A stretch of 63,103 bases of DNA, counting the filler, from Thermoplasmatota archaeon (lineage in GTDB: Archaea > Thermoplasmatota > E2 > JACPAO01 > JAHFTW01), in the NCBI GenBank assembly GCA_041623215.1. It is 9 parts of 9 records of this genome, joined end to end, with 100 filler letters (N's around TTAATTAATTAA, not from the genome) between each part and the next. Parts side by side here need not be neighbours in the genome. Positions count along the whole stretch, not along the records: positions 49,451 to 56,243 come from JBFJXH010000095.1; 8 more parts are not named here. One strand, given 5' to 3'. Every line of letters begins with the position of its first letter. The first letter of the stretch is position 1. Both the position numbers and the translations under genes were made by a program. Under the pieces are notes generated by a model. That model was given only the letters and a program-made list of their open reading frames with translations, had not been told where the DNA came from and did not search any database. Shown in pieces: positions 1 through 63,103 of the stretch.

Positions 1-74
1 CCTGCGCCGCCTCTTTTACAGTTCAAAAAGATTAAGACGGGCAGCAATGCTGGAAAACGCGGTAGGTAGTCTAT

Positions 75-3000
75 ATGCTAAACCTTCGACGTCTCGTCAT
101 CGTCAGCGCGGCGCTTCTGCTCGCGTTTACCATCGCCCCCGGCCTGAACGGCCAAGCAGTGCCTGATGTGGTGGTTTGCCCCACCAGCATGAATGGGTGC
201 GACTACACCGACATTCAGGCCGCCATTGACGCGGCAGCACCCGGTTGGACCATTGAAGTGCGCCCCGGAACCTACGTCCTGACTGACACGCTGCTAGTGG
301 ATGAATCGGTTGCCCTCGTAGGTCCCCAAATGGGCGTTGACCCGAGGCCCTCCGCGGGTTCGCTGCGAAGTGCAAGCGACGCTGCCTCCGAGGCCATCCT
401 CGTGGGTCCCGCCAAGCCGGACGAGAAGAACAAAATCATGGCCATTGTGGCGGACAGCGTCGTCGTGGATGGCTTCACCTTCAGCGGCTTCAAGAACTCG
501 GATGCTGCCAAGGCGGCGGCTGTATCCGGCGTGGTCCTCCGGAACAACATGATGGTCCCTGGAGGCGGCGACGGCAGTCTGGGTGTCTCGGTCAACTTCG
601 ACGACTGCGATGGCTGCACGTTGCAGGCAAACCACCTTGACGGTGCCCATCGACGCGCGTTCTACATTTCTTCAGCCTCCGAGGGCACGACCATCGCGGA
701 CAACGAAATCGTCGGGCACAACTACCACTACGCCGCAATCGAAGTGTGTGGGCCCGATGCCACCGTGACCGGTAACTTGGTCCGCGACAGCGTGGCGTAC
801 GATGCCTACCCGGCCATGGCCGCCATTGCGGTCGGCAGCGGCGACCACCGCTGCACCGGAGTAGATGGCACCTACCTGATTAGCGGCAACACGGTGATTG
901 GCAACAGTGGCGCGGGCGGCATTGACGTTGCCACCAATGTGCAATCCTGCTTTGACCCCGCCACCACGACGGTCGCAATCTCCAACAACATCATTGGCCC
1001 CAATGCGGCAGGAACCGGCATTCGAATTGGCCCCCTGACGGCCCCCGGCATTCCTGCTGCGGCTGATTGTGCCCTCGACATTGCTGCGTCGGTACTTGTC
1101 AACGGCAACGACATTGCGGGCAATCCCGACGGCGGCGTCGCCAACGGCCAGACGTTTGGCTCCTTCGTGGATGCCACGGGCAACTACTGGGGCAGCAACG
1201 ACGGCCCCAGCGGCGTGGGTCCCGGCTCAGGCGACGCTGTCACGGACCGCGTTGATTACGGCGGCTTCACCACGGCGCCCATCATTGAAGGCCCGGTGCG
1301 CATCCTCGGCGGCGCTTACCACTGCCTAACCAGTTCTGAATTCTACACCAACATCCCGCAAGCGATTGGCTGCGCGAATGCAGGGGCCACCATCGTCGTG
1401 GACCCCGGCGACTACCGAGCTAGCTTCGTGATTCCGACGGGTCTTGACGGCCTAACTCTGTGCCAAGCCAATGAGGACCAAGACGCGTGCGCCGACCCGT
1501 TGGCTGCTGGCTTCAATCCCGCAGCGGTCCAGGTGTTACCTGACCCCGAAGGCCACCCTGGCATCATCGTAGTGAAGAGTGACGATGTCACGATTCAGGG
1601 CCTGGGTGTCACCGACGATTTGGTTGGTCACACCACGCACAGCCACCACCTTGTTGCCCTACAGGCCGACCGAGGAACGTACAGTCACGGAACCATCCAA
1701 GGACGCGGCGCAACTTGCGACTCCAGCATCCAAGATGTGGGCGTCATGATCCGCGGCTTCAACTCCGTTGGCGACGAAATCGGCGCCGACAACACGGTCC
1801 ATGCCGCCCATCTGAGCGGCCTTTGCTGGGGCATCACGGCTACCAAGTCGCCCATTTCAGACACCAACAACGACCCCGCCACGGGCACTGTGGTCACGGA
1901 CACCGTCCTCGACGACATCGCTGGTTCCGGCATCCTGGTGAATGGCGCGAGTGGCCTCACCGCCACTGGCAACACCTTCTCCAACAGTGGGGCCGGTGTG
2001 TTCTTCGATAAGGTAAGTACCCAAGCTTGGACGGTGACGGACAACACCTTCGCCGGCAACGGTTGGAACCTACGTCTCTATGGCACCACTGCCAACAACG
2101 ACGTGGACGCTCGGTACAATGACTGGGGGGCCTACGACTGCGTTGCCATCAACGCGCTCATCCAAGACGGCGGAACGGACAACGCGGTTGCCATTAGTCC
2201 CTGGCGCATGAGCAGCGCCCCCGGCGCGGCCCTTGAAGGCTGCGTTCGCCTCTCGAGCGGGGCGTGGTATGACACCATCCAACAAGCAATCGATGCGGCA
2301 CTGCCGGGCGACGCCGTCCTTCTCTGGACGGGCCACAGCTACGCTGAATCGGTCAGCATTGCCACGCCCGGCATTACCTTGTGTCAAGGCGATGCAACCA
2401 TGACGGCCTGTGGCAGCGACCCGGCAGACACCGTAATCGATGCTTCCGGCCAAGCAAGCCCCCTCATTGACATCGCAGCTGACGGCGTGACCCTAGAGGG
2501 CTTCACGCTGCTTCATGCGGGTGCCGCCACCCAGGCGATTGTGGGCATTGACTTCTCGGGCACGGACGGTACCACGCTCGACAATCTCATCATTTCCTTG
2601 GAGGGCGGAGGCTGCGGACCCAGTGTCATCGTGCAAGGTTCGTGCTACCTACCCTACCCCATCACCGGCGCTATTGGTGCCAGCACCACCAACGCGCTGG
2701 TCCAGGATACCCTGTTTAGCGCCAGTCTTCTTGGCGACGACTCGACCCTAGGTGGGACCAATGGCCTCATCCTCGGCGGTGCGGGAGGGGCGGTGACCAA
2801 CAGCCACTTTGAGTACTGGGTCAGCAACGGGCTTTTCTTGACCGGCACCGGCACGTCGGCGGACGGCAACAGCTTCGACATCAACAGCAGCGGTCTCTTG
2901 GTCTGCGACGGCGGCTCGGACGCGGCCATTACCAACAACTTGTTCGGGCTGTCTCAGGACGCCGTAGCGCTGTGCGGGGGCGCCGATGAGACGGTCATCA

Positions 3001-4109
3001 ACGAGAACTTCATGGACCGGCCGCACGTCGGCCTGAGCTTGCGAGCGGCTGGCCTCGATGTTGATGCACGCTTCAACCACTGGGGGGCCTTCCGCAACGA
3101 CACCATTCACGCGAGCCGCATCCAAGGCGACTCGGCGGATGTGGATGTGGGCTGCTTCTACGACCTCGACGGCGTCACTCCCGTGTGTCCCCCGGTCGTC
3201 GACTTCTCCTTCCTGCAAGTGGCACAGGTCGACTGGCCCAAGACCGTGACCTTCGCCGACCAAAGCACGTTTTCCGACACGAATCGGATGTCGCGCCTGT
3301 GGACGTTCCACGATGGCACCACCTCCTCGGAAAGCAATCCGAAGGACACCTACTACGCGCCGGGTCTGTACCCTGTCCGCCTCGCCGTGAGCGACGACCG
3401 AGGGTACGTCATTTCTGAGACGAAGACGATCCCGATTCTGCAAGACAACTACCGCTTTGAGCTGACACCCTTGTTCCAGGTCCAACAGGATGTCTCGCCC
3501 GGCCAAACCCTGGCATTTGACGTTCGCGTTGACAACCTTGGCGTTCTGGGTGACACCTATGGCATCACGGTCGCCAACGCTGCAGGATGGGCCTGGAGTC
3601 ACCCCGCATCGGTGAGCTTGGCTAGTGGTGGCTCACAGGTCGTGTCCTTCTCCGCGGTGGTCCCAGCCAACAGTGGCGAGTCCGCCCCCAGCTTCGTGGT
3701 CACGAGCGGCGGCAACCAAGACTCGGAAGCGGTGCTCGTGGACTTGGCGGTTCGCCCCACCATCGTCGTGACGCTCGCCTCCACAACCGTGTACGAAGGC
3801 GATGAACTGGCCGGCAAGATTCGCTTGACCTTCCCCGATGGTTCGCCGGTGGCCAACCAGGCTGTTTCGCTGGAGGCTCGGCACGCCCTGTTCAGCGACG
3901 CCGGCCTTGGTGCCTTGGCGACGGTTGTCGAGGATCACGTGACCGATGCGAATGGCTTCGTCCGCTTCGAGATTACTCGGGTGGAGGCGGCTGGCAGTCC
4001 GTTGTACGGCCTGCGGGGCCAACACGTGCTAACCATCTCGGCCGACTACTTCGGAAGTCTCTACGAGCAATCGCTGTCTTACACGGTCCGGCCGGTCGTC
4101 AGCCTCTGA
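75..4109 (+). CDS. Large secreted/surface protein: right-handed beta-helix repeats, PKD domain, Ig-like C-terminal domains
   Basis: 1344-aa ORF. Signal peptide; recurring 'Y..IQ.AI' and 'VDA..N.WG' beta-helix module caps; PKD motif (WTFHDG...Y.APG.Y.V.L.V.D). Confidence 0.8.
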   Translation: MLNLRRLVIVSAALLLAFTIAPGLNGQAVPDVVVCPTSMNGCDYTDIQAAIDAAAPGWTIEVRPGTYVLTDTLLVDESVALVGPQMGVDPRPSAGSLRSASDAASEAILVGPAKPDEKNKIMAIVADSVVVDGFTFSGFKNSDAAKAAAVSGVVLRNNMMVPGGGDGSLGVSVNFDDCDGCTLQANHLDGAHRRAFYISSASEGTTIADNEIVGHNYHYAAIEVCGPDATVTGNLVRDSVAYDAYPAMAAIAVGSGDHRCTGVDGTYLISGNTVIGNSGAGGIDVATNVQSCFDPATTTVAISNNIIGPNAAGTGIRIGPLTAPGIPAAADCALDIAASVLVNGNDIAGNPDGGVANGQTFGSFVDATGNYWGSNDGPSGVGPGSGDAVTDRVDYGGFTTAPIIEGPVRILGGAYHCLTSSEFYTNIPQAIGCANAGATIVVDPGDYRASFVIPTGLDGLTLCQANEDQDACADPLAAGFNPAAVQVLPDPEGHPGIIVVKSDDVTIQGLGVTDDLVGHTTHSHHLVALQADRGTYSHGTIQGRGATCDSSIQDVGVMIRGFNSVGDEIGADNTVHAAHLSGLCWGITATKSPISDTNNDPATGTVVTDTVLDDIAGSGILVNGASGLTATGNTFSNSGAGVFFDKVSTQAWTVTDNTFAGNGWNLRLYGTTANNDVDARYNDWGAYDCVAINALIQDGGTDNAVAISPWRMSSAPGAALEGCVRLSSGAWYDTIQQAIDAALPGDAVLLWTGHSYAESVSIATPGITLCQGDATMTACGSDPADTVIDASGQASPLIDIAADGVTLEGFTLLHAGAATQAIVGIDFSGTDGTTLDNLIISLEGGGCGPSVIVQGSCYLPYPITGAIGASTTNALVQDTLFSASLLGDDSTLGGTNGLILGGAGGAVTNSHFEYWVSNGLFLTGTGTSADGNSFDINSSGLLVCDGGSDAAITNNLFGLSQDAVALCGGADETVINENFMDRPHVGLSLRAAGLDVDARFNHWGAFRNDTIHASRIQGDSADVDVGCFYDLDGVTPVCPPVVDFSFLQVAQVDWPKTVTFADQSTFSDTNRMSRLWTFHDGTTSSESNPKDTYYAPGLYPVRLAVSDDRGYVISETKTIPILQDNYRFELTPLFQVQQDVSPGQTLAFDVRVDNLGVLGDTYGITVANAAGWAWSHPASVSLASGGSQVVSFSAVVPANSGESAPSFVVTSGGNQDSEAVLVDLAVRPTIVVTLASTTVYEGDELAGKIRLTFPDGSPVANQAVSLEARHALFSDAGLGALATVVEDHVTDANGFVRFEITRVEAAGSPLYGLRGQHVLTISADYFGSLYEQSLSYTVRPVVSL

Positions 4110-4135
4110 TGGTCATACTCGGCCACCAACAACCG

Positions 4136-4141
4136 TATATA
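4136..4141 (+). promoter_or_regulatory. Putative archaeal TATA box (TATATA)
   Basis: AT-rich hexamer in GC-rich context ~24 nt before GTG 4165; typical spacing for a leaderless archaeal transcript. Confidence 0.55.
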
Positions 4142-4164
4142 GGCCGAAGAGCGCGTCTCCTAGT

Positions 4165-5310
4165 GTGACTCGCTTTGACCGTCCCGGCATTCGCACGCTA
4201 TTCCTAGCTACCCTAGCTGGCTTGGCGTTGGTCTGCCTGCCCGTCATTGCCTCGGCGGCGGGCGACGAGGCGCTGCCGCCGGCAGCCCGCAACGCCACGG
4301 GCGATGGTTCCGACCCCCTTGGTGCCATCGGCGACGCGGTCGAAGCGGTTGGGGACGCAATCACGGCGACCGGTCAAGGCGTCGTGGATGTCGGCAGCGC
4401 TGCTGGCCGGTTGGCCCTGGATGCCGTTACCGGCCTTGCTGCGATGGCCGCCTCTGCCGCCGTGGGCTTGGCGCGTGGCGCTGCTGCCACCGGCGACGCC
4501 TTGTTCGCGACGGTGGCTTGGTTGGGCGCAGCCCTTGGCGCCGCGCTGGCGGCTTCGGGGCGCACGATTGCCTGGCTTGGCGGCCTCGCGTGGGACGCAT
4601 TCCTTGGTTATTGGGGCATCGTCGCAGCGTTGCGCCCCGCGCCCATGCCGGCAATCGCCTACACCGGCATGGTGGCAACCACGGCCACCGCGACCTCGGC
4701 CGCGGGCGGCTGGGCTGGCTGGAATGCCCTACGAAAATGGGGCGTTCTTGGCTCCGGCCTCGGAGGTGTCGCGGGCTTTAGCCGCATCCAAGACTCGCAG
4801 CTGCTAGAGCACCCCGTGCGCGCGGATATGTACGGCCTCATCCAGCACAACCCCGGCATCCACGCCAGCCAATTGGCGCGCGACTTGGACATCGGCTGGG
4901 GCACGGTTACCCACCACCTGCAAAAGCTAGAGAAGGGCCGTCTCGTGGCCGCTCGCAAGGTCCGCAACCAGAAGTGCTACTTCGAAAATGGCGGCGCTGT
5001 TCCTCGCGGCGACATGGCCGTGGCGAGTGCCGTGCAATCCGACACCGCGGCCCGCATTGCCGAATTTGTCGCCGCCCATCCCCTGACAAGCCAGAAGGAC
5101 GCGGCCGACGCGCTCGAACTTTCGCCCGCCCTAGTCAGCTTCCACGTCAAGAAGCTGGCCGCCTATGGCGTGCTGGAAAAAATGCGCCATGGCAAACAGG
5201 TGCTACTTACCACGACCGAGGCAATGCGCCGGGTCATGGCCGCCGGCGCCATCACCCACTTCGCTCAAGCCGATGGCCATGCCGAGGTCCCCATGGCCTA
5301 TTCAAGCTAG
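4165..5310 (+). CDS. Membrane-anchored double winged-HTH transcriptional regulator
   Basis: Hydrophobic Ala/Gly-rich N-terminus, then two wHTH units (LLEHPVRADMYGLIQHNPGIHASQL...HHLQKLE; SQKDAADALELSPALVSFHVKKL). Confidence 0.7.
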   Translation: MTRFDRPGIRTLFLATLAGLALVCLPVIASAAGDEALPPAARNATGDGSDPLGAIGDAVEAVGDAITATGQGVVDVGSAAGRLALDAVTGLAAMAASAAVGLARGAAATGDALFATVAWLGAALGAALAASGRTIAWLGGLAWDAFLGYWGIVAALRPAPMPAIAYTGMVATTATATSAAGGWAGWNALRKWGVLGSGLGGVAGFSRIQDSQLLEHPVRADMYGLIQHNPGIHASQLARDLDIGWGTVTHHLQKLEKGRLVAARKVRNQKCYFENGGAVPRGDMAVASAVQSDTAARIAEFVAAHPLTSQKDAADALELSPALVSFHVKKLAAYGVLEKMRHGKQVLLTTTEAMRRVMAAGAITHFAQADGHAEVPMAYSS

Positions 5311-5340
5311 ACCGCTGGTGGTTCCGGTTAAGGGGTCGCC

Positions 5341-6432
5341 ATGCTTGGACGGCCCGTGGCCCATCTTGTGGTCCTGTCGGGTGACCACGAGTCGCTACCC
5401 GACGCCGAACTGGATGCCCTGTTGGCGGTGTACGCGCCCGCCTGTAGCACCAAAAACCTGGGGCCACGCGTCCGGGTTGTCGCCGCTACAGCGGACGACA
5501 GTCCCGACGACGAGCGAGCCGCTGAGGTGGCGATTGGACGCATGGTTAGTCAGCGCTCCCACGGCACCTACATCGCCACGGTAGGCGACGAGGAGGCTCA
5601 GCTTGAGAGGCTTGCAAGCGCAGTGGGTGAGGCATGGTCCGGTTCAGGCGCCGCCGGGTCGGTGTCCGCACGGGCTCTTCGCCTCGGACCTCGGGGAGCC
5701 GGCCCAAAAAGTTCCACCATTGAACGTACGGTTGGCGCGGCACTTGCTGCAGCAGGGGCCGCCATTGATTTGGACCGGGCCGACTGGGTTGTGGAGGTGT
5801 GGCGCGACGGCAAGTCGCTGCATGCGTTGCTGCGCCAGCGAATCGACGTTGGGGCCGAAGCACGGTACGCGGACCGGGCGGTGGAACAGCGCGATCACTT
5901 CAGCCCCATTGGTTTGCACCCACGTCGAGCGGCGGTTCTCGTGAACTTGGCACGCGTGACTCCAGGGGACGTTGTGTACGACCCGTTTTGCGGCACTGGA
6001 GGCATTGTCCTGGAGGCGGCGCTGCTAGGGTTCCAGGCGGTGGGCAGTGACCGCGACGCCTGGATGGTGCAAGGAACGCTGGCCACGTTGGCTGATGCGG
6101 CACCAGGAGGCGCCTTGGAGGGCCTCGTGTATCAAGCCGACATTGGCGACGCTCCGGCGCTGGTGCCCCGCGTTGTCGGAGGAATTGTCGCTGACCTGCC
6201 GTATGGTCGTGCCTCGGGGACGGACCTTGAGCCCGTCCAAGCGCTGTATGAGCGCGCCGTAGCCGCGTTTGCACGCATGCTGGCGGCGGGGCGACGGGCG
6301 GTGGTCGGTCTAGCGGACCCGGAGCTGCTTCGCACGGCGGCTGAGTCGTCCGGTTTTCGCGTCGTGGAGCATCACCCCGAGTACGTCCACCGCAGCCTTA
6401 CGCGCCACTGGCTGGTCCTGGAAAAACAGTGA
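5341..6432 (+). CDS. THUMP-domain SAM methyltransferase, TrmG10/Trm11-like tRNA m2G10 methyltransferase
   Basis: YDPFCGTGG motif I, ADLPYG motif, C-terminal YVHRSLTR; adjacent to RNase Z. Confidence 0.75.
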   Translation: MLGRPVAHLVVLSGDHESLPDAELDALLAVYAPACSTKNLGPRVRVVAATADDSPDDERAAEVAIGRMVSQRSHGTYIATVGDEEAQLERLASAVGEAWSGSGAAGSVSARALRLGPRGAGPKSSTIERTVGAALAAAGAAIDLDRADWVVEVWRDGKSLHALLRQRIDVGAEARYADRAVEQRDHFSPIGLHPRRAAVLVNLARVTPGDVVYDPFCGTGGIVLEAALLGFQAVGSDRDAWMVQGTLATLADAAPGGALEGLVYQADIGDAPALVPRVVGGIVADLPYGRASGTDLEPVQALYERAVAAFARMLAAGRRAVVGLADPELLRTAAESSGFRVVEHHPEYVHRSLTRHWLVLEKQ

Positions 6433-6501
6433 TTGGGCGCCCGGTGGGCAACGATACCGTCAAACCGGATAGCGGCGTGGAAGGAACCGTTGGCCAGCGA
6501 G

Positions 6502-7146
6502 ATGCATGTCACGTTTCTGGGCACCGGTGCCAGTTGGCCCACGGCAGAGCGCGGGCTCTCGGCCGTCGCCGTCAAGCGGGGCGGCGAAGTCCTTCTGTTT
6601 GACTGCGGTGAAGGGACGCAGCGGCAGTTACAGCGAAGCGGGTTATCCTATCAACAGATTTCTCAGATTTATTTGTCCCATTATCACGGCGACCACTGTT
6701 TCGGTGTTCCCGGCTTAATCAAAACCATGGCGCTCAACGAGCGCGACCGGCCCTTGGCCATCTATGGGCCTAAGGGTCTCTCTCGGATGGTAGAGGCATG
6801 GCGTCAAATGGGAGGTTGGACCAATCAGTTTCCGATAACCGTGCAGGAACTGGATGCAGGTGACGTGGTGAATCAAGAGCACTACGCTATCGAGGCGCAC
6901 CGCGCCGATCACTCCGTGCGCAACCTTGCCTACGCGCTTCAGGAACCAGACCGTCCGGGTCGCTTCGACAAGCCACGTGCCCTTGAGCTGGGCGTTCCCG
7001 AAGGACGCATGTTTGGTCAGTTGCAACGCGGCCAAGCGGTCACGCTTGCCGATGGCACGGTTGTCTCGCCGGATGACGTGCTCGGGCCAGCGCGCTCTGG
7101 GCGACGGTTTGCGTATTCTGGCGATACCCAGCCTTGCCCCGAGTTA
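6502..7146 (+). CDS. rnz: Ribonuclease Z, 5' part (runs off contig; continues at 56344)
   Basis: FLGTGASWPT, LFDCGEGTQRQ, SHYHGDH metallo-beta-lactamase motif, exosite, YSGDT. Confidence 0.92.
7006..7146 (+). repeat. 141-bp sequence identical to 56344-56484 (contig end overlap)
   Basis: CGCATGTTTGGTCAG...CCCCGAGTTA occurs at the end of contig 1 and the start of contig 9. Confidence 0.95.
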
Positions 7147-7246
7147 NNNNNNNNNNNNNNNNNNNNNNNNNNNNNNNNNNNNNNNNNNNNTTAATTAATT
7201 AANNNNNNNNNNNNNNNNNNNNNNNNNNNNNNNNNNNNNNNNNNNN
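7147..7246. other. Artificial contig spacer
   Basis: 44 N + TTAATTAATTAA (stop in all six frames) + 44 N. Confidence 0.98.
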
Positions 7247-7284
7247 GCCAAGTCGGTCTTGAGAAGGGTCGTGAAGGTCTTCAT
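7247..7284 (-). CDS. 5' fragment of a probable second ABC permease (truncated by contig end)
   Basis: ATG overlaps the upstream ATPase stop (ATGA); MKTFTTLLKTDL open to contig edge. Product inferred from context only. Confidence 0.35.
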
Positions 7285-8204
7285 TTGCCCACCACCAGGT
7301 AGCGGAACACCGCTTCCACGTCGTCGTCCAGATTCTCAATCGCTTCGAACGGCATCCCAGATTCCACGAGGAAATCTCGCAGGTGCACGAGGAATGCTTC
7401 TGCGTCGGTGGTCTTCACCGTGATTGAGTCGCCGTCAGTCGTCAGTTCTTGCACGTCGTGCCAACCCCACAAGTGGGCGCCTAGGCGCCGGTGTTGGGAG
7501 CTTGTGATGCGGATGGTGCGCGGGTATTGCGCCAGCCAGGCACGAATCTCCGGCACCGTACCCGCTGCGCGAAGACGGGCTTTGTCCACGACAAGGATTC
7601 GTTCCGTCAGGGCCTCAACGTCGGACAATACGTGGGTGGAGAGTAAGACCGACCCGCCGTTGGCGGCGTGCTCGCGGATGAGGGAAATGAGGTCTCGGCG
7701 AGTGAGGGGGTCGGTGCCAATGAACGGTTCGTCCAAAATGAGCAGCTCCGGTTCGTGCATGAGCGCCAAGGCGAACTTGAGCCGCTGCCGCATGCCCTTG
7801 CTGAAGGTTCGAATGGGGCGACTGGCGTCAGCCGCCAAGCCAACGCGCTCCAAGGCACCATCAACGGCCGGGCCCGCAGCCTCTTCGGTGAGCCCAGCAA
7901 GGCGAGCCAGCCGCAGCGCCGCCGTGCGCGCCGGTAGGCGCTTCCACGGAGCGTCAGCCTCTGGGACATAGCCGATTCGAGACAGGGTTTCTGGGTGGCC
8001 CCACGGGTTTTCTCCGAGCACACGGATTGTGCCGGTCTTCGGCTTTTGCAATCCCATGACAAGGCGCAGCAACGTGGATTTTCCCGCGCCATTGGGCCCC
8101 AAAAGGCCAGTAACGCCCGGGCCAATCTGGGCGGTCACGTCGTTGAGTCCGATGACGTCGCCGTACCACTTGGATACCCCCTCCAGCTCAATGACGGCGG
8201 TCAT
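7281..8204 (-). CDS. ABC-2 type transporter ATP-binding protein
   Basis: Walker A GPNGAGKST, signature FSKGMRQR, LILDEP; start set at the ATGA overlap with the permease. Confidence 0.9.
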   Translation of the reverse strand: MTAVIELEGVSKWYGDVIGLNDVTAQIGPGVTGLLGPNGAGKSTLLRLVMGLQKPKTGTIRVLGENPWGHPETLSRIGYVPEADAPWKRLPARTAALRLARLAGLTEEAAGPAVDGALERVGLAADASRPIRTFSKGMRQRLKFALALMHEPELLILDEPFIGTDPLTRRDLISLIREHAANGGSVLLSTHVLSDVEALTERILVVDKARLRAAGTVPEIRAWLAQYPRTIRITSSQHRRLGAHLWGWHDVQELTTDGDSITVKTTDAEAFLVHLRDFLVESGMPFEAIENLDDDVEAVFRYLVVGK

Positions 8205-9007
8205 GCCTGACCCTCCAGGCGTGGATGTCGCATGATGACAAGCGTCCATCCAACCACCGCCACGCCAAGCAAGGCGACGAGCCCCCACCAGGCCGGGAAG
8301 TCGCCAGCGGGCGTTGTCCAGAGCCATTCATTTTGCGCTGCGTGCGCGGCCAACGGTGAGACAACAGCTAGCCGGGCGTCGTCAGTAATGCTGGACAGTA
8401 ATTGTGTCACGATGATTTCCAGCACGAATACCCCGGCAAACAAACTGACGGCAGCCGCCCTGCCGCTGCGGGACAAACACGAGAGGCCAAGGCCGGCGCC
8501 GGCCAGCGGCACCACCCACAGCAGGGACTGGCCAAGCGACCGCAGCGGCATCCAGGCCCAGCCTTCGGGGTGTTCCTGAAACAGCAGCACGGTGGCAAGC
8601 CCGTAGAGCAGCAAGGGAACCAGCGTCAGCAGGAACGTCATCAGCAAGACAGCGCCACTCTTGGCAAGTAGGTAGGTGCGCTGACTAACGGGCCGTGCGA
8701 AGTACAATTCCAATGCCCCGCTTCTCGTATCCTCCAGGAGCGCTGGCCCGGCCATGACTGCCGCCATGGCCAATACGCCCCAGCGTAGGTTGCCAGCAAA
8801 CTGGAGGAAATTTTCCAGCGTGTGGGCTGATTGGTCGGCACTGTTGAAGGCATAAACGCTCCCTAGAAACAAGACCGTGTATCCGGCCACGCCAATGGCC
8901 GCTAGCCGCCCCCATTGGTCGTCCCATGCGCGCAGCATCTCGTGCCGCACGATGGCCGGCCAGGCGGGTCTTGTGCCGGGGCGGTTGGACCAGCGTGCAT
9001 AGCTCAT
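8201..9007 (-). CDS. ABC-2 type transporter permease
   Basis: About six hydrophobic segments; EDTRSGALELYFARPVS..YLLAK motif. Confidence 0.85.
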   Translation of the reverse strand: MSYARWSNRPGTRPAWPAIVRHEMLRAWDDQWGRLAAIGVAGYTVLFLGSVYAFNSADQSAHTLENFLQFAGNLRWGVLAMAAVMAGPALLEDTRSGALELYFARPVSQRTYLLAKSGAVLLMTFLLTLVPLLLYGLATVLLFQEHPEGWAWMPLRSLGQSLLWVVPLAGAGLGLSCLSRSGRAAAVSLFAGVFVLEIIVTQLLSSITDDARLAVVSPLAAHAAQNEWLWTTPAGDFPAWWGLVALLGVAVVGWTLVIMRHPRLEGQA

Positions 9008-9975
9008 TCTTCTTCACCTCCCAATTCTTGTCCGGCGGCAGTGCCAAGGTGCACCCCTTCAACGGGCGCCGGCGACTGGCTGGGGGGATGTTCAAGAAGC
9101 TCAATGACCGCGGCCTCGAGGCCTTGCTCCATGGGCCGGATGCCACGAATGGTGATGTCTTCGTCTTGGGCAACCCGTAGCACATCAGTGGGGTTGTTCG
9201 TGGTAGCTACCAGGCGGTCGCCAAGCGTGGTGGTCGCAAGCCCGGTCGCTGCAAGCGCCTCGCTGAGCCGCGGCGCGTCATCGCCCGCCAGCACCTCATA
9301 CGCCCCGGCATGGGCGGACACCAGGCTACCCATATCGCCATGGGCCACCACTCGCCCCGCTTGCAGGACCAGTGCTTCGTCGGCAATTTCTTGGAGGTCT
9401 GCCAGAAGGTGTGTGCTGACAATCACCTGGATGCCCGCCCGGGCGAGGTCCTGAATGAGACTCAACATATGGGCCCGAGTTTCCGGGTCAACGGCTTCTG
9501 TAGGCTCGTCGAGAATTAGCAAATCCGGGTCGTGCACAAGCACCTGGGCAAGCTTCAGCCGCTGGCGCATGCCCTGCGAATAGTTGGCTGAGTAGCGATA
9601 GCGCTCTTCGCCCAACTCCACATAATCCAACACTTGGTGCGCCCGTTGCATGGCGGCGGCCGCTGGCATGCCCGCGAGCCGACCGGCATAGGCCACACTG
9701 GCAATACCGGTCAAGTCAGGAAATTGAGCGTCGCCCTCGGGGAAATACCCAATCCGCCTTCGCGCTTCCCCGCCTGCCACTTCGCCCAGGACCTCCACCT
9801 CGCCACTCGTAGGCGACAGCAGTCCGAGAAGCAACCGGATGAGCGTGGACTTGCCGGCCCCATTGGGGCCCACAATGCCTGTTACGGGGCCACGGAAATC
9901 AGCCGTTACAGGCCCAAGGCCGTGTTCGCCATCATAGAGCTTCACCACGTTCTGTAATCGGACTGCGGCGGGCAT
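9004..9975 (-). CDS. ABC-2 type transporter ATP-binding protein
   Basis: GPNGAGKST, YSQGMRQR, LILDEPT. Confidence 0.9.
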   Translation of the reverse strand: MPAAVRLQNVVKLYDGEHGLGPVTADFRGPVTGIVGPNGAGKSTLIRLLLGLLSPTSGEVEVLGEVAGGEARRRIGYFPEGDAQFPDLTGIASVAYAGRLAGMPAAAAMQRAHQVLDYVELGEERYRYSANYSQGMRQRLKLAQVLVHDPDLLILDEPTEAVDPETRAHMLSLIQDLARAGIQVIVSTHLLADLQEIADEALVLQAGRVVAHGDMGSLVSAHAGAYEVLAGDDAPRLSEALAATGLATTTLGDRLVATTNNPTDVLRVAQDEDITIRGIRPMEQGLEAAVIELLEHPPSQSPAPVEGVHLGTAAGQELGGEEE

Positions 9976-10080
9976 GGTGTCGGTGTGGGCAAACGGGTGT
10001 CCGTCAAGAACCTTACTTCGGAGGCACCGAATACAGAACCAGGGCCAGGCGAGGTCGAACGGGAGGGGGGCGGCGCGCCC

Positions 10081-11895
10081 TTAGGGTCGGCGCGTGCGGG
10101 CGGTGATTCCCACGGCCGCCAGCAGGCCAAGTAGGGCTAAGGCCAACGGCGCGGGCGTGGCCGTGCCCTCGTCCGGTCCCGGGCCGGCATCGTGTTGCTC
10201 CAGTGCAACGACCAGTTCTTCCGTTACTTCCGGTGCCTCTTCGCCGCCGCCAATCAAGCCGGCAGGGCGCTCATCGTAGTACTCGTTGAGTGGCAAAAGC
10301 AGCTCGCCCCCGGGCACCATGGATGCCGTGCTGGGTCCAGCACCGTTGACCGCCGTGTGTTCCACCCACACCTCCAACACCAAGGTGGCGCCAGCTTCGT
10401 AGGGCATGCGATCCACGACCGGCACAACCTCCGTGGCGATGCTCGCGGCCCCCTGCCAGTCGCCCAGGGTAACGGGAGCCAATGTGGCCACCTCCGTAAC
10501 GACGCGGTCGCCGTAGAATGGCGGCGCACAGAACTGCATGGGCGGACCAGCGCCCAGGTGGATGAGGCGCCCCGTCACGGTAGCGCCAGGGTACAACCGA
10601 ACGCTTTCGATATTGGCGCGGAAGCTTCCTTTGCCTTCCATATCAAAATCGAGGCCCATCCGAAGGCCATCTTGCAGGCACGAAATCCATGCAACCGTAG
10701 ATCCGTCGGCGCCGTTGTAGAAGCCTTGCAACGGCTTGCCTCCGGATGAGCCTTCCTGGATGGTGTTCATTGAGAACAGCCCATCGCCGCCAAACAGCAC
10801 CGTCACCCAGACAGCGTCATCCTGCAAGGGCTCGCTGTAGAGGTACATGGCGGGGTGGTGGCCGGCCGGTTGTGGCACGGCCAGATAATGCACGCCCAAG
10901 TCAGCCATGGCCCATGTGGTAGGCGACTCGGGGTCAAAGGCCCGCACCTGGAAAACGTCGCTGCCGCCGTGCTGGTGGCCAAACGGCGTCTCAACGGCGA
11001 CCTGGAAGGTGGCGGTTTCGCCACCGCCCACCGTGATGGTTGTCGGTGCGGTGCGCTTCCAAACGTCAGGCACGTTTTGCAAGCTGACGTTGAAGGTCTT
11101 GGTGGACGAGGCCTCGTTGGCAAGCGACACCTCGTAAACATAGACCGCGTCACCACCGTTACTAGAGCGGTAAGGGTCCTCTGACCAAACGCGCATCGGG
11201 CCGGAGCGCTCCATGCCACCGGTCTGGATGAGATAGGTGCCCGATGGTGTTCCTAGGTCGGGCATGTTGTCGGCCACGACGAGGGATTCACGACCCTGGA
11301 AGTTGAACGGGTCCTCTGGGTCGGGTCCACCGAAGCTGGCCATACTGTAACTGCGCATGCGAACATCGGTAAACTGGCGACCCGCGATGGGGGGCGTTCC
11401 ACCGTCGTCCAGAATTAGGTGCTTGGGCACCGTCACGGTAACCGCGTCACCGCTTCCGGACCGCTCGACATCGAGCTCCGCGATGAATCGTCGGTTGAAG
11501 TCCCAGCCAAAGGTTTCCCAGAGCCACCCATATGGCTCGCACTGGACCGTCAACCCCTGCTGAATGTTGTAGGTCGCGGCTCCGTACTGAAAGTACGACC
11601 GCAGGTCGCCGCTATCCGGGCAGTTGCCGCCGCCTTGGTCGCTCGCCAGGGCAGTGACTTGCACGGTCCATTGGAAATTCTCCCCATCTTCGTTGATGGT
11701 AAGCGCACGCAAATCCACCGCCGTCCAGTCATGCGCGGAAGGCAGTTCGTTGTCATACAGAGCCATCCGCACATCTCCTTCGGCATCCGTAATGACTTGC
11801 GCGCTGGCAGGGACAGCCATGATAAGGACCACAGCAAAGGCGGCCGCAGTAGCGTAGCTGGGTACGCGGTGCATGAGAACAACGGAGCGCGGCAC
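10081..11895 (-). CDS. Secreted protein with C-terminal membrane anchor (hypothetical)
   Basis: Signal peptide, Ig-like middle region, C-terminal TPAP + hydrophobic helix + basic tail. Start may be ATG 11874. Confidence 0.7.
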   Translation of the reverse strand: MPRSVVLMHRVPSYATAAAFAVVLIMAVPASAQVITDAEGDVRMALYDNELPSAHDWTAVDLRALTINEDGENFQWTVQVTALASDQGGGNCPDSGDLRSYFQYGAATYNIQQGLTVQCEPYGWLWETFGWDFNRRFIAELDVERSGSGDAVTVTVPKHLILDDGGTPPIAGRQFTDVRMRSYSMASFGGPDPEDPFNFQGRESLVVADNMPDLGTPSGTYLIQTGGMERSGPMRVWSEDPYRSSNGGDAVYVYEVSLANEASSTKTFNVSLQNVPDVWKRTAPTTITVGGGETATFQVAVETPFGHQHGGSDVFQVRAFDPESPTTWAMADLGVHYLAVPQPAGHHPAMYLYSEPLQDDAVWVTVLFGGDGLFSMNTIQEGSSGGKPLQGFYNGADGSTVAWISCLQDGLRMGLDFDMEGKGSFRANIESVRLYPGATVTGRLIHLGAGPPMQFCAPPFYGDRVVTEVATLAPVTLGDWQGAASIATEVVPVVDRMPYEAGATLVLEVWVEHTAVNGAGPSTASMVPGGELLLPLNEYYDERPAGLIGGGEEAPEVTEELVVALEQHDAGPGPDEGTATPAPLALALLGLLAAVGITARTRRP

Positions 11896-11960
11896 GACTT
11901 AGCGATTGTCGTCCTAGCGACTGCGGTCTACTTGGGTGAACAGGTCCACCCGCCACCCTC

Positions 11961-12875
11961 ATGAACGCCTCTCTCCGTGCGCTACTCATGCGCGCCCGCC
12001 GCTCCGAGATTACCACACCTGGCCACTCCGTCAAAATGATTCAGAAAGCCGCTGGCACGGGCGCCGACTTGGTCATGATGGACCTTGAGGATGCGTGCGC
12101 TGTTAGTCAGAAAGTAGCCGCACGGGAGGCAGTCATTGAGGCGGCGAACACCACGGATTGGGGCGACACCATCTGCGCGTTTCGACCCAACAATATTCAC
12201 ACCGAGTTCCACTTTGACGACATGCTGCGAGTGGTGACGGAGGCCGGCAAAAACCTGGATGTCATCATCCTGCCAAAAACTGAGTCCGCCGACGAAATTC
12301 GCTACGTCGATCAGCTGCTCACGCACCTTGAGCGAAAGGCCGGCATTCCGCATGGCAAGATCAAGCTCGAAGTCCTCATCGAATCCTGCAAGGCCGTGCT
12401 GGAAGTGGAAGAGATTGCCAAGGCGAGCCCCCGGTTGGAGGCCCTCATCTTCGGCGTCGCCGACTACGCCGCGGAGACCGGCGCCGACCTGCGACCTGAC
12501 GTGAACACCGACTTCACGTACGCTCGTCAGAAGCTTGTGAATGCCGCCCACGCCAACGGCCTACTGGCCATTGATTGTGTAACCATCAACTTCCGCGACA
12601 TGGACCAGGTGCGTGTCGATGCTGAAACCGGCCGCCGCATGGGCTTCGATGGCAAGTGGTGCATTCACCCGAAGCACGTGGAAATTGTCAACGAAGTGTA
12701 CACGCCAACGGACGACCAGATTGCTCGCGCCAAGGACCTCATTGCACTCTACGACAAGGCTGACGTGGACGACGGCTTGGGCGCGGTTGTGTACGGTGAC
12801 GAAATGGTCGACAAGGCCACCATCCGCGTGGAAGAGCGGATTCTGGCCACCGCCAAGAGAGCCGGAAAAATCTAG
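11961..12875 (+). CDS. CitE/malyl-CoA lyase family CoA-ester lyase
   Basis: RRSE..PG, ADLVMMDLEDA, LIES, GFDGKWCIHP motifs. Confidence 0.85.
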   Translation: MNASLRALLMRARRSEITTPGHSVKMIQKAAGTGADLVMMDLEDACAVSQKVAAREAVIEAANTTDWGDTICAFRPNNIHTEFHFDDMLRVVTEAGKNLDVIILPKTESADEIRYVDQLLTHLERKAGIPHGKIKLEVLIESCKAVLEVEEIAKASPRLEALIFGVADYAAETGADLRPDVNTDFTYARQKLVNAAHANGLLAIDCVTINFRDMDQVRVDAETGRRMGFDGKWCIHPKHVEIVNEVYTPTDDQIARAKDLIALYDKADVDDGLGAVVYGDEMVDKATIRVEERILATAKRAGKI

Positions 12876-12922
12876 GCACCGAATCCGAGGGGTCCGGCGC
12901 AGCTAGGGCCGCGCATCAATCC

Positions 12923-13963
12923 CTAGGCTAGGGACGTAAGCCTGTCATCGACCGCAGCCCAAATTGCATCGAGGTTGTGCGCGCGGCCGGGGCGGTCTAG
13001 GCAGATATGCAGATGTCGAGCCAAGCTGAAGGCTACATAGGCGTCAGCACGCTTTCGGGCGCCGGCACCTCGATTCTCTTCGAATTGCCTCAAGGCTGCC
13101 CTCGCCGCGTCGGCGTAAGCGCCGATGGACCCGGTGTCGCGTAGGCCCCGTTCAAGCACATGGGCCGCGAAGTTGCCCGCGTCTACGGCGGGATCGCCCA
13201 TGGCGGCGAGGTCCCAATCCACAATCCAAAGCCGCTGGCCATCCACCAAGATTTGGGCCGGGTAGAAGTCTCGATGGATTGGCGCGAGGCTCACAGGTGG
13301 CAGCTGGCGGGCGACTTCCCAGCAGGTCGCCAGGGTTGCCCCAAGGCGCTCGCGCAACGCCGGATAGTCGCGGGCCACCCGACCTAGCCGCTCGTCCAAG
13401 ATTCTCATCTCATCAGTAAGCGTGTGGGTCTTGGGCAGGGGGATGTCACTGGCGTGAAGGCGGCCGACGCCCGCCATTGCTTGTTCGCATAGTTTGGCCG
13501 CGTCTGGGCCGGGCAAGTGCGCAGTAAGCGGCACGCCGGGAACATGTTGTTGGAGCCACGTTCCTCCATCAAGATGCCCTAGGACACGGGGGACACGGAC
13601 TCGGTCGGGTGCCTCGGCGTCAAATAATGACTCGGCCAACTTTCCTTGCAGGCGCATGGTGCGCTCGTCAAGGCCGCGGCTGCGAATCTTGCCAAGAACG
13701 CGTACGTGCCGCCCGTCGCCGACACAGTCGTAGGTGAGCAGGGCCCGGCGACCCTTCTTGTGCCTGGTGACTTCAATTTGGGCAAGGCGCGGGCTCGACG
13801 ACGACGGCTCGTGCATGGATGGGGCCCAAATCTGCGGGAGCAACCTGGACTCGACGTCGGGCCTTGCGTCGGTTTGCAGGCCCGACAGTTTCGGGTCGTC
13901 AAGAGCGCCAAAGGAGTCGCGAACCAGCGGGCCCGGGGGGGCGGGTTCCACGAGGCCTTCCAC
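12923..13963 (-). CDS. Aminoglycoside phosphotransferase (APH)-family kinase, distal domain
   Basis: HRDFYPAQIL and VDWD motifs; in frame with the upstream APH ORF across a single TAA. Confidence 0.75.
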   Translation of the reverse strand: MEGLVEPAPPGPLVRDSFGALDDPKLSGLQTDARPDVESRLLPQIWAPSMHEPSSSSPRLAQIEVTRHKKGRRALLTYDCVGDGRHVRVLGKIRSRGLDERTMRLQGKLAESLFDAEAPDRVRVPRVLGHLDGGTWLQQHVPGVPLTAHLPGPDAAKLCEQAMAGVGRLHASDIPLPKTHTLTDEMRILDERLGRVARDYPALRERLGATLATCWEVARQLPPVSLAPIHRDFYPAQILVDGQRLWIVDWDLAAMGDPAVDAGNFAAHVLERGLRDTGSIGAYADAARAALRQFEENRGAGARKRADAYVAFSLARHLHICLDRPGRAHNLDAIWAAVDDRLTSLA

Positions 13964-13978
13964 AGTTGCCAGGATGTC

Positions 13979-14350
13979 TTACATGTCCGCAGGCCAATTC
14001 ATTGAGCGTTCACGAAAGGGTCGAAGGATGAGTCGAAAGAGCGCCTGAGCCAACCATGCCGGGTGAACGTCGCCGTAACCGTCCAAGAATGCATTCGCGT
14101 GTTCGTTGCCGTGGGCTTCTTGGCCGTTCAGTTGACGGCAAGCCAGGTGCGCCCACCAACTGCCGACGTCCAAGCCGGCTGGCCCCATGCCCTGCTGGTC
14201 CAAGTCCAGCAGGTGGAGACCGTTGTCGCCAATGAGCACTTGGTCTGCGTGCAGGTCGCCGTGCAGGTTTACCTGGGGGTCAGCCGGAAGCGCCGCAAGC
14301 ACTCCAGCAACGGCGGCGGCAGCCCGATGCCCCAACGATGGGGCAAGGGC
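13979..14350 (-). CDS. APH-family kinase, proximal domain (5' truncated; ends at a probably premature TAA)
   Basis: HGDLHADQVL and LDLD motifs; frame open to contig edge. Confidence 0.7.
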   Translation of the reverse strand, partial: ALAPSLGHRAAAAVAGVLAALPADPQVNLHGDLHADQVLIGDNGLHLLDLDQQGMGPAGLDVGSWWAHLACRQLNGQEAHGNEHANAFLDGYGDVHPAWLAQALFRLILRPFRERSMNWPADM

Positions 14351-14450
14351 NNNNNNNNNNNNNNNNNNNNNNNNNNNNNNNNNNNNNNNNNNNNTTAATT
14401 AATTAANNNNNNNNNNNNNNNNNNNNNNNNNNNNNNNNNNNNNNNNNNNN
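14351..14450. other. Artificial contig spacer
   Basis: N44-TTAATTAATTAA-N44. Confidence 0.98.
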
Positions 14451-14774
14451 CGCTAGGCCGAGCAAGCCCTGCTCTTGTCCGTTGCTGCCAACGCGGTCAC
14501 GAAGGTCGGCCCACACCGTGAGGCCGCCATCGGTCCGATGTTGGATGGTGCCGGGACGTTCAACAATGAACAGGCCGTCTTCCGGGTTGCCGGTGTGGGC
14601 CACCAGGAGTGGTTGGTCCAGGTCCGAGGCGATGCGCTCCAGCACCAGTTCGCCCATCCCTGGAGCAGAATCTGGCGCGGCCGCATCCTCTCCGTCACCG
14701 GAGTCGTCAGAGTTGCCACCCAGACAACCAGCCGCCACGAGAGCCAGGAACAGCGCTGCGGCGGCAAGTTTCAT
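14451..14774 (-). CDS. PQQ-dependent glucose/sorbosone dehydrogenase family lipoprotein (3' truncated)
   Basis: Lipobox-like AAGC; LFIVERPG and GQEQGLLGLA motifs. Confidence 0.75.
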
Positions 14775-15934
14775 CCTTGCACGTCCAACAACAGCGCGTA
14801 GCCCTGGCCCCCACCAACGCACATGGTTTCGACCGCTAGGCCGCCGCCCTTAGCATGCAAGTGATTGACGAGATGCGCCGCAATTCGGGCACCGGTGGCC
14901 CCCAGTGGGTGCCCGAGAGCAATGGCTCCGCCATGCGGGTTGACGATGTGCTCAGGCACCCCGAGGTCGCGAATGCAAGCAAGCGCTTGAACCGCGAAGG
15001 CCTCGTTGATTTCGAACTGCGCCAACTCATCGTAGCGGAATCCGGTTCGTTGTTGCAGGCGCCGTACCGCCGTGATGGGTCCGATGCCCATGATTTCTGG
15101 AGCGACCCCCGTCACGGCCGCGCCCTTGACGACCGCCTTGACCGGCAAGCTGTGCTCTTCAGCAAAGGATCGACTGGTCACAAGCATGGCGCCCGCGCCG
15201 TCGCTCATCTGCGAGGCATTGCCCGCGGTCACTTGGAACCCGTCGCCGAAGATGGCCGGCAGGCCCGCCGCTGCTTCCACCGTGCTGCCCCGGCGAATGC
15301 CTTCATCCTTGTCCACGGTTTGGAACGTATCGTTTTCTTCGTCGGAGAGGACCACGGGCGTAATTTCGCCGTCGAACACGCCCCCGTCCTGCGCCTTCTC
15401 GGCCTTGTTGTGGCTACCCACGCCAAAGGCATCGGCATCCTCTCGGCTCACGCCGTACTCCTTCGCGACGCGTTCAGCAGTTTTGATCATAACGTCATAG
15501 AAGCCCGGGCGCTCTTTGGCCAGCTTGGGGTTAACCATGGGGCCTTCGGTCAGGCCCGCCATGGGAATCATGCTCATGGTTTCGATGCCGCCCGCAATGA
15601 CACAGTCCGCCTGGCCCGCCGCCACCTGCGCACTCGCGGCTCCAAGCGCGTAGGCGCTGCTTGCACAGTAGCGATTGATGGTGACGGCGCCTGCCGTTTC
15701 GGGAATGCCTGCCAGAAAGGCAACTTGTCGCGCAATGTTGCCGCCCTGGACCGACTCGGTCATGGCGCAGCCAATGAGCACATCTTCCACGTGCTTGGGA
15801 TCCAAGTCGGTGCGCTTCAACAGGCCCTCAATGGCCGCAGCGCCTAGGTCATCACTGCGTGTATGGGCAAAGCTTCCCTTGAAGGCGCGTCCTACGGGCG
15901 TCCGGCAAGCGTCAACGATGACTGCTTCAGGCAT
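14771..15934 (-). CDS. Thiolase (acetyl-CoA C-acyltransferase)
   Basis: RTPVG, NRYCAS catalytic Cys, NEAFA, GHPLGATG, MCVGGGQG. Confidence 0.92.
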   Translation of the reverse strand: MPEAVIVDACRTPVGRAFKGSFAHTRSDDLGAAAIEGLLKRTDLDPKHVEDVLIGCAMTESVQGGNIARQVAFLAGIPETAGAVTINRYCASSAYALGAASAQVAAGQADCVIAGGIETMSMIPMAGLTEGPMVNPKLAKERPGFYDVMIKTAERVAKEYGVSREDADAFGVGSHNKAEKAQDGGVFDGEITPVVLSDEENDTFQTVDKDEGIRRGSTVEAAAGLPAIFGDGFQVTAGNASQMSDGAGAMLVTSRSFAEEHSLPVKAVVKGAAVTGVAPEIMGIGPITAVRRLQQRTGFRYDELAQFEINEAFAVQALACIRDLGVPEHIVNPHGGAIALGHPLGATGARIAAHLVNHLHAKGGGLAVETMCVGGGQGYALLLDVQG

Positions 15935-16013
15935 ACGGTGGGCACGAAGCGGCCCGACTTCAAGGTGGGGGTTGCGACGTGCAACTGCGGGGCGGAGCGC
16001 CGCGGCGCAGCGT

Positions 16014-17621
16014 TTATGATGAATTGTCGGCGGGCGCCTCGGCCAACAACGTGACCAGCACATCGCCGGCGGCTTGCCATTCGTAGCGGTCTAAGTGGTC
16101 CGTCACTTGGTCAAAGCCGTCGGCGTTTTGCAGGTCTGCTTCGATGGCTTGCCCAAGTAGCCAACCTGCGCGGTTGCGAAGGAAGTTGGTTTGCGCTACT
16201 TGTCCAAAGTCATCCACGACGCCGCGAACTTGGTAGCTCATGGTGTCATAGACACTGCTGAAGCCGTTGTAATTCTGGCCGCCGTGTTCGATGGCATTGT
16301 GCGGATGGGCCTGGCCAAACAGGTGGCCTGTTTCGTGACTAAAGAGGCGATTGAACCAGTAGTCCGTGCTGCGGCCTTCCCGCGCGGTGCTAACAATTTG
16401 GTCAATGGGCTCCACGAAGCCTGGCCATTCGCTGCGAATTCGGGTTTGGTCGCTGACGATGCTGAAGCTGATTCGATGCCCGTCGCCCACGTCGTACATG
16501 GCGATGCCACTGAACAGGGCTTCTTGATCGAAGGCGTCACCGTAGAGGGCGAAGGACACGTAGGGCTCGCAGCCCTCATGCGGCACCCAGTAGGACTCCC
16601 AATTCTCGTCAAGCCAGAAGCGGAACGCGTCGAGGTCCACCGATTCGCGGGTGACCGCATCCAAGACCGGGTCGTCCACGGGTAGTTGAAGCGGCACGAA
16701 GTCCACGAAGACGTTGTCGGCCCCGGTAAGGTTGCGGAAGTGGCTTTCCATGCGCGGAACGTCCACTGCATCTTGGGCTGACGTGAAGCCGGGCAAGATG
16801 TTGGTGAGGCTTGCGGCGCGCACGCCGAGGATAAGGGTGACGCCGTGGCAGGGCTTGTCGGTGATTGGGTAAATCGGGCCATGCAGGAGCCGGAAGTGGG
16901 TGATGTCGCGCACGAGGTCTTCCATTTCGCCGATGTCATTCACCTCAAGGGGGGCAGCGTAGCTGCGACTGGTTCCGGCGTACGGGTCCGGTCGTGCCGA
17001 CACGTCGGCCACCAGCACGGAGTGCCGTTCGCCGAAGATGCGTACCGGTTCCAGCCAGCCGTCGCCGCCGTGGAAACGGTAGCCATGTCCGCCCTCGCCA
17101 GCGTGCAAGAGCACGAGGGTGGTGCGATTGGTATCAAGGTCGAACCCGGCCTCAGGCAGGGCTGCGGCCAACCAGTCCTCGACTTGATTGCCATCGTGGA
17201 TGCCAGGCTGCTCCGCAATCGTTGACGCTGCCAAGGTCGCCCGGAAATCGTTGGCCAACGACCCAAAGTCGTGCACGCGGAATTCACCCTCTAGGTGCCA
17301 CGGCATGTCCAAGGCACCGTCGCCAGACAACTTCCGCGTCGGATTGTCCGCTCGCGGCGGCAATCCGTTGCTGTAGTCGAGCACGAAGTGTTCCAGGGAT
17401 TCTGGCTCCGTGAGCGCGGCCTGCAAGTCAGAGGCGGTGCCAGCGGGAAAGCCAATCAGCACCACATCCACGGGGACCGTGAATTGAATCGGCGTGGATG
17501 ATAGGTCATATACTGCGGCTTCGGCCGGTTCCACATCGTCGGCTTCGGCCAGGTCATTGGACGCTTGCAGGCATCCAGCCAGCATAGGAATCAGCAGCAG
17601 GGCCGCCACAATCGGTCGCAT
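16014..17621 (-). CDS. Lipoprotein with metzincin-type zinc metallopeptidase motif
   Basis: LAGC lipobox; HETGHLFGQAH (HExxHxxGxxH) and downstream TMSY Met-turn. Start ATG 17621 (alternative 17645). Confidence 0.7.
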   Translation of the reverse strand: MRPIVAALLLIPMLAGCLQASNDLAEADDVEPAEAAVYDLSSTPIQFTVPVDVVLIGFPAGTASDLQAALTEPESLEHFVLDYSNGLPPRADNPTRKLSGDGALDMPWHLEGEFRVHDFGSLANDFRATLAASTIAEQPGIHDGNQVEDWLAAALPEAGFDLDTNRTTLVLLHAGEGGHGYRFHGGDGWLEPVRIFGERHSVLVADVSARPDPYAGTSRSYAAPLEVNDIGEMEDLVRDITHFRLLHGPIYPITDKPCHGVTLILGVRAASLTNILPGFTSAQDAVDVPRMESHFRNLTGADNVFVDFVPLQLPVDDPVLDAVTRESVDLDAFRFWLDENWESYWVPHEGCEPYVSFALYGDAFDQEALFSGIAMYDVGDGHRISFSIVSDQTRIRSEWPGFVEPIDQIVSTAREGRSTDYWFNRLFSHETGHLFGQAHPHNAIEHGGQNYNGFSSVYDTMSYQVRGVVDDFGQVAQTNFLRNRAGWLLGQAIEADLQNADGFDQVTDHLDRYEWQAAGDVLVTLLAEAPADNSS

Positions 17622-17706
17622 GCCCGGGGGTTTTCGCAACGCCATTTAGGGGTTATGGCGGCTGGACTGCCGGCACCCTCAAGCCGAGTCTCGGTTTGGA
17701 GCGCCA

Positions 17707-18630
17707 ATGGCAAACGACCAAGCGACCACGACATCAGTGGCGCCTGGACTTGTCTTGGCGGCGGCCGTCATCAGTGTCAGCTTCGCAGCGCCCTTGTTCC
17801 GTCTGGCCGAGGCACCCCCGCTGACGGCGTCCTTTTGGCGCCTGATGCTGGCGGTGGCCTTGTTGCTACCATTCACGCGCCGCGCGTGGCCGGCCTGGCG
17901 GCATCTGCCTCGACGTGATTGGTGGCTGCTTGCTGGCAGCGGCGCGGCACTCGGCTTCCACTTCGGCATTTGGGTCACCAGCCTCTTCTACACGACCGTG
18001 GCAGCCAGTGTGGCCCTGGTGACCTTCCAGGCAATCTTCGTCGCAATGGGCGCCCATTTTCTGCTTGGCGACCGCTTGTCCAGCCGTGCCTGGTGGGGCG
18101 TGTTGTTGGCTAGCGTGGGCGTCTTTGTCATCGCCGGTGCCGATGGTAGCCTTGCACCGGATGGCAGGCGCGCCTTAATCGGGGATGCAATGGCGCTAGC
18201 CGGCGGCCTTGGATCAGCCGCCTACATGCTCATCGGGCGCCGCGTGCGCCAACGCATGGACCTCATCGCGTATGTGACGCCGGTTTACGCGATTGCGGCG
18301 TTGACGCTCTTGCCGTTCATGCTGCTTCTCCACCAACCTATTGCGGTCGCAACCGACGCCCAGTTTGTGATCTTCGTATTGTTGGCGGCCGTGCCCATGC
18401 TAGGTGGCCACACGTTGGCCAATTGGTGCCTGCGCCACATGGAGGCCCCGACGGTCGCCACGTGGATTTTGCTTGAGCCGGCCGGAGCCGCCCTGCTAGC
18501 ATGGCCGCTTCTTGGGGAAGTGCCACACTGGGCCGTCGCCGTGGGCGGAGTGCTGGTCATCCTTGGGGCCATGCAAACCATCCGCGCACCCGGAAGTGCC
18601 AAGGTCCAATCCACAATCCCTGCCACGTGA
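17707..18630 (+). CDS. EamA/DMT family transporter
   Basis: About ten TM segments in two EamA repeats. Confidence 0.85.
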   Translation: MANDQATTTSVAPGLVLAAAVISVSFAAPLFRLAEAPPLTASFWRLMLAVALLLPFTRRAWPAWRHLPRRDWWLLAGSGAALGFHFGIWVTSLFYTTVAASVALVTFQAIFVAMGAHFLLGDRLSSRAWWGVLLASVGVFVIAGADGSLAPDGRRALIGDAMALAGGLGSAAYMLIGRRVRQRMDLIAYVTPVYAIAALTLLPFMLLLHQPIAVATDAQFVIFVLLAAVPMLGGHTLANWCLRHMEAPTVATWILLEPAGAALLAWPLLGEVPHWAVAVGGVLVILGAMQTIRAPGSAKVQSTIPAT

Positions 18631-19871
18631 CCACGGCACGAGGCAAGGCGGAATCGGCCCGCCGGGCGGCGGCGTCCCTGTTGGCAAGTTCCAACGACGC
18701 TCGGCGCGGGGCTCTGGAAGCGATGGCGACTGCCTTGGCCCTCGCGGCACCAGACATTCACACAGCGAACGATGCCGACCTTTCGGCTGCGACGGCGGCT
18801 CACCTAGAACCTGCCTTGGTCGGACGTTTGGCACTTGATGCTAGCAAGCTAGCGACCGCAGTAGATGGCGTGCGGCAAGTCGCTGCCCTGCCGGATCCAG
18901 TCGGCGAGGTCCGCCGAGCCACAACCCTAGACGATGGCTTGCGGCTGTGGCAGGTGACCTGCCCACTTGGTGTGGTGGCGTGCATTTTCGAATCACGCCC
19001 AGACGTCGTCATCCAGATTACTGCCCTGGCCGTTCGAAGTGGCAATGCGGTTCTCCTGAAGGGCGGCAAAGAAGCGACGCGGACCAACCAAGCGCTGGTC
19101 GAAGTCCTCCGGGAGGCCCTCGCCGACGCCGGCCTTCCGGCCGACGCGGTCCAGCTCTTGGAGGGCCGTGAGGAGGTGTCGGCGCTTCTCGACTTGGACG
19201 ACCTGGTTGACCTTGTCATTCCGCGCGGCGGCAATGAACTGGTTCGCCATATCCAGGAGCATACGCGCATTCCGGTGCTTGGTCACGCGGCCGGCGTTTG
19301 CAGCATCTACATTCACGAAGATGCCGATGCGGACATGGCCAAGCGTATCGTCGTGGATGCCAAAACCGACTACCCGAGCGCCTGCAACGCGGTTGAAACC
19401 CTTCTCATTCACGAAGCCTGGCCCCACCGAGCCGACCTGTTGGCCGAGCTGGAGGCCGCCGACGTGGTCGTCCACGACCAAGGGCCGCTGGGGCACGAGT
19501 GGGGCACTCTCGATGTGACGCTAGCAAGTGTGTCTGGCCTTGACGAAGCAATGGCGCTGATTGCCGCACACGGCAGCGGCCACACCGATTGCATCCTAAC
19601 GACTGACGAGGCGGTGGCCAAGCAATTCCTGGCAGCCGTTGATTCAGCCGGCGTGTACTGGAACGCCAGTACGCGTTTTGCCGACGGCTACCGCTATGGC
19701 CTTGGCGCCGAAGTGGGCATTTCCACCGGCAAGATTCACGCCCGCGGCCCGGTTGGCCTGGAGGGCCTCGTTTCGACGCGGTGGCTGTTGGTCGGCAACG
19801 GCCACGTCGCTGCTGATTACAAGGCCAAGGCCTTCCGACACGGCCCACTGTCGGAGGCACCACCCGCATGA
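18627..19871 (+). CDS. proA: Gamma-glutamyl phosphate reductase
   Basis: PLGVVACIFESRPDV, SACNAVETLL, NASTRFADG, ISTGKIHARGPVGL; GTGA overlap with the DMT gene stop. Confidence 0.93.
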   Translation: MTTARGKAESARRAAASLLASSNDARRGALEAMATALALAAPDIHTANDADLSAATAAHLEPALVGRLALDASKLATAVDGVRQVAALPDPVGEVRRATTLDDGLRLWQVTCPLGVVACIFESRPDVVIQITALAVRSGNAVLLKGGKEATRTNQALVEVLREALADAGLPADAVQLLEGREEVSALLDLDDLVDLVIPRGGNELVRHIQEHTRIPVLGHAAGVCSIYIHEDADADMAKRIVVDAKTDYPSACNAVETLLIHEAWPHRADLLAELEAADVVVHDQGPLGHEWGTLDVTLASVSGLDEAMALIAAHGSGHTDCILTTDEAVAKQFLAAVDSAGVYWNASTRFADGYRYGLGAEVGISTGKIHARGPVGLEGLVSTRWLLVGNGHVAADYKAKAFRHGPLSEAPPA

Positions 19872-21019
19872 GCCCTGCTGAAGCGCCCCCCCGGAAGCCG
19901 CCGACGCAAGCCGTGCGGCGGGTCGTCGTGAAGCTTGGCACCAACACGCTGTGCCACAGCGACGGCCGCCTGCGAACCGACGTCTTGGCATCCCTCGCCA
20001 AGGACGTAGCCGCGGCGCGTGCAATTGGAGTGGAGGTGGTGTTGGTGAGCAGCGGGGCCATTGGCCTAGGTCGCCAAGCGCTAGGCTTGGCAGAGCCGCC
20101 ACGCGACATCAAGGTCCGGCAAGCTTGCGCGGCCATTGGCCAACACCGCCTCGTAGGCGCTTGGCAGGACGCACTCGGCCAGCACAACTTGCTCGTGGCC
20201 CAAGTGTTGGTAACACACCACACATTCCAATCACGCCGCAGCTACCTGAATCTGCGAACCTGCCTAGAAGAATTGTTGAGTCGCGGCATCGTTCCGGTGA
20301 TCAACGAGAACGACACCGTCAGCATCGAAGAGATTGACGCGAGCTTCGGGGATAACGACCACTTGGCCGCCTTGGTGGCCGGCAAGCTGGAGTCGGATTT
20401 GCTCGTGGTGTTTTCGGACGTTTCAGGCTTGTTGGACCGCGACCCGAGCCACCCTGACGCAGCCCGCGTCGCGGTCGTCGAGGAAATCACAGAAGACATC
20501 ATGGCCTTAGCCCGGGGACGCGCAGGTGCCGGGGCCCGCGGTGGGATGGCCAGCAAGTTGGCCAACGCCCGCTTGGCAACCAGTTTCGGCATTCCAGTCC
20601 ACTTGGCCGATGGCCGGCGCGAGGGCATCTTAACCAAGGTGCTCGCCGGCGACGACGTGGGAACGCGCTTCTTGGCCACTCAAGGCCCAGCTACAGGTCG
20701 CCAGCGATGGTTGGCCACGGCTCGCGCGCAAGGCACCGTGCACCTTGACGAAGGCGCCGTGGCCGCCATGGCAAAGGGGGCACATCTTCTTCCAGCGGGC
20801 ATCACGGGTGTGACCGGGACGTTCGACGTGGAATCGGTCGTGGACCTTGTCGGCCCCGACCGGCAGCCATTTGCTCGTGCGGTGAGCGTATTTTCAAGCG
20901 ACGAGTTAACCTCAATTCAGGGGCTGCCGAGTGAAGAAGCTGCGTCCAGACTTGGCCTTCATGGAGCGATGAACGTCACCCGAAAGGGCCGCGTCTTGCT
21001 CACCAAGGCAAGCGCTTAG
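19868..21019 (+). CDS. proB: Glutamate 5-kinase with PUA domain
   Basis: VVVKLGT, VSSGAI, INENDTV, FGDND, GGMASK; C-terminal PUA domain. Confidence 0.93.
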   Translation: MSPAEAPPRKPPTQAVRRVVVKLGTNTLCHSDGRLRTDVLASLAKDVAAARAIGVEVVLVSSGAIGLGRQALGLAEPPRDIKVRQACAAIGQHRLVGAWQDALGQHNLLVAQVLVTHHTFQSRRSYLNLRTCLEELLSRGIVPVINENDTVSIEEIDASFGDNDHLAALVAGKLESDLLVVFSDVSGLLDRDPSHPDAARVAVVEEITEDIMALARGRAGAGARGGMASKLANARLATSFGIPVHLADGRREGILTKVLAGDDVGTRFLATQGPATGRQRWLATARAQGTVHLDEGAVAAMAKGAHLLPAGITGVTGTFDVESVVDLVGPDRQPFARAVSVFSSDELTSIQGLPSEEAASRLGLHGAMNVTRKGRVLLTKASA

Positions 21020-21123
21020 GCAGCTGCCGCAGCAAGCACGCTGCCGGACGGGAGGGAATAAGGCGAAGCGCGACCTCCTTGCGGCGGTGCACGGGTTCTC
21101 GGCGCCAAGGGGCCGGCCACGGG

Positions 21124-21495
21124 TCAGGCCGTAACCGGCGGCTCGGTGTCACACTCGATGGCGCGAAGGCACTCTGTCAGCGCTTCCAGCGCGTGCCAAT
21201 AACGTAGGGCCCGCGTCAGGCCCCCAGTCAAGTGCAAGCGACCGGTCAGGACGGCGCGTTTCTCCGACAAGTCGCCATTTTGGCACGCTGCAAACGTGTT
21301 GTAGTCCCCACTGACGGTGAATGTTGGCTTGGGAACGTCCTGCACCGAAGCAAAATCGTGGCCCACGCGATAGTCTGATAGGACGCCATCGGCAAAGCGG
21401 GCGTAAATGAAGCGGAAACAGCCCTCGGGGGCATCTCGAATGATGCTGAGGAGGCTGACGTCCACGCGGGCCAACGCGCGCTGAACGTCGTCGTC
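21124..21495 (-). CDS. SCP2 sterol/lipid-binding domain protein (5' truncated)
   Basis: PTFTVSGDY..F.....G.L....A...GRL...G pattern typical of SCP2. Confidence 0.6.
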   Translation of the reverse strand, partial: DDDVQRALARVDVSLLSIIRDAPEGCFRFIYARFADGVLSDYRVGHDFASVQDVPKPTFTVSGDYNTFAACQNGDLSEKRAVLTGRLHLTGGLTRALRYWHALEALTECLRAIECDTEPPVTA

Positions 21496-21595
21496 NNNNN
21501 NNNNNNNNNNNNNNNNNNNNNNNNNNNNNNNNNNNNNNNTTAATTAATTAANNNNNNNNNNNNNNNNNNNNNNNNNNNNNNNNNNNNNNNNNNNN
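21496..21595. other. Artificial contig spacer
   Basis: N44-TTAATTAATTAA-N44. Confidence 0.98.
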
Positions 21596-23174
21596 CCCGC
21601 GCATCGCTTGGGGCCGGGGCACCTGCCATCTCTTGCCCAGCCACCCCAGCTCCCGTTTGCAGGCGATAGCGCAGCGACTGAAGCTCCTGGATCATTTTCT
21701 GTTCCTTTCGTTTGGCTATCCAGTGGGCGCCCTCATCGGCCGTTCCTTTGGTCATGAGAATGACCACTCGCCCATCGCCGTGCCGTCCGGTCCGGCCTCG
21801 CCGCTGGATGGACCTGATTTCGCTGGGAATGGGCTCATAGAATACGACCAGGTCTGTGGCCGGTATGTCCAGTCCCTCTTCGGCGACGCTCGTTGCAACA
21901 AGCACGTTGAGCTCCTTGCCACGAAACGCCTGCAGCGTTGCCTGTTGTTCCTTCTGGGTCATGCCGGTTCCGTCCCGCTTGGCCTGGCCGACGAACAACA
22001 CGGGTTTGACGCCAGGCAACCGTGCGAGGTGCTCCACGATGCGTTCACAAGTGGCCCTGTATTGGGCAAATACGATGACCTTACCCTCCTGTTCGTGCTC
22101 CAGGGCCTCCTGAACCAGCGTGCCAACACGGCCCAACTTTGGATTTTCCTCGTCGGCAAACTTGGCAATTTGCGTCGCCTCAATGACACGCGGGTCTTGA
22201 CAAAGCACGCGCGCCGCCTTCGAAGTGCCGTTTCGCATCTTCTCCATGTAGTCCAAGAACGCCAAGCTGCCTTGGGTTTCCGCCAGTTCGATGGCATGGT
22301 GGAGCTTGAGGGCTTGGGCTTGCACACTTCTGGCGCGGAACCACTTGGGGTCCGGGTCCCGGCTTGAGCGGACCAGCGCCTCGATGGTGCCAGTCAACGC
22401 CAGTAGGTCGCGCCGCGACGGCTTTGAGCCGACCCCTTTCAGAAGATCATTGGATTTGAGGTCGCGCACGCGCTCGTCCATCGCCGCTCTGAGACGCTGG
22501 GTGACGCGGCTCATCCCCGGCGGCAAGGGCAGCGTCTCCCAGTCCATGGCCACCGTTTGCACGTAGGGCTTCACATCTGGGTCCGTTGGTGTCCGAATTT
22601 CCACATGGTGTAAGCCAAGGTTGCGGCGCACTTCATCGATTTTGGCGATGTCGTGGCCCGGACTAGCGGTAAGGCCAAGGCGACGTCCAGTAGGCGCCTT
22701 GCGGCGCAACTCCTCGCCCAGAAACGTATACGCGTAATCCCCAGTCGCCCGGTGAGCCTCGTCGAAGATTGTCAAGTCGAGGCCAGCTAGGTTCAGGCGG
22801 CCCTGGACCACGTCGTTTTGCACAACCTGGGGCGTTGCAACGAAGATGCCTGGCTCTTTCCACGTATCCGCTCGCGTGGTCGGGGCAACGGCTCCCGTAA
22901 GGACCTTCACTGTTGCGGCGTGGGCGGGTGCAAGGAGGCGGGTGAGGGTGCGCCCATGTTGTTCCGCTAACGGCTTGGTCGGAGCCAGAAAGAGCACGCG
23001 CTGGGCGCCGCTTCGGAGGGAGTCGGCCATGATGAGCAAGGCAATGATGGTCTTGCCCAAGCCGGTTGGCAGCACGATCAATGTGTCCCTCTCACCCGCT
23101 ATGCGCGCCAGATTGACCTGGTAGCCGCGAAAGGCCACAGCGTCTGGCTGGAGCGCGTCGTGCTGTACCTGCAC
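21596..23174 (-). CDS. hef: Hef/FANCM-like (ERCC4-type) DEAH helicase (3' truncated)
   Basis: RGYQ, LPTGLGKT, FDEAHRATGDYAY, LTASPG, ATSVAEEGLDIP, IQRRGRTGR. Start set at GTG 23174. Confidence 0.85.
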
Positions 23175-23576
23175 AAGGGGCCACTTGAGCCGATGGTAAA
23201 GCCTGTCCCCCGGAGGTGGGTGAAGCCACCGAGGACCCCCTGGTTTCCGCTCCAGACCACGCCTCCTGATGGCCGCCTGTGCCGGCTTCTCGTTGCTGCT
23301 TATGTAGCGAGCCCCAATGGGCGAATTAGGGACGCGCTCGGAGGGTTCACGACCCACCGAGGGTGGCCTCGGTCAACGTGGTAATGGTCGACACGCACGC
23401 CGTTCTGCCTGAGCGGGAGCGCGGCTGCCAGCTTAACGACGAGAAGGCCGAGGACACCCAACAGCACCCGTCGCTAGGCGCCGGAAGCCTACGAGGACGG
23501 ACGCCGGGGCGCGAGTGCTTTCGGGCACCTCTCCAGCGCGGCGTCTAATGCGGACGCCATCATTCAAGGGTGAATC

Positions 23577-25682
23577 ATGCAACAATTATCGGTCCAAGAC
23601 GCCACTTTGCTGCCTCGGTGGGACAGCTTCTTCGAGGACTACTACAAGCAGGCAATCATCCAGGCGGCGCTGGATTACCCCGAGACGCGCAGCGTCACGG
23701 TTCACTTTCACGACATCGATCTCCGGGACCCGGAATTGGCTGACCTGCTCCTGCAAAGGCCGGGGCACATTCTGCGCATCGGCGAACAGTCGCTGAACCA
23801 AGTCGACGTCCCAGCCATTGAGCCACGTCCACATCTGAGTCTTCGCATCGACGGCTTACCTGACTCTCAGCGCATCCAAGTGCGCGACCTTCGCAGCGAA
23901 CATTTGGGCCGCCTGTTGGCCGTTGAAGGCCTGGTCAAGAAGGTCACCGAAGTTCGCCCGATGATGTTAGAGTCCACGTTCGAATGCAAATTCTGCGGCA
24001 ACCTCGTGGGTGTCCTCCAGGAGGAGGAATTCATCCAAGAGCCAATCCAATGTGATGCATGCGAAAAGACCGGGCCATGGAAGCTCCGCGAAGACATGAG
24101 TCGTTACATTGACCACCAGAAGGTCGAGATTCAAGAGTCGCCCGAAGGGCTTCGAGGCGGAGCTCAACCAGAGCGCCTGACGCTCTTCATGAAAGATGAC
24201 ATGGTACACCGCGTGGCGCCGGGTGACCGCGTCTGCTTCAATGGCGTGTTAACGACGCAGGCGCGGCGCCAAGGGCAACTGCGTCGCACGGAGTTCAACA
24301 AGATTCTCGAAGGAATTAGCGTGGAACTGCAGCAACAGGAGTTTCAAGAAATCGAACTCACTCCTGAAGACGAGGAGGAAATCCTCGCCTTATCGAAGGA
24401 CCCAACCATTTACACGCGCCTACGTGCCAGCTTCGCGCCCACGATTTTCGGTATGGAGATGGAGAAGGATGCGCTCATCCTAGCACTATTCGGGGGCGTC
24501 GAGAAAACGTACAAAGACGGCAGCCGCAGCCGTGGTGATATCCATGTTCTGCTTGTCGGTGACCCCGGGGTGGCCAAGTCGCAGCTGCTTCGTTATCTTT
24601 CCAAGCTGGCACCTAGGGCAATCTTCACGAGCGGCAAGGCAGCTACCGCAGCGGGTCTAACGGCTGCGGCGGTGAAGGACGAGTTCGGGGAAGGCCAATG
24701 GACGCTGGAGGCCGGTGCCTTAGTGCTGGCGGACAAGGGCATCGCATGTATTGACGAATTGGACAAGATGACCACACAGGACCAGTCAAGCATGCACCAG
24801 GCGATGGAGCAACAGGAGATTAGTATCGCCAAGGCAGGCGTTTCGGCGACGCTGAAATCTCGCTGTGCCGTCATAGGGGCCGCTAACCCCAAGATGGGTC
24901 GCTTTGATGAATACGAAAACATCCACCAACAAATCAACATGCCCCCGGCGCTGCTGAGTCGTTTTGACCTCATCTTCAGTTTGTTGGACAAACCGAGCCG
25001 GGACTACGATGGGCGGCTAGCCGAGCACATCCTCAAGACGCACCAGGCAGGGGAGGTCCGAGAGCACAGACAAGCACACCCGGCCGGGCCGTTTACGGAA
25101 GAGGACGAGGACTACCTGATGCAACGCGTGGAACCCGACTTGGAGGCAAATCGCTTCCGGAAATACGTCGCTTACGCCAAGCGCAATATCTTCCCCGTTT
25201 TGACGGAAGAAGCGCGCGATGCCATCCGCGATTACTACGTGGACCTCCGCAATGCCGGAGAGGACGGCATACCGTTCACCGCGCGCCAACTGGAGGCTTT
25301 CGTCCGACTAGCCGAGGCGAGCGCCCGAGTACGCCTCAGCCAGGAAGCTGGAATCGAAGACGCTCAGAAGGCCATTCATATCGTCGAGCACTATCTCCGG
25401 AGCGTCGGCGTGGACCGCGAGACGGGCAAACTTGACATTGACGTCATTGCAACAGGCGTCAGTCACTCCCAGCACGACCGTGTTCGAGCCATCCAGGACA
25501 TTGTTCGCGTGCTTGCAGGTGCCAGCGACAAGGGCTTTGCCACCAAGGAGGACGTGATGGATATGGCCAAGGAGAAGGGCATCGGCGCCGAGGCAGTGGA
25601 CAAAGCCTTGGCCACGCTGATGCGGAACAATTCCGTGTACGCAAAGGGTGGCCATGGGACGTACGCGCCCCTCAATCCCTAG
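23577..25682 (+). CDS. mcm: MCM replicative helicase
   Basis: C4 zinc finger, GDPGVAKSQLL, IDELDKM, SRFD arginine finger, TARQLE, C-terminal wHTH. Confidence 0.96.
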   Translation: MQQLSVQDATLLPRWDSFFEDYYKQAIIQAALDYPETRSVTVHFHDIDLRDPELADLLLQRPGHILRIGEQSLNQVDVPAIEPRPHLSLRIDGLPDSQRIQVRDLRSEHLGRLLAVEGLVKKVTEVRPMMLESTFECKFCGNLVGVLQEEEFIQEPIQCDACEKTGPWKLREDMSRYIDHQKVEIQESPEGLRGGAQPERLTLFMKDDMVHRVAPGDRVCFNGVLTTQARRQGQLRRTEFNKILEGISVELQQQEFQEIELTPEDEEEILALSKDPTIYTRLRASFAPTIFGMEMEKDALILALFGGVEKTYKDGSRSRGDIHVLLVGDPGVAKSQLLRYLSKLAPRAIFTSGKAATAAGLTAAAVKDEFGEGQWTLEAGALVLADKGIACIDELDKMTTQDQSSMHQAMEQQEISIAKAGVSATLKSRCAVIGAANPKMGRFDEYENIHQQINMPPALLSRFDLIFSLLDKPSRDYDGRLAEHILKTHQAGEVREHRQAHPAGPFTEEDEDYLMQRVEPDLEANRFRKYVAYAKRNIFPVLTEEARDAIRDYYVDLRNAGEDGIPFTARQLEAFVRLAEASARVRLSQEAGIEDAQKAIHIVEHYLRSVGVDRETGKLDIDVIATGVSHSQHDRVRAIQDIVRVLAGASDKGFATKEDVMDMAKEKGIGAEAVDKALATLMRNNSVYAKGGHGTYAPLNP

Positions 25683-25751
25683 GCGAACCAGCCCCCACCG
25701 GAGCTCCGTTGCCAAGGCAATACCCTTGAATCCTAGGGGTGTCCGCGCCGC

Positions 25752-26054
25752 ATGGCGTATGCCGTCAAAGAACACCGCACCGGGGCTCAATTCCTCTTGG
25801 CTGCCTGCGACGAAGAGTTAGTGGGCACGCGGCACGAAGGGGGCGGGTTGCAGGTGGAGGTCCACGAAGGCTTCTATGACGGTGAACGCGTGGATGAAGC
25901 TCACCTTGCTCGGCTGCTAGGCGCCTGCACCGTTGCCAACCTAGTGGGCCAGCGCTGCATTGCCGTGGCGGTCGAATTGGGCCTCGTAGACGCACGCCAT
26001 GTGCTCGACATCGGAGACGTCCAGCACGCCCAAGTGCTGGTGTTGGGCGCCTGA
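25752..26054 (+). CDS. DUF424 family archaeal protein
   Basis: LAACDEELVG, GFYDG, VANLVG, HAQ motifs; upstream of NMD3. Confidence 0.8.
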   Translation: MAYAVKEHRTGAQFLLAACDEELVGTRHEGGGLQVEVHEGFYDGERVDEAHLARLLGACTVANLVGQRCIAVAVELGLVDARHVLDIGDVQHAQVLVLGA

Positions 26055-27133
26055 TGTTATGCGTTGATTGCGGCAAGGACGTCGAGGGCCTCATCGGAGG
26101 TTCATGCGCCCGTTGCTTTGGAGACAAGCACGCCCTACTCCAGGTACCGGATACATTGGACCTTGAGTTGTGCGTTCATTGCCAAGCGAGACACGTCGGA
26201 GCGCATTGGCATATGACGGAAGACGACGTGCCCATCGCGTGGTTGCAGGAAGAAGCCGTCCGGGAGGCGGTAGCCGTGCACGAAGCTGTCGAGGGCGCAT
26301 GGGTTGAAGTGGAAGGGCATCCCCAAGATGAGCGTCACGTTCGCTTCACGGTAGCGATGCGGGGCGCCATCGACGATGTGGAGGTGGAGGAGACGGGGTC
26401 CCTTCTGCTGCGCCAAAAACGAGGCGTTTGCGACCGGTGTAGTCGCATCGCGGGTGGCTACTACGCGGCCATTATCCAAGTGCGGGCAACAGACCGGCCC
26501 GTTACCTCTATTGAGCTGGACAAAAGCCACAAGATTCTGGCGTCGGAACTAGATCGTCAGCGCGTGGGCGGCAATCGCTTTTCGTTCTTGGCAAAGTCAG
26601 GGCCCGAGCACGGCGGCTACGATTACTACATCGGGGACATTGACGCCGCCCGCGGGGCGTGCCGAATCCTCTCGAAGCGCTTGGGCGCTAGCGTAACCGA
26701 ATCTCCCAAACTGGTTGGCCGCAAGGAAGGAGTGGACGTGTACCGCATTACGTTCCTAGTACGTATCGCCTGGCTGGCACCGGGCGACTACGTTGAGCAC
26801 GAGGGAGATCCTTTCATGGTGCTTAGCGTTGATCGGGGCAGAGTGTCGTGCATTAACGTCGCGACACATGGTAGGGGAAAGATTGTTGACAAGGGGTTGA
26901 AGCGCCTGGGTGGGGAAGAGATTCTCGAAGAGGCCGTCGTGGTTAGCCATGTGGGCGGGCCCGGCGCCGATGCCCAAGTGCTCGATCCGCGCTCCGGTCT
27001 TACGCGTGACGTTCGTGTGCCACCTGCCGTCGGCGGCCTCGTCGAAACCGTGCGCTTGCTACGGACTTCAGACGACGACCTTTTCGTGGCTCCTGTGCTA
27101 GGTGGCCCTGAGCCCCCCGCCAGGAACCGCTAA
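26054..27133 (+). CDS. nmd3: NMD3 family ribosome-associated protein
   Basis: Four CxxC pairs, GGYYAAIIQVR, KLVG...G...YR.T..VR; TGATG coupling to DUF424. Confidence 0.85.
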   Translation: MLCVDCGKDVEGLIGGSCARCFGDKHALLQVPDTLDLELCVHCQARHVGAHWHMTEDDVPIAWLQEEAVREAVAVHEAVEGAWVEVEGHPQDERHVRFTVAMRGAIDDVEVEETGSLLLRQKRGVCDRCSRIAGGYYAAIIQVRATDRPVTSIELDKSHKILASELDRQRVGGNRFSFLAKSGPEHGGYDYYIGDIDAARGACRILSKRLGASVTESPKLVGRKEGVDVYRITFLVRIAWLAPGDYVEHEGDPFMVLSVDRGRVSCINVATHGRGKIVDKGLKRLGGEEILEEAVVVSHVGGPGADAQVLDPRSGLTRDVRVPPAVGGLVETVRLLRTSDDDLFVAPVLGGPEPPARNR

Positions 27134-27217
27134 GGCGCGGCACGAACGGTCAAGAATCGTTATATAGGGTCGGGACCAAAGGTCCCAAAAGGCCTAGGCG
27201 GGGCCAGAGGACTCAAC

Positions 27218-27616
27218 ATGAAATTCGACGCAAACCGTATTCTTACGCTGGAGGACCTGTCCATGGCAGTGTCCAACCGCATTGGCATCCCTGAGGAGGA
27301 TGCCGTGCGAGACGCCAATTTCGTCATGGACATCTTCGGCTTCGAAGACCGTGTCATTGACAACGTTCTAGAGCCGGAGGACCGCCAGCTCTTCTACATC
27401 TTGGAAGAGGAAGGCATGTTGACGACAGAGCGGGAGGAGACCACGCTCTACGATGGCCGCGAGTGGCGCACCCACTATTGGCTCTTCAAGAAGCAACAAG
27501 TGCTGGCCATGAGTGCCGAAGAGCGCGAGATCCGCCGCCGCCGCAAGGCGCGCCCCAGCGAGTCCGACGTCTACATGCAAATGACGGACGACATGTGGGG
27601 CTCCCGCCAAATCTAG
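27218..27616 (+). CDS. Conserved hypothetical protein (DUF6015-like, Thermoplasmata)
   Basis: FGFEDRVIDNVLEPEDRQLFYILEEEGML...GREWRTHYW resembles this family from memory; TTATATA at 27160-27166. Confidence 0.6.
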   Translation: MKFDANRILTLEDLSMAVSNRIGIPEEDAVRDANFVMDIFGFEDRVIDNVLEPEDRQLFYILEEEGMLTTEREETTLYDGREWRTHYWLFKKQQVLAMSAEEREIRRRRKARPSESDVYMQMTDDMWGSRQI

Positions 27617-27755
27617 GCCCCGCCATCCTTCTCCCTTCCGTCCTAGCGTCGCTATCGACCGCGTTTTCTGGCCCGCCGGTGCCTGAGCCGGCGTGCCAGT
27701 CTAATTCCACTTAGGTACCCCCAACCCCCAAGAGGGGGGAAAGTTTCCAGCACCC

Positions 27756-28527
27756 GTGCCCTTCCCCTACGCGCCACGGCCGGGCCAGGAGGCCATCATG
27801 GCTGCCATGGTATCCGCGATGGCGGACGGGCAACACTTGGCACTAGAAGCCGGCACAGGGCTCGGTAAGACCATTTGCGCGCTCACCGCCGCGAAACAGC
27901 AGTCGGGCGGCCGCGTCATCTATGCGACGCGCACCAACAGTCAACAAATCCAGGTCCTCCGGGAGCAGCGTATCCTAGCCGCCGGCGCCGATGAAGCGGG
28001 GCTGCTGCCACTCATGGGCCGGAGCCACTATTGTCCCCTTCTCAAGGACGACGAGAAATTTGCCGGCGCAACCAGCGACGAACTGGGACGCTTATGCCGC
28101 AAGGCGAAGCGGGCGGCCACGATTGAGCATGAAACCGGCAAGGGGCAGACGGGCGCCTGCCCCTATTACGCAGGGCTTCTTCGGGATGGTCCCGAGCCAG
28201 TCCAGGCGCTGCTTGCCGGAGGGGCGGGCGGCGACGAATTGGCCCGCCGTGTCACTGAGGCAGGCAGCTGTCCGTACGAAGCGATCAAGCTGCTCTTACC
28301 GAGCGCGCCGGGCGTCGTGCTCCCGCTCATTTTTCTCCTCGATGATGGCCTACGCGGGGCGCTTGCTCAGTGGATGGGAAGTGCCTTGGACGAGTGTCAC
28401 GTGATCGTCGACGAAGCACACCATTTGCCCGATGCCGCTCGCAGCCATCACAGTCCGGCCTTGGGGACCGCGACGCTGCTACGGGCCACCAAAGAGGCCA
28501 GAGAGCTTGGCGACCCTGCTGTGGCGC
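27756..28527 (+). CDS. XPD/Rad3/DinG family Fe-S DNA helicase (3' truncated)
   Basis: RPGQ Q-motif, EAGTGLGKT, four Fe-S Cys, VDEAH. Confidence 0.85.
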
Positions 28528-28627
28528 NNNNNNNNNNNNNNNNNNNNNNNNNNNNNNNNNNNNNNNNNNNNTTAATTAATTAANNNNNNNNNNNNNNNNN
28601 NNNNNNNNNNNNNNNNNNNNNNNNNNN
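28528..28627. other. Artificial contig spacer
   Basis: N44-TTAATTAATTAA-N44. Confidence 0.98.
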
Positions 28628-28914
28628 AACTCGGCGTTGCCGTAGCCCAGAAGGGCCGTCGCCTGTTCCGAAACGTCCTCCACGGTCATGCCCAAGGAGA
28701 CGTGGAAAACCATCCAGGGGCAAACCACGATGTCGGGGTGGCCATGTGCCTTGGCGTACTCGACGTTGAACCACAGCGGATTGTAGTTCATGGTGGCCGT
28801 GGCGAAAGCCGCCGCTTCGGCCTGGGTGATGGTGCGACCGTACTTGTGCGCAATGGTTTCCCCGGCGCTAAACTGGTCCCAGTAGCGTCCCTTGGGGATG
28901 AGGTGGCGGGTCAC
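28628..28914 (-). CDS. MaoC family dehydratase (3' truncated)
   Basis: GRYWDQFSAGETIAH..GRTIT.A....F...TMN.NPL.FN..YA pattern. Confidence 0.75.
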
Positions 28915-29026
28915 GCGTCGGCAAGCCCCTACCGCTACTTCACCGGTAGCCTTGCGCTGCGGCGCACGGGGCGCGATGCACCGTAGGTGGGTGGCTTCGG
29001 CATGGGTAGTGGCGCATGCGGGCAAT

Positions 29027-30205
29027 CTAGCTGGTCCAAGCGTCACAGCGGGGCGTGCCGGTCGCGGGTGGGGCAAACGGCAACTCCACTACCAAGACGC
29101 GGGTGTCTTGGCCGTCTAGCGGCGCCGCCGAGTCTGCCGTCATGTGCCAAGTGCCGGGCGGTGCAGGTGAGCTCCAACTTTGGTCCTCTTCGGCTAGTGT
29201 CATGGTTTCGCCGTCAGGGGTTTGAACTCTGATGGATGTGTTGCCGCTGCTGGTGGCGTCAACATGGACATAGGCATTGTCGCCAACTTCCATTTGAGTT
29301 TGCACGCCGTGGGCCACGACCAGAGATGCGGCGCCGGCGCCGAGGCCATTTGCTTCAAACTCTGTAACGTCGCGAAACGTCGCGCTTCCGCCAGCCATAG
29401 CATCCAGCGAGGCTCCATCTGCGGGGCCGTCCCAAGCTAGCCAGGCGTCGAGCCCGGTTCCCTCGCGGTCGGCGTAGACTTGGTGAAACGTCAAGGCGCT
29501 GTATTGGTCGGCGGTGGAGTAGAATGTGGTCCCTGGGGGGGCGCCCCCCTCGGGGCCTCGGCCGTCGACGTGGACATTCACGCCTTCGTAGCGAGCCCAG
29601 GCGGCGTCGTTGCGTCCCTCCCTGCGGTGCACGCCTTCGCCGATGCAGGTGCCCCCCTCGTCATCGATTCGCACATGCACGTACCTGGCGCCGCCGACGC
29701 CGGACCCGTCCGGGCCGCGGGTCAACTGGTCATACAGAGCGGTTACGCCGGGTTTGACCGTGCCGGATAGCCCGATGAATTGATCAGGTGCCAAACTGAC
29801 GTGCAAGGCGTGGTCCGGCACGTGCGTGGAAATAGTCAGCGAGTAAGCGTAGGGTGGGTCTGCTCCTTGGCCATAGCCTACGGATTCGAGTTGCACGTTC
29901 CAGGCTCCTGCTTGGTTGGCAAAAACCTGGTAGGGAGTTGAGCCAAGCCAGCCGTCGCTGTCGCCTACTTGTCGCAGTCGACCTTCGGGGTCGGACACCA
30001 ACATCATGGTCCAATCGTCTGCAATCAAATCAAATGTAACGACGCTACCGGCAGGCGGATTGAATGGGATGTCCACTCGTTCATACCAATCGAGCGTCCC
30101 GTGGTAAGTGGTGCTGTCTCCGTGGTCGGCTTGAACTTCCAGGGGTGCGGCCAGGCTAAACGCGACAACGAGCAAAGCAACCACTCCATACGTGGAACCA
30201 CCCAT
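29027..30205 (-). CDS. Secreted hypothetical protein (PPC-like beta-sandwich domains)
   Basis: Signal peptide; DPEG...AGAWNVQLE and TPDG...PGTW segments. Confidence 0.55.
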   Translation of the reverse strand: MGGSTYGVVALLVVAFSLAAPLEVQADHGDSTTYHGTLDWYERVDIPFNPPAGSVVTFDLIADDWTMMLVSDPEGRLRQVGDSDGWLGSTPYQVFANQAGAWNVQLESVGYGQGADPPYAYSLTISTHVPDHALHVSLAPDQFIGLSGTVKPGVTALYDQLTRGPDGSGVGGARYVHVRIDDEGGTCIGEGVHRREGRNDAAWARYEGVNVHVDGRGPEGGAPPGTTFYSTADQYSALTFHQVYADREGTGLDAWLAWDGPADGASLDAMAGGSATFRDVTEFEANGLGAGAASLVVAHGVQTQMEVGDNAYVHVDATSSGNTSIRVQTPDGETMTLAEEDQSWSSPAPPGTWHMTADSAAPLDGQDTRVLVVELPFAPPATGTPRCDAWTS

Positions 30206-30271
30206 AGTTCAGTAACCCAAAGGAGGTGGTTCAACTTTACGGTAGGGTCGCCTGGTGGCCTCTGTTGGTAG

Positions 30272-31351
30272 CTAGCGCGTCAAGACAACCTTCCCGGTTG
30301 CCTTTCGGTCCTTGAGAAGTTGCATCGCTTCGGCCGATTTCTCGAGGGGTAGTGTTTCGCTGACTAGGGTTTGGATGTGGCCTGCCTCAACGGCTCGCAG
30401 CGCCTGAATGAGCTCGGCCTTGGTGCCCAAGGTGCTGCCCATGATGGTCTTGTTCTGAATGAACATGTAGGCGAGTTCTAGGTCTGCTTTGTAGCCGGCG
30501 GTGGCACCGCACGTGACCATTTTGCCGCCAGCTCGCATCAGCTTGATGGACTCCATCAGCGTCGCACCGCCCACGGAGTCGAAGACGACGTCAACGCCTT
30601 TGGGGTTCAGGTCTTTCATGGTGCCCAGGAATTCTTTGGTGACGGCCTTCTCGGTTTCGGGTGTGGTGTGGGGTCGAATGACCACTTCGTCAGCACCAAA
30701 GCGGCGGCTCAATTCCGCCTTCTCCTCGCTGCTGACGACGCCGATGACCTTGGCGCCGCGAAGCTTGGCGATTTGCGTCGCGAAGAATCCAACACCGCCA
30801 CTTGAGCCACGCACGAGGACAGTATCGTTGGCCTGAACGCGTGCGTTGGCCACGAGCATATGCCATGCCGTTACGAGTGTCAGTGGCATGCTGGCGGCCT
30901 CTTCCCAACTGGTGTTCCAGGGCTTCTTCACCAGGTTGTACGCCGGCATGACAACGTGGGTGGCATGCGCGCCCCACATGGGGCCAGCGTCAAAGCCCCA
31001 AATGCGGAACGTGTTCTCGCAGATGTGCTCTTCGCCGTTGATGCAGCGGAAACAGTGATGGCAGCCAATGCCGCAGTAAACGACCACCTCGTCGCCTGGC
31101 TTGAGGTGGTTGACTGCTTTGCCGACCTCCTTGACGATGCCGCTGGCATCGCTGCCGAGAATGAGTGGCAACTCGAAGCCTCGTACCTTGCCTTCGCGGG
31201 CCCAATACTCGTTGGGATTCACCCCCGATGCCTTGACTTCGACCAAGACCTCGGTGGGGCCAATCTGGGGTTCGGGGATGTCTTCGAGCTTGCAAACCTC
31301 GGGGCCGCCGTGCTCGCGGATGACCACTGCTTTCATGGGCCCGTGCGCCAT
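30272..31351 (-). CDS. Zinc-binding medium-chain dehydrogenase/reductase
   Basis: MKAVVIREHGGPEV, structural Zn CxxCxxC...C, GSSGGVG nucleotide-binding loop. Confidence 0.85.
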   Translation of the reverse strand: MAHGPMKAVVIREHGGPEVCKLEDIPEPQIGPTEVLVEVKASGVNPNEYWAREGKVRGFELPLILGSDASGIVKEVGKAVNHLKPGDEVVVYCGIGCHHCFRCINGEEHICENTFRIWGFDAGPMWGAHATHVVMPAYNLVKKPWNTSWEEAASMPLTLVTAWHMLVANARVQANDTVLVRGSSGGVGFFATQIAKLRGAKVIGVVSSEEKAELSRRFGADEVVIRPHTTPETEKAVTKEFLGTMKDLNPKGVDVVFDSVGGATLMESIKLMRAGGKMVTCGATAGYKADLELAYMFIQNKTIMGSTLGTKAELIQALRAVEAGHIQTLVSETLPLEKSAEAMQLLKDRKATGKVVLTR

Positions 31352-31466
31352 GTTGGCTAGGGACCTTAACGGCTTGCACTCGAACCAGTTCGCGCCGAGA
31401 CTTGACATGGTCGATGAAAGTGACCAAACAGATGGCCTGGGAGCGACCTGACAACGGGCCGCACCC

Positions 31467-32096
31467 CTAGCGCGTCCCGGTGCCCTTGACCTCGATGGCA
31501 CTGCCATCTGCGATGGCGTGGCCGCCCCAGGCTGCCAAATCGGGCCCCACCCACGCTGCCAAGTTCGCCTTAATCGGGTCGATGGCGGCCTTGGCATCAA
31601 GGACCGCGTCGTCCGCATGAACCAGGACCACCTCGGCTGTGAGTAGCCACGATCGACGGTCCCGCCCCACGGTCTCTCGCTTCGCCAAGACACACTCAAG
31701 TCGGACGGGGCTACGCCGCAACCCAGGCGGCAAGATGCGCGTTGAAGCTATCACATCGACGTTGCTGCGCACTGGGCCGCGGTGTGGCTCGGGCAGCGGC
31801 CCGGCATGCGCAGCCACGTCCTTGACCATGCTCACCGATAGCAGGTTGAGCACAAACTCGCCGCTGTCCTCGAGATCTACCAGGGCTCGGGTCGCGCGGG
31901 GGTCGCGCTCGGAGAGCACCACGGCCACCGTTGGCGGTGACGCCGCGAGCGGCAAGATGCGAGACACCACAGTGACAAACGCATCCCCTGAACGGGGACC
32001 AATGGTAGACAAGGCGGCGAGCGGGCGGGGCCCCAGGGCTCCCGCCAGCAGGCGGTCGGCCGCCTCAGGTCGCGCCATGTCAATGGCCAAGTCCAC
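31467..32096 (-). CDS. Flavin reductase-like (DIM6/NTAB) family protein
   Basis: PRP....ST, PPTVAV, SGEFVLN, SPVRLEC motifs; start uncertain (32096 or 32078). Confidence 0.65.
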   Translation of the reverse strand: MDLAIDMARPEAADRLLAGALGPRPLAALSTIGPRSGDAFVTVVSRILPLAASPPTVAVVLSERDPRATRALVDLEDSGEFVLNLLSVSMVKDVAAHAGPLPEPHRGPVRSNVDVIASTRILPPGLRRSPVRLECVLAKRETVGRDRRSWLLTAEVVLVHADDAVLDAKAAIDPIKANLAAWVGPDLAAWGGHAIADGSAIEVKGTGTR

Positions 32097-32196
32097 GCGC
32101 CGCGAACGCTCCTGGCCAAGAAGGCCTTGCCTTGCGGTGCATGAGCGGTCTTTTTCATGCGGTCCTAGTTTGGCGCTCCACTTCGGAGGCAATGCC

Positions 32197-34035
32197 GTGA
32201 CTGACCAACCTACGACCCTCAAGACGCTCTTCTGGAACAACGTGGACCAAAACGGGGACCAGCCAGCCCAGACTTGGTTTGACGGCAGCGAATGGAAAAC
32301 GCGGTCCTTCAGCGAATTTGGCCAATCCATCAAGGACGTAGCCCAAGGCCTCATGGCGCTCGGCGTGAAGCGCGGCGACCGGGTCGCCATCTGGAGCAAG
32401 AATAGCCCGCGTTGGGCTGAAGTTGACTGGGCTGACCAAACCGTCGGCTTCGCCACGGTGCCCATTTACGATACGCTGACCGCCCCCAAGGCCGCCTACA
32501 TTCTGAACGACTCTGAGGCGAAGGTCATGTTCGTCCAGGACCGTGGCATGCTCGACAAGATCCTCGAAGTGGAGAAGGACATCAAGACCGTCAAGCACTA
32601 CATCATGCTCGAGGGGCGTGCTCCCACCGGGCGGAAAGACGTCATCACCTACGCGGCGCTCGTGAAGGAAGCGAAGGCCTTCGCCAAGAAGCACCCAAAA
32701 CGCCTGGACGGCGCCATGGCCAAAGTCAAGCCTGATGACCTTGCCAGCTTGGTGTACACGTCGGGAACGACCGGCGACCCCAAGGGCGTCATGTTGAGTC
32801 AATGGAACTTCGCCAGCAATGCCGCCGTTGCGCGTGCCTGCGTGGACTTTGGCGTCGGCGACAAATTCCTGAGCTTCCTCCCCCTGTCGCACGTCTTTGA
32901 GCGAACTGGTGGCCACTTTGCCGCCTACACCGCCGGCGCGCAGGTCGTCTTCGCACGCGGCATTGAAACGCTGACCGACGACATGCAATTGCATCATCCA
33001 ACCATCATGATGAGCGTGCCGCGATTGTACGAGAAGATTCACGCCAAAATCATGGCCGGCGTCAGTTCAGCCTCTTGGCTCAAGCGAACCATCTTCAATT
33101 GGGCGCTCGCTCAAGGCCGCGCTGCCAACGTCTACCGGCAACGCAACGAACCAATTCCCAAGAGCTTGCAAAAGAAGCTTGACAAGGCCGACAAATTGGT
33201 CTTTGGCAAGCTCAAGGCCGCTGTCGGCGGCAACATCCGGTTCTTTGTCAGCGGCGGCGCCGCGCTCTCCAAGGATATTGAGGAATTTTTCTGGGCCGCC
33301 GGCGTGTGTATTCTCCAAGGCTATGGGCTGACGGAAACAAGCCCGGTTGTCAATGTCAATCGCCCCGACAAACTGCGCTTTGGCAGCGTGGGCAATCCGG
33401 TTCCTGGAGCCACCATCAAGATTGATACCAGCGAATGGCAGAGCCAACGCACCGACGTCGTGGAAGGCGAAATCTGCGTCAAAGGCCCCATGGTGATGCA
33501 CGGCTATTTCAACAACAAGAAGGCCACCGACGAAGTGATGGACAAGGAGGGCTTCTTCCACACGGGCGACATTGGCTATGTGGACGAGGACGGCTTCTTG
33601 TTCATCACGGACCGCAAGAAGGAAATCATCGTGATGAGCAACGGCAAGAACGTGGCGCCCCAGCACCTGGAAGGTCTGCTGAAGCTTCAGCCACACATTG
33701 CCTTGGCTTGTGCCATCGGAGACGACCGCAAATACATGAGCGCCCTCATCGTTCCCGACTTTGAAGCGCTGGAGACATTCGCTACCGCGAATGGTATTGC
33801 AGCATCGGACGCGGAGCGATTGGTGGCCGACCAGCGAGTCGTCAGCCTCATTGAGCGCGAGGTGGAGGCGGTGAATCAGCACCTCAGTCGCTACGAGCAA
33901 ATCAAGAAATTCTGGATTCTGCACGAGGACTGGATTCCCGGCGGGGACGAGCTGACCCCGACGCTGAAAATCAAGCGACGGGTTGTGGCGACCAAGTTCA
34001 AGGATGCCATTGCCAACTTGTATCCGAGCAAGTAG
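32197..34035 (+). CDS. Long-chain-fatty-acid--CoA ligase
   Basis: YTSGTTGDPKG, QGYGLTE, FHTGDIG, LTPTLKIKR; GGAGG before GTG 32197. Confidence 0.9.
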   Translation: MTDQPTTLKTLFWNNVDQNGDQPAQTWFDGSEWKTRSFSEFGQSIKDVAQGLMALGVKRGDRVAIWSKNSPRWAEVDWADQTVGFATVPIYDTLTAPKAAYILNDSEAKVMFVQDRGMLDKILEVEKDIKTVKHYIMLEGRAPTGRKDVITYAALVKEAKAFAKKHPKRLDGAMAKVKPDDLASLVYTSGTTGDPKGVMLSQWNFASNAAVARACVDFGVGDKFLSFLPLSHVFERTGGHFAAYTAGAQVVFARGIETLTDDMQLHHPTIMMSVPRLYEKIHAKIMAGVSSASWLKRTIFNWALAQGRAANVYRQRNEPIPKSLQKKLDKADKLVFGKLKAAVGGNIRFFVSGGAALSKDIEEFFWAAGVCILQGYGLTETSPVVNVNRPDKLRFGSVGNPVPGATIKIDTSEWQSQRTDVVEGEICVKGPMVMHGYFNNKKATDEVMDKEGFFHTGDIGYVDEDGFLFITDRKKEIIVMSNGKNVAPQHLEGLLKLQPHIALACAIGDDRKYMSALIVPDFEALETFATANGIAASDAERLVADQRVVSLIEREVEAVNQHLSRYEQIKKFWILHEDWIPGGDELTPTLKIKRRVVATKFKDAIANLYPSK

Positions 34036-34410
34036 TCGATAATCACCGCAAGTGTGCGGGTGCTCTCGCGCTGCGTCCAGGGTTCTACAATGGACGGCTA
34101 TCCCTGCGTCAGCCACAGCCCGGCCCGCCGCATCGCCGATGAGATGGCCCATGCGAATTGGAACCTGCTGTTGCTCCACGCGAAAGCCACGTTTTCATCT
34201 ACTCTCAATCAACAAGACTTCTAAAGGGCCAACTCCACGGCTCAAGGCGTGCCCCGGAATTGGACACGCTTTCCCCGCTTTGCACCCCTGGCCCTTCTGC
34301 GGCCGTGGGTCGCGTGGGCAAGGGCGGTGCACACCCGAAGGACCCAAGGGTAGGTGGACACCCTTTGCAGGTCGTCGTCGCCTCTGTTCCGGCGGCTCCC
34401 TGCTTCCCCA

Positions 34411-34457
34411 CGCGGCGGGCCGGCACCTCGGTGTGCCTGCATGGCCGGCCCGCCGCG
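34411..34457. repeat. Perfect 14-bp inverted repeat (hairpin) upstream of purM
   Basis: CGCGGCGGGCCGGC (34411-34424) and GCCGGCCCGCCGCG (34444-34457), 19-nt loop. Confidence 0.8.
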
Positions 34458-34542
34458 CCTCCAAGGCATCACCCCCCAACCCTAAACGCGGAGCTTGACT
34501 CGCCGGGTCGTGGCCGCGCCCCCAGGTTCCGAGCCCAAAGGA

Positions 34543-35488
34543 ATGACCTACGCTGAATCAGGCGTAGACATCGAGAAGGAAGACTCGGCCGTGGAGGCCT
34601 TGGCGGCGACCCTGTCGTTTGCGCGCGAAGGCCTGGGCGCACCGCTTGGCAGCATAGGTCACTTTGCCGGGCTCATTGAGTTCGGCGACAAGGCGCTATG
34701 CTTGTGCACCGATGGCGTCGGCAGCAAGGTGGAAATCGCCAATGCGGTCAGGAAGTGGGACACGGTGGGGATTGACTGCATGGCGATGAACGTCAATGAC
34801 GCGATCTGCGTGGGCGCCGAACCGCTGGCCTTTGTTGATTACCTCGCTATCGAAGACCCGGACCCCGAGTTTACCCGACAAGTTGGCCTTGGCTTGGCCG
34901 AAGGCGCCAGGCAAGCCAACGTCAGTATGGTGGGCGGCGAGACCGCAAGCCTGCCCGGCATCATCAAGGGCTTCGACCTCGCCGGTACCTGCCTCGCGTG
35001 GGCGGAAAAAGACAGCCTCGTTACCGGTGAGCAGATTGCACCGGGCGACATCCTCATTGGGCTGGCGTCGTCGGGCATCCACTCCAATGGTTACACGTTG
35101 GCGCGGCGCGCGTTCGAAGCCAACGGCCATGCGTACACGGATGTTTGGCCGTGGGCTGATGACGCGGAGCACGCGGGCAAAAGCATCGGTGAGGTGCTCC
35201 TGGAGCCGACGCGCATCTACGTACGCCCCATCATGGCTCTCTTACAGGCGGGCGTGCAGGTCCGAGGGCTGTCTCACATTACGGGCAGCGGCCTTCGCAA
35301 GCTCCGGCGCATCAATCAGGGCGTCAAGTATGACATTACTGAGCCCTTGCCTGTTCCATCCGTCTTCCGCCGTATCCAGGACTTGGGCGGCGTCGCGGAC
35401 CATGAAATGTATCGCACCTTCAACATGGGAATGGGCTTCGTTGTGGTGGTCCCTGCAGACGCGGTTGATGCGGCACTGGCGGTTCTGG
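34543..35488 (+). CDS. purM: Phosphoribosylformylglycinamidine cyclo-ligase (3' truncated)
   Basis: TYAESGVD, TDGVGSK, GGETA, SSGIHSNG, HITGSG, TFNMGMG. Confidence 0.94.
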
Positions 35489-35588
35489 NNNNNNNNNNNN
35501 NNNNNNNNNNNNNNNNNNNNNNNNNNNNNNNNTTAATTAATTAANNNNNNNNNNNNNNNNNNNNNNNNNNNNNNNNNNNNNNNNNNNN
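35489..35588. other. Artificial contig spacer
   Basis: N44-TTAATTAATTAA-N44. Confidence 0.98.
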
Positions 35589-35955
35589 ACTCCCCCTCCC
35601 CATCCAACGCCATCGCCTTCGCCACCCACGCATCGAACTGCTCGGGCGCGTCGGCGCCCAGTTTCCAGACGTACTTGGCGACGGGGGACTTTCCTGTGCC
35701 GGCCAAGCCGTTGCCGATTTCGATGCCGCGAAAGAAGCCGAGGGTCACGTGGTTTTTGGCGGCGGAGGCGTAGCCGAGGGGGCCGTGGCGAAACCAGCAC
35801 GGGACGCCCCATGCGATGCCTTCGACCACGTCGGGGTCGCTGTGCCATTTTGCTCGCACGGCGGTTACGATGGCTCGTTGGCGGTCGTTCAGATCGGCGA
35901 TGTAGGCATCTACGTCGGGGTGGTGGCGGTGTTTGGGTCCGTCGTGCCAGGCCAC
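35589..35955 (-). CDS. DUF1801 (YdhG-like) protein, runs into contig end
   Basis: VDAYIA, EGIAWGVP.W, HVTLGF..G, GTGK pattern. Confidence 0.7.
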
Positions 35956-36026
35956 GGTGCGACATGGCGTGCCGTCCTTTTGGAGGGACCGGCATGGTCA
36001 TGGCTGGTTCGCGGCGTCGGGGGTTT

Positions 36027-37328
36027 GTGAGCAGTCTGGCGATTCGGAACACCACGGTTGTGACGCAGGACGAAGCGCGTCGCGTCATCGAGGGTGATGT
36101 GTACGTGGAGGACGAGCGCATCGTTTCCGTGGGGCCCAAGGCGCCGGAGGCGGACCACGTGATTGATGGCACGGGGCAAGTGGTGTTGCCGGGGCTCATC
36201 AATTTGCACACGCATTTGCCCATGGGTCTGTTTCGGGGCTTTGGCGACGACATGTTGTTGGAGCCGTGGCTGCAGGAACGCATTTGGCCGGCGGAGGCAA
36301 AACTGACGCCGGAAACCATGCGGGCCGGTGCTGATTTGGGTCATTTGGAGAATATTCTGCATGGCGTCACGAGTTACTTGGACATGTACTGGATGGAGGC
36401 GGATGTCATTGCGGATTCGTGCCGGCAAGCCGGTCTGCGTGGTTGGTGTGGGGAGGGCATGGTGGACTTTGACACGCCGGAAGGCGAGCCGAATCCCAAG
36501 ACCAAGATCATTGAGCAGAGCATCAAAGCGACCGCCAAGGACCCCTTGATTACGCACTGTCCTAGTCCGCACGCCTTGTACACTGCCAGCTTGGAAACCT
36601 ATGCGGAATCTGCGCGGATTGCCACGGAGTATGGCGTGCCGTTGCATACGCATTGCAGTGAGACGCGCACCGAGGTGTATGGTGTGCAGCAGGACAAGGG
36701 CGGCCGGCCTGTTGCACTTCTTGACAAGGCAGGTGCACTGGAGGCAAATGCCGTGCTGGCGCATTGCGGCTGGATTACCAAAGAAGAAGTGAAGCGGTTG
36801 GGTGAGGCAGGCGCAGCGGTGGCGCATTGCCCGGTTAGCAATCTGAAGTTGGCTACGGGCGGTGTTTGCCCGGTGCCGGAGTTGCATGAAGCAGGGGTGT
36901 GCGTCGGGTTGGGCACGGATGGCGCGGCCAGCAACAATGCAACGGACTTGTTTGAAACGATGAAGATGGCGGCCCTGGTGCAGAAGCAGCATCGATGGGA
37001 CGCGGAGGTATTGCCGGCGCAGCGAGTGTTGGATTTGGCGACGCGCGACGGGGCCGACGCTTTGCGCCGCCCCGACCTGGGTCGTGTCCAGGAAGGTGCC
37101 ACGGCCGACTTGTGCATGGTTGACTTCCGGCGGCCCCAGTTGGTTCCCCGGCATGATGCGGTGAGCAACCTTGTGTATGCGGCCAACGGCCGCGACATCA
37201 GCGCCACCATTGTCCACGGGCAGGTCTTGATGGCGCCCAGCGAAAGCGGTCGCTCCGAGGTTCGCACCTTGGATGTTGAGGCAACGCTTGCAGCGGCTCA
37301 GGCGGCAGCGGCTGAGGTGTGCGCGTGA
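36027..37328 (+). CDS. Amidohydrolase, MTA/SAH deaminase-like
   Basis: PGLINLHTH, PHALYT, HTHCSET, HCPVSNLKLA, GTDGAASNN. Confidence 0.85.
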   Translation: MSSLAIRNTTVVTQDEARRVIEGDVYVEDERIVSVGPKAPEADHVIDGTGQVVLPGLINLHTHLPMGLFRGFGDDMLLEPWLQERIWPAEAKLTPETMRAGADLGHLENILHGVTSYLDMYWMEADVIADSCRQAGLRGWCGEGMVDFDTPEGEPNPKTKIIEQSIKATAKDPLITHCPSPHALYTASLETYAESARIATEYGVPLHTHCSETRTEVYGVQQDKGGRPVALLDKAGALEANAVLAHCGWITKEEVKRLGEAGAAVAHCPVSNLKLATGGVCPVPELHEAGVCVGLGTDGAASNNATDLFETMKMAALVQKQHRWDAEVLPAQRVLDLATRDGADALRRPDLGRVQEGATADLCMVDFRRPQLVPRHDAVSNLVYAANGRDISATIVHGQVLMAPSESGRSEVRTLDVEATLAAAQAAAAEVCA

Positions 37329-38125
37329 GGGTGGTTAGTTGGAACATCAACAGTGTGCGGGCGCGCGTCGGGCGCACGTGCAACTTCTTGCGACGGGCCT
37401 CGCCGGATGTGCTTTGCTTGCAGGAAACCAAGTGTTTGCCGGACCAGTTCATCCACGAGGACATCGCCGGCCTCGACTACCACGCTGAGGTGTTTGGCCA
37501 GAAGTCCTACAACGGTGTCGCGCTGGTGGCGTCCGAGCGGGTGACGCTCACTAATGTCCAGCATGGATTTCCCGGTGACCCTTGCCCGGAGCAAGCTCGC
37601 GTCATCAGTGCCACGGTCAGTCGCGACGGCCACGATGACTTGTGGTTGTGCAACTTGTACGTGGTCAATGGCAAGGCCCCTGAGCACGAGGCGTTTCAAA
37701 TCAAACAGGAGTGGTTAGCGAACGTTCGTGGCTGGTTGAATGATTCCTTTGACCCGCAGGACCCTCTGCTGCTCGTGGGTGATTGGAACATTACACCAGC
37801 GCCGGAGGATACCTATGATCCTATTGGGACTCAGGGAAAGATTCACTGCACCGAGCAGGAGCGTGACTGGCTTGCTAATGTCTGCAACTTCGGCCTGCAA
37901 GATTTGCACCAAAAAACCGGCTCACCGGCCTTTACATGGTGGGATTACCGGGCGGGCTCGTTTCCGCGTGATCGTGGCCTTCGCATCGACCTAGCCCTGG
38001 GCACGCCGCCGGTCGCGGCGAGGTTAGCGGGGGTTATGGTGGATCGGGAGGAGCGAAGAAAATCCTTCAATCCGGACGAAAACCCTAGCGACCACGCGCC
38101 CCTCATCGTGGACTTAGTCGATTGA
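37325..38125 (+). CDS. xth: Exodeoxyribonuclease III / AP endonuclease
   Basis: SWNINSVRAR, LQETK, YNGVA, GDWNI, FTWWDYR, RID, SDHAP. Confidence 0.92.
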   Translation: MRVVSWNINSVRARVGRTCNFLRRASPDVLCLQETKCLPDQFIHEDIAGLDYHAEVFGQKSYNGVALVASERVTLTNVQHGFPGDPCPEQARVISATVSRDGHDDLWLCNLYVVNGKAPEHEAFQIKQEWLANVRGWLNDSFDPQDPLLLVGDWNITPAPEDTYDPIGTQGKIHCTEQERDWLANVCNFGLQDLHQKTGSPAFTWWDYRAGSFPRDRGLRIDLALGTPPVAARLAGVMVDREERRKSFNPDENPSDHAPLIVDLVD

Positions 38126-38154
38126 GGCTATTCATCCTCCTCACTTTAGCTGCG

Positions 38155-38541
38155 TCAGTCGGCCAGCACTAAAGTTGCCTGCCGCACGGTTCGAAGTCTG
38201 GCCAATGCATCAGCGGCGCCTTGCACGCGCGTAATGTCGCCGCCAACAATGAGGACATCCATGCACACTTCCGCTTCGCAATGGGTATGCATGAGACTTA
38301 GCACCACGTCGTGAAACGCATGGCGAACCTCGCTCACGCGGGGCTCCTCGCCGTGTGGGTAGGTGACTGTGATACTTCCGTGCACGTGGCCCGTGCGCAA
38401 TCGACGCGATTCGCTCGCTTGCACGTGGGCTTGGAGCGCCACTCGTGCGACCTCGCTTCGACCCCGGTAATTTCCCTGGGAAATCGTCTGGTCGACGCGC
38501 TCCAGCAAGTCAGGCGGGATGCTGACACTTACGACCGTCAT
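38155..38541 (-). CDS. NikR-family ribbon-helix-helix metal-responsive regulator
   Basis: VVSVSIP..LL..VD......Y..RSE RHH domain; C-terminal H...HTH...C metal site. Confidence 0.8.
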   Translation of the reverse strand: MTVVSVSIPPDLLERVDQTISQGNYRGRSEVARVALQAHVQASESRRLRTGHVHGSITVTYPHGEEPRVSEVRHAFHDVVLSLMHTHCEAEVCMDVLIVGGDITRVQGAADALARLRTVRQATLVLAD

Positions 38542-38562
38542 TGTGAAACGACCCCTAGTCAA

Positions 38563-38592
38563 GTTCATAACTTCTAGCTAAGGGCTATGAAC
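38563..38592. promoter_or_regulatory. Candidate operator GTTCATA-N16-TATGAAC
   Basis: Perfect 7-bp inverted repeat with a 16-nt spacer, between divergent NikR-like and ZIP genes. Confidence 0.55.
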
Positions 38593-38612
38593 CATGCCTG
38601 GTGCGACCCGCC

Positions 38613-39413
38613 ATGGCCGGCCCCGCCACTTGGACACTCGCCAGCGTCCTAGTGGTAAGTCTCGTCAGCCTCATCGGCGCTCTCACGCTGACCTTTGGCG
38701 CCCTCAGCAACCACCGCGTGCAGGTGTTCCTCATCGCCCTGGCTGCTGGAACTCTGCTTGGCGATGCCTTTCTCCACATCCTACCCGAGGCAGCGGCGCA
38801 CGGCTTTGGCGCCCGGCTCGGCGGAACAATCTTGCTGGGCTTTCTGGCGCTCTTTCTTCTCGAGGTCGTTTTGCGCCGGGGCCACAGCCATGGTGAGCAC
38901 CACCACGACGATGAGCACTTGCATCCCTTTGGCATCCTCAACCTCGTAGGCGACTTTGTTCACAACTTCCTTGACGGCGTCATCCTGGCGGCTGCGTTCC
39001 TGGTAGACATTGGCCTCGGCCTTGCTACCACCATTGCCGTGGTGCTGCATGAAGTGCCCCAGGAACTCGGTGACTTTGCCATCCTCGTTCGCTCCGGGTT
39101 CACGCCTGCCAAGGCACTTGCCCTCAATCTGGCCAGCGCCCTGGCTGCCGTGGTCGGCGCGCTACTGGTCCTCCTACTCGACGTGGCCGTGGCCGACTTG
39201 GAGGCTGTGGCCTTGCCCCTGGTGGCTGGTGCCTTCATCTACATCGCCGCCGCCGACTTGGTACCAGAATTGCACCACCACGGCACCGGCCGAACCATGT
39301 GGGTCATTCTGGTTGGACTCGTGGCGGGCCTGCTGATCATGGCCGGCCTAGGCGCCATCGAACCAGCGATCTTTGGCACCGCCCCCGGCGCGGGCGATGG
39401 CCACGCGCATTGA
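38613..39413 (+). CDS. ZIP family metal transporter
   Basis: His-rich loop HSHGEHHH, HNFLDG, HEVPQELGD. Confidence 0.9.
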   Translation: MAGPATWTLASVLVVSLVSLIGALTLTFGALSNHRVQVFLIALAAGTLLGDAFLHILPEAAAHGFGARLGGTILLGFLALFLLEVVLRRGHSHGEHHHDDEHLHPFGILNLVGDFVHNFLDGVILAAAFLVDIGLGLATTIAVVLHEVPQELGDFAILVRSGFTPAKALALNLASALAAVVGALLVLLLDVAVADLEAVALPLVAGAFIYIAAADLVPELHHHGTGRTMWVILVGLVAGLLIMAGLGAIEPAIFGTAPGAGDGHAH

Positions 39414-39466
39414 CTGCCCGACCATTCGCGCACAACTCCTAAATCAAATCCAGGCAAGCCCCATGC

Positions 39467-40192
39467 GTGGAAGCGATCGTCCAAGCCCGCGGCGTCGGGA
39501 AGACCTACGAGTCGGGGCGCCTGCGGGTGGAGGCACTCCAAGGAATTGACCTTGATGTCCGGCGCGGCGAAATGCTCGCGGTCGTGGGGCCCAGCGGCTG
39601 CGGCAAGACCACCCTGCTCAACTGTCTTAGTGGCCTGGACGACTTGACCACGGGCCGCGTGTTTCTCGAAGGCACGGACCTAGGTCGCCTCGGCGACCGG
39701 GAACGCACCAAGCTGCGAAGCCGTCGCATGGGCTTCATCTTCCAATCCTTCAACCTACTGCCGGTTCTAACCGCCCTCGAGAACGTCGAACTGCCACTCT
39801 TGGTAAGTGGCCTCAAGCCCAAGGTGGCGGCCCAGCGCGCGCGGGATGCCCTGGCGCAGGTAGGCCTTGCCGGCTTCGTTGACCACAAGCCGAAGGAGCT
39901 CTCAGGCGGCCAGCAACAGCGCGTCACCATTGCTCGCAGCCTCGTCAATGAGCCGGCGATTGTTTGGGCCGACGAACCCACAGGCAACCTGGACACGGAT
40001 CATGGGCAGCAAATCCTCAACCTCATCCACGACCTCAACCAGCGGCTGGGGCAAACCTACGTCATCGTCACGCATGACCCCGCCATTGCCAACTCGTGCC
40101 ATCGCATTGTGCACATGGAATCGGGCCGCATTCGCGACATTGTGCAAGGTGAAGGTCGCCCGGTGGAACTAGCCACCGCTCGCCGCGCGTAA
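39467..40192 (+). CDS. ABC transporter ATP-binding protein (LolD/MacB-like)
   Basis: [25 protein letters not shown]. Confidence 0.9.
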
Positions 40193-40194
40193 CC

Positions 40195-42429
40195 ATGCTC
40201 GTTGGACCCTTCGCAGCCACACTCCTCATCCTCGCTGCCGTGGCGTCGCTCGTCGTCGCCGCGCTCGCTGTTCGTCGTCCCATTCTGTTTCGCATGGCCG
40301 TGCGAAACGCCTCGCGGCGACCTCGGCAAACAGCCACGGTGATTGCGGGCCTCATGATTGGCACTGCCATCATCAGCTCCGCCATGGTGGCTGGAGACTC
40401 GGCGGGCAGCGCCATACGAGATGTCGTTTACCGCAGTCTTGGGCACGTGGACGAATCGATGGAAATGGATGGTTACACCTACTTCCCCGAATCCGTTTAC
40501 CAGGACCTCATCGCCGACTCTGACATTCGAACCGCGTTCGATGGCATCGCCCCCAACGTGATTTGGGAAGGCGCTGCAAGCCATCCCCAAACCGACCTCT
40601 TTGAGCCACGTGCCATGTTGGTGGGCCTGGACCCGCAAGCCGATGCCGCCTTTGGCGACTTTGAATTGGTGGATGGGACGTCGACCGATGCTACCTGGCT
40701 TCAACGCGGCGAAGCCATCATCACCAAACGCCTCGCCGACGCCTTGGACGCCAACGTCGGGGACGACATCGACATGACGTTCACGCCTCCGGTAGATCCG
40801 GTGAGCCCCGACGTGACGCCGCTTCTTGGCACTGTTCCTGCTGGGGCCGCGCCGCCGGGTGGGCTGCCGTTGCCGCCGTTGTGGCCCGCCCCGGTCGGCG
40901 GAAGCCCGGAACCACTCTTCGTCCATCACGACGTGGACGTCGGTGCCAATGCGACCCGCCTCACCGTGGTCGTGGTCTGGGACCCGCGCACGGGCGATGG
41001 CACGCCGCCGACGCAACAACTACAGGTCCACGTAACGGCGCCCGATGGCACCACGGTTAGCAGTGAATCTCCTGCACCGGGGACGCTCAACCTACCGATT
41101 TGGCTCAACGTCACCGGTGATCCAGTCCTGGCCGAAGGAACCTGGGACATCGCGGTTGGTGGCACCCTGGCGGCGGACGTTGACTACGGCGGTGCCGCGG
41201 TCGTGTTGACGCCGGTGTATGATCTGGCCTCCCTCGTCGAGCGAAGCAATGATGGCCCGACCGGGCCAGGGGGGCCCTTCGAAGAGTTTGATTTTGAGTC
41301 CCTGCGCTTCACGGAGCCGGTGAGCACCACCGTGCGCGTGGCGGGAATCACCGATGGAGGTCGCGGCGATCAGTTTGACCTTCGGCGCGCCGCCTTTGTT
41401 GAATGGCGCTTCGCGCAAGAAATTCTTGGCGTGGACGGTCGAATCAACATCATCAAGTTCAGCAATCCGGGCGACATGGTCGAGGGCGTCCACACCAGTG
41501 CCCAGCAGGCAAACCTGCTGGAATCAGCGCTGCAAGACCTCCAGGTCACCGCGACCGAACCGTCCATCGCCCACATCCAAGTCAAGACGCTGAAGTCAGA
41601 GTTCTTGGCCGTGGCCGACCAGGCCGGGCAACTCATGACCAGTCTGTTGCTGTTTGCCGGCGGCCTCTCCATCATGAGCGGGTTGCTTCTCATCATTAAC
41701 ATCTTCACGATGCTGGCCGAAGAGCGAAGAAGCGACTTGGGGATGGCCCGGGCCGTCGGCCTGCAACGTAGCGACGTTGTCCGTTTGTTCCTCTTTGAGG
41801 GAAGTCTCTATGCGGTCGCTGCCGCCGCCATTGGGGCCATTCTGGGGCTCGGTCTGGCGGCACTGATGGTGTGGGGCCTCAATCGTTTCCTCGCCGACCA
41901 AGCAAGCGCCGAAGGCTTCCCGCCGATTGCCTTCGTGGCGGAACCGGCCGCCATTCTCACGGCGTTTGCAGCTGGGGCCTTGTTGACCTTTGCAACAATC
42001 TTTGTGGCCAGCCGCAGGCAAGCACGACTCAACATCGTCCGGGCCATCCGCCGCATCGACGAACCCGAACGAAGCGGCTCCCTGTGGGCGATGATTGTGG
42101 GCATTCCGCTCACCGGACTCGGCCTTCTCACGGGTGTGCTAGGCTGGGCGTTCGGGCAATTCAGCCTGCAAGTCTTCGGCCCGCTGGCGGCCGTAATTGG
42201 CCTGGGACTATCCTTGCAAAGGCGCTTCGCTAGACGGCGACTGGTGCCGACCTTGGCTGGCGCCCTCGCGGTGTACTACGCTGCCACCTACTTCCTCATA
42301 ACGGAATACAAAAACATCGAGGAGGCCAACATTGTTGGGCCAGTCCGAGGCGTCCTCATGACCCTCTGCCTGGTGGTCCTTGTCGTGCATTGGGAAAGAG
42401 CCACACGGGCCGTTGGCCGAGCTCTGATG
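40195..42429 (+). CDS. FtsX-like ABC permease (3' truncated)
   Basis: RN..RRPRQT, large extracellular loop, AEERRSDLGMARAVG...V..LF..EG. Confidence 0.85.
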
Positions 42430-42529
42430 NNNNNNNNNNNNNNNNNNNNNNNNNNNNNNNNNNNNNNNNNNNNTTAATTAATTAANNNNNNNNNNNNNNN
42501 NNNNNNNNNNNNNNNNNNNNNNNNNNNNN
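42430..42529. other. Artificial contig spacer
   Basis: N44-TTAATTAATTAA-N44. Confidence 0.98.
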
Positions 42530-42793
42530 AAACAAGCCAACAACGGCCAAAACGGGAAGACCAATCCCCAGCAAAGCAACCGTAGCCACAATAGCCACGT
42601 TTGACGGGTCGAAATCCGAATAATCCCAGAGATTGAAAATTGACCAGTACAGGCCGTTCGCTACTGCGTACAAGCCAAGCAGCTTGCCTGCTTCGGTCCT
42701 CGGCTTGAGCGTCCATAACCACAAACCGAAGGCCAGCAACAGTGTGGCGGTACCCGCGTTGAACCAGGCGTCCCAATCAGAATAGAGCGCCAT
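42530..42793 (-). CDS. Membrane protein (3' truncated)
   Basis: Three hydrophobic helices; open to contig edge. Confidence 0.55.
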
Positions 42794-42985
42794 GGGCCCC
42801 CCTGGTGTCAGCCATCCAGCTGAGGTTCATGTTCGGGTTACACAAGCGTCGCAGGCCCTTGAAGCATTCGACAGCATGGGATTCTTTGAACGGCCAGCCA
42901 ATCCCGGCGCGTGGAGCAGCCACCCGCTTTGGAATCACCAGCGCCAAACATGGCCGCGTGGGCTTCCACTCCGGCTCGCGACGCC

Positions 42986-44368
42986 ATGCGTGTCGCCACA
43001 GACCTCGCAGCCACGCCGCATGACAAGGGGGCCATTAAGGCAAGCTTGCAAGAAGGCCGCAACCGCACCTTGGCCTTGGCGGGTGGCCTTAGCGATGAGC
43101 ACTTGCTCCGCCGAGCGCTGGACATCCTGTCTCCGCCAGTCTGGGACTTGGGTCACATGGCAAACTTCGAGGACTTGTGGCTGGTCCAGCGGTGGGGGCA
43201 TGATGAGACGCTGCCGGGCTGCAACAATCGGTACAACGCGATTCTCAACCCGCGGGCGATGCGGCCAAGCTTGGACTTGCCCGACCGGGCTGGCTGCCAG
43301 GATTATTTTTCGATGGTTCGTCGGCGTGCGCTGGCAATTTTGGCCGAGGATGACACAGATACTGGGGCCGACGCGTCTGACCCGCTCACTCGCGCGGGCT
43401 TCGTCTATTGGATGCTGGTCCTACATGAGCACCAGCACCAGGAAACCTTGCTCCAGACCATTCAGTTGCGTGCCGGCGACTACGACGTTCCGTTTCGGTA
43501 CCCGTCGCCGGCGGCGAGCCAAGTGGCTTCACCAAACAGAACTCCCGTATCCCTCAGCCCAGGCGCCGCCGACGGCCCGCCAACGACGACGCCGCGCAAC
43601 AACTGGATTCGCGTGGCGGCAGGGGCCTACCCAATGGGCCGGGCGCAAACGGCGGGGGTGTATGACAATGAAGCGCCGGCGCACACGGCCCGTGTGCAAG
43701 CTTTCGAGCTTGCCGCCTACCCGGTCACCAATGGAAGCTACCTAGACTTCATGGAGGCCGGCGGATACCACGACGAGGCCTGGTGGTCGACGCGGGGTCG
43801 CCATTGGCTTGCTCACACGAAACACCATGCACCGCTGCATTGGCGCGACGCGGGCGGAACGTGGCGCCGCCGGGGTGTCCTTGACGACGTGCCTGTGCAA
43901 ACCGTGGCCCACGAGATCCTGTGCCACGTAAACTACTGGGAGGCAGAGGCGTACGCGGCTTGGGCGGCCGCGTCGTTGCCGGGCCACCGAGGTGTCTCTT
44001 TGCCAACCGAAACCCAATGGGAAGTGGCGGCCAGCAACCACGAGCCCGCTACGCCCAGTACGGCCCGCGTGGACCACTACCACTGGGGTCCAGGGTCCAT
44101 TCACGACGACGTCACCAATCACCACGGACTGCGGCACATGCTTGGCGGCGTGTGGGAGTGGACGAAAAGCGGATTCGAGCGCTACCCCGGTACACAATGG
44201 TTCCCCTACCCGGACTACTCGGAGCGCTTTTACGGCGGCGACTTCCGGGTCCTGCGGGGGGGTTCATGGGCCACCCGTGCCACGATAGCCACGCCGTGGT
44301 TTCGTAATTGGGACCTGCCGCAGCGGAAGCAAATATTCAGCGGTATTCGGTTGGCGAGGCAACCCTGA
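42986..44368 (+). CDS. egtB: Ergothioneine sulfoxide synthase EgtB (type I-like)
   Basis: DinB domain WDLGH and HEHQHQET iron ligands, RAMR (RxxR), FGE-like domain, RNWDLPQRKQIFSG. Start uncertain (42911/42950/42986). Confidence 0.88.
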   Translation: MRVATDLAATPHDKGAIKASLQEGRNRTLALAGGLSDEHLLRRALDILSPPVWDLGHMANFEDLWLVQRWGHDETLPGCNNRYNAILNPRAMRPSLDLPDRAGCQDYFSMVRRRALAILAEDDTDTGADASDPLTRAGFVYWMLVLHEHQHQETLLQTIQLRAGDYDVPFRYPSPAASQVASPNRTPVSLSPGAADGPPTTTPRNNWIRVAAGAYPMGRAQTAGVYDNEAPAHTARVQAFELAAYPVTNGSYLDFMEAGGYHDEAWWSTRGRHWLAHTKHHAPLHWRDAGGTWRRRGVLDDVPVQTVAHEILCHVNYWEAEAYAAWAAASLPGHRGVSLPTETQWEVAASNHEPATPSTARVDHYHWGPGSIHDDVTNHHGLRHMLGGVWEWTKSGFERYPGTQWFPYPDYSERFYGGDFRVLRGGSWATRATIATPWFRNWDLPQRKQIFSGIRLARQP

Positions 44369-44997
44369 TGGGAGCACTGCTTGCCCATGCGGCCATGGGG
44401 GCCGTCTGGGGGCTGGTGGGCGTCGCCCTGGCCGGGCGAACCGAACGAGACTTGCCCCGTGCCGATGCAGCCCTAATCCTGCTGGTCTGTATCGGCGCCG
44501 CTCTACTAGGCGACCTCGACGCATGGTTCGGAGCCCACCGAGTAACCACGCACAACTTGTGGCTACTGGGTGTCGCCCCGGCGCTGCTTGCGACGCTTGC
44601 TCTTGGTTGGGATGCGCTTCGCGCGCATCCGCTACGGCACACCCTCCATGTGCTTCCGGCCGCTACCCTGTCGGAGCTTTGGCTCGATGTCTTTGGCCCT
44701 AGCCTCGCCGGTGCTGCGGCCCTACTGTGGCCCTTTGTTGGCACCAGCTTCGCGGCTAACAAGCAAATTCTTGGGACGCCAGATGTGCCCGTCTGGGACG
44801 CTTCCAGTGCCCTCGTGCTGGGTGCATTATGGAGCTTGGCTGTGGCGCTTGTGCACGCGCGGATGGCGGCCTCGTTGCAAGAGGCCCCCGGCGCGTCGTC
44901 GAGCCTACTGCTGGTGGCGGCCGGGGTTGGCCACGCACTGGTCGTGGTGCTGCCTTGGCTTGTACTGATTGCCGCGGGCGTCCTTGTGCCCGTCTAG
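44368..44997 (+). CDS. YdjM-like membrane-bound metal-dependent hydrolase
   Basis: GDLD....HRVTTHNL, SELWLD, LLWPF motifs; TGATG coupling to egtB. Confidence 0.6.
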   Translation: MGALLAHAAMGAVWGLVGVALAGRTERDLPRADAALILLVCIGAALLGDLDAWFGAHRVTTHNLWLLGVAPALLATLALGWDALRAHPLRHTLHVLPAATLSELWLDVFGPSLAGAAALLWPFVGTSFAANKQILGTPDVPVWDASSALVLGALWSLAVALVHARMAASLQEAPGASSSLLLVAAGVGHALVVVLPWLVLIAAGVLVPV

Positions 44998-45063
44998 GGC
45001 AACGGTCACGCGGGACTGAGCCAATGGAGCGACGCTGCAACATAGACTCCGGGGGCCAACCCT

Positions 45064-46062
45064 ATGAACGCCCGAGCGAGTCCCCCTGTTGTGTCTGCCC
45101 CGGAGGCCACTTTCACGAGCAGCGGCGTGCGTGCCGATGTCCAACGAGGCCTGCTCGACGAACCGCCGTGGCTTAGCAGCCTCTATTTCTACGACGAGCA
45201 CGGTAGTGGGTTGTTCGAACAAATCACGGAGACGCCAGAATACTATCCGACGCGAACTGAATTGTCTATTCTAGAGGAGCACGGAGATGCCATATTGCAA
45301 GCGGCGGACGCCGATGGCCAGCAGCTCTTGCTGGCCGAGCTTGGCAGCGGCAGTAGCGCGAAGACGCACGCACTGATTCGTCGGCTATTGCAGCGACAAG
45401 GCCCTACCACGTACGTCCCCGTGGACGTTTCAGGCGACTTTCTTGCGACCGTGGCCGCCAAACTTGAGGCGGAGCACCAGGGGCTCAGCGTCGAACCGCT
45501 GGCCGCCGAGTATGTGGAGGGACTGCGCCGAATCGGGCAGCTGCCCGCGGGACGCCGGCTGGTGCTATTCCTTGGCAGCAGCATCGGCAACTTTGAGCCG
45601 GATGAACAGGTTGGGCTGCTTCGCGCCGCCTTCGACTCCTTAGCGCCCGGAGACGCCCTGCTGCTTGGTACGGACCTCGTAAAAGATGCGGCTGTCCTGG
45701 AGGCCGCCTACAACGATGCGGCCGGCGTAACCACCCAATTCAACCGCAACATCATCACCCGTCTGAACAGGGAACTTGGTGGCAGCAACGACATAGCTGA
45801 TTGGTGCCACGTGGCTTTCTGGAATGCTCAGCAATCGCGCATCGAAATGCACCTCGAGGCAGTTCGGGAGACCACGCTGGACTTTCCGGACGCCGAGGTG
45901 CGGCGCACTTTCCAACAAGGGGAGCGTATTCACACGGAAAACTCGTACAAGTTCACGCTCGAAGGCGCGGCTACGATGGCGGAGGCGGCCGGCTGGAGCC
46001 TAGAGCAGTCCTGGCGAGATTCGCAAGAATGGTTTGCCTTGCATTTGCTGAGGCGTAGCTAA
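45064..46062 (+). CDS. egtD: L-histidine N-alpha-methyltransferase
   Basis: YFYDEHGS.LFEQIT..PEYYPTR, ELGSGS..KT, FLGSSIGNF, AYND..GVT, IHTENSYKF. Confidence 0.93.
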   Translation: MNARASPPVVSAPEATFTSSGVRADVQRGLLDEPPWLSSLYFYDEHGSGLFEQITETPEYYPTRTELSILEEHGDAILQAADADGQQLLLAELGSGSSAKTHALIRRLLQRQGPTTYVPVDVSGDFLATVAAKLEAEHQGLSVEPLAAEYVEGLRRIGQLPAGRRLVLFLGSSIGNFEPDEQVGLLRAAFDSLAPGDALLLGTDLVKDAAVLEAAYNDAAGVTTQFNRNIITRLNRELGGSNDIADWCHVAFWNAQQSRIEMHLEAVRETTLDFPDAEVRRTFQQGERIHTENSYKFTLEGAATMAEAAGWSLEQSWRDSQEWFALHLLRRS

Positions 46063-46111
46063 TGTGGACTTGGCGGGTTGCGCGCATACGCGGGCCTAGT
46101 GAGGCACGCTG

Positions 46112-46915
46112 ATGTGTCGCCATGCTGGCTACGTGGGGCCCGGCATTGCCATCAGTGAGTTGACGCACGATTTGCCACACAGCCTTGAGCGCCAATCATA
46201 CGCCGCACGCGAACTACTGACGGGAACGGTCTGCGCGGACGGCTTCGGCGTGGCGTGGTTCGTGGACGGGCATCGGGTGCCAGCGCGCTACGCGAATGTA
46301 GCTCCAATCTGGTCGGACCGGAACCTGCCGTCTTTCGGACCACTGACGAGGTCTGCGAACGCGATTGCCTGGATTCGCAATGCCACAGTGGCAGGGGGAA
46401 ACAGCGATGCCAATACCCAGCCCTTTGTGGATGAAGGCACCGGCATTGCCTTCACCCATAACGGATTTCTGGATGACTTTGCGGCTACTTGGCGCGCCTG
46501 GTTCACGACCGAAATGATTCCCCCATCCAGACATGCACACCTGCGCGGTGATACGGATTCAGAGCACATCTTTCACGCCTTGCTACACCGGGTTGAAGAG
46601 GAGCCAGAAGGCCCGGCCGCGCTCGCCACCGCTGTGCAAGGATTGCTGCGGGACATTCGCGTCCGGGCGCGCGACAACGGCACCATCGCCCAACTCAACC
46701 TGTTGGTGACGGACGGCACCCGCCTCGTGGCCAGTCGGTGCGGCCAGGATGAGCGCCAAAACAGCTTGTACCTGCTCGTGGATGGCGACGAGTTTCCTGA
46801 TGGCGCCGTGGTTGCCAGTGAACCGCTCTATGACGACCCTCTCTGGGTGCCGGTCGAGACAGATTCGGTGGTGGTGCTCCAAGCGGGTGCGCCTCCGGTG
46901 CGACTAACAATCTAG
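46112..46915 (+). CDS. egtC: Class II glutamine amidotransferase-fold amidohydrolase EgtC
   Basis: N-terminal MCRH nucleophile, ADGFGVAW, HNG, GDTDSE, VASEP; follows egtD. Confidence 0.85.
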   Translation: MCRHAGYVGPGIAISELTHDLPHSLERQSYAARELLTGTVCADGFGVAWFVDGHRVPARYANVAPIWSDRNLPSFGPLTRSANAIAWIRNATVAGGNSDANTQPFVDEGTGIAFTHNGFLDDFAATWRAWFTTEMIPPSRHAHLRGDTDSEHIFHALLHRVEEEPEGPAALATAVQGLLRDIRVRARDNGTIAQLNLLVTDGTRLVASRCGQDERQNSLYLLVDGDEFPDGAVVASEPLYDDPLWVPVETDSVVVLQAGAPPVRLTI

Positions 46916-47553
46916 GATGCACGGTCGCTTGGCGGCGCCCGCGCTGCAAGGTCTGCTAACGCTGCGCTGAGCGACGAGTCGGAACCTCGCAGCGCTACCA
47001 CCAGGTGGTAAAGGAGGTCGGCAGCTTCGTGCTCCAGAGAGTCCTCATTGGCGTGCCCGCGAAGGACCGTAGCCACTTCGTTGGCCTCTTCGACGACCTT
47101 GTCCGCGACCAACGACGGATTGGCCAGTAACTTGTCTGTCCAACCGGATTCCGGGCTAACCAAGCGCGTGGCGGCAAGACGGTCAAGCTGTCCCAGCCAT
47201 GTCGCGGTCGGGCTCTCGCGCGTCGCCTCCCAGCAGGTGGATGTTTCTTCGTGGCAGGCAGGCCCTTGCTGCCGGACCAGGGCCAGCACGGCATCGCGGT
47301 CACAGTCAGCCATCAGGCGCTTAACTTGCTGCGTGTGGCCGGATGTTTCGCCCTTCGTCCATAGGCGCTGGCGGCTGCGCGACCAATACGTCATCTTGCC
47401 GGAGGCGAGGGACGCCTCCAGTGCGTCGCGGTTGGCCCATGCCAGCATGAGCACTGCACCAGAGACCTCGTCCTGGGCAATTACCGGAACGAGCCCCCGT
47501 TCGTCGAAGCGAAGCGCCTCTAGGTCGGCCGCTTGCTTGAGGACGTGCTTCAT
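46912..47553 (-). CDS. hisIE: Bifunctional phosphoribosyl-AMP cyclohydrolase / phosphoribosyl-ATP pyrophosphatase
   Basis: [37 protein letters not shown]. Confidence 0.9.
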
Positions 47554-48320
47554 GATGCACCCGCCGGTCGGACGATGATGCCGGCTTGGGCCAGTTGCGA
47601 CTTGACTTCGCCTACCGTGACGGTTTGGTCGTGGAAGATACTGGCTGCGAGCGCGGCATCGGCGCCCACTTGGAAGGCTTGGACCATGTGGCTGGAATCG
47701 GCCGCCCCGCCGCTTGCAATGACGGGGATGTTCACGGCTTGGCACACGGCCTGTGTTAGAGCCACATCGTAGCCTTGGAGGGTGCCATCCCCATCCATGG
47801 ATGTCAGGAGGATTTCGCCAGCTCCTGCAGCGGCTGCCTGCTGGGCCCACGTAATGGCGTCGATTCCCGTGTCGCGGCGTCCGCCATGCGTGAAAACGTG
47901 CCATTGCCCCGGCGCCGTTTGCTTGGCATCGATGGCCACCACGACGCATTGGCGGCCGAAGCGGCGAGCGCATTGGCCAATGAGGTCTGGTTGCTCCAGG
48001 GCGGCCGTGTTCACGGCGACCTTGTCGGCACCCGCATTCAGAGCCGCTCGCATGTCGTCGGGTCCCCGAATCCCGCCTCCTACCGTGAGTGGAATAGAAA
48101 GCGTCTCGGCCGTGCGCTGAACAACATCCATCATGGTGGCGCGGTTGTCACTACTCGCCGTGATGTCCAAGAACACCACCTCGTCGGCGCCCTCGTTCTG
48201 GTAACGCACCGCCAATTCAACTGGGTCGCCACAGTCTCGGAGGTCAACAAATTGGACGCCCTTTACGACGCGGCCGGCGTCCACGTCGAGGCAAGGAATG
48301 ATGCGCTTCGCCAGCGTCAC
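47550..48320 (-). CDS. hisF: Imidazole glycerol phosphate synthase cyclase subunit
   Basis: [34 protein letters not shown]. Confidence 0.96.
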
Positions 48321-48898
48321 GAGGAGTGCACCTGGCCTTTGGTGCTGACTTCCGTGGCTCGCGGCGCAAGCGCCAGGCGAAGGGCGCGTCCAAACGCCTT
48401 GAAGGCGGCCTCCGTGGTGTGGTGCGTGTCCCGGCCGCGCAGGTGTTCAAGGTGGAGGTTGATGCGTGCTTCCATGGCAAAGGACCGGAACCAGTGGTCC
48501 CACATGGCCACCGGCAGGGGGCCTTCGTAGTAGGGTCGGTCCACGAGGTCAAGGGCGCAAAGAACCAGCGCATCGTCCATGGGGACGAAGTCGTACGCGA
48601 TGCGAGCGCAGGGGGCGCCCCCGTGGGCCTGGCGAAATGCCTGCCCCATCGTGATGGCGACGTCCTCAATCAAATGGTGCTCAAGGTCCCCCGTGGCGCG
48701 GGCCCGCAGGTCGAAGCCAGCGTAGCGGGTCCAAGTTTCCAACATGTGCGTCAGAAACGGATTGTCCGTGACTACGTCGTAGGACCCGCTGCCGTTGAGG
48801 GTGAGCTCCACTTCGACTTTGGTTTCCTTGGTTTCGCGCACCAGCTGAGCCGAGGCGTTGGCGGGGTGGGCTGCGCCGGCTAGGTTGCCTTTCGTCAT
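48317..48898 (-). CDS. hisB: Imidazoleglycerol-phosphate dehydratase
   Basis: [30 protein letters not shown]. Confidence 0.93.
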
Positions 48899-49350
48899 GC
48901 GCCCACCTGGGTTGCTGGTTGGCGTGAGGCTGGCGTGGTTTCGTGGTCCTGCACTGCCCGAGCTAAGTCAATGGCGCCCGTGTAAATGCTCATGCCAAGA
49001 ACCGCGCCGTCGCACCCGATGGTGGCAATGGCCGCCAAGTCTTCGTGGCTGCTGATGCCGCCGCTGACGATGAGGGGAGTTTGTTCAATTGCGTCGCGCA
49101 GGTCCCGAAGGACGCCAAGGTCTACGCCCTCGAGCCTTCCTTCCTTGTCCACATTGGTGTAAAGGAAGCCGGCCAAGCCGGCATCGTCCATTTGCTTGGC
49201 AAACGTCACAACATCTAGGTCAGCCGACTCGGTCCAGCCCTTGACGACGACGTCTCGGCCACGCGCGTCAATGGCGAGGACGATTTTCCCGGGGTAGATG
49301 GCCGCAACTTCTCGCAGCCACCGAGGATTGCGCACTCCTTGCGTTCCGAC
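48895..49350 (-). CDS. hisA: ProFAR isomerase (5' truncated)
   Basis: AIDAR....VKGW, YTNVDKEG.L.G, SGGIS, G.SIY.G; position within the his cluster. Confidence 0.88.
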   Translation of the reverse strand, partial: VGTQGVRNPRWLREVAAIYPGKIVLAIDARGRDVVVKGWTESADLDVVTFAKQMDDAGLAGFLYTNVDKEGRLEGVDLGVLRDLRDAIEQTPLIVSGGISSHEDLAAIATIGCDGAVLGMSIYTGAIDLARAVQDHETTPASRQPATQVGA

Positions 49351-49450
49351 NNNNNNNNNNNNNNNNNNNNNNNNNNNNNNNNNNNNNNNNNNNNTTAATT
49401 AATTAANNNNNNNNNNNNNNNNNNNNNNNNNNNNNNNNNNNNNNNNNNNN
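49351..49450. other. Artificial contig spacer
   Basis: N44-TTAATTAATTAA-N44. Confidence 0.98.
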
Positions 49451-51838
49451 CCGGTCAACGATGCGCCGGCCGCCGTGGACGACGATGCCAGCGGCCCCGA
49501 AGACCAGGCGTTGGACATCGACGTGTTGATTAACGACGTAGACGCCGAGGGCGATGCCCTTGCAATCGTCGCCGTGACCCAGCCACCGAATGGTGCCGTG
49601 GTGTTCAACGCAAGTGGCGTAACATTCCGGCCGCAGGCAGAGTTTGAGGGCGTGACTACCTTCGACTATACAATTGAGGATACGGGTGGCCTTCGTTCGT
49701 CGGCCACGGTGACTGTCACAATCATCGGCGCCAACGATCCGCCCAATGCGCCCGACGTTTCTGCTTCGACGGATGAAGACACGTCCGTGCTGATTCACGT
49801 CTTGCGGGATGCCACGGATGTGGACGGAGACACGCTCCACATCGAAGCAATCACGCAGCCAGAGCATGGCGGTGCGGCCATCGAAAGCGGTCGCGTACGA
49901 TATGCGCCGCCCGCCGATTGGTTCGGTGTCACGACATTTAGCTACACTGCGGCGGATGGAAACGGCGGCACGGATGATGGCCTAGTCACGGTCACGGTGC
50001 GATCCGTGAACGACGCGCCGGTTGCGGTGGATGACGGTGCCTCAACCGTACAGGATGTGTCCGTTGACGTGCAGGTTCTCGCCAACGACTCTGACCCAGA
50101 GGGCGACGCGCTCACAGTGGCAGACGCAGGTCCGGCCAACAACGGCCAAGTGTCCACGAACGGGTCCTGGGTGCACTACGTGCCCAACCCAGGCTTCGCA
50201 GGCCTAGACTCGTTTGGTTATCGCATCGTGGATGGCCAAGGCGGCGAGGCGACGGCAACTGTGACGGTGCAAGTTGGAGACATCAATGATGCCCCTGTGG
50301 CGGTCGCTGATGCGGTGACAATCAACGAAGATTCCGAAGCCCACGTGGCCGTTCTTGCCAATGACTATGACCCCGAAGGCGACTCGTTCACGCTCACCGC
50401 CGTTGCCGGGGCCCAACATGGTATCGCGCTTCTCAATGGCACGCTTGTGGACTACTTCCCCAACCCGGACTGGAATGGCGAAGAGGTGCTCATCTACAAT
50501 GTAACGGATGTGCACGGGGCCGTGGGGCAAGGATCGCTTACTGTGACGGTTCTGCCGGTCAACGATGCGCCCATCGCCAATGACGACGAATACGTGGTTG
50601 TGCAAGACACGACTGTGGACTTGGATGTGCTCTTGAACGACACAGACCCCGAAGGCGATTACTTCGAAGTGCTGGGTGCCGACCCGCCCGACCAAGGGGG
50701 CTCCACTGACGCGCAAGAATCGTTCGTCCGTTACACGCCGGCACCCGGCTTCACGGGCATGGAAAGGTTCCGGTATCTCATCTGGGACGGGGACTCATTT
50801 TCATCGACCCGCGAGGCTTGGGTCACCGCCTACGTGCATCCCGATTCGGACGGGGACGGTGTCGTCGATGCGATGGACAATTGTCCCTCGACCGCCAACC
50901 CGCAACAAGCCGACAGCGACGGTGACAAGGTAGGGGATGTGTGCGACCCGGACGCTGACCCTGATGGCGACGGGCGCGTAAACGACGTGGACAATTGCCC
51001 GCTCGTAGCCAACCCCGACCAAGCCAACGCGGATAACGACGAGTACGGCGATGCGTGCGACAGTGACCGCGATGGCGACCAAGTGGACAACGAAGTCGAT
51101 AACTGTCCTGACACAGCGAACCCCAACCAAGACAACCTCGACCGAGACAGTTTCGGGGATGCGTGTGACGACGATGTTGATGGCGATGGCGAACCAAATG
51201 CAACCGACAACTGCGTGACCACACCAAATCCTGGCCAATTCGACCTAGACGGCGACCGGTTGGGTGACGCCTGTGACCCTGACCGAGACGGTGACTTGAT
51301 TGCCAATGGAAGCGACAATTGTCCATCTCATTCGAATGCCAACCAGGCGGACGCCGACCGTGACGGCAAGGGCGACGCGTGCGACCCGGTGTGCAACTTC
51401 ACCATCAGTCTCGCCCTTGACCGACAACGATGGAGCATCTTCGACAACATCACGGGCAATCTCACCATCGACGGTCTTCCCACCTGCCTCGACGTGGAAG
51501 GCCTGCAAGTAAACCTCACCAGCACATACTACCTGCCCGCTGCCATGGACCCTTCACTCGGGGACGTGCTTCGCAACGAAGTGATTCCCACGCTGTGGAC
51601 GGCGCAGTTGGACTGCCAACTCGATGCCCAAGGGCGGTGCCAGTTTGTCGTGAACAAGACTGCCTTGGCGGGCGTTGGCGGCGATCCAATTCTGAACATT
51701 CCGACGGTCATTCAGGATGTGCCGCTCGAGGAGCCCGATGGGCGCTGGATCGTGGACGCTTGGGTGGCCAGCGCCGATGTCGAAGCGACCGCTGCGACCT
51801 CGTACCATGTCCATGTGCTAGACCCGGGACTCGCCTAG
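49451..51838 (+). CDS. Large surface protein: tandem cadherin-like/Ig repeats + thrombospondin type-3 Ca-binding repeats (5' truncated)
   Basis: About five VNDAP.A.DD...VL.ND.D.EGD repeats, then five DNC...N..Q.D.D.D..GD.CD units. Confidence 0.88.
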   Translation, partial: PVNDAPAAVDDDASGPEDQALDIDVLINDVDAEGDALAIVAVTQPPNGAVVFNASGVTFRPQAEFEGVTTFDYTIEDTGGLRSSATVTVTIIGANDPPNAPDVSASTDEDTSVLIHVLRDATDVDGDTLHIEAITQPEHGGAAIESGRVRYAPPADWFGVTTFSYTAADGNGGTDDGLVTVTVRSVNDAPVAVDDGASTVQDVSVDVQVLANDSDPEGDALTVADAGPANNGQVSTNGSWVHYVPNPGFAGLDSFGYRIVDGQGGEATATVTVQVGDINDAPVAVADAVTINEDSEAHVAVLANDYDPEGDSFTLTAVAGAQHGIALLNGTLVDYFPNPDWNGEEVLIYNVTDVHGAVGQGSLTVTVLPVNDAPIANDDEYVVVQDTTVDLDVLLNDTDPEGDYFEVLGADPPDQGGSTDAQESFVRYTPAPGFTGMERFRYLIWDGDSFSSTREAWVTAYVHPDSDGDGVVDAMDNCPSTANPQQADSDGDKVGDVCDPDADPDGDGRVNDVDNCPLVANPDQANADNDEYGDACDSDRDGDQVDNEVDNCPDTANPNQDNLDRDSFGDACDDDVDGDGEPNATDNCVTTPNPGQFDLDGDRLGDACDPDRDGDLIANGSDNCPSHSNANQADADRDGKGDACDPVCNFTISLALDRQRWSIFDNITGNLTIDGLPTCLDVEGLQVNLTSTYYLPAAMDPSLGDVLRNEVIPTLWTAQLDCQLDAQGRCQFVVNKTALAGVGGDPILNIPTVIQDVPLEEPDGRWIVDAWVASADVEATAATSYHVHVLDPGLA

Positions 51839-51876
51839 TCCATCAGCGTTATACGGTGCACGGACTCGGACGGGTC

Positions 51877-52386
51877 ATGACAGAGCGTACCGAATGGCTC
51901 CAGGAGCAACGGGACCAAAGCGGCTACCAAAGCGTGGACCCCGCGCCCCCGGCGGCGGCTGTGGGCCTCGAGCCCTCGGTCCCAGAGCTTCGAGCTTCGC
52001 TCTTGGATACAAGTTCGTCCATGTTCCAGCGGATGCGCGCCGTGTTTGCCCTTCGTAACCGGGGCGGCCCCGAAGCGGTCGACGCCCTGGCGGCGGCCTT
52101 CAAGGATCCGTCGGCCCTGTTGCGTCATGAATTGGCGTATGTGCTTGGCCAAATGGGTGACCGGCATGCTATTCCCGTGCTAACCGACGTTTTGGCTACC
52201 GAGGACGAGCACGTAATGGTGCGCCACGAAGCGGCCGAAGCACTCGGCGCTATTGGCGATGAAAGTGCGCGCGCCGTTTTGGAGCGCTTCCTCTCTGACC
52301 CCCACCCCGAAGTGGCGGAGTCATGCGAGGTTGCCCTGGATTTGCTGGACTGGGTCAACTCCGACGACCTGCACTACGCAGCCTAG
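51877..52386 (+). CDS. HEAT-repeat protein, half-size deoxyhypusine hydroxylase (DOHH)-like
   Basis: SVDPAPP, RAVFALRN.GG, SALLRHELAYVLGQ, MVRHEAAEALGAIG, ESCEVALD; TTATA ~24 nt upstream of the ATG. Confidence 0.8.
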   Translation: MTERTEWLQEQRDQSGYQSVDPAPPAAAVGLEPSVPELRASLLDTSSSMFQRMRAVFALRNRGGPEAVDALAAAFKDPSALLRHELAYVLGQMGDRHAIPVLTDVLATEDEHVMVRHEAAEALGAIGDESARAVLERFLSDPHPEVAESCEVALDLLDWVNSDDLHYAA

Positions 52387-52406
52387 GGTAGGGTCTGGCG
52401 ACCGGC

Positions 52407-53012
52407 TTAATCATCTTCGGCCACCGTTGAGCTACTTTGGATGCCCGCGGCCCTAAGCTGGCGCGCCAACTCTACCTCGAGTTCCCAAAGGTGAATGGGC
52501 ATGAGGTGGATGACCTTGAAACCGTGGGCCTCGTAGCGGCTGGTCTTGATTGCCATGCGGTTGGCATACGACCGAAAACCGGCGCCACCCCAGTACTCTA
52601 CAATGACGCGGCCCTCAATGAGAAAATCGGGGCGCAGGCCTCCCGCGACCTTGGGCTCGTAGGCAAACGACATGCCCGCGTTGGTGAGGAAATTGTGGAT
52701 GCGAGCTTCGGGGCCGCTGCGGACCCACGGCCCTGCTGCGGTTTGGAAGGGCTTGCCGCGTGGCGGCCGTGAGCGGGCCGACTCAGTCCCTGAAGCCGTG
52801 CGGCGACGCCTGAACCAACCGGGGGCCACGCAAAGCGACACTTTTGCTGGCAAAGGAACCTTCCTCCTCAAGCTACCGCGCCACCGCGCCGCTGGGAACG
52901 CGCATGGATGACGCCCCGGTGGGCCCAAACGTCTCCTCAAGCGCCGGTTGGGGGCTTTCCTTCGTCTCCTAGGCGACGCAGGGGCCTTGTCAATGCTCGG
53001 CTTCTGGAGCAT
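52407..53012 (-). CDS. Hypothetical protein with PD-(D/E)XK-like nuclease domain
   Basis: VRS..E..I.NFL...G..F.YE....PDF......IVEYWG...Y......K...Y pattern; start uncertain. Confidence 0.55.
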   Translation of the reverse strand: MLQKPSIDKAPASPRRRRKAPNRRLRRRLGPPGRHPCAFPAARWRGSLRRKVPLPAKVSLCVAPGWFRRRRTASGTESARSRPPRGKPFQTAAGPWVRSGPEARIHNFLTNAGMSFAYEPKVAGGLRPDFLIEGRVIVEYWGGAGFRSYANRMAIKTSRYEAHGFKVIHLMPIHLWELEVELARQLRAAGIQSSSTVAEDD

Positions 53013-53139
53013 GCGGGGGGGGAACTTGGTGGGCCGGTTGCCTTCATGTTCGTCGGGCTTTCGCTAGTTCGTAACCGACGGATTGCCTGCGGCCGGCAGG
53101 GCGATTAGGCCCTGGGCACCACTGCCACAGCGACCAGCC

Positions 53140-53610
53140 CTAGGGGGTGATACCTGGCGATGAAAACGACGGTGCCTCCGTCAGTTTGAACGTGCTGGCC
53201 ATACCCGTCATGCGCGTTGGTTGCAACCGCAAATAGTAGACCTGGCGGTCGCTTCGCTTGGGCGTTCCGTGTGGCAAATAGCCATGAAGGGGTGGAAACG
53301 GCACCGCCATCAAGGCGGCGCGAGCAGCCTCTAATTCGTCCGTCAAGGTCAGCCGCTCAACGGGCCCAAAGACCAATGCACTCTCCCATACGTCGTCGGT
53401 CGCCATGTGAACCACAGTTAAGCAAGCCTCCTCGGTACTGTCGAGGTAATCGTCCTTTTCCCCTGGGTGGCATTGGAAGTACACCGCATCACCGTCGAAC
53501 GAAAAGAACAGTGGCACGTTGTACGTCCTACCCTCCTTCTGGAATGCCAAGCATCCGAACCTACTCGCCCGCACCAGGGCCTCGGTGGCCTCCGGCAACA
53601 TTTGCTCCAT
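53140..53610 (-). CDS. Pyridoxamine 5'-phosphate oxidase-like (NimA-type) flavin-binding protein
   Basis: G.LA.....Y.VP..F......YF....G.K and WES...FG pattern. Confidence 0.7.
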   Translation of the reverse strand: MEQMLPEATEALVRASRFGCLAFQKEGRTYNVPLFFSFDGDAVYFQCHPGEKDDYLDSTEEACLTVVHMATDDVWESALVFGPVERLTLTDELEAARAALMAVPFPPLHGYLPHGTPKRSDRQVYYLRLQPTRMTGMASTFKLTEAPSFSSPGITP

Positions 53611-53782
53611 GCATTGAAGTGGTCGTTGGACCAAAAGCAACTAGTGGTTGATTCTCAGGGCCAAGAAGGCCTACGCCCCCCTGTCCAATCGGGTCTTTGC
53701 GGGACCGAGGCTGATGGGCGCCAGCGGTGGCGCCCCCATACGCCCCTAAATACGGTGGGAGGGTCGCCGGCCAACGGGAGCC

Positions 53783-55339
53783 ATGAGTGTCACCCGTGCC
53801 TTGTTGTCCGTGTCTGATAAGACCGGCATTGTAAGCTTCGCCCAGCGGCTTGATGCCGCCGGCGTCGAACTGATTTCCACGGGTGGAACCGCCGCCCTTC
53901 TTCGCGAAGCCGGGCTGCCAGTGCGCGATGTGGCAGATCTCACCGGCTTTCCCGAAATGATGGATGGGCGTGTCAAAACACTGCATCCGGTCGTTGCCGG
54001 GGGCGTTTTGGCGCTCCGGGACAACCCACAACACGTTGCAAGCATGAACGAGCATGGAATTCCGGCCATTGACCTCGTATGTGTCAACCTCTACCCGTTT
54101 GAGGCCACGGCAGCAAACCGAGATGCCGACCTTGACGAACTCATCGAGCAGATTGACATTGGTGGGCCCAGCCTCTTGCGCGCGGCAGCCAAAAATCACC
54201 GGCACGTGTTCGTAGTAACGCAGCACGACCAATATGACCAGGTTGCCGAAGCCGTGGAGCGTGGCGGCGAACATGCCGACCTGCGACAGGAACTGGCCCT
54301 GCGTGCCTTCCAGCAAACGGCGCGCTACGACGCGGTCATCAGCCGGGTCCTTTCCAAGCGCTTCGGCCTCACGGACTATCCGGAGCACCTGGTGTTTGCC
54401 TACGATCGTCGCGATGTACTCCGTTATGGTGAAAACTCTCACCAGCGCGCCGCCTGGTACGAAAAGGCCGGGCCACGAAACGTCATCGAACCGAGCATTG
54501 TCGGTGCGACCCAGTTGCACGGCAAGCAACTTTCCTACAACAACATCCTCGACGCCGATCTCGCCCTCGAGTCCGTCAAGGAGTTCCCGGAGAAACCGTG
54601 CTGCGTGATTATCAAGCACGCTACGCCGTGCGGCATTGCCATGGCCGACGACCTGGCCGTGGCCTGGCGCGACGCGCTTGCCTGCGACCCGTACAGCCCG
54701 TTTGGCGGCGTCGTTGCGCTCAATCGACCCGTCACCCTGGAAGTGGCTGAAGAACTGGCAAAACTGTTCCTCGAAATCGTCATTGCGCCAGCCTACGAAG
54801 CAGATGCATTGGAGCGCCTGCAACGGAAGAAGAACCTGCGCATCCTCACCGTCCCGGGCTTGGCAGATGACTACCACCGAAGTGGCACCCAGATTCGCAG
54901 CATTACCGGTGGCCTGTTGGTCCAAGACCGCGATCTGAAGCCCTACAACGTAGATGACTGGAAGACTGCCGGCACCGTTGCCGCAACTGCGGAGCAAACG
55001 GAATCCTTACTGTTTGCGGCACGCTGTGTGAAGGCCATCCGCAGCAATGCCGTCGTGTTTGTCCGAGGCACGCGCACAGTGGGCATCGGGGGAGGGCAGA
55101 CTGCCCGTGTGGACTCGACCTTCATTGCGACGCACAAGGGTGGCGAAAACATCGCCGGCAGCGTGATGGCCAGCGACGCGTTCTTCCCGTTCCGCGATGC
55201 CGTTGACGTAGCCGCCCAGCACGGCGTTGCCGCGATTGTGCAGCCCGGCGGCAGCATCCGCGACGACGAAGTCATCGAAGCCGCCAACGAGCACGGAATT
55301 GCGATGGTGTTCAGCGGACAACGCAGTTTCCGCCACTAA
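53783..55339 (+). CDS. purH: Bifunctional AICAR transformylase / IMP cyclohydrolase
   Basis: RALLSVSDKTG, GRVKTLHP, IDIGGP, LRYGENSHQ, SYNN, KH..PCG, SDAFFPF, R.FRH. Confidence 0.96.
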   Translation: MSVTRALLSVSDKTGIVSFAQRLDAAGVELISTGGTAALLREAGLPVRDVADLTGFPEMMDGRVKTLHPVVAGGVLALRDNPQHVASMNEHGIPAIDLVCVNLYPFEATAANRDADLDELIEQIDIGGPSLLRAAAKNHRHVFVVTQHDQYDQVAEAVERGGEHADLRQELALRAFQQTARYDAVISRVLSKRFGLTDYPEHLVFAYDRRDVLRYGENSHQRAAWYEKAGPRNVIEPSIVGATQLHGKQLSYNNILDADLALESVKEFPEKPCCVIIKHATPCGIAMADDLAVAWRDALACDPYSPFGGVVALNRPVTLEVAEELAKLFLEIVIAPAYEADALERLQRKKNLRILTVPGLADDYHRSGTQIRSITGGLLVQDRDLKPYNVDDWKTAGTVAATAEQTESLLFAARCVKAIRSNAVVFVRGTRTVGIGGGQTARVDSTFIATHKGGENIAGSVMASDAFFPFRDAVDVAAQHGVAAIVQPGGSIRDDEVIEAANEHGIAMVFSGQRSFRH

Positions 55340-55384
55340 CTGCGGGAACGCTACCTTCATCCCTCGCGTCGGCCGTATCCATGC

Positions 55385-56179
55385 ATGGCGCTATTCTCGC
55401 GGGCACTGCCGGTTCTGTGGTGCTTTGCGGTGTGCGTGATTGGCATTCTCGGGACATCGCTTCGCCGCGTGGCGGAATCCAGCGGCAGTTGGGGTGAGGA
55501 AATCCTGGGGGCCGCAGTGCCCTTCGTGCTGGCGGCAGCCCTCCTCGCCATGCCGCTCGTCCTTCGGCCGCCCCAATGGACGGTGCGCCACGTAGTCCCG
55601 CTTGCAACGGGAATCCTTGTTGGCTTCCTAGTGGCTGGCTTCGGGGAGGCCCTCCAATGGCGGAGTGCCGGCCCGCTCTTGTTCACGGCAGATGGCGAAG
55701 GCAACGCGGAGGCTGCCCTTGCCGCCTACGTGGCCGTGGTTGGGTTCGTGGGCCTTGCGCTGGCTACTCCGTGGTGGCCCCGTGATAGCCATCCCATCCC
55801 GTTCGTGTTTCTTGTGGCGTTTACCACCGCCAACATGGTGTGGCTTGGCGTGCTTCCCGATACCAGCGGGCCGGGCGCATGGCTTGTTCCGCTCGCCGCA
55901 GCATGCTTGGTGGCCGCATGGTGGTGGCTGAGCCAACCGCGATTGGCTCGCACCAAGAAAATCATTGTTTGGACAGTTGCAGGGCTTGTGCTTGCAGCCA
56001 CTGTGGGGTCCCTATTCTTTGGTAGTCGCTTACATGATGGGGTGGCCCTTTACCCCGCATTCGCCATTGCAGCATGGGTCGTGATTGGCTTGCCTCTCGT
56101 CGTCATAGCAATCCAGGCTTGGCAGATCCCAATCCAGTCCGCAGCCCGACCGTCGCGTCCGCCGCCGGTTGCTGGCTAG
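55385..56179 (+). CDS. Integral membrane protein (hypothetical)
   Basis: About eight hydrophobic segments; no recognised motif. Confidence 0.55.
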   Translation: MALFSRALPVLWCFAVCVIGILGTSLRRVAESSGSWGEEILGAAVPFVLAAALLAMPLVLRPPQWTVRHVVPLATGILVGFLVAGFGEALQWRSAGPLLFTADGEGNAEAALAAYVAVVGFVGLALATPWWPRDSHPIPFVFLVAFTTANMVWLGVLPDTSGPGAWLVPLAAACLVAAWWWLSQPRLARTKKIIVWTVAGLVLAATVGSLFFGSRLHDGVALYPAFAIAAWVVIGLPLVVIAIQAWQIPIQSAARPSRPPPVAG

Positions 56180-56243
56180 TCCAAGCCTTGAAACCCGGCC
56201 CCCAACTCGCCGGCCCGTTGACATTGCGAGTGGTCGTCCTGGC

Positions 56244-56343
56244 NNNNNNNNNNNNNNNNNNNNNNNNNNNNNNNNNNNNNNNNNNNNTTAATTAATTAAN
56301 NNNNNNNNNNNNNNNNNNNNNNNNNNNNNNNNNNNNNNNNNNN
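56244..56343. other. Artificial contig spacer
   Basis: N44-TTAATTAATTAA-N44. Confidence 0.98.
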
Positions 56344-56748
56344 CGCATGTTTGGTCAGTTGCAACGCGGCCAAGCGGTCACGCTTGCCGATGGCACGGTT
56401 GTCTCGCCGGATGACGTGCTCGGGCCAGCGCGCTCTGGGCGACGGTTTGCGTATTCTGGCGATACCCAGCCTTGCCCCGAGTTAGTGGAGGCGGCGCGTG
56501 GCGCCGATTTGTTTGTGTGCGAGGCCACGTTCACGCACGACCTTGTGGAGCGGGCGCGTGAAGTGAAACACATGACGGCCGCCGAAGCCGCCATGACGGC
56601 CAAGGCAGCCGAGGTTCGCCAGCTCGCGTTGACGCACATTTCGCCGCGTTACAAGGATGCCACGCCGGTCCTGGAGGAAGCGAAGGCGATTTTCCCAGAT
56701 ACACGGCTGGCCACGGACCTCATGGCCATCGAGGTGCCGTTCCGGTGA
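56344..56748 (+). CDS. rnz: Ribonuclease Z, 3' part (continuation of 6502-7146)
   Basis: YSGDT, CEATF, HMTA, LTHISPRY; first 141 nt identical to the end of contig 1. Confidence 0.92.
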   Translation, partial: RMFGQLQRGQAVTLADGTVVSPDDVLGPARSGRRFAYSGDTQPCPELVEAARGADLFVCEATFTHDLVERAREVKHMTAAEAAMTAKAAEVRQLALTHISPRYKDATPVLEEAKAIFPDTRLATDLMAIEVPFR

Positions 56749-57173
56749 ATGTAGTCCTGCTGGTGGCGTTGTCGCCATCGCAGGACGGTGGCCAGCCAAC
56801 GGGCGCTGGCAAGAAGGGCGCGCCGAAGACTCGGGCCAAGGCCGCCGCCAAGCCAGCCAAAGCCGCGTCCGAATCCAATCAGGTTCCAGTGGCCGGTCAT
56901 AACCGGGTGGACAAGTACTTCGGCACCAAGCTGCCTCCGGTTTGTGAGCGGCTTGGCTGTTACAAGAGCGACGATGGCAAGCGCTTCTACTGTGTCAATC
57001 CAGCGTGTCAAAAGCATCGGCGGCGCCGGACCAAGCATGGTGGCCGGAGCCTTCCCATGGCCCGCGATGCGCGCCACTTGTTCCGGTGCCCCAGTTGCAA
57101 GAGCCAAGATGTGGATGTCGTGCGCGATCGGGAGTACCTGTGCCGCCGCTGTCTCAACCAATGGCAGGTGTAG
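56745..57173 (+). CDS. Small basic Cys-rich (zinc-ribbon-like) protein
   Basis: GTGA overlap with the rnz stop; CxxxxC, CxxxxC, CxxC and CxxC pairs. Start uncertain. Confidence 0.55.
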   Translation: MNVVLLVALSPSQDGGQPTGAGKKGAPKTRAKAAAKPAKAASESNQVPVAGHNRVDKYFGTKLPPVCERLGCYKSDDGKRFYCVNPACQKHRRRRTKHGGRSLPMARDARHLFRCPSCKSQDVDVVRDREYLCRRCLNQWQV

Positions 57174-57187
57174 CGTAGCGTCGACCC

Positions 57188-57631
57188 CTATTCCTCCAGG
57201 GAGACATCACCAACCACTTCGCCGTCCTCGGTTTCGGGACACAGCCACCAGACGAATGCCTCCGCATCGGGCCAGGGGTCGTCCGCCTCGACGGTGATGG
57301 ACCAGTGGATTGTGCCCAAGGCGTGCGTGCCCACTGGAAGCGCGATGGTGCCTGCGGCGGCCGCCTGCTTCTGCAATTCGAATGTGGTGGTTGCCCCCTG
57401 TCTTCCGGCCAACAGGCGGCTTCGAAACGTGTCGATGACGCGCCGTTCCCAGATGCGCCGGCGAAGCACGCGCACATCCTGACCGGACGCCTGTACTTCA
57501 CCGGGTTCTCCGTTGGCGCCAACAGGTTGGATGGCAACCTGGGCGTCGGGAACCAGGAGGGTGGTGGCGGCTACAACGGCGTCCTCGGACTCCGTCGGAT
57601 AGAGCGAGGCACGCACCTCAACCCGGACCAT
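57188..57631 (-). CDS. UPF0201/DUF54 archaeal putative RNA-binding protein
   Basis: V.A.LYPTE.E..V..A, R.IDT.R, F.L.KQAA..G, WL.P.T.DG pattern. Confidence 0.75.
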   Translation of the reverse strand: MVRVEVRASLYPTESEDAVVAATTLLVPDAQVAIQPVGANGEPGEVQASGQDVRVLRRRIWERRVIDTFRSRLLAGRQGATTTFELQKQAAAAGTIALPVGTHALGTIHWSITVEADDPWPDAEAFVWWLCPETEDGEVVGDVSLEE

Positions 57632-57653
57632 GACGCCGCGACCGCCGCCGCCC

Positions 57654-57659
57654 TTTAAG
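57654..57659. promoter_or_regulatory. Putative bidirectional TATA box (TTTAAG)
   Basis: Only AT-rich element in the 50-bp divergent gap; 22 nt lie between it and each start codon. Confidence 0.5.
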
Positions 57660-57681
57660 CGGCCTTGGACGCTGCCGCGTC

Positions 57682-58230
57682 GTGGCCGCCGACCGACCCA
57701 CGCTGCACCGCTACTTCATGGACATGACGCACCTCGTCAAGGGCAGGGGGACCTGCCCGCGCCGGCAAGTGGGAGCGGTGATTGTCAAAGACAAGCGCGT
57801 CTTGACCACGGGTTACAATGGTGCGCCGCGCGGCTTCCCCCACCCTTGCGACACGGGGTGCATTCGGGACGAGCTGCAGATTCCAAGTGGCATGATGGCC
57901 GATGTCTGCCCGTGTTTGCACGCGGAGCAAAATGCGATACTGCAAGCAGCTACCACGGGTGTGAGCATCGAGGGGGCCGACGTCTATTGCACGACGCAGC
58001 CGTGCACGCAGTGCAGTCGCATGATTGCTAACTGTGGCCTTCGGCGCGTCATCTTTGAGGAGGAGTATGCGGACCCTCTGGCGGTGGGACTCTTGGTCAC
58101 GGCGGGCATTGAATTGTGGAAGTGGGACTCTGAAACGGGCGACATTCGACCCTATGGACGCACCAATACCTGGGAAGAAGCGCAGGACCGTCTGCGAGAG
58201 GAATGGGCCGCTCGAGCCGCGACAGCGTAA
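57682..58230 (+). CDS. dCMP deaminase (ComEB-like)
   Basis: TC.RRQVGA, TGYNG.P, HAEQNA, PC..C zinc motifs. Confidence 0.9.
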   Translation: MAADRPTLHRYFMDMTHLVKGRGTCPRRQVGAVIVKDKRVLTTGYNGAPRGFPHPCDTGCIRDELQIPSGMMADVCPCLHAEQNAILQAATTGVSIEGADVYCTTQPCTQCSRMIANCGLRRVIFEEEYADPLAVGLLVTAGIELWKWDSETGDIRPYGRTNTWEEAQDRLREEWAARAATA

Positions 58231-58335
58231 CGTGGTCTGCCCCGGGCGAACCGAGCCGGCGAAGCTGACCGGCCAGGCGGCATCGGGCCGGAGTCGGCTG
58301 CACACCATTTTCATCCGTGACCCTGATGCGACTGC

Positions 58336-59004
58336 ATGGCTGGCCTCGTCGGCTTGACGGCCTCGGACATGGACGTCCAAGATGCCACGGCAGCGGTTCG
58401 TTGGGCCTACGACGGCGAATGGATTCCTCACCCGGTCGTGCGCCTCACCACGACGCTGCCCGTGGCGGTAACGGCGGACGACGGCGTTCGCGAGATCCAA
58501 CGCGTGCGCTGGGGGTTCCCTGTTGGTCCTCGGCCGGTGGGGAATGCCCGCGACGACAAATTGCAAACCAGCCCCCTGTGGTCCAGGATGCTGGGCGAAG
58601 GCCATGCGTTGTTTGTCACCACGGGCATCTATGAGATGGTGAAAGGCGACGACGGTGCCACGCACAGTTACTGGTTTCGCCGCCGCGACAGGCGGCCAAT
58701 CGTGATGCCGGGGTTGGTGGCGCCGCGTAGCATCAAGGGAGAAGAACGCCTTTGTGGAGCCATCATCACGACCGAGCCGAATCACTTGTTTGGTCGCTAC
58801 CATGGTCGGCAGGTTTGCAGTTTGGAAGCGACAGACCTGGATGCATGGATGGAGGCGGATGCAGAATCCGCAATGCATCTCCTGCGCGCTGCCCCCGATG
58901 ATGCATGGGAGGCGGTACCTGTGGATAGCCGCATCTTTGCCAAGGGGCGCCGGGAACTGGAAGACCTAGTGGCCGTGGGTGAACCCGAGGTGTGGGATGG
59001 CTGA
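58336..59004 (+). CDS. SOS response-associated peptidase (SRAP/HMCES/YedK) family protein, divergent
   Basis: RWGF, NARDD, GIYEM, IITTEPN, YHGR motifs; N-terminus is MAG instead of MCG. Confidence 0.75.
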   Translation: MAGLVGLTASDMDVQDATAAVRWAYDGEWIPHPVVRLTTTLPVAVTADDGVREIQRVRWGFPVGPRPVGNARDDKLQTSPLWSRMLGEGHALFVTTGIYEMVKGDDGATHSYWFRRRDRRPIVMPGLVAPRSIKGEERLCGAIITTEPNHLFGRYHGRQVCSLEATDLDAWMEADAESAMHLLRAAPDDAWEAVPVDSRIFAKGRRELEDLVAVGEPEVWDG

Positions 59005-59035
59005 TGTGGCGGGCGCGTTGGCTGGGGAAAGGGCC

Positions 59036-60046
59036 TCAAAGGGCTGACTGCCAAATGGGCTCAGGTGGGGGAATCACCGGTTTGGTGGGGTGCGTCAAGG
59101 GGTCTGGTGTGGCGCCCGATAACCAGGCCAGAACAGCCTCTTCTTCGTAGCCAAAGGGCGAGAGCAAGGTTTCGATGCTTCGAGCCAAGAGGCGAAGATA
59201 ATGCAGTTTGTGCCCCGATAACCCAGAGGCTCCAAACCATGTTGACCCTTGGTCCCACAATTCAATAGGGACAACGCGGCCTTCGCGGGGGCCATCTTGG
59301 CGCGTTACGACGTACTTGACGTATTCACCGGCCCGACGCTCGGTGCCGGCGTTGCGTAAACGCCGCAGTGCCGTCTGTGTATTGGTGGTGGCAGTGTACG
59401 CCTCAACGGAGCGTGTTGCTTGCACCATAATACCGAGGCGCCGACCATCAACTCGCCCCTGGCGAAGTTCTTCGGCGGCAGCTTTAGCGACGGCCAGGGC
59501 GGCCGGGATTTGGGCGAGAAATTCCTCGGGCGTGTCGGCCTTGACGAATTCGTCCAGCATGCCTTGTTGCGTCTCGTAAATCCAATCACACGTAGAGTGG
59601 CGTTGCACTTCGATGCCGCGAACCTTGAGTTTACCATCGTCAAATTTCCCGTAATATCGGTTGGGGACGCCGACCGTGCCGGGGCCGGTGGCGGAATGGG
59701 TTTTGCTTGGCAGGAACACGACCCACTTGTACACGCCTTCGAGGTCCATGACGACGCCCACTTCGTCAGCGATGCGGCGGGCAATCCGCCTTGCATCGGC
59801 CCGGGTGAGGCCGGGTTTTTGCAGGAACGTACAATCGGTCATGGCGTGCACCATGGTGTAGCCGTCCGCTTGGGCGACGCGGCGGGCATCGGTCATTCCT
59901 TTGCGGCCAAAGCATTGGATGGCTTGGTGGACTTCGGCGCAGCCAAAGCGGGCGTTGCGGTAACGAAAGTATCCAAAGCACACTACGCCGATGGCTTTGT
60001 GCTCTGATTTGACCGCGGCGGCCTTCGCCACCAGGTCGTGGTCCAT
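59036..60046 (-). CDS. Family B DNA polymerase (PolB2-type), C-terminal part
   Basis: K....CFGYFRYRNARFG motif B, HAMTDC motif C variant, PNRYYG, KVRGIE. Confidence 0.85.
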   Translation of the reverse strand: MDHDLVAKAAAVKSEHKAIGVVCFGYFRYRNARFGCAEVHQAIQCFGRKGMTDARRVAQADGYTMVHAMTDCTFLQKPGLTRADARRIARRIADEVGVVMDLEGVYKWVVFLPSKTHSATGPGTVGVPNRYYGKFDDGKLKVRGIEVQRHSTCDWIYETQQGMLDEFVKADTPEEFLAQIPAALAVAKAAAEELRQGRVDGRRLGIMVQATRSVEAYTATTNTQTALRRLRNAGTERRAGEYVKYVVTRQDGPREGRVVPIELWDQGSTWFGASGLSGHKLHYLRLLARSIETLLSPFGYEEEAVLAWLSGATPDPLTHPTKPVIPPPEPIWQSAL

Positions 60047-60116
60047 ACCCTGATTTGGTTGCTGGTTGCCTTGGGCCGTTGCCCTAGTGGGGTGAAGCTA
60101 CTCTGTTAACAGGAGA

Positions 60117-60791
60117 CTACACCACGTACCGCCACACCACGACCACGTGGCACGCGGCGCCGACCATGACAAACAAGTGCCAAATGCCGTGAAAGCCGAT
60201 GTGTTCAGGCCACGGGTCGGGGCGCTTCAAAGCATACTGAACCGCGCCAACGGTGTAGGCAAGGCCGCCTGCCAGCAGCCACCACAAGGCTGCTGCGGGA
60301 AGTGCCTGAATCAGGGGCCAAACGGCCACCACGACCACCCAGCCCATGAGCAAATACAAGGCGACGGTGAGCCAGCGGGGACTGTTGGGCGTCACGGCCT
60401 TGAGGGTCACACCGGCCAGGCCGAGGCCCCACACGACGCCGGCAATGGACCAACCCCACGCGCCGCCAAGTGCCACCAAACTGATGGGCGTGTACGTGCC
60501 TGCGATGAGAAGAAAAATGGCAATGTGGTCGAGGCGCCGACTCACGGCGTGCCACTTGGGACCAAAGGAGCCGACAACGTGGTGGAAGGCACTGCTGGAA
60601 AAGAGCAGAATGAGGCTCGACCCATACAGGGCTACACTCGTTACCGCCAAGGCGCCCTCCGCTTGCAGGACCAGCATCACCAGCACGGGGATGGCGGCTG
60701 CCGCGCTCAAGGCGTGGGTCCAGAAACTGAACCGCTCCGCTTTGGGGGGCGCATGGGCATGCACGGCGTCGGCAACATGCACCGCATCCAT
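60117..60791 (-). CDS. Hemolysin III / PAQR family membrane protein
   Basis: E..S.WTH, S..HH, RRLDHIAIFLLIAGTYTP, YLLMGW, FHGIWHLFV. Confidence 0.92.
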   Translation of the reverse strand: MDAVHVADAVHAHAPPKAERFSFWTHALSAAAAIPVLVMLVLQAEGALAVTSVALYGSSLILLFSSSAFHHVVGSFGPKWHAVSRRLDHIAIFLLIAGTYTPISLVALGGAWGWSIAGVVWGLGLAGVTLKAVTPNSPRWLTVALYLLMGWVVVVAVWPLIQALPAAALWWLLAGGLAYTVGAVQYALKRPDPWPEHIGFHGIWHLFVMVGAACHVVVVWRYVV

Positions 60792-60878
60792 GCATCGTGG
60801 ATTGAGGTCGAGCTGAAAAGGAAACGCAAGCAAGGTCGCGATGCGGAGGGGGCGAGGGGGGACTCGGGAAGGGGTTGC

Positions 60879-62282
60879 TTAGTGCGCTGTTGCCTCCAGT
60901 TCCTCGGCTTTTGCTTGCCGCAGCACAGCCTTTGCCCACTTGCGATGTGGATTCAACTTTGCCAAAATGGCCGCTTGATGGCCCACGTTCTTCTGACAAA
61001 CATGATACCACAACTCTGGAATGAGAGGGGCATCAGGACAGCACGCGCAATTGATGGTGTCACTGCTAAGGTTGTGATGCACAATGAGACTTGGATAATA
61101 GCCACTGAAATCACAGGCAGCCACGTCGCCGTAAACGCCCGGCTTGGGCACCATGATTTGGCCGCCGCGGTCCACGGCACAAAGCGTCGCGGCATCCTTC
61201 CAATCCTCACTCAAGTTTCGCTTCCACGGCAACGCTACCCCCATGTCAATGGCGGCGTCAATCTGCATTTGCTGCAACGCGTACCCGGCACCATTACGGT
61301 TGATGTCCTGGGCGCGGCGATTGGACACACGTGCCAAGTACAGGATGCCATGGATGTCCTTCCGGTCGTCCTCCGAGTCCAACGTCTTCTTCGACAAATC
61401 AATGTGCCACCGACCACGCAAGTAGTAGGCGTGCGTCTTGAACAACCACCTGCCATAGGTATGGATTGACTTGGACTCCTGGTCGGGCCGGCCGACATCT
61501 GGGTCCCGGTCGCGACCTAGCCACACTTGCTCGCGAAGACCAAGCACGTCAATGCGCCGAAGCAAGTAGGGGAGGTCGAAGCGGTCCCCGTGCTTTGTGA
61601 ATAGGACATCTGGGTCCAGCACCGCCAAACGCCGACCCAGTTCCTGCAGGACAAGGCGTTCTTCCTCTTCGCTTCCAATCGTGCCCACTTGTAACACATG
61701 GTCTCCGATGCGAATCGCCAACAAGGCGTCGTCAAAATCAGCCACGTCACGCTTGGTGCCTTCCGCGTCCACGAAGACTTGTAGCCACGCACAACGAAGG
61801 CCCGGGTCCGGGTAATGAAGCAGCCACCGGTCCTCGTGCGGCGCCGGCTTCAACAGCGGCTGCCCAGATGAATCTGTGTCCAATCGGCACATGGTGAAGA
61901 GGTGATTTTCGTGCATCCAACGTGACTCGGGTTGATTGTCCACGTCATAGAACGTGAAGCCCTTACACCGGGTGGTGCGGCGCAAATCCGTGGCAACGCT
62001 ATGCATGGCTTGCATACGCTTCGGCTGCACGCGAAGAACCGGCTCCGGCTCGCCTCGCAACCACAACACTTGCTCATCGCGCCACGTTCGCGCTACGCGT
62101 TGATCTAACGCTAGGTGCGCCTCGGCCTGCGCGAGAGGTTCCTGCTCCGCCTTGACGCAAAAATGGGGTTGATAATCCACCAGTTGCTTCGATACGCGGC
62201 GGCCCTGCTTCACCCAAACAACGAGCTTGGATTGACGCGGATGCGGGTACACATCAAACAGCCAAGGGTCAACGGGTGGCAT
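60879..62282 (-). CDS. Family B DNA polymerase (PolB2-type), N-terminal part
   Basis: WLFDVYP...VVW N-terminus, DPDVL.T.HGD.FDLPYL exo II, DRGG....PKPGVY, DFSGYYPSLI..HNLS.DT.NC.CC motif A. Confidence 0.85.
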   Translation of the reverse strand: MPPVDPWLFDVYPHPRQSKLVVWVKQGRRVSKQLVDYQPHFCVKAEQEPLAQAEAHLALDQRVARTWRDEQVLWLRGEPEPVLRVQPKRMQAMHSVATDLRRTTRCKGFTFYDVDNQPESRWMHENHLFTMCRLDTDSSGQPLLKPAPHEDRWLLHYPDPGLRCAWLQVFVDAEGTKRDVADFDDALLAIRIGDHVLQVGTIGSEEEERLVLQELGRRLAVLDPDVLFTKHGDRFDLPYLLRRIDVLGLREQVWLGRDRDPDVGRPDQESKSIHTYGRWLFKTHAYYLRGRWHIDLSKKTLDSEDDRKDIHGILYLARVSNRRAQDINRNGAGYALQQMQIDAAIDMGVALPWKRNLSEDWKDAATLCAVDRGGQIMVPKPGVYGDVAACDFSGYYPSLIVHHNLSSDTINCACCPDAPLIPELWYHVCQKNVGHQAAILAKLNPHRKWAKAVLRQAKAEELEATAH

Positions 62283-63103
62283 GAATCGTGCCCCGTTGCG
62301 TCAGTGCATCAAGTGGCGACCGGATGCCCAGGCGGTTCTGTGTGGCAACGTGCGTGTACACCATGGTGGTCTTGATGTCCTTGTGGCCCAGCAAATCCTG
62401 AATGGACCGAATATCGGTTCCTGCCTCCAGCAAGTGCGTGGCAAAACTGTGCCGCAAGGTATGGATGGTGGCCGGTTTACTGACTCGGGCTCGCCGGGCG
62501 GCCGCTTTGAACCCCTTTTGAAACGCACTTGGATGCTGATGATGCCGACGAATGATGCCACTACGCGGGTCCTTCGACACCGACTGGGCCGGAAAAGCCC
62601 AAAACCAACCCCATTCCCGACCGGCATTCGGATACTTTCGCTCCAACGCAAGTGGCAAAGCAACGCCCGGCAAACCAGACGCACGGTCCTGCTCGAATAA
62701 CGCCCTTGTCTGCTTCATGTGATGCTCCCAATCGTTTCTCAGGGACGCCGGCAAAACCGTCAACCGATCCTTGTCGCCCTTGCCCGAACGAATCGTCAAG
62801 ACGCCCCGGTCAAAGTCAACATCCTTGACACGCAACTCCAAACACTCCTGCAAGCGAAGGCCAGCACCATAGATGAGGCGCGCCATCAAACTAAATGGCT
62901 CACGCAGCAGGGCCACAATGGCAAACACTTCGTCGCTGGAAAGAACAACCGGCAACCGTCGCGTCCGCCGAGCCCGCACCGTCTTTGACAAATCCTCAAT
63001 GTCCACCTGCAACACGTTGCGATAGAAGAACAACAACGCGTTGAAGGCTTGATTCTGCGTCGATGCTGAGACCTGCTGCTCAACCGCCAAGAAGCTCAAG
63101 AAC
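62269..63103 (-). mobile_element. intI: Integron integrase (IntI-type tyrosine recombinase), 5' truncated
   Basis: ASTQNQA, LPVVLS, YGAGLR, GKGDKDR, IntI-specific insert LP.AL.RKYPNA..EW.W.W.FP...RRHH, HTLRHSFATHLL, LLGH, YTHV, SPLD. Confidence 0.92.

Follow-up and report, generated by a model that had tools for sequence, protein, structure and literature searches.

A stand-alone single-lobe homologue of deoxyhypusine hydroxylase in Thermoplasmatota archaea as a candidate aIF5A hydroxylase

The window, the whole stretch of DNA analyzed here (63,103 nucleotides from a Thermoplasmatota archaeon, assembly GCA_041623215.1, composed of nine contigs joined by N), contains on contig C95 of the host assembly (G000) a gene whose 169-aa product is, judging by its sequence and predicted structure, a true homologue of the eukaryotic deoxyhypusine hydroxylase (DOHH), present in an archaeon as a stand-alone single half. 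Our analysis makes this protein (referred to as half-DOHH) a candidate enzyme, which would probably act as a homodimer that rebuilds the di-iron site of DOHH and hydroxylates deoxyhypusine-aIF5A with O2. In the accessible parts of papers from 2012 (PMC3306375), 2016 (PMC5178350), 2018 (PMC6105217), 2020 (PMC7432094) and 2021 (PMC8153317), archaea are described as having no known DOHH orthologue, and a 2026 review (PMC13602936) does not mention DOHH; the HE sites of the enzyme are treated in the available portion of PMC11203672. Our literature search, which largely leaves aside subscription papers and supplements, revealed no publication on a DOHH from archaea or of half size. Genome annotation tables may carry the automatic label, and some members of the family are in fact already auto-labelled in databases, with no descriptive paper found.

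The gene and its elements are located in the window as follows:

51839..51854 (+): predicted promoter region; a BRE-like stretch directly followed by the TATA-like box TTATAC (51849-51854)
51877..52386 (+): half-size DOHH homologue, 169 aa; N-terminal helix, SVDPAPP linker, then four HEAT-like helical hairpins; model pLDDT 92
51931..51951 (+): SVDPAPP, residues 19-25; equivalent of the motif preceding the eukaryotic DOHH C-half
52126..52149 (+): first His-Glu motif H84-E85, plus G91; human H56-E57 / H207-E208, and G214
52225..52230 (+): second His-Glu motif H117-E118; human H89-E90 / H240-E241

The initial annotation had described a complete gene starting 38 nt past the previous stop and equipped with its own TATA-like box, and both points were borne out. 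Translation of 51877-52386 (+) gives 169 residues and a stop codon, and the upstream cadherin/TSP3 gene ends with the TAG at 51836-51838, 38 nt ahead of the half-DOHH ATG. The TTATAC box occupies positions -28 to -23 relative to the start codon. Among 18 family genes (the window gene included) the AT fraction amounts to 0.72-1.00 at -28 to -25 and 0.94 at -33, dropping to 0.00-0.11 at -31/-30 and -22/-21; the box exceeds chance, since the same register is AT-rich across all these genes. Its spacing to the ATG would predict a leaderless or near-leaderless transcript. The frame stays open for 321 codons upstream of the ATG, in a GC-rich genome. A longer start (a 318-aa frame from 51430) was rejected because it overlaps the upstream gene and because the promoter box fixes the ATG; no homologous extension was seen in relatives.

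Contig C95 (6793 bp, 62% GC) has a median tetranucleotide fit within an assembly of 1.94 Mb, which is 88% complete and 0.04% contaminated. In two public marine DNA runs a single assembled contig per run covers the gene from end to end, free of indels and joints; these contigs add no independent support, because the runs may be the source sample. Directly relevant to the archaeal origin of the contig, on which the initial annotation had asked for confirmation, is purH, which lies downstream of half-DOHH in 17 of 25 family loci and is 71-84% identical to the C95 copy; we therefore assign C95 to this Thermoplasmatota lineage. The same-family neighbours of half-DOHH are purH and phosphoglycerate mutase, and other lineages differ. 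The upstream gene (49475-51838, +) encodes a surface-protein-like product in which thrombospondin type 3 repeats come after five Ig/cadherin-like domains; being near the contig edge, it may be incomplete. An opposite-strand ORF after half-DOHH (52407-53012, -) has no Pfam or NCBIfam match, and its homologues occur near half-DOHH in 4 of 25 family loci; its C-terminal part (IHNFL..FAYEP..RPDF..IVEYWG) resembles a PD-(D/E)XK nuclease domain. Elsewhere in the window, on contig C94, EgtB-, EgtD- and EgtC-like ORFs (42911-46915) resemble, by eye, an ergothioneine cluster.

In a sequence search of the PDB the 169-aa protein finds human DOHH first (4d4z, E 4e-69; 120 bits to one half and 123 to the other), and among the alignments listed no designed HEAT repeat exceeds 48 bits per domain. 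Its AlphaFold model (pLDDT 92) places the same structure at Foldseek rank 1 (TM 0.81) and aligns to residues 130-285 of 4d4z with Z 21.6, rmsd 2.0 A over 154 residues and 49% identity, the next match having Z 17.6. Pfam HEAT_2 and HEAT_PBS also match the protein above cut-off, and the NCBIfam equivalog cut-offs are far from reached (47.8 vs 300 bits for NblB, 27 vs 330 bits for CpcE). The comparison of DOHH with generic HEAT_2/PBS-lyase profiles, suggested by the initial annotation, was performed with a profile built from 292 eukaryote-type DOHH halves only and with a signature of 24 residues whose conservation is 80% or higher in the N- as well as in the C-halves of eukaryotes. The 169-aa protein scores 195 bits on this profile (eukaryotic halves 110-200, 19 generic HEAT controls 19-55) and keeps 24/24 signature residues (21-24 in 112 Thermoplasmatota members, 9-16 in the same 19 controls). 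With human DOHH as the top match, this score and the complete signature led us to reject the reading of a generic PBS-lyase/HEAT protein. Identity to eukaryotic halves is 45-49%, as compared to a 40% mean between the N- and C-halves themselves.

All sequence features listed in the initial annotation are present: the HE motifs at 84-85 and 117-118, with a spacing of 33, and SVDPAPP, RAVFALRNRGG, YVLGQ, AEALGAIG and ESCEVALD; the C-terminus reads LHYAA. The iron-ligand and substrate-binding positions of one human lobe (His, Glu, His, Glu, Gly) are all kept as H84, E85, G91, H117 and E118, where H56/H207 correspond to H84, E57/E208 to E85, G214 to G91, H89/H240 to H117 and E90/E241 to E118. H84 and E85, as well as the iron ligands, are invariant over 104 aligned members. 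With eukaryotic DOHH (human 4D4Z/4D50, yeast Lia1, EC 1.14.99.29) the archaeal protein has in common the one-lobe HEAT fold, the HE pair 33 apart, a Gly seven residues after the first His, SVDPAPP and the 24/24 signature. The difference lies in architecture: a eukaryotic chain has two lobes that face one another across a non-heme di-iron site, with eight HEAT repeats arranged as a symmetric dyad and four HE motifs, whereas the archaeal protein has one lobe and two HE motifs, and would reach four only as a dimer. On the other hand, generic HEAT proteins (CpcE, NblB, MTH187, alphaRep) have just the repeat fold in common, the controls having no paired HE motifs and at most 55 bits.

The half-size form is characteristic of a family and not of a single locus: of the top 120 homologues, 63 have lengths of 165-198 aa, and exactly one HE pair is found in 112 out of 112 distinct Thermoplasmatota members extracted from genome loci. 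No second half was detected in G000 by tblastn with the 169-aa protein and four full-length DOHHs, and the assembly has a single HEAT_2 match. The genome counts that follow cover Thermoplasmatota. Half-DOHH is present in 81 of 301 Thermoplasmatota genomes and in nearly all genomes of the same family (23/24 and 28/29, in two counts), and is under purifying selection (pN 0.13-0.20 vs pS 0.59-0.75, 6 pairs). Its distribution largely follows that of the heme-copper oxidase subunit COX1: among the 301 genomes both genes occur in 77, half-DOHH alone in 4, COX1 alone in 51 and neither in 169. We treat this co-occurrence as a pattern and attach no statistic to it, because related genomes are not independent. 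Families without COX1 (f4 0/39, f10 0/37, f22 0/15, f5 0/12) have no half-DOHH match, and one small family that we take to be acidophile-like (f37) has COX1 and no half-DOHH match. Six genomes of the COX1-less f4 encode pure HEAT proteins of ~290 aa with two matches (L302-L307), which have the size of DOHH and lack the signature; none has an HE motif, so they were not considered DOHH and served as controls.

Among the best 80 of 394 confirmed loci, the closest have titles that name a Thermoplasmatota or Thermoplasmata archaeon (some of them mislabelled), and those of Poseidoniaceae and Thalassarchaeaceae come next. The window protein is 52-62% identical to members of Marine Group II type (families f13 and f30, which we take as Marine Group II by sequence and gene context, and which have only the phylum in common with G000) and 43-52% identical to those of other Thermoplasmatota. 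Half-size proteins labelled 'deoxyhypusine monooxygenase' in Marine Group II (Poseidoniales) and other Thermoplasmatota have the same family membership and architecture; the Marine Group II half-DOHH belongs to another family of the phylum and another neighbourhood (primase, as opposed to purH and phosphoglycerate mutase here). In G116 (L178:3090-4469, -) half-DOHH and its upstream gene form one 463-codon open frame, a possible fusion, and the half-DOHH match at G270:C122:4341-4793 (Marine Group II-type) has two internal stops, as in a possible pseudogene or an assembly error. In half-size searches directed toward Asgard archaea and bacteria the listed matches were two-lobe DOHH-like or long HEAT proteins, and the named entries of one 58-match search were Thermoplasmatota, Thermoplasmata and Euryarchaeota archaea and one partial animal DOHH.

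A second group of halves is found in Nitrososphaeria and Bathyarchaeia. In the ESM Atlas, three clusters from archaea bear the automatic name deoxyhypusine monooxygenase, and HEAT clusters of 164-170 aa come from Bathyarchaeota and Nitrososphaerota. Scanning metagenomes for the motif (at least 120 loci, the first HE motif being selected by the pattern and the second left free) yielded 119 ORFs of about 145-175 aa, 109 of which have both HE motifs; the matching clusters (7/10 queries matched) belong to Nitrosopumilus, Nitrosopelagicus, Nitrososphaeraceae and Bathyarchaeota, many auto-labelled 'deoxyhypusine monooxygenase'. At L186:2779-4368, on a Nitrososphaeraceae contig, a half-size two-HE gene lies directly upstream, on the same strand, of a deoxyhypusine synthase (DHS) gene scoring above cut-off, an adjacency found at 1 of 120 loci, many with short flanks. 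These proteins resemble the window protein in being half-size, in having two HE motifs and, in this one case, in lying beside DHS, but they lack DPAPP, have a spacing of 32, keep 17-20/24 signature residues and score 75-98 bits; designed HEAT repeats outrank 4D4Z for them in both sequence and fold searches. They may thus be regarded as weaker DOHH candidates.

The other components of the pathway are unevenly represented in the host genome. G000 encodes aIF5A with a KPGKHG loop (G000:C16:629-1012) and COX1. DHS, which is present in 40 of 41 genomes searched (the sole exception being G000) and in 24/24 family relatives, mostly as two paralogues, had no match in this assembly (88% complete), and neither did spermidine synthase. 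The expected site of one DHS paralogue falls past a contig end. The site syntenic to the DHS of a same-genus genome (C68:3489-4794) is occupied by other genes, and an assembly gap there does not explain the absence, since the contig is continuous. Comparison of a relative's DHS with the sequencing runs X1 and X2 revealed ~80%-alike pieces at depths of 5.2 and 7.2, near the host depth, which cannot be assigned to the host. No aIF5A or DHS gene is found within the flanks of 154 Thermoplasmatota half-DOHH loci.

The proposed mechanism draws on the human enzyme. According to the accessible part of PMC8153317, the di-iron centre arises by cooperation of the two arms of DOHH, and the available text of PMC9117371 has each human lobe supplying three iron ligands. 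A lone half would need a partner, because both arms cooperate in one binuclear centre; dimerization would be the simplest solution for a single-lobe protein whose ligands are all invariant and for which no partner gene was found. Two copies would pair head-to-head and rebuild the di-iron site, the pseudo-two-fold axis of the eukaryotic enzyme becoming a true two-fold in the archaeal dimer. By analogy with human DOHH (as described in part of PMC9117371), each subunit would contribute H84, H117 and E118 as iron ligands, so that two subunits would supply six (human H56, H89, E90, H207, H240 and E241), and E85, E118 and G91 would grip the deoxyhypusine side chain. O2 would then give a peroxo-diferric intermediate, leading to hydroxylation at C2 of the aminobutyl group. 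The half-size relative beside DHS at L186 and the presence of aIF5A and COX1 in G000 count in favour of such a hydroxylase. Counting against it are the unmatched DHS and spermidine synthase in G000, the 154 loci with neither aIF5A nor DHS in their flanks, the 51 COX1-positive genomes with no half-DOHH match and the predominance of deoxyhypusine in early analyses of Thermoplasmales (PMC5178350), although f37, which we take to be acidophile-like, has no half-DOHH match; moreover, a symmetric dimer would have to bind an asymmetric substrate.

Several other readings were weighed against this one. The 154 loci with no genomic link to aIF5A or DHS, the two DHS-like genes in most family genomes and the unmatched DHS in G000 would all suit a homodimeric di-iron oxygenase acting on another substrate, such as a polyamine (free or protein-bound) produced via the second DHS-like paralogue, or engaged in O2 or iron handling; a distribution that tracks O2 respiration would be expected of any oxygenase. 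We consider this unlikely in view of the retained deoxyhypusine-binding residues (E85, E118, G91) and full signature, of a similarity to the eukaryotic halves as close as that between the N- and C-halves mutually, and of eIF5A being the sole DOHH substrate reported in the accessible part of PMC9117371. One chain has only three of the six iron ligands, as would befit a monomer, non-catalytic or with a mononuclear metal, that binds deoxyhypusine-aIF5A as a cap or chaperone with no hydroxylation. The invariance of these ligands, together with a near-restriction to O2-respiring genomes that is expected of an oxygenase and unexpected of a binder, makes such a role quite unlikely.

That the protein is one subunit of a heterodimer, the partner being a diverged second half encoded elsewhere (a split gene), could be suspected in a genome that is merely 88% complete. 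Nearly all carriers have one match per genome, however, including the single-contig G070 and G196; the double matches in G004, G016 and G122 come from incomplete pieces located where contigs end, G000 has its one HEAT_2 match only, and the traits of N- and C-halves are combined in one sequence, so this arrangement seems very improbable. As for a contaminant or decaying fragment of a eukaryotic DOHH, or an assembly break, an identity of ~50% to eukaryotic DOHH could raise the suspicion, yet the adjacent purH, the low contamination, the conserved archaeal promoter, the purifying selection and the unbroken contigs in two runs leave it next to no chance; we regard it as refuted because the gene is conserved family-wide.

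The origin of the single lobe was addressed with three trees of 132 columns, two quick (118 and 53 rows) and one careful (49 rows, LG+G4), from which two long-branch proteins had been dropped with their two halves each (four rows). In all three, the N-halves of eukaryotes group as one clade, and so do their C-halves (100/97 and 99/95 in the careful tree). The window protein's family and Marine Group II form one clade (97/84) outside both eukaryotic crown groups, so that in the phylogeny with both halves, as envisaged in the initial annotation, the family stands beside and not inside either half. The four groups (N-halves, C-halves, window family and Marine Group II) are united with support of 99, 98 and 98/92, on a branch separate from the other Thermoplasmatota and from the Nitrososphaeria/Bathyarchaeia clade. 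In AU tests (LG+G4, on the 49 rows of the careful tree) a single Thermoplasmatota clade had p 0.057 and 0.017 (two runs, same split), the N- and C-halves together p 0.06, the C-half with the window-family clade p 0.18, and monophyly of the order to which the genome belongs p 0.002. The gene tree thus conflicts with taxonomy, implying some transfer.

The sequence itself is a mosaic: its core is N-half-like and its flanks C-half-like. A DP motif lies ahead of the lobe in 114/122 C-halves and 111/112 archaeal halves, as compared to 3/122 N-halves. On a scale ranging from +33 (N-like) to -33 (C-like), the catalytic core reaches +21, with a mean of +8 in the family and a value of +11 for the Marine Group II type. 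The earlier statement that the motifs are those of the eukaryotic C-half therefore holds for SVDPAPP, but the catalytic core is nearer to the N-half. Such a mixture is more readily reconciled with a pre-duplication unit than with a shortened C-half of modern type, and half-DOHH may represent the pre-duplication form, on trees sampled from eukaryotes, Thermoplasmatota and Nitrososphaeria/Bathyarchaeia; a single lobe acquired from a stem eukaryote is a possible alternative origin. Of the two origins initially proposed, the pre-duplication form agrees with the mosaic, and the N-like core and the position outside the crown groups speak against a modern eukaryotic C-half that was simply truncated. 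The N-terminal EWLQ, offered as an origin hint for its likeness to the eukaryotic inter-domain region, did not hold up as a linker relic, its Trp occurring in just 16 of 30 family members and in 0/66 Marine Group II-type and 0/16 other Thermoplasmatota members. The combined scenario, in which O2-respiring archaea possess the entire hypusine pathway, its last enzyme being a homodimeric single-lobe DOHH, and in which eukaryotic DOHH arose by tandem duplication from the window-family/Marine Group II clade, is tentative and in our judgment somewhat doubtful.

The reach of the finding within Archaea is narrower than the 'missing archaeal DOHH' announced in the initial annotation: a candidate half does exist in an archaeon, but the phrase is overstated. 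A HEAT_2 search gave no match in Sulfolobus acidocaldarius, where hypusine has been measured, or in M. jannaschii, and owing to the former result the half-DOHH family cannot explain crenarchaeal hypusine. In early analyses, as related in part of PMC5178350, hypusine was reported for Crenarchaea, and Euryarchaeota, Thermoplasmales among them, had mostly deoxyhypusine; some species form hypusine without oxygen, according to the available text of PMC7432094. Another enzyme is needed for hypusine in Sulfolobales and anaerobic Crenarchaea, where the older puzzle stays. On the other hand, the family predicts hypusine in lineages for which we found no measurement.

Half-DOHH offers a small soluble candidate for the role of DOHH, of which no archaeal orthologue is known according to the papers of 2012-2021. 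If it is active, the pseudo-symmetric eukaryotic DOHH would have a truly symmetric homodimeric counterpart, which would serve as a simpler model for a peroxo-diiron intermediate of unusual stability; hypusine would be present in abundant marine archaea, and the final step in a modification essential to eukaryotes would have an archaeal sister tied to oxygen use. If the duplication reading is true, half-DOHH would be a living pre-duplication form, and aerobic Thermoplasmatota would be the donor or the closest relative of an essential O2-dependent enzyme of eukaryotes.
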